Shown here: positions 1 to 36,695 of the stretch, one piece after another
Numbering within the stretch: the stretch's first letter is position 1
How the letters are laid out: the number at the start of each line of letters is the position of its first letter
From: a virus
Taxonomy: Duplodnaviria; Heunggongvirae; Uroviricota; Caudoviricetes
Length of the DNA: 36,695 nt
Direction: 5' to 3' (one strand)
IMG/VR virus record: IMGVR_UViG_2851938318_000015
Position numbers and translations under genes: made by a program
The notes under the pieces: model-generated
Told to the model about the DNA's origin: nothing
Database searches by the model: none
Seen by the model: the letters and a program-made list of their open reading frames with translations, nothing else

Positions 1-708
1 ATGTGGGTCAATAAGTATATTGACGATTGCACTGATGAGGATTTAAACGATCGTGACTTTATTGCATCAGTTGTTGACCGGGCTATTTTTCATTTCGCGA
101 TTAATAGTATATGTAATCCTGGGGATAATAAAGATGCAATGCCCATTGAACAATGTACTTTTGATGTAGAAAATAAGAATGACCTTCCCTCCACGGTTCA
201 GCTATTTTATGAGGAATCTAAGGATAATGAACCTTTAGCGAATATACATTTTCAAGCAATAGGTTCTGGTTTTTTAACGTTTGTTAATGCCTGCCAGGAA
301 CATGATGACAACAGCTTAAAATTATTTGCTTCGCTGTTAATTTCACTTTCATATTCTAGTGCCTACGCAGATTTATCAGAAACAGTGTATATTAATGAAA
401 ATAATGAGAGCTACCTGAAAGCTCAGTTTGAAAAATTATCTCAACGTGATATGAAGAAGTACCTGGGAGAGATGAAGCGTCTGGCTGATGGGGGAGAAAT
501 GAATTTTGATGGCTATCTGGATAAGATGTCACATCTGGTGAATGAAGGAACGCTCGATCCTGATATTTTAAGCAAAATGCGAGATGCTGCACCACAATTA
601 ATTAGCTTCGCGAAGTCGTTTGACCCAACCTCAAAGGAAGAGATTAAAATACTTACAGACACTTCTAAATTAATTTATGATTTGTTCGGGGTTAAATCGG
701 AGAAATAA
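1..708 (+). CDS. Hypothetical protein, low-GC; possibly the host gene upstream of dusA (yjbM-like)
   Basis: Complete 235-aa ORF starting at base 1, followed by a hairpin plus T-run terminator at 750-778. Lies directly upstream of a dusA 5' fragment; I recall yjbM as the 235-aa K-12 neighbour of dusA, but the identity is from memory of gene order and length, not sequence recognition. Confidence 0.4.
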   Translation: MWVNKYIDDCTDEDLNDRDFIASVVDRAIFHFAINSICNPGDNKDAMPIEQCTFDVENKNDLPSTVQLFYEESKDNEPLANIHFQAIGSGFLTFVNACQEHDDNSLKLFASLLISLSYSSAYADLSETVYINENNESYLKAQFEKLSQRDMKKYLGEMKRLADGGEMNFDGYLDKMSHLVNEGTLDPDILSKMRDAAPQLISFAKSFDPTSKEEIKILTDTSKLIYDLFGVKSEK

Positions 709-749
709 TATGTGAAGTTCTTCGATAGTATGGAAGGCATTATATAAAA

Positions 750-778
750 GGACCCAATATTTATTGGGTTCTTTTTTC
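750..778 (+). terminator. Intrinsic terminator after the first ORF
   Basis: Inverted repeat acccaata / tattgggt followed by a T-run. Confidence 0.5.
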
Positions 779-1070
779 TCTATCAATGCTATTAGCAGGG
801 AGATATATCACCAGAGTTTAATGTGTGATTTTTTATTTATCGTCGAACCTGGATTGTTTATCATTGGCCTTAACAAAGTTAACGGCTAATAAGATTATTT
901 CCATCACTTCGTGAGAGCTTCATGCCTTGAGAGGATCTCAATTTTCTTTTGCAATGAGACAGGCGCTTCCTGTTGTTATGGTATAGTACCCCGCTATTGA
1001 GCCTCCTGAATAGTGATGCTGAATAACATAACCCCATGATATATCGATAAAATAATCTCTACATTTGAAA

Positions 1071-1193
1071 ATGCACGGTAATTCTGAAATGCAAAAAATC
1101 AACCAAACCAGCGCAATGCCTGAAAAAACTGACGTTCACTGGAGTGGTCGGTTTAGCGTTGCACCAATGCTCGATAGGATGTACCGTTTTTGA
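1071..1193 (+). pseudogene. dusA: 5' fragment of tRNA-dihydrouridine synthase A (dusA), interrupted after about 32 codons
   Basis: Short ORF translating MHGNSEMQKINQTSAMPEKTDVHWSGRFSVAPMLD, then RMYRF and a stop. The SVAPMLD stretch matches the conserved DusA N-terminal motif (SVAPMLDWTDRH...); similarity is lost after the LD codons at about 1166. Confidence 0.55.
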
Positions 1194-1318
1194 AAAACAA
1201 ATAGTTATATACTTTGTGGGAGCCTATTGGGAACCCGGCGTTTTCATTTCAAGGTGTAATCCATACGCGGCTTAAGAATGAGATATAATGCGACTTTTAG
1301 TGTTCCGCTTGAGAGGCC

Positions 1319-1855
1319 ATGATGCTTACCCTGGACGAGATAGGTCAATCAGTACGTAACAATATCCAGTTGATTATTGATCATGTCGGCTTACCTCTTG
1401 CTGTTGGTCCGCTCAGTGATGATGATTACAAGATTCTGTGTGGTGGCTATGGTGAGCTTGAATGGGACTATGCGTTAAGTACCTATGGCAACTCCAGAGA
1501 AAAGTATGAGTTCTGCATAAAACTTGTTCAGCAAGGTCGGGTTCAGGGAATACCATCAGGAGCAGCAATTTGTGTTTATGGGGTTGAAGAAAACATCTTT
1601 CGTATCCATATGATCGAAAGGTTTTCTAGAGAAGATGAATCTCACCCATTGAAAGGGCGCATGGTTTTACTCACTCTTATGAGTGCTTTTATATTTTGTA
1701 AAGCTGTTGAATGTAAAGTTGTCCACATTGTAGAGCCAGTACCAGAACTGGTGCAGTATTACGAGTCTTTTGGTTTCCGCATGGAACAGTGCGGTTATGT
1801 GATGTCGGCAGTCATTGATGAGCTGCAGGATATCTTTCTTAAATTTGCTCAGTAG
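1319..1855 (+). CDS. Hypothetical protein, 178 aa; possible GNAT-like acyltransferase fold (weak)
   Basis: Clean ORF just inside the putative junction. The segments HPLKGRMVLLTLMSAF and YYESFGF loosely resemble GNAT motifs A and B; no family assigned with confidence. Confidence 0.35.
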   Translation: MMLTLDEIGQSVRNNIQLIIDHVGLPLAVGPLSDDDYKILCGGYGELEWDYALSTYGNSREKYEFCIKLVQQGRVQGIPSGAAICVYGVEENIFRIHMIERFSREDESHPLKGRMVLLTLMSAFIFCKAVECKVVHIVEPVPELVQYYESFGFRMEQCGYVMSAVIDELQDIFLKFAQ

Positions 1856-2051
1856 GTATAGACGAGAAGGGTCTACAAATTGTAGGATACCCGTCCAGAT
1901 TACCTTAAAGGTACATCTATGGCAGTCGTTTTGTGCTTAAACTACTAAGAAACGATGTCACCAATCGACATGATCGATTGGCATAAGTTAGCGAAACAAG
2001 CTAGCTTTAAAGAAAGGGTTAGAGACGCCTTTACTGTCTCGGGAGTTTTCT

Positions 2052-2225
2052 ATGAAAGATCAAAAAGCAACCAAGCCACAGGTTAAGTTCGACACAATGA
2101 AAGCATTCGCAGGTATGGGTGCTGCTGTTGAAGTTCTGATGAAGGCTGCTCCTAATGCGTTCACTCACGCTACTGTCTCTGGTAAAGAGCAGCAGGGTAA
2201 GCTTCGTCGTCGCAAAGCAGCATGA
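2052..2225 (+). CDS. Small hypothetical protein, 57 aa, basic C-terminus
   Basis: ATG at 2052 preceded by GGGAG about 8 nt upstream; translates MKDQKATKPQVKFDTMKAFAGMGAAVEVLMKAAPNAFTHATVSGKEQQGKLRRRKAA; followed by a strong terminator. Below the 60-aa cutoff of the supplied ORF track. Confidence 0.35.
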   Translation: MKDQKATKPQVKFDTMKAFAGMGAAVEVLMKAAPNAFTHATVSGKEQQGKLRRRKAA

Positions 2226-2243
2226 TCATAGCTGGTGCTTTTT

Positions 2244-2271
2244 GAAAACCCGCCTTCAGGCGGGTTTTTTC
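2244..2271. terminator. Bidirectional intrinsic terminator between convergent genes
   Basis: cccgcc ttcag ggcggg hairpin flanked by an A-run upstream and a T-run downstream; sits between the + strand small ORF and the - strand PrtN-like gene. Confidence 0.6.
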
Positions 2272-2272
2272 T

Positions 2273-2533
2273 TTAGTGATGTTCTTTGTCCTTCTGTTTG
2301 ACTGTTCTGACCTGTTCCCACTCGATACGTCCTTCTTCTCGCCTTTTGTCTATGTATTCCGCAAGATCTTGAATATTGATGCAACGTTTTGCTTTTTGTG
2401 ATGTGCCGATGCGATATGTTGGAACGGGCAACTTACAAGCGTTTGCTTTTGCTTCTGCCGTGGCTGGACTCATACCAAAGTACTTTTGGCTAACTGCTGA
2501 GAGTTCAATGTTTGGGGTATTGAATTCAGCCAT
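2273..2533 (-). CDS. Phage DNA-binding protein, PrtN / excisionase-like family
   Basis: 86-aa ORF (MAEFNTPNIELSAVSQKYFGMSPATAEAKANACKLPVPTYRIGTSQKAKR...) resembling the small PrtN/excisionase-like HTH proteins of lambdoid prophages; its start codon lies 7 bp from the IS end. Confidence 0.5.
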   Translation of the reverse strand: MAEFNTPNIELSAVSQKYFGMSPATAEAKANACKLPVPTYRIGTSQKAKRCINIQDLAEYIDKRREEGRIEWEQVRTVKQKDKEHH

Positions 2534-2539
2534 CAGTAT

Positions 2540-3310
2540 GAACCGCCCCGGGTTTCCTGGAGAGTGTTTTATCTGTGAACTCAGGCTGCCAGATCATCGT
2601 TTCCGATGGAAGCATAATAAGCTTTTTCTGCTTCTGCCGGAGGAGTATGGCCCAGCCTTCCCAGCAATCGTCGATTGTTATACCAGTCCACCCACGTTAG
2701 TGTGGCCAGTTCCACTTCTGCACGGTTTTTCCAGCTCTTACGGTGTATTACCTCCGCTTTGTAAAGACCATTGATGCTCTCAGCCATCGCGTTGTCATAC
2801 GAGTCGCCTGTACTCCCTGTTGATGCCAGTAATCCGGCTTCTTTTAGTCGCTCCGTATAGGCCAGTGACACATACTGAGAGCCTTTATCGCTGTGATGGA
2901 TGGTGCCAGACGGACGACGGGCCCACAACGCCTGCTCCAGCGCATCCAGCACGAATGTCGTTTCCATAGACGATGAGACCCGCCACCCCACGATGTATCC
3001 GGCAAACACATCAATGATAAACGCCACATAGACGAAGCCCTGCCATGTGCTGACGTAAGTAAAATCAGCCACCCACAGCTGGTCAGGTCGTTCTGCCACG
3101 AACTGACGGTTTACGCGGTCGCCTGCGGCAACGGCTTTCCGGCTGATGGTCGTACGGACCTTTTTACCCCGGAGAACACCGGCAAGTCCCATAACCGCCA
3201 TGAGACGTGCCACTGTACATCTGGCCACCCTGATTCCTTCCCGTAACAACTGACGCCAGACTTTACGCACACCGTACACCTGATGATTTTCATCGTATAC
3301 GCGCTGTATC
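2540..3310 (-). mobile_element. Truncated IS3-family insertion sequence (IS629/IS1203-like), 3' portion only
   Basis: Terminal inverted repeat TGAACCGCCCCGGGTTTCCTGGAGAGTGTTTTATCTGTGAACTCA beginning at 2540; orfB-like reading frame on the minus strand; similarity ends near 3310 with no orfA. Element name recalled from memory. Confidence 0.7.
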
Positions 3311-3327
3311 ACACACGCCGGGCGCAA
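2581..3327 (-). pseudogene. IS3-family transposase OrfB (integrase core), 5'-truncated, no orfA upstream
   Basis: 248-aa ORF containing ...QLWVADFTYVSTWQGFVYVAFIIDVFAGYIVGW...HHSDKGSQYVS...YDNAMAES..., typical of IS3-family OrfB (DDE domain). Confidence 0.75.
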
Positions 3328-3389
3328 TCCGTCTGTGCTGGCACTGCGATAACCAGCTGCGCGATCAGTTCACGGAACGGCTGGAATCA

Positions 3390-3977
3390 ATGGCAACGGA
3401 TAACTGTACCCGCTGGGTGTTGTCTGTTGTGCGTCGGGATCTCGGTTTTGATGACAGTCACGTTGTGACAATGCCGGAACTGTGCTGGTGGCTGATTCGT
3501 AATGACCTGGCGGATGCCTTACCGGAAAGTGCAGCCCGTAAGGCACTGAGATTACCGAAGCCTGTTGTGCCGTCTGTCACCCGGGAAAGTGACCTTGTGC
3601 CTTCGGTTCCTGCCACCAGCATCATCCAGGATAAAGCGAAAAAGGTGCTGGCGCTGAAAGTGGATCCGGAGTCGCCGGAGTCTTTTATGTTACGCCCAAA
3701 ACGTCGCCGCTGGGTTAATGAAAAGTACACGCGCTGGGTTAAGACACAGCCGTGTGCATGTTGTGGAAAGCCCGCTGATGATCCCCACCACCTGATAGGC
3801 CACGGTCAGTGTGGAATGGGTACAAAAGCGCATGACCTTTTTGTGTTGCCTTTGTGCAGAAAGCATCACGACGAGCTGCATGCGGATACCGTGGCATTTG
3901 AAGAGAAGTATGGCTCTCAGCTGGAGCTGATATTTCGTTTTATCGATCGTGCGCTGGCAATTGGCGTACTGGCGTAA
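3390..3977 (+). pseudogene. DUF968-family phage protein (YdfU-like), N-terminally truncated at the IS junction
   Basis: Cysteine/histidine-rich C-terminus (CACCGKPADDPHHLIGHG...LCRKHHDELH) as in nin-region DUF968 proteins; the reading frame begins right at the IS fragment boundary. Confidence 0.55.
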
Positions 3978-3990
3978 GTGGAGAACGAGC

Positions 3991-4743
3991 ATGAACCTTG
4001 AAGCCTTACCGAAATATTACTCCCCGAAATCTCCAAAACTGAGCGATGACGCACCGGCGACAGGCTCTGGTGGTTTAACAATTACGGATGTGATGGCTGC
4101 GCAGGGGATGGTGCAGTCAAAAGCACCGCTTGGGTTTGCTTTATTCCTGGCAAAAGTTGGTGTTCAGGATCCTCAGTTTGCGATTGAAGGTCTGCTCAAT
4201 TACGCGATGGCACTGGATAACCCGACATTGAATAAATTGAGTGAAGAAACCCGGCTACAGATCATTCCTTACCTTGTGAATTTTGCCTTTGCTGATTATT
4301 CCAGGTCTGCGGCAAGTAAGGCTCGCTGTGAGCATTGTGCTGGTACTGGATTTCATAATGTATTGCGCGAGGTGGTGAAACACTCCAGAAGCGGGGAATC
4401 TGTTATTAAGGAAGAGTGGGTGAAGGAACTATGTCAGCATTGTCATGGTAAGGGAGAAGTCAGCACAGCATGCAGAGGGTGCAAGGGTAAAGGTATTGTC
4501 CTGGATGAAAAAAGAACCCGGCTTCATGGCACGCCTGTTTATAAGGTTTGTGGGCGTTGCAATGGAAACCGGTTTAGCCGTTTACCAACCACACTGGCGC
4601 GGCTTCATGTCCAGAAGCTGGTACCAGACCTGACGGATTATCAGTGGTACAAAGGATATGCAGATGTCATTGATAAACTGGTTACAAAGTGCTGGCAGGA
4701 AGAAGCATATGCAGAGATACAATTGAGAAAGGTGACAAGATAA
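3991..4743 (+). CDS. Q: Late-gene antitermination protein Q (phage 82/Qin-type)
   Basis: MNLEALPKYYSPKSPKLSDDAPATG... N-terminus and a Cys-rich zinc-binding region (CEHCAGTG...CQHCHGKG...CRGCKGKG); placed upstream of tRNAs and the lysis genes. Confidence 0.75.
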   Translation: MNLEALPKYYSPKSPKLSDDAPATGSGGLTITDVMAAQGMVQSKAPLGFALFLAKVGVQDPQFAIEGLLNYAMALDNPTLNKLSEETRLQIIPYLVNFAFADYSRSAASKARCEHCAGTGFHNVLREVVKHSRSGESVIKEEWVKELCQHCHGKGEVSTACRGCKGKGIVLDEKRTRLHGTPVYKVCGRCNGNRFSRLPTTLARLHVQKLVPDLTDYQWYKGYADVIDKLVTKCWQEEAYAEIQLRKVTR

Positions 4744-4850
4744 ATGGTTTTCGCCGAAGATGACGACATGATGCTTGCATTTTTCAAAAAATATGGATAA
4801 GATTTTCCCAACGATGGGCTTTGTATGTCTACCGTTGATAAGATTTAAGA

Positions 4851-4877
4851 ACCCGCCGATGCGCGGGTTTTTTTGTA
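4851..4877 (+). terminator. Intrinsic terminator candidate downstream of Q (pR'/tR' region)
   Basis: cccgccgatgcgcggg hairpin followed by a 7-T run. Confidence 0.45.
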
Positions 4878-5054
4878 CCCAGAATCCTGTGAGCTATACG
4901 GAAAGTACACAGAAAGGAAGGTGCGACCACAATTAATAACAAAATCTTAAAAATTGCACATGGCACTATTAGTTTTCTAAATATTGTGTATTTTTTGTAT
5001 TGCAGGATGACCCTGTAACGAATTTTGCGTAACAGCATTTTGCTCTACGAGTTT

Positions 5055-5084
5055 GCCAGCCTCCCCCAGTGGCTGGCTTTTTTA
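5055..5084 (+). terminator. Intrinsic terminator candidate (tR'-like)
   Basis: gccagcc / ggctggc 7-bp stem with a 9-nt loop, followed by a T-run. Confidence 0.5.
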
Positions 5085-5089
5085 TGTCT

Positions 5090-5205
5090 GTAGCGTCAAA
5101 GCAGCAATGTCGCTGGGGCGTCGTGCAATTGGCGTTGAGCTGGAGACTGAACGTTTTGAGCAGACGGTCAGGGAAGTTCAGGATTTAGTCAGTCAGAACG
5201 GATGA
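5090..5205 (+). pseudogene. Possible C-terminal remnant of a DNA methyltransferase
   Basis: Short frame translating ...SLGRRAIGVELETERFEQTVREVQDLVSQNG, resembling the conserved C-terminal motif of N6/N4 DNA methylases; no upstream body present. Confidence 0.3.
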
Positions 5206-5245
5206 TATTGCAGGATTAGTTACGTACCGTTATTATCCTGCGCCC

Positions 5246-5321
5246 GGCCCTTTAGCTCAGTGGTGAGAGCGAGCGACTCATAATCGCCAGGTCGCTGGTT
5301 CAAATCCAGCAAGGGCCACCA
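5246..5321 (+). tRNA. ileZ: tRNA with CAU anticodon (ileX/ileZ-like tRNA-Ile2, or Met)
   Basis: Manual cloverleaf fold: acceptor ggccctt/aagggcc, D-stem gctc/gagc, anticodon loop ctCATaa, T-loop ttcaaat, 3' CCA. Close to my recollection of E. coli ileX. Confidence 0.8.
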
Positions 5322-5330
5322 TATCACATA

Positions 5331-5407
5331 CCGCCATTAGCTCATCGGGATAGAGCGTCAGCCTTCGAAGCTGGCTGTGCGGGGTTCAAGTCCCCGATGG
5401 CGGTCCA
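5331..5407 (+). tRNA. tRNA-Arg, anticodon read as UCG
   Basis: Cloverleaf: acceptor ccgccat/atggcgg, anticodon stem tcagc/gctgg, loop ctTCGaa, T-loop ttcaagt, CCA. Anticodon read by hand. Confidence 0.7.
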
Positions 5408-5420
5408 TTATCAGCATCAT

Positions 5421-5497
5421 GCGTTGTTAGCTCAGCCGGACAGAGCAATTGCCTTCTAAGCAATCGGTCACTGGTTCGAATCCAGTACAACGCGCCA
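5421..5497 (+). tRNA. tRNA-Arg, anticodon UCU (decodes rare AGA)
   Basis: Cloverleaf: acceptor gcgttgt/acaacgc, anticodon stem attgc/gcaat, loop ctTCTaa, T-loop ttcgaat, CCA. Confidence 0.75.
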
Positions 5498-6022
5498 CAC
5501 CACACTTATCTGCCCTGACTCTCTTTTGCGGGCTTTTTATTACAGGAAAGACACCGGACAGTGAAATGTTAAATGCCTCACAATTCAGGTAGTCGACTGT
5601 TGCCTGACATGCTGAGCGTTTGTTAAAAAAATCCTGCATGATGAATCCCCCTGGGCGGCGGGGCATAATGACAGATGTTTGGTTGCGTATTGTATAGGCA
5701 AGTTGCGGATTCTGTCTGGTCATTGCAGAATTCACCGGGAGGCACCCGGCATCATGCTGTATACAGAGATTAGGCATATATCCAGGCTCCTCATCGCAGG
5801 AGCCTTTTTACATGCAAAAAAAGCCCGAGTAGGTTCGGGCAACAGCATGAGATACTTGCATTGTCATTTTTATCGTGTGGATTTTAACCAGGGTTTATCA
5901 GGCTGCGCAACTGCGTGGCCTTTTTTCATTTCTTGGGCTGTAGTCCCCGTGTGTCATTCAGGCTTCCGGACTACAGCCCACTCCATATCTGATTTAATAC
6001 ACTATCCCGGCCGGGAGGAATA

Positions 6023-7873
6023 ATGACATTTAAACATTATGATGTTGTCAGGGCGGCGTCGCCGTCAGACCTTGCGGAAAAGCTGACACACAAACTGAAA
6101 GAGGGCTGGCAGCCATACGGCGGACCGGTTGCCATTACGCCGTACACACTGATGCAGGCGGTGGCTATTGAAGGAGAGCCACAGGTCGGCCCTTCATCTG
6201 AGCCGGATTGGTACTACGTCATCGTACTGGCCGGGCAGTCCAATGCCATGGCTTACGGTGAAGGGCTTCCGCTGCCGGATTCATACGATGCTCCGGATCC
6301 GCGCATTAAACAGCTGGCGCGCCGCAGTACAGTTACGCCGGGTGGGGCTGCCTGCAGATATAACGATATTATTCCGGCCGACCACTGCCTGCATGATGTG
6401 CAGGATATGAGTACGCTGAATCATCCGAAGGCAGACCTGAGCAAAGGGCAGTACGGCTGTGTCGGCCAGGGCTTACATATTGCCAAAAAACTGCTTCCGT
6501 ATATCCCGAATAACGCGGGGATCCTGCTGGTACCATGCTGTCGTGGTGGTTCGGCATTCACCCAGGGCGCGGAGGGGACATTCAGTGCGGACGCGGGGGC
6601 CAGCCAGGATTCGGCGCGCTGGGGTGTGGGTAAACCGTTATATCAGGACCTGATTGCGCGCACTAAAGCTGCATTACAGAAGAACCCGAAAAATGTGTTG
6701 CTGGCGGTGTGCTGGATGCAGGGAGAGTTTGACATGAGCGCCGCCACCCACGCACAGCAACCTGCGCTGTTTACAGCCATGCTGGCACAGTTTCGTGCTG
6801 ACCTCTCCGTGTTTAACGCGCAGTGCCATGGTGGCAGTGCTGCAGATGTGCCGTGGATTTGTGGTGACACGACGTATTACTGGAAAAATACATACGCTAC
6901 CCAGTACGACACCGTGTACGGCGGGTATAAAAACAGGGAGAGTGAGGGCGTTTATTTTGTGCCCTTCATGACAGACGGTAACGGCGTCAATACCGCCACT
7001 AACGCGCCGGCAGAAGATCCGGATATTCCGGCATCAGGATATTACGGTGCGGCATCGAGAACGAATGGAAACCAGGTATCATCAAACCGCCCGACACATT
7101 TCAGTTCATGGGCGCGCAGGAGCATTATTCCGGATCGTCTGGCAACCGCTATTCTGAACGCAGCCGGGCGCACCTCAGCCTTCATCAGTGGTAAGGCACC
7201 GGAAATCAAACCCTCGCCCGGCGGCAACACGCCATCGGGTCCGTCTGCAGATACGTCCGTTCGCACAATCTCCCTGCTGCCGGCAGCCGGAGAGGCTGCT
7301 GCGCAGGGCTGGAGCATTAAGGATGGCGGAATTCAGTTGTCAGATGGTGTATTTAAGATCACCAAGCAGAGCAATAAAACCTGGTCCCTGACGCATCCGG
7401 TGGATGACGCAATTACCCTGCTGACACAGGGCGGCAGACTGACCTGTAAGTTCCGCCTGTCAGGCGCGCTGACCAACAATCAGTTCGGGCTGGGGATTTA
7501 TCTGTATACGGATGCTCCCGTTCCTGATGGTGTGGCGATGACGGGTACCGGTAATCCGTTCCTGATGTCGTACTTTACTCAGACCACTGACGGCAGAGTG
7601 AATCTGATGCATCACAGGAAAGCCGGAAACACGAAGCTGGGGGAGTTCGGCGATTACGGTAACGACTGGCAGACGCTGGAGCTGGTGTTCACCGCCGGCA
7701 GTGCCACGGTTACTCCGAAACTGAATGGAGTGGCTGGCCCGGCATTCCAGGTTATAAAAGACAGTCTGACACTGGGACTGAATGCGCTGACGCTGACGGA
7801 TGTTACAAAAAATGCAGCGTATGGCGTTGAGATAGAAAGTCTGGTGCTGGAGATAAATGCACCGGCAGCATAA
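6023..7873 (+). CDS. Prophage sialate O-acetylesterase (NanS-p-like; DUF1737 N-terminus plus SGNH esterase domain)
   Basis: 616-aa ORF starting MTFKHYDVVRAASPSDLAEKL... (DUF1737-like) followed by VIVLAGQSNAMAYGEG (SGNH-type GQSN motif); sits between Q/tRNAs and the lysis cassette, where Stx phages carry stx and nanS-p. Confidence 0.65.
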   Translation: MTFKHYDVVRAASPSDLAEKLTHKLKEGWQPYGGPVAITPYTLMQAVAIEGEPQVGPSSEPDWYYVIVLAGQSNAMAYGEGLPLPDSYDAPDPRIKQLARRSTVTPGGAACRYNDIIPADHCLHDVQDMSTLNHPKADLSKGQYGCVGQGLHIAKKLLPYIPNNAGILLVPCCRGGSAFTQGAEGTFSADAGASQDSARWGVGKPLYQDLIARTKAALQKNPKNVLLAVCWMQGEFDMSAATHAQQPALFTAMLAQFRADLSVFNAQCHGGSAADVPWICGDTTYYWKNTYATQYDTVYGGYKNRESEGVYFVPFMTDGNGVNTATNAPAEDPDIPASGYYGAASRTNGNQVSSNRPTHFSSWARRSIIPDRLATAILNAAGRTSAFISGKAPEIKPSPGGNTPSGPSADTSVRTISLLPAAGEAAAQGWSIKDGGIQLSDGVFKITKQSNKTWSLTHPVDDAITLLTQGGRLTCKFRLSGALTNNQFGLGIYLYTDAPVPDGVAMTGTGNPFLMSYFTQTTDGRVNLMHHRKAGNTKLGEFGDYGNDWQTLELVFTAGSATVTPKLNGVAGPAFQVIKDSLTLGLNALTLTDVTKNAAYGVEIESLVLEINAPAA

Positions 7874-8321
7874 TAAAAAAAGAGCCAGCGACTGACCTGA
7901 AAGAAGACGCTGGCTAAAAGGCCTTATATGTTTGTAGAGACTTATTTTTCACAGACAGCAATGATGCCTGTCAATATATTATCAATATGCGGATTGTTTC
8001 AGTTACAGATGCTTTATTAAGGAAAAAAACAGCCAGCACTGACTTTCGGTGGAGAGGTGCTGGCTCAGAAGGATAGTTGGATTTCACATGATACTTATGC
8101 CTGGCGGTATATTTTCTGACAGACAGTGACGGGTGTTGTCAAGATATTGTGTCATTTATAACCTGAATCAGGGGGTGGCCGGAATGTTATCTGGCATTTT
8201 TAGCAGAGCCTGAATGCCATAATCACGGCTCCCGGAGTTGGCCGTCAGTGGGTGACACTGGCGGCTTTTTTGTTTTTCTTTACTTTCATTTTCTGTCGGC
8301 GGTGACGGAGACATACATCAG

Positions 8322-8528
8322 ATGGAAAAAATCACAACAGGTGTGTCATACACCACGTCAGCGGTGGGGACGGGATACTGGTTACTGCAGCTGCTGGACA
8401 AAGTCTCTCCGTCCCAGTGGGTGGCAATAGGTGTGCTGGGAAGTCTGCTGTTTGGCCTGCTGACGTATCTGACAAATCTTTATTTCAAGATTAAAGAAGA
8501 TAAGCGTAAGGCTGCGAGAGGTGAATAA
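8322..8528 (+). CDS. S: Holin (class II, phage 21 S-like)
   Basis: 68 aa with two hydrophobic segments and a charged C-terminus ([13 protein letters not shown]); stop overlaps the endolysin start. Confidence 0.8.
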
Positions 8529-9025
8529 TGTCGCCGTCATTACGCAAGGCTGTTGCAGCTGCTATTGGTGGTGGGGCTGTTGCCATAGCGTCTGTGCTCA
8601 TCACTGGTCCAGGTGGTAACGATGGTCTGGAAGGTGTCAGCTACATACCATACAAAGATATCGTTGGCGTATGGACTGTATGTCACGGACACACCGGAAA
8701 AGACATCATGCCCGGTAAAACGTATACCGAAGCAGAATGCAAAGCCCTCCTGAATAAAGACCTTGCCACGGTCGCCAGACAAATTAACCCGTACATCAAC
8801 GTCGATATACCGGAAACAACGCGCGGCGCTCTTTACTCGTTCGTTTACAACGTGGGCGCTGGCAATTTCAGAACATCGACGCTTCTTCGCAAAATAAACC
8901 AGGGCGATATCAAAGGCGCATGTGATCAGCTACGGCGCTGGACATACGCTGGCGGTAAGCAATGGAAAGGGCTGATGACTCGCCGCGAGATTGAGCGTGA
9001 AGTCTGTTTGTGGGGGCAACAATGA
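8528..9025 (+). CDS. R: Endolysin (phage lysozyme, GH24 family, with N-terminal signal-anchor-release segment)
   Basis: N-terminal [18 protein letters not shown] hydrophobic segment, then a T4-lysozyme-like region ([23 protein letters not shown]...); follows the holin. Confidence 0.8.

Positions 9026-36695: not shown

Follow-up and report, generated by a model that had tools for sequence, protein, structure and literature searches.

A displaced dusA 5' end very probably marks the integrase-distal junction of an apparently degraded lambdoid prophage in Escherichia coli

Near the left end of a 36,695-nucleotide stretch of viral DNA (referred to in its entirety as the window here), a 40-codon open reading frame (ORF) starts like dusA and then breaks off, which raises the question of what separated this gene start from the rest of its gene. 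The ORF runs from an ATG at 1071 to a stop codon at 1191-1193 and encodes MHGNSEMQKINQTSAMPEKTDVHWSGRFSVAPMLD, followed by RMYRF and the stop. We aligned the region to the yjbM-dusA region of E. coli C7, an empty-site genome in which the yjbM-dusA-pspG-qorA locus is intact. Window positions 1-1174, which span a yjbM-like gene, the region upstream of dusA, and dusA itself up to nt 104, are host DNA and match C7 with 99.5% identity over 1,174 nt, well beyond what chance would give (E = 0). From 1061 to 1174 the identity to C7 is 100%, and past 1174 the two sequences are unrelated. Because the identity runs to 1174 and is then lost, the ORF represents a genuine dusA start with its native upstream region: its first 35 codons, through the motif SVAPMLD, are native and are fused to five foreign codons. 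The initial annotation, which had read the ORF as a DusA N terminus that diverges after SVAPMLD and had proposed an alignment to dusA of an insertion-free E. coli, is borne out on this point. We conclude that 1071-1193 is almost certainly the integrase-distal host-phage junction (attR in the convention of PMC6328086) of a lambdoid prophage that was integrated into the 5' end of E. coli dusA by a tyrosine recombinase, a junction that now appears to be a fossil.

The breakpoint is not peculiar to the comparison with C7. With window positions 700-1700 as the megablast query, 4,371 of 5,426 complete E. coli genomes gave a match. Among the matches listed, those from genomes annotated with an intact dusA end at query position 475, corresponding to window position 1174, and only 334 genomes match past this position; empty attB sites are common among E. 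coli genomes. In the RefSeq annotation of an identical genome, PGAP labels 1071-1175 as a tRNA-dihydrouridine synthase that is incomplete and missing its C terminus. The gene upstream had been described as apparently intact, in agreement with the end-to-end match of its 235-amino-acid ORF to Pfam DUF2713, and the same gene lies upstream of the intact dusA in C7. PGAP places a longer, "frameshifted" DUF2713 gene here, and since it does so in genomes both with and without the prophage, the insertion does not account for this label. The pseudogene call seems to stem from the annotation model rather than from the insertion, given that the 235-amino-acid ORF alone fits the Pfam model end to end. 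A terminator-like hairpin of yjbM is located at 746-775. A promoter scan of the native dusA upstream region returned only a weak promoter-like match at 870-898, which is not above chance, and scans ahead of the native and the phage-borne dusA starts revealed no consensus-like sigma-70 promoter.

Whether the sequence past 1174 is that of a phage can be read from a free relative. A predicted attP of 1,015 nt was assembled from the integrase-side sequence, taken as far as the core, and window positions 1175-1700, and we searched for it in a phage collection. It is present in one piece, at 98.9% identity, in Enterobacteria phage mEp460 (JQ182728, positions 24104-25118), whose gene order is side tail fibre, DinI, int, att region, 178-amino-acid gene, 57-amino-acid gene, PrtN-like gene, and exo. 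The att neighborhood of mEp460 corresponds to both ends of the window's prophage joined together, and the phage's own dusA-like ORF ends in the same RMYRF tail. Because the predicted attP is contiguous in this sequenced free phage, the point of divergence is the phage-host junction, with phage sequence from 1175 onward, as expected from the earlier proposal that this is the distal end of an integrated element. The whole attP module of mEp460 (JQ182728/NC_019716), with DinI, int, the dusA-like start, core, P' arm, GNAT-fold gene, 57-amino-acid gene, PrtN-like gene, and exo, is alike at this 98.9% level. The two elements differ in that mEp460 is a free, complete phage of 44.5 kb, whereas the window's element lacks the early region behind the xis-like gene and has an IS1203 remnant instead. 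Moreover, type III secretion system (T3SS) effector genes adjoin DinI in the window's element, and mEp460 lacks them at that position.

The second junction and the integrase, both outside the window, are known from an identical public genome, that of E. coli RM9131 (NZ_CP028429.1, 4829798-4866492), to which the window shows 0 mismatches over 36,695 bases. The last base of the window is the last base of a DinI-like gene in RM9131, and 62 bp separate the right edge of the window from a tyrosine recombinase gene, on the minus strand and annotated as frameshifted. Upstream of the int start, at a distance of 88 bp and in divergent orientation, is a full-length dusA of 345 amino acids, followed by pspG, qorA, and dnaB, as at the empty site, and the close relative E2863 has the same arrangement. 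An integrase and a reconstituted dusA had been predicted beyond the right edge, and both are there in RM9131, the former frameshifted and the latter at its full 345 amino acids. The first 104 nt of this hybrid dusA are phage-borne and share 85 of 104 nt and 26 of 35 residues with the native copy. The 100 nt upstream of the phage-borne start are unrelated to the native upstream sequence (23 of 100 identical). Over its full length, the hybrid matches the Pfam Dus family.

An intact orthologue of the integrase, from O157:H7 LSU61 (365 amino acids), matches only Phage_integrase (PF00589) in Pfam, and alignment to XerA (5hxy) assigns R222, H306, R309, H332, and Y342 as its catalytic residues. The RM9131 gene carries an extra T at nt 762, which causes a +1 frameshift at codon 254 and separates R222 from the other four catalytic residues; as judged by sequence, the integrase is a pseudogene in this genome. 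Its commonest plasmid relatives are Rci proteins, the integrase beside the PilV shufflon on IncI plasmids, with ∼26% identity over ∼80% of the length, and the mEp460 record notes the CDD model INT_Rci. Relatives from other species were collected in 50 loci, of which 33 have a full-length dusA upstream and divergent, in most cases at a distance of ∼90 bp. These int-dusA loci come from Kosakonia, Morganella, Proteus, Xenorhabdus, Serratia, Vibrio, Shewanella, Idiomarina, Aeromonas, a Hyphomicrobiales metagenome-assembled genome, and others. Within E. coli, 725 of the 5,426 complete genomes (∼13%) carry the int-dusA junction.

To place the crossover, we compared four sequences in one alignment: attB (C7), attP (mEp460), the window junction, and the integrase-side junction (E2863, LSU61, and RM9131). 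The alignment shows the reciprocal pattern expected of site-specific recombination between attB and attP. attP and attB mismatch at 1166 and at 1175, and the integrase-side dusA is identical to the host dusA from the window equivalent of 1167 onward. Since the window junction is host sequence up to 1174 and the integrase-side dusA is host sequence from 1167, the exchange must fall within ATGCTCGA; in other words, this comparison would place strand exchange inside the 8 bp of 1167-1174 and defines one prophage end with a precision of 8 bp. The core sits in the codons for P-M-L-D, and the last host-identical nucleotide is nt 104 of dusA, in the stretch that encodes A-P-M-L-D, the same position as in the published attB. 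The initial annotation had put the boundary at about 1166; the junction itself stands, and the position is off by 1 to 8 bp, given a crossover in 1167-1174 and host identity up to 1174. Similarly, the direct repeat of an approximately 20-bp core that it anticipated is present at the second junction, yet only 8 bp of it are perfect: the 21-mers at the two junctions, GCACCAATGCTCGATAGGATG and GCTCCTATGCTCGACTGGACG, agree at 16 of 21 positions around the 8-bp perfect core. No second att copy was found inside the window, which fits the location of the other junction outside it.

These observations can be joined into a scheme of integration. The attP would bring its own dusA-like start, consisting of its own upstream region and 104 nt encoding MHDNHEAQKINQTSVMPEKTGVYWNSRFSIAPMLD. 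Strand exchange, the chemistry of which we infer, would take place in the core ATGCTCGA. The phage-borne start would thereby join the body of the host dusA in frame beside int, yielding a full-length hybrid DusA, and the host promoter and first 35 codons would be stranded ∼37 kb away, running into five phage codons and a stop. The hybrid DusA is presumably functional, and the phage-borne start would then explain how dusA function is kept despite the insertion. Integrases that target tRNA genes (P4, P22, and HP1 types) follow a similar logic, in which attP copies the displaced part of the target, so that gene function survives and the far junction retains a partial copy. These enzymes replace the 3' end of an RNA gene, whereas the replacement here concerns a protein-coding gene, at its 5' end and including its promoter. 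The features of the locus are listed in Table 1.

Table 1. Features of the window and of the adjoining integrase gene
Feature	Position	Strand	Remarks
yjbM-like DUF2713 protein, 235 aa	1-708	+	Pfam PF10897 over 1-235 of 235, E 1e-166
Native dusA upstream (promoter) region, unchanged by the insertion	709-1070	+	Inside the 1-1174 stretch, 99.5% to the empty-site genome
Displaced native dusA 5' end, codons 1-35	1071-1174	+	100% to C7 dusA; partial gene in PGAP
Common core ATGCTCGA, 8 bp	1167-1174		Largest segment common to attB, attP, and both junctions
Phage-encoded ORF tail (RMYRF and stop), first prophage bases	1175-1193	+	Identical to mEp460 attP downstream of the core
Integrase-distal attP arm (P' arm)	1175-1240		Common to otherwise different dusA prophages
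TGGGARCC, two direct copies 11 bp apart	1217-1235	+	Putative; candidate arm-type sites
Lambdoid prophage body, apparently defective	1175-36695		Total length 36,873 bp, of which 1,352 bp lie beyond the window
178-aa GNAT-fold protein (predicted), phage cargo (mEp460_023 homologue, phrog_4350)	1319-1855	+	AF2 model, Foldseek
57-aa partner ORF (phrog_2741)	2052-2225	+	Followed by a terminator-like hairpin, 2244-2269
PrtN-family excisionase-like gene	2273-2533	-	phrog_1300 "excisionase," E 3e-34; annotated as pyocin activator PrtN family
IS1203 (IS3-family) transposase remnant	2581-3309	-	RefSeq; mEp460 has exo and further early genes at this position
int (RM9131, outside the window)	36757-37855 (locus L005)	-	88 bp from the dusA start, divergent

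Two other explanations of the locus have to be weighed. The element might be an intact, inducible prophage that is still able to excise and restore the native dusA, as would befit the presence of an excisionase-like gene and of both att junctions, and its close relatives mEp460 and phage 1720a-02 are active phages. Against this stand the +1 frameshift that splits the active site of the integrase, the stretch between the xis-like gene and the DUF968/Q genes, which holds only an IS1203 remnant in place of the exo and early genes of mEp460, and the portal gene, annotated as frameshifted, with several other genes partial. We consider an excisable prophage very unlikely. Because the integrase is frameshifted and the early region lost, the element would be immobile, and the gene content points to a degraded prophage that no longer moves and whose junction is a fossil.

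The alternative that phage integration had no part in the truncation, and that an IS insertion, a deletion, or a segmental duplication left an ordinary dusA pseudogene beside a prophage by chance, has in its favor that an IS1203 remnant lies 1.4 kb away and that the PGAP label describes the fragment as an incomplete gene only. It is refuted by the sequence after the breakpoint, which is contiguous with the integrase-side sequence in a free phage. The second dusA start, in addition, is no duplicate of the first (82% identity, with unrelated upstream DNA) and is 98 to 99% identical to the phage's own copy, and the same breakpoint occurs in hundreds of genomes and coincides with the published att site. 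The probability of a chance pseudogene is in our view close to nil. Nothing that we met in this analysis contradicts the reading of 1071-1193 as an integration junction.

The system to which the junction belongs has been described before. Farrugia et al. (2015; PMC4482086) defined the dusA-specific integrases (DAIs), with insertions in the dusA 5' end in more than 200 bacteria, in which island sequence takes the place of the dusA 5' end, including the TIM barrel β1 strand; semiconserved att repeats extend over 21 bp, the closest characterised relative is Rci, and Table S1 of that work includes E. coli prophages at the dusA site (B171, EC4115, and others). The window's element shares with the DAI elements the insertion in the dusA 5' end, the element-supplied new 5' end, the position of int beside the rebuilt dusA, the ∼21-bp att repeats, and, probably, an Rci-related integrase. 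Nothing essential sets it apart, the copy in the window being a decayed lambdoid prophage with T3SS effectors and an inactivated integrase. In E. coli, Balasubramanian et al. (2019; PMC6328086) showed that the integration point of the Stx2d phage 1720a-02 lies 100 bp into dusA, with a core of 7 bases, and that the phage carries an in-frame dusA start of its own, and they detected its attP in vivo. Excision as a circle, which regenerates attP and the native dusA, has been shown experimentally for relatives (PMC4482086, PMC6328086). The integrase-side att region of 1720a-02 (Phi-stx2dact; KF030445; PMC6328086) is 99.8% identical to the one studied here, its int likewise adjoins the rebuilt dusA, and its 7-base core lies inside the same sequence (attB GCTCCCATGCTCGACTGGA in Citrobacter rodentium versus GCACCAATGCTCGACTGGA here). 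By contrast, 1720a-02 carries stx2 and is inducible, whereas the window's prophage appears defective and has no stx at the corresponding position, and the distal arms differ beyond the core, where the match ends. Since the 2015 study defined the system and the 2019 experiment demonstrated it in an E. coli Stx phage (PMC4482086, PMC6328086), our finding is an instance of a known system: the system, site, and core are already published, the fragment had already been flagged by PGAP, and the junction is an ordinary one. It offers a clean worked example of 5'-end-replacing integration for genome annotation and opens no new question.

The phage side of the junction contains sequence that is conserved beyond the closest relatives. 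Different dusA prophages have the first ∼60 nt past the core in common, up to about window position 1235, which is also where the matches of other prophages and phages (OkiPb01683, IR53017, SKA5, and Lys8385Vzw) end. This arm holds two copies of TGGGARCC, TGGGAGCC (1217-1224) and TGGGAACC (1228-1235), which are the only matches to this motif in the window; this count of 2 does not exceed the chance expectation of 2.9. The interval from the int start to the phage-borne dusA start holds three further copies, one in inverted orientation. In the int-dusA spacers of other species, an inverted-direct-direct layout was seen in most of the 30 that were inspected, with element-specific sequence (e.g., GGGGTGCT, GGTGTAC, and GGTGTCC). 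Phages from Morganella, Klebsiella, and Shewanella (n = 3) have their own motif on both arms, at both ends of the record. It is quite possible, and we put this forward tentatively on the strength of these motif patterns, that the flanking repeats are arm-type binding sites with element-specific recognition and that these Rci-like recombinases are heterobivalent in the style of lambda. To our knowledge, no arm-type sites have been described for dusA-specific integrases. The spacers themselves (∼2409-2500 in loci L006 to L055) show a triplet of an 8- to 9-nt motif, then an A-rich stretch and a conserved ATGCAC dusA start. An integrase scan of viral contigs, meant as a test of motif covariation, was uninformative, as it returned E. 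coli-type loci only (79 of 80 at 98 to 100% identity); the arm-motif comparison used phage records from other genera.

Apart from its ends, the prophage as annotated in RM9131 contains Q, three tRNAs, a SASA esterase, lysis, head, and tail genes, T3SS effectors, and DinI. A further 457 bp, from a 3'-5' exonuclease fragment (E2863 locus L001, 3516-3972), are present in E2863 and missing from the window at 2529-3309, so that the decay of this prophage differs between close strains. A tandem repeat of 162 bp (2.7 copies, 97% identity) is located at 17130-17560 (within 15604-18025), inside the portal gene. The region at 3991-7873 has a layout like that of Stx phages without the toxin genes: the Q antiterminator (3991-4743) is followed by a DNA methylase fragment, by three tRNAs at 5246-5497 with the anticodons CAT (Ile in RefSeq), TCG, and TCT, and by a 616-amino-acid esterase of the SASA family (NanS-p-like) at 6023-7873, and no stx-sized ORF was found between the Q region and this esterase. 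A cluster of T3SS effector genes occupies 32787-35945, at the integrase-proximal end, with a DUF1076 (NleG-like) fragment, espW (33385-34443, minus strand), a DUF1076 gene (34522-35172, minus strand), and espM2 (35355-35945). This cluster points to a host from an attaching-effacing E. coli lineage, and the element may be viewed as a degraded, locked-in carrier of T3SS effector genes (espW, espM2, and nleG-like).

The first phage gene after the junction encodes the 178-amino-acid protein, which is accompanied by the 57-amino-acid ORF. Neither protein has a family match in Pfam, NCBIfam, or PADLOC. A single-sequence AlphaFold prediction of the 178-amino-acid protein was unusable (pLDDT 52), and we used an alignment-based model instead (AF2 with 30 sequences, pLDDT 92.7). 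The top Foldseek matches of this model in the PDB are nearly all GNAT acetyltransferases (E ∼1e-6, TM scores of 0.5 to 0.6), and the protein is confidently predicted to adopt the GNAT acetyltransferase fold. The conserved two-gene cassette has 51 homologues, mostly from Enterobacterales. The gene is always accompanied by an ORF of 54 to 58 amino acids (57 here), and the pair is kept in seven other contexts. Downstream of a dusA remnant, it is also found in Shewanella, and in other prophages it lies downstream of Q, ahead of the holin, behind a cI-like gene, or within a tail cluster. We rejected, as a general rule, the idea of a host dusA promoter "swapped" so as to transcribe a cargo pair linked to the dusA att site, in view of the many other positions of the pair. 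Because it occupies so many other prophage positions, the pair is better regarded as a free-standing mobile moron than as part of the att machinery. A role of the cassette as a toxin-antitoxin or exclusion system is only a guess. In Shewanella frigidimarina (locus L057, ∼5390-5715), the edge of a prophage near dnaB-alr has two dusA-like 5' fragments, apparently in tandem, upstream of the GNAT-fold pair, and these may be the traces of successive integrations at one site.

Follow-up and report, generated by a model that had tools for sequence, protein, structure and literature searches.

Two deletions of different age flank an IS629 remnant in a defective dusA prophage of E. coli O111

Introduction

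The cryptic lambdoid prophages DLP12, Rac, and Qin of E. coli K-12 are fixed and non-inducible, with their early regions lost. The prophage described here resembles them in that a Q-like gene, lysis genes, and some cargo were kept after loss of the early region, whereas it differs from them in having an almost complete late region, in retaining T3SS effectors, and in a decay that can be traced strain by strain.

A second described system is that of IS629 in EHEC. Adjacent deletions that are dependent on IS629 and the IS-excision enhancer IEE are reported to range from a few nucleotides to >40 kb, and IEE is present in O111:H8 (PMC9943667). The IS629-associated structural polymorphisms and IEE-promoted deletions of Ooka 2009 and Kusumoto 2011 are cited in PMC9943667; as they appear in that citing text, they share with the present locus a flanking deletion ending at an IS629 terminus, a prophage setting, and a lineage reported to carry IEE. 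Unlike the IEE events summarized there, in which the IS is excised, a transposition-incapable stump has been kept here, and the evidence leans toward recombination with a second copy. The iee gene of strain Sakai is ECs_1305.

The locus is a case of ordinary IS-driven prophage decay, in EHEC where structural polymorphism due to IS629 is well documented, and it presents no new kind of element or mechanism. Its one mildly notable feature is that rearrangements anchored on a one-ended IS stump can be followed as a series from strain to strain.

Results

Overall organization of the prophage

The window, that is, the whole 36,695-nt stretch of DNA analyzed here, is identical to positions ~4,829,798–4,866,492 of E. 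coli O111 RM9131 (NZ_CP028429.1) and is a lambdoid prophage with dusA as its integration site. Its left end lies in a frameshifted DUF2713 gene 3′ of zur, and its right end lies at a DinI-like gene. The part running from the displaced dusA fragment to the antiterminator gene Q contains the following features, in which the deletion to the right of the IS is numbered 1 and that to its left is numbered 2:

1071–1175, + strand: displaced native dusA 5′ fragment of 35 codons (PGAP: partial tRNA-dihydrouridine synthase)
1319–1855, + strand: 178-aa ORF between attL and xis (ORF list/RefSeq annotation)
2052–2225, + strand: 57-aa ORF (ORF list/RefSeq annotation)
2273–2538, − strand: 5′-truncated excisionase-like (PrtN family) gene, xis (Pfam PyocinActivator, E = 1.2e-19)
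2538/2539: deletion-2 junction, phage DNA joined flush to the terminal TG of the IS629 IRR
2539–3310, − strand: IS629/IS1203 remnant of 772 bp (100% identity to IS629)
3310/3311: deletion-1 junction, IS629 nt 539 joined bluntly to DUF968 nt 324
3311–3977, + strand: DUF968 gene remnant, 667 of 990 nt (Pfam DUF968)
3991–4743, + strand: late-gene antiterminator Q, intact (Pfam Antiterm, E = 6.7e-53; PGAP: antitermination protein)

The dusA fragment marks attL (at about window 1167–1175), with the prophage starting right after it. The prophage's far end adjoins an intact dusA whose 5′ end was supplied by the phage; the fragment shares 82% identity with that 5′ end. The 178-aa ORF is conserved in all inspected copies of the dusA prophage; neither it nor the 57-aa ORF has a match in Pfam or NCBIfam. 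A strong terminator-like hairpin (2244–2269) is found 3′ of the 57-aa ORF. Besides these two small ORFs, the interval from attL to Q holds the 5′-truncated PrtN-type excisionase gene, the IS remnant, the DUF968 remnant, and nothing else, with both remnants already labeled partial in RefSeq.

A preliminary description of this DNA had listed integrase, repressor, replication, and nin genes as missing between the att junction and Q. The repressor and the replication/nin-like genes are indeed gone, but the integrase gene lies outside the deletion, 62 bp past the window's right end, where it adjoins the intact dusA at the prophage end opposite attL. Its annotation records a frameshift in RM9131 as well as in 11128, the O111 reference strain. 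The portal gene is also frameshifted and an HNH gene is partial, which together with the missing early genes bears out the earlier view that the prophage is defective. Lysis, capsid, and tail genes are still present, and the effector cargo is retained as had been stated, with genes for EspW, EspM2, and a DUF1076/NleG-like protein (T3SS).

The IS629 remnant

The full-length element used as a reference is the annotated copy in AP000400 (phage VT1-Sakai, E. coli O157:H7 Sakai), here sequence L003, in which the parts are placed as follows:

L003 1201–2510: whole element, 1,310 bp
L003 1201–1225: IRR
L003 1243–2133: orfB
L003 2130–2456: orfA
L003 2486–2510: IRL

Window 2539–3310 corresponds to IS629 nt 539–1310 of the 1,310 bp and is identical at all 772 positions, a match seen to this annotated copy and to copies in many phage records. 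The remnant had previously been taken to be the 3′ two-thirds of an IS3-family element starting at 2540, with the terminal IR and orfB present and orfA and the left IR missing. Alignment to the full IS629 agrees with this picture, while moving the start to 2539 and setting the retained portion at 59%, namely the IRR end and 730 of the 891 nt of orfB. The 25-bp IRR is intact at 2539–2563 and orfB codons 55–296 occupy 2581–3309, OrfB thus beginning at residue 55 of 296. The rve/DDE domain is detected in this OrfB remnant by Pfam (E = 7e-28, profile positions 2–101 of 102), as is HTH_21. The IRR and the OrfB rve/DDE domain are the same as in IS629 of O157:H7 Sakai, but here only a stump exists, without IRL, orfA, the frameshift site, and OrfB residues 1–54. 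Self-BLAST of the window for a second IS629 piece, the missing half, returned none.

In its nucleotide identity and its DDE domain the remnant agrees with a functional IS629, whereas it has neither two IRs nor the orfA/orfB −1 frameshift. It is an IS629 derivative and not a functional IS3-family member: as IRL, orfA, the frameshift region, and OrfB 1–54 are gone, no transposase is encoded and no two-ended circle intermediate can be formed.

The IS/DUF968 junction

To the right, the IS adjoins a 5′-truncated DUF968 gene, as had been noted, in a direct join at 3310/3311 with 323 nt gone. From 3311 onward the window matches 990-nt (329-aa) DUF968 genes beginning at gene nt 324, with identities of 100% to the O121:H19 copy, 99.7% to CD45, and 99.3% to phage Lys8385Vzw. 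The gene is therefore not full length, its first 323 nt (108 codons) being missing. The Pfam family DUF968 (PF06147) is recognized with E = 1.7e-80 and 269.5 bits against a cut-off of 27.8, over profile positions 2–171 of 171. A 195-aa ORF that starts from an internal ATG at 3390 contains the whole DUF968/HNH-like domain.

At the junction the IS reads ...CTGTATC/TCTCTC, the phage reads ...AATGCG/ACACAC, and the window reads ...CTGTATC/ACACAC. Comparison of 3310/3311 with three DUF968 references (Lys8385Vzw, CD45, and O121) and the full IS revealed 0 nt of microhomology, so a microhomology-mediated (IEE-type) join at this position finds no support. Neither end of deletion 1 is an IS terminus, the end on the IS side being internal to the element. 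Of 5,426 complete E. coli genomes, 41 carry the junction; among these, the ones listed or inspected singly are O111-type strains, and it was not found in phage records. Its reproduction in 41 independent complete genomes also rules out the misassembly that the preliminary description had raised against itself.

CD45 (NZ_CP182220) carries an intact, IS-free relative in dusA that resembles the window in attL, the two small ORFs, xis, DUF968, Q, and the tRNAs, at 97–99.7% identity. Between ymfL and Q it contains a Rha-family gene (the IS target), a small ORF, an HTH-domain gene, and PerC, followed by N6-adenine methyltransferase, LexA-like, RusA, and KilA-N genes and a full 990-nt DUF968 gene. 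Mapped against CD45 (L018 18000–23144), deletion 1 took 5,145 bp of phage DNA along with 538 bp of the IS, from the Rha-family gene through the KilA-N gene and the DUF968 5′ end, i.e. a replication/nin-like block. The alignment to full IS629 and intact prophages that had been proposed as a check thus fixes the endpoints of this deletion at IS nt 539 and DUF968 nt 324. By the strains that carry it, deletion 1 is old and goes back to the ancestor of the O111 lineage. It can be linked to IS activity only circumstantially; with no endpoint at an IS terminus and no microhomology, the term 'IS-mediated' is unproven for it.

The xis/IRR junction

On the left, the IS ends at a second breakpoint. The first 16 nt of the 282-nt xis gene are missing, and the 86-aa ORF that remains starts at an internal ATG (2533), so that the xis ORF measures 282 nt in 11128 versus 261 nt in RM9131. 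In the coordinates of the O111 strain 11128 sequence (L002), window 1–2538 equals 5209–7746 and window 2539 onward equals 15001 onward. The breakpoint is therefore at L002 7746/7747, and 7,254 bp are absent relative to 11128, from 16 nt inside xis to the final base before the IS. Lost with them are the start of xis, the exonuclease gene, yfdP/Q/R, the cI-like repressor gene, the cro-like gene, and ymfL. The deletion is anchored on an IS terminus at 2538/2539, unlike that at 3310/3311. A GTTCA pentamer situated 10 nt inside the deleted side near the xis breakpoint was considered as a surrogate IS end and rejected, as its position and orientation are wrong.

A 281-nt probe over the xis/IRR junction has a contiguous match in RM9131 only, and the junction is known from this one assembly, a closed genome. 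Since the 8.4-kb early region is nowhere present at ≥77% of its length in RM9131, the segment was lost and not moved. Both deletions together replaced ~12.4 kb of early DNA with the 772-bp stump; CD45, which keeps the early-left operon and the immunity region, shows this total loss against RM9131.

Rearrangements in related O111 strains

In 11128 and ~34 other genomes, the stump IRR adjoins the first 62 nt of the gene after ymfL. Left of the stump, genomes of this type still have a complete xis, the 3′–5′ exonuclease gene, DUF551 fragments, a methyltransferase gene, yfdR, yfdQ, yfdP, an XRE/cI-like repressor gene, a cro-like HTH gene, and ymfL. Strain 11128 itself (O111:H−; NC_013364, 4.957–5.001 Mb) shares with RM9131 the integration site, the stump/DUF968 junction, the effector cargo, and the frameshifts in integrase and portal, and is 99.99–100% identical outside the deletion, but it keeps the 7,254 bp, from the complete xis through ymfL. 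Comparison of these sequences indicates two separate deletions, one per side of the IS and differing in age.

Other O111 genomes contain further deletions that end at the same IRR, or a full IS629 in the early region:

7-15 45A: left endpoint L002 14599, inside ymfL; 401 bp deleted, flush with IRR
E2863: left endpoint L002 8212, inside the exonuclease gene; 6,788 bp deleted, flush with IRR
1056-1: left endpoint L002 7956, inside the exonuclease gene; 7,044 bp deleted, flush with IRR
2013C-4361: left endpoint L002 7780, just upstream of xis; 7,220 bp deleted, flush with IRR
RM9131: left endpoint L002 7746, inside xis; 7,254 bp deleted, flush with IRR
2009C-3675: full IS629 at L002 14721–14723, direct; 3-bp duplication GAG, 277 bp from the stump
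FWSEC0005: full IS629 at L002 8361, direct orientation; locus rearranged further
UTME-6: full IS629 at about L002 8046, inverted
2015C-3101: full IS629 at about L002 10222, inverted

The annotation of strain 1074-2 suggests the same deletion as in 1056-1.

In UTAK-8, the stump IRR adjoins the 3′ part of pga, while the pga 5′ part adjoins the IRL of a full IS629 whose IRR side bears the ancestral Rha′/ymfL flank, and a 3-bp duplication, AGT, is divided between the two inversion junctions. These junctions and the divided AGT prove that a full IS629 in pga recombined homologously with the stump, inverting ~340 kb. OkiPb01689, whose match extends 25 nt beyond the insertion site, was considered as an IS-free ancestor and rejected. 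It carries instead an inverted IS629 of full length that lies 3 bp away from the ancestral junction, with a truncated lysozyme gene fused to it. A different, larger deletion has also occurred in this strain, and neither the stump nor DUF968′, Q, the tRNAs, the esterase, or the holin is present any longer.

Six of nine IS629 events fall within a 615-bp xis/exo segment (nominal binomial P ~2.5e-5, for an interval picked post hoc). This clustering argues that the deletion endpoints are IS629 target sites and not random breaks, and it fits both recombination and one-ended attack by transposase, the two routes weighed below.

Q and the state of the prophage

The region expected to hold pR is gone together with the cro-like gene, the early transcription unit that would supply Q has likewise been lost, and a consensus scan of the + strand from the hairpin at 2244–2269 to Q detected no sigma-70-like site. 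Q is therefore probably not driven in cis, and expression of the late genes would depend on a cryptic promoter or on another prophage providing a compatible Q in trans. The retention of a Q-dependent late operon, as previously described, accordingly applies to its gene content, but not to its control, as the pR region has been removed and no promoter-like site precedes Q on the + strand.

The equipment of an inducible lambdoid prophage is damaged or missing: integrase and portal have frameshifts, xis has lost its start, and there is no repressor, cro-like gene, or replication block. The prophage should be non-inducible and non-excisable. Repression, replication, and excision would all have ceased, with the integrase frameshifted already before deletion 2, and the prophage would persist as a fixed carrier of lysis, structural, and T3SS effector genes.

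Discussion

We favor, on balance and with modest confidence, a reading in which the window preserves the scar of stepwise IS629-associated erosion, deletion 2 having arisen by insertion of a direct copy followed by homologous recombination. As the comparison of strains shows, a full IS629 entered the Rha-family gene after ymfL, 62 nt in, with its IRR facing ymfL. An ancestor of the O111 lineage then lost IS nt 1–538 and ~5.1 kb of phage DNA in one deletion, and with them the Rha-family, HTH replication-type, PerC, methyltransferase, LexA-like, RusA, and KilA-N genes and the first 323 nt of DUF968. This left a non-autonomous 772-bp stump with one intact end. Later, as judged against 11128, the RM9131 line lost the 7,254 bp between the outer terminus of the stump IRR and the interior of xis. 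The likely route is that one of the many full IS629 copies in the strain entered xis, oriented like the stump, and that recombination over the shared 772 bp deleted everything between the two IS629 copies, leaving the stump alone. The predicted intermediate is a full direct IS629 in xis (IRL end + GTAAAAACAAGGTGTTCAT, with the duplication GTA). A full IS629 at this xis position was found in no genome, and the intermediate is thus a reconstructed one.

Several findings point to recombination. The direct full IS629 near the stump in 2009C-3675 is the predicted intermediate at another position. The UTAK-8 inversion demonstrates recombination between the stump and a full IS629, and its reciprocal junction has a full-length IS. 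Where the early region still adjoins the stump and contains a full IS629 5–7 kb away from it, as in UTME-6 and 2015C-3101, the full copy is inverted in both cases, as expected if direct copies are quickly resolved. Recombination partners are abundant, since at least 40 places in RM9131 match a query containing the IS.

A different ending to the same two steps is possible yet unlikely, namely that deletion 2 and the other IRR-anchored deletions came about by one-ended action on the stump's IRR. IS629 transposase acting in trans would cleave the IRR and direct a 'sloppy' strand transfer to a nearby non-cognate site, and resolution of the product, perhaps aided by IEE, would yield a deletion. Such a route would explain why the deletion-2 junction is exactly flush with the IS terminus and why five different left endpoints share one anchor, and the crowding of deletion endpoints together with simple IS629 insertions into the 615-bp xis/exo segment suggests sites chosen by transposase. 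It also has precedents, in the IS629/IEE-dependent deletions reported next to the IS and the occurrence of IEE in O111:H8 (PMC9943667), and in a described model of sloppy attack (bioRxiv 10.1101/2023.06.07.543989). However, copy-out-paste-in transposition requires a second end, which the stump does not have; sloppy attack alone should regenerate the donor and not delete (bioRxiv 10.1101/2023.06.07.543989); and reported IEE events remove the IS, whereas the stump is retained here. The clustering, moreover, is equally well explained by full-copy insertion and recombination, and such insertions are directly seen. Recombination and one-ended attack give identical junctions, which sequence alone cannot tell apart. 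Direct events (two extant and five deletions) outnumber inverted ones (two) by 7:2, somewhat beyond the expectation for random orientation, and this leaves room for a second mechanism beside the favored recombination.

A broader suggestion, which we regard as distinctly doubtful, is that the one-ended stump may still be a rearrangement hot spot, its IRR anchoring two large inversions and a nested set of no fewer than five independent deletions in the 41 O111 genomes. Were some of the deletions due to transposase acting in trans on the single end, with or without IEE, then the locus would be a natural example in which a single IR suffices for progressive, directional prophage erosion.

Deletion 1 in situ has a competitor in import, whereby the stump/DUF968/Q module would have come from another lambdoid prophage that already had a truncated IS. 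EHEC lambdoid prophages are mosaic, and DUF968–Q–tRNA modules of 98–100% identity exist in many other phages and prophages. We nevertheless consider import very improbable, as the IS/DUF968 junction is confined to the 41 O111-lineage genomes and occurs in no phage record, the stump IRR lies at the same nucleotide of the Rha-family gene in every inspected copy without later rearrangement, and CD45 has a collinear intact version at the same site.

It is more improbable still that the xis/IRR junction is an artefact of the RM9131 assembly, produced by collapse at a repeated IS. Although the junction comes from a single assembly and IS629 is highly repeated in RM9131, the genome is closed, the early region has no other place in it at the ≥77% level, and four other closed O111 genomes have analogous nested deletions with nearby endpoints.

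The reading to which the preliminary description was drawn, a single IS-mediated deletion that reached from the att side to DUF968, took out the entire early region, and left the IS/DUF968 junction as its scar, fits a window that has one obvious broken junction (3310/3311) and lacks everything from the repressor through the nin-like genes, but it is refuted for practical purposes by the 11128-type intermediate state, since ~34 O111 genomes join the identical junction to a complete xis-to-ymfL block left of the IS, the xis/IRR junction forms a breakpoint of its own that was found in RM9131 alone, and the integrase sits at the other prophage end in related strains. What survives of that reading is that the early-region deletion is real and that the IS was involved; there were two events, and an IS origin is unproven for the IS/DUF968 junction. 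That junction accounts for the ~5.1-kb replication/nin-like block only, whereas the repressor, cro-like, ymfL, and left-operon genes went later, in the RM9131-specific 7,254-bp deletion at the IRR.

The favored stepwise erosion explains how a prophage carrying effectors (EspW, EspM2, and NleG-like) came to be locked in the RM9131 chromosome. The nested IRR-anchored deletions in related strains form a small, clean data set on prophage erosion by IS629, and the strain-specific xis/IRR junction at 2538/2539 and the lineage-wide IS/DUF968 junction are possible markers for O111 subtyping.

IS629 events in the early region

Across the 7.25-kb early region, nine independent IS629 events were counted, each an insertion or a deletion endpoint. 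Six of the nine fall within 615 bp, an interval chosen post hoc that covers the xis/exonuclease segment of the strain 11128 prophage (positions 7746-8361 of that locus, L002). The clustering points to a local hot spot for IS629 targeting or, alternatively, to selection for loss of the whole left operon.

Rearrangements at the IS629 stump in other strains

In E. coli UTAK-8 (NZ_CP168991.1; loci L017 and L022), ~340 kb is inverted between sites at ~4.682 Mb and ~5.022 Mb. The inversion arose by homologous recombination between the prophage IS629 stump and a full IS629 located in the penicillin G acylase gene, and a 3-bp target duplication, AGT, is divided between the two inversion junctions.

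The layout in E. coli FWSEC0005 (L008 and L009) is a complex, multi-step IS629-mediated rearrangement. Here, a truncated aphA gene adjoins the IRR of the stump, and this junction lies ~3.8 Mb (record coordinates) from the prophage left arm, which is itself terminated by a full IS629 beside unrelated DNA.

The same prophage in E. coli OkiPb01689 (L010, locus 19000-20700) carries a full-length inverted IS629 positioned 3 bp off the ancestral stump position and joined to a truncated lysozyme gene. Deletion has cost this copy the stump, DUF968 remnant, Q, tRNAs, esterase and holin.

Genes between attL and xis

Two ORFs and a hairpin occupy the segment between attL and xis:

1319-1855, plus strand: ORF of 178 aa
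2052-2225, plus strand: ORF of 57 aa
2244-2269: strong terminator-like hairpin at the end of the ORF pair

Both ORFs lie on the strand opposite the early-left operon and are kept in CD45, which has an IS-free intact relative at dusA, as well as in every O111 copy inspected. Neither has a match in Pfam or NCBIfam, and the pair look like cargo ('moron') genes.

Downstream of Q and the portal gene

The following features are found downstream of Q and in the portal region:

~5092-5205: DNA methylase fragment of 114 nt, ahead of the tRNA cluster
5246-5497: three-tRNA cluster, downstream of Q
15604-16968 and 16965-17942: portal gene, split into two ORFs

ARAGORN assigns the tRNAs as Met(CAT), Arg(TCG) and Arg(TCT), whereas the first of them is tRNA-Ile in RefSeq. 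The portal gene, annotated by RefSeq as a frameshifted phage portal protein, contains a tandem repeat at 17130-17560 (162-bp unit, 2.7 copies, 97% matches), which is also present in strain 11128.

Right end of the prophage

Type III secretion system (T3SS) effector cargo is located at the right end of the prophage, within 32787-35945, and further genes follow at and just past the window end:

Within 32787-35945: partial DUF1076 gene
33385-34443, minus strand: EspW
34522-35172, minus strand: DUF1076/NleG-like gene
35355-35945, plus strand: EspM2
Window edge: DinI-like gene
Directly past the window end: frameshifted integrase and intact dusA

Follow-up and report, generated by a model that had tools for sequence, protein, structure and literature searches.

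Results

Gene order in the late region of an O111:H- prophage

The stretch of DNA analysed here (36,695 nt; hereafter "the window") belongs to a lambdoid prophage integrated at dusA. It matches the E. coli O111:H- 11128 chromosome (NC_013364.1), as well as many O111 genomes, at 100% identity. The locus as such is already known: the genome is published, and stx-free nanS-p prophages as well as the sRNA pair addressed below were described previously. On the plus strand, gene Q is followed by three tRNA genes with the anticodons CAU, UCG and UCU (5246-5497), an interval of 525 bp (5498-6022), a NanS-p esterase gene, and S, R and Rz. This order had been proposed in an initial annotation and was borne out by ARAGORN, Rfam, Pfam and PDB matches. 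With Q, then a terminator and then the lysis cassette on one strand, the region has the backbone of a lambdoid late region. The features on both sides of the interval are:

3991-4743, plus strand: Q, QuuQ-like late antiterminator (PF03589 with a DnaJ-type zinc finger; Pfam E-values 6.7e-53 to 9e-53; PGAP, "antitermination protein")
4847-4875, plus strand: tR'-like intrinsic terminator, hairpin and U-run (fold -14 kcal/mol, z -4.4)
5092-5205, plus strand: 3' remnant of a DNA methylase gene (pseudogene according to PGAP)
5246-5321, plus strand: tRNA-Ile2, anticodon CAU, ileZ type, reading AUA after lysidine modification (ARAGORN; Rfam 72.5 bits)
5331-5407, plus strand: tRNA-Arg (UCG), argN type (ARAGORN, Rfam, RefSeq)
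5421-5497, plus strand: tRNA-Arg (UCU), argO type (ARAGORN, Rfam, RefSeq)
6023-7873, plus strand: nanS-p, prophage sialate O-acetylesterase of 616 aa (Pfam: DUF1737, SASA and DUF6645; lectin-like C-terminal domain)
8322-8528, plus strand: S, P21-type class II holin (Pfam, PGAP)
8528-9025, plus strand: R, lysozyme (Pfam, PGAP)
9010/9022-9489, plus strand: Rz (Pfam, PGAP)

The Q protein of the window is QuuQ-like and belongs to PF03589, whereas the Q proteins of the Stx phages BP-4795 and VT2phi_272 are 144-aa members of PF06530; the mechanically called ORF of the window Q begins with a GTG at 3949. The tR'-like hairpin was absent from the output of the consensus terminator scan. Similarity to Stx1 and Stx2 phages starts inside this hairpin, at position 4850, and the stretch of phage Nil3 that matches the region is annotated as tR'.

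ARAGORN detected exactly three tRNA genes, in agreement with Rfam. A methionine identity of the CAU tRNA, which ARAGORN had assigned from the anticodon alone, was rejected, since this tRNA is of ileZ type and is annotated as tRNA-Ile/ileZ in RefSeq, in Sakai and in phage Lahn2. Its acceptor stem carries the pairs C4-G69 and C5-G68, which we take to be determinants for TilS. The ileZ-argN-argO cluster is 98.5% identical to the cluster of Stx2a phages, and Lahn2 carries the annotation ileZ/argN/argO. In a similar empty-slot prophage of E. coli 7_11_88A, the trio is replaced by one 71-nt tRNA (2462-2532 of its locus), which is annotated as tRNA-Met and whose 3' part is identical to argO from window position 5466 on. 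This suggests a hybrid that arose by recombination between tandem tRNA genes.

The esterase predicted in the initial annotation to lie downstream of the interval is real. Besides its Pfam domains, NanS-p matched the structures of NanS (3pt5, E 2e-121) and of a NanS-p C-terminal domain (6yp6, E 9e-30), which by homology assigns a sialate O-acetylesterase domain to the protein. Genes for NanS-p are documented in non-Stx prophages (PMC10462455, PMC8065619).

The interval lacks stx sequence and its vacant part spans 25-39 bp

The initial annotation had considered that residual toxin sequence might be present in the interval. We searched with the four Stx subunits by tblastn (E<=100) and with stx-specific modules by blastn (E<=10), using Stx1A/B from phage BP-4795 and Stx2A/B from phage VT2phi_272 as queries. 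No significant stx sequence was detected in the whole window and none was supported in 5498-6022; the best match, at chance level (E 0.046), was located outside the interval, elsewhere in the window. In Stx-converting prophages, stxA-stxB lies between Q/PR' and the lysis genes, and this arrangement is not present here.

Pairwise BLAST against Stx phages and comparison of the flanks delimited the slot as follows:

4850-5538: upstream flank of the Stx2a phage, 96.5% identity; the match runs to 35 bp beyond argO, 56 bp short of the stx2A start
5512-5538, plus strand: weak hairpin and T-run just 3' of argO, left edge of the moron slot (fold -6 kcal/mol, z -1.6)
5539-5577, plus strand: empty slot or linker, 25-39 bp by flank comparison
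5564-6400: sequence following stxB1 in the Stx1 phage, 79.7% identity; the match starts 40 bp after the stxB1 stop
5578-6120: sequence following stx2B in the Stx2a phage, 77.8% identity; the match starts 46 bp after the stx2B stop

On the left side, 4850-5092 is also 99% identical to BP-4795 by BLAST. When the window was compared with VT2phi_272, phi296 and Lahn2, the stx2 module of the Stx2a phage was found to begin directly after the equivalent of the T-run, and 39 bp stand here in place of its 1341-bp module composed of promoter region, stx2A and stx2B. Positions 5539-5563 (ATTACAGGAAAGACACCGGACAGTG) are missing from the Stx1a and Stx2a contexts, positions 5564-5577 (AAATGTTAAATGCC) are common to the Stx1 right flank, and from 5578 onwards the sequence (TCACAATTCAG...) is common to the right flanks of both Stx1 and Stx2a. 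Positions 5564-6022 represent a conserved block that is found downstream of stxB in Stx1 and Stx2 phages. The "empty toxin slot" of about 520 bp, as the initial annotation had it, does not hold up: the true vacancy measures 25-39 bp (5539-5577), and the rest of the 525-bp interval is mostly the conserved post-toxin block, which carries a convergent sRNA pair.

The post-toxin block carries a convergent pair of sRNA genes

The RNA genes and signals within the block are:

5607-5815, plus strand: STnc100-family sRNA gene (Rfam RF02076, 175.6 bits with a gathering threshold of 47, E 3.6e-41, model positions 1-206 of 206)
5816-5875, minus strand: anti-sRNA family gene, EcOnc03 allele, convergent with STnc100 (5'-CGAUAAAAAUGACAAUGCAAGUAUCUCAUGCUGUUGCCCGAACCUACUCGGGCUUUUUUU; fold z -2.4)
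5882-5910, minus strand: putative anti-sRNA promoter (-35 TTGCGC at 5910-5905, 17-nt spacer, -10 TAAAAT at 5887-5882, start at C5875)
5900-5921, plus strand: intrinsic terminator overlapping the anti-sRNA promoter (terminator scan; fold -14.9 kcal/mol, z -4.1)

Tree et al. 2014 (PMC4104026) had already reported two sRNA genes in convergent orientation at the PR' moron site. The STnc100 gene of the window lies on the strand of the late transcript, ends in an intrinsic terminator (5784-5812) and is the counterpart of EcOnc27 (Sp5) and EcOnc28 (Sp9). In Sakai Sp5, EcOnc27 is the partner of AsxR and yields northern bands of ~235/247 nt (PMC4104026, Table S2); its northern probe, when reverse-complemented, is very similar to window 5754-5788. 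If the RNA of the window has the same length as EcOnc27 (235-247 nt), its 5' end may lie near 5566-5578. A sigma-70 scan for the STnc100 promoter yielded only a weak site at 5604-5632, and candidates picked by eye in the linker were poor. The Sakai coordinates given by Tree et al. are ~135 bp off those of NC_002695.2, reflecting the genome version, and were anchored via the published EcOnc03 sequence; EcOnc28 then falls inside the STnc100 match of Sp9 and not at its 5' end. STnc100 is located downstream of stxB in both Stx phages examined (191-208 bits) and is also present in every related locus fetched. RNAalifold analysis of seven STnc100 copies retained 40 pairs, 7 of them with compensatory changes. 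Also, sRNAs of STnc100/PasD type adjoin PF03589 Q and sialate esterase genes in EPEC/EHEC prophages (preprint 10.64898/2026.05.13.724894).

The anti-sRNAs have in common a 3' region of ~42 nt and differ in a 5' region of 14-18 nt (PMC4104026). Genes of this prophage family end in a Rho-independent terminator and face a longer sRNA gene convergently, between the moron site and the conserved ORF. Conserved 3' part, position and convergent orientation of the minus-strand gene all match this prophage family. Rfam scored the gene at 56.2 bits for AgvB (gathering threshold 56) and at 44 bits for AsxR (RF02703, gathering threshold 63). The AsxR identity was rejected on account of the latter score. 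The AgvB identity implied by the Rfam label was rejected as well: the motif CACAACA, the GcvB R1 target consensus, is present in AgvB and absent here, and the sequence is that of the published EcOnc03 save one base in the terminator loop (5831), the 5' variable region AAAUGACAAUGCA being identical. The assignment to EcOnc03 is based on this identity to the published sequence; the AgvB score lies only at threshold. The genuine EcOnc03 of Sakai Sp9 itself scores 56.6 bits with the AgvB model, i.e. right at the gathering threshold of 56.

The putative promoter of the anti-sRNA was read directly from the sequence and was not reported by the consensus promoter scan; the 5' end that it implies, CGAU, equals the published 5' ends of AgvB and AsxR. 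In Sakai, EcOnc03 is among the most abundant Hfq-bound RNAs, yields northern bands of 56/54/51 nt and is destabilised in the hfq deletion strain (PMC4104026). No target of EcOnc03 is reported in the searchable literature, in which the 2014 paper alone mentions this RNA. A convergent pair is also present downstream of stxB, composed of STnc100 and AsxR (88 bits) in the Stx2a phage and of STnc100 and an AgvB-threshold match in the Stx1 phage. Neither sRNA gene is included in the PGAP annotation of the genome.

Open reading frames in the interval are not conserved

The statement in the initial annotation that the interval holds no convincing ORF was confirmed. The longest ORFs in the 525 bp comprise 114 aa (TTG start, plus strand, 5679-6023) and 116 aa (minus strand); neither has a Pfam match, and PGAP annotates no gene there. 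Nevertheless, one might assume that one of them encodes an unrecognised small protein, i.e. that another moron occupies the slot. ORFs of this size do exist, and the homologous stretch of BP-4795 carries an annotated hypothetical ORF42, the 114-aa frame being open in that phage with 68% identity. However, BP-4795 is the only one among the homologous intervals in which the frame is open. Three of the four other intervals interrupt it: in VT2phi_272, phi296 and Lahn2, the plus strand stays open for at most 48-51 codons. Moreover, the ORFs share their sequence with two structured sRNA genes and three terminator hairpins, which explains the conservation of the sequence. Therefore, we rejected the protein-coding reading, which appears scarcely credible.

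The nanS-p leader contains a conserved hairpin

Between the sRNA pair and the esterase gene a further structured element was detected:

5934-5980, plus strand: 13-bp hairpin in the nanS-p leader, no U-run (fold -28 kcal/mol, z -6.0)

All 7 related loci keep this hairpin, and 3 of its pairs show compensatory changes. A small hairpin, TCCCGGCCGGGA, at 6005-6016 overlaps the Shine-Dalgarno sequence of nanS-p. Together, the two hairpins may form a cis-regulatory or processing element of the esterase mRNA. The gap between nanS-p and the holin gene (7874-8321, 448 bp) contains a strong plus-strand terminator at 8240-8266 and a promoter-like site at 7952-7980, and gave no Rfam match. According to the preprint 10.64898/2026.05.13.724894, it is at this place, by the holin/lysozyme operon, that the sRNAs PasA/PasC are typically located.

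The empty-slot junction is widespread and shared with Sakai prophage Sp9

Of 5426 complete E. coli genomes, 473 carry the empty-slot junction, O157:H7 among them. By direct reading of the sequences, phages phi296 and Lahn2 have the identical junction, and TL-2011a and PPwrbA match window 5519-5596 by BLAST. Among species-representative genomes, the linker was detected in one Escherichia sp. contig, whose arrangement is identical and which thus added no diversity.

Judged by sequence similarity, the closest characterised relative of the locus is Sp9 of Sakai, an stx-free lambda-like prophage. Like the window, Sp9 contains a methylase gene, ileZ, argO, an stx-free interval of ~523 bp, a nanS-p homologue (ECs_1781) and lysis genes; it has the same linker after argO, and the 5' variable region of its anti-sRNA is identical. 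Nucleotide identity over window 5095-7888 is 94.1%, with similarity starting at 5095. The first ~430 nt of the interval show about 10 differences, and 5930-6012 is diverged. Unlike the window, Sp9 has no argN, an intact methylase gene (ECs_1780, 1059 bp), a Q of the DUF1133/PF06530 type and a different S/R lysis set.

Stx2a phages (933W, Sp5, VT2phi_272 type) have in common with the window tR', the methylase remnant and the ileZ-argN-argO segment, all of which are 96-98.5% identical, and downstream the convergent STnc100/EcOnc27 and anti-sRNA genes followed by nanS-p. They differ by the 1341-bp stx2AB module, which is located between the argO T-run and the STnc100 unit, by an anti-sRNA that is AsxR and has another 5' region, and by the 144-aa PF06530 Q. 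Protein identity of NanS-p between the Stx2a phage and the window is 54%, and DNA identity of the downstream block is ~78%. The Stx1a phage BP-4795 and its relatives carry the post-stx block, with STnc100 and an EcOnc03-type anti-sRNA, at 84.4% identity over 5564-6022, but possess stx1AB, no tRNA genes and a PF06530 Q. Finally, the stx-free short-tailed phages phi296, phi315 and phi367 as well as TL-2011a, PPwrbA and Lahn2 resemble the window in their tRNA trio and in the same linker leading into STnc100 without a toxin gene, and in phi296 nanS directly follows. Overall identity of this group to the window is ~83%, and its members lack an EcOnc03/AsxR-type core, having a different minus-strand hairpin at this place.

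The locus is a mosaic, in which the segment from tR' to the tRNAs resembles Stx2a phages and the sRNA-nanS-p segment resembles Sp9. As Q is of a different family and NanS-p identity is 54%, the likeness to Stx phages is modular and not global.

In phiSTEC1589-Stx1c, two tandem STnc100 units (2805-3016 and 3078-3291 of its locus) are located directly downstream of stx1cB. The spacer between them, a terminator followed by AATGAGGGGAAGACACTGGGCAGTGAAATGTTAAAT, contains a homologue of the window linker.

Precise deletion of stx is unlikely to account for the junction

The initial annotation had left two options, an stx-negative relative of Stx phages or a prophage that has lost the toxin. A former stx1 or stx2 operon removed by precise deletion, leaving a clean site, would be in line with the upstream flank, which, tRNAs included, matches Stx2a phages at 98.5% identity as far as the final tRNA base, with the homology of the downstream block to post-stx sequence, and with the position of strain 11128 in an EHEC lineage in which Stx phages occur. 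We nevertheless consider such a deletion highly improbable. No stx remnant was detected by tblastn and blastn in the window, and 25-39 nt of the junction are absent from the Stx1a and Stx2a contexts and cannot be generated by a simple deletion between the flanks. Since the junction holds this extra linker, it is no fusion of Stx-phage flanks, which favours an stx-free relative. The linker would seem to be the ordinary leader of an STnc100 unit rather than a scar, because its homologue separates the tandem units in the Stx1c phage. Furthermore, the same junction is shared by the 473 genomes, which cover several serotypes, and by several free phages; identity of the downstream block and nanS-p is 94% to the stx-free Sp9 but only 77-84% to Stx phages; and Q is of another family than in the Stx phages compared. 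Accordingly, the first option stands, while loss finds no support in view of the lack of a flank fusion, the spread of the junction, the stx-free phages and Sp9. Very probably, the interval corresponds to the PR' moron site of a lambdoid prophage in its stx-free allele, i.e. the prophage is an stx-negative relative and not the product of a recent stx deletion. A much older loss of stx, in an ancestor shared by all empty-slot alleles, is conceivable, but nothing in the sequences compared points to it.

The sRNA genes are intact in a decaying prophage

Decay of the prophage is evident from several features: a fragment of an IS1203 transposase gene within the early region (2581-3309), the methylase remnant (5092-5205), an N-terminally truncated DUF968 gene (3414-3977), a frameshifted portal gene (15604-18025) and, just beyond the window, a frameshifted integrase gene next to dusA. 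A T3SS effector cluster comprising espW, a DUF1076 (NleG-like) gene and espM2 is located at the far end of the prophage (33384-35944) and is followed by a DinI-like gene (36446-36694). Just after the lysis cassette, a 104-aa PerC-family regulator is encoded (9955-10269), which we assume may be a Pch-like LEE activator.

In such a visibly decaying prophage, with truncated methylase and DUF968 genes, an IS fragment and frameshifted portal and integrase genes, the sRNA matches might be inert relics and the interval a non-functional spacer. We regard this as improbable. Both sRNA genes are full length relative to the covariance models and have intact terminators, the anti-sRNA equals, apart from a single loop base, an RNA that in Sakai is abundantly bound to Hfq, and the STnc100 structure is upheld by compensatory changes across loci. 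In addition, the sRNA promoters are known or inferred to be their own, independent of phage induction (PMC4104026).

Discussion

The data are best described by an stx-free allele of the PR' moron site. In Stx phages, the stx operon is bordered by the T-run next to argO on one side and by the 5' edge of STnc100 on the other; the prophage of 11128 has only the 25-39-bp linker in this place. In the lysogen, both sRNAs would be transcribed from promoters of their own, independently of induction, and would bind Hfq, as in O157 Sakai; expression of both sRNAs in 11128 is inferred from the near-identical Sp9 locus of that strain. By analogy to the pairs AgvB/GcvB and AsxR/FnrS, the variable 5' end of the anti-sRNA (13-18 nt) may titrate an RNA partner. 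The tRNAs would supply decoding of the rare codons AUA, CGA and AGA/AGG. If Q is made, Q-modified RNA polymerase starting at PR' would pass tR' (4847-4875) and the terminators at 5784-5812 and 5900-5921, and this readthrough would then express nanS-p, S, R and Rz. However, owing to the decay of the prophage, Q-dependent late expression may never occur, and the sRNAs, the tRNAs, nanS-p and the effectors are probably what stays useful to the host.

It is conceivable, if on balance rather unlikely, that the sRNA of the STnc100/EcOnc27 family natively has its promoter or leader in the linker (5539-5577) and that the empty-slot prophages represent the ancestral state of the PR' moron site. If so, stx1 and stx2 would each have inserted at the 5' boundary of the sRNA, with right-hand boundaries 14 nt apart (5564 vs 5578), and an sRNA previously transcribed on its own would thereby have come to lie within the 3' region of the toxin transcript. 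The flanks, 96-98% (upstream) and 78-84% (downstream) identical to those of Stx phages, would then make the locus a ready recipient for stx through recombination with a co-resident Stx prophage.

The main value of the stx-free allele described here lies in correct annotation: an interval with no ORF is not equal to an empty one. In addition, Rfam labels the anti-sRNA AgvB, though its target-determining 5' end is that of EcOnc03. Since EcOnc03-type RNAs score at the AgvB threshold, automated annotation would mislabel them as anti-GcvB RNAs despite the absent GcvB-target motif. Beyond annotation, the boundaries of the stx modules, precisely mapped here against the empty allele, may give some minor help in work on the movement of stx from prophage to prophage.
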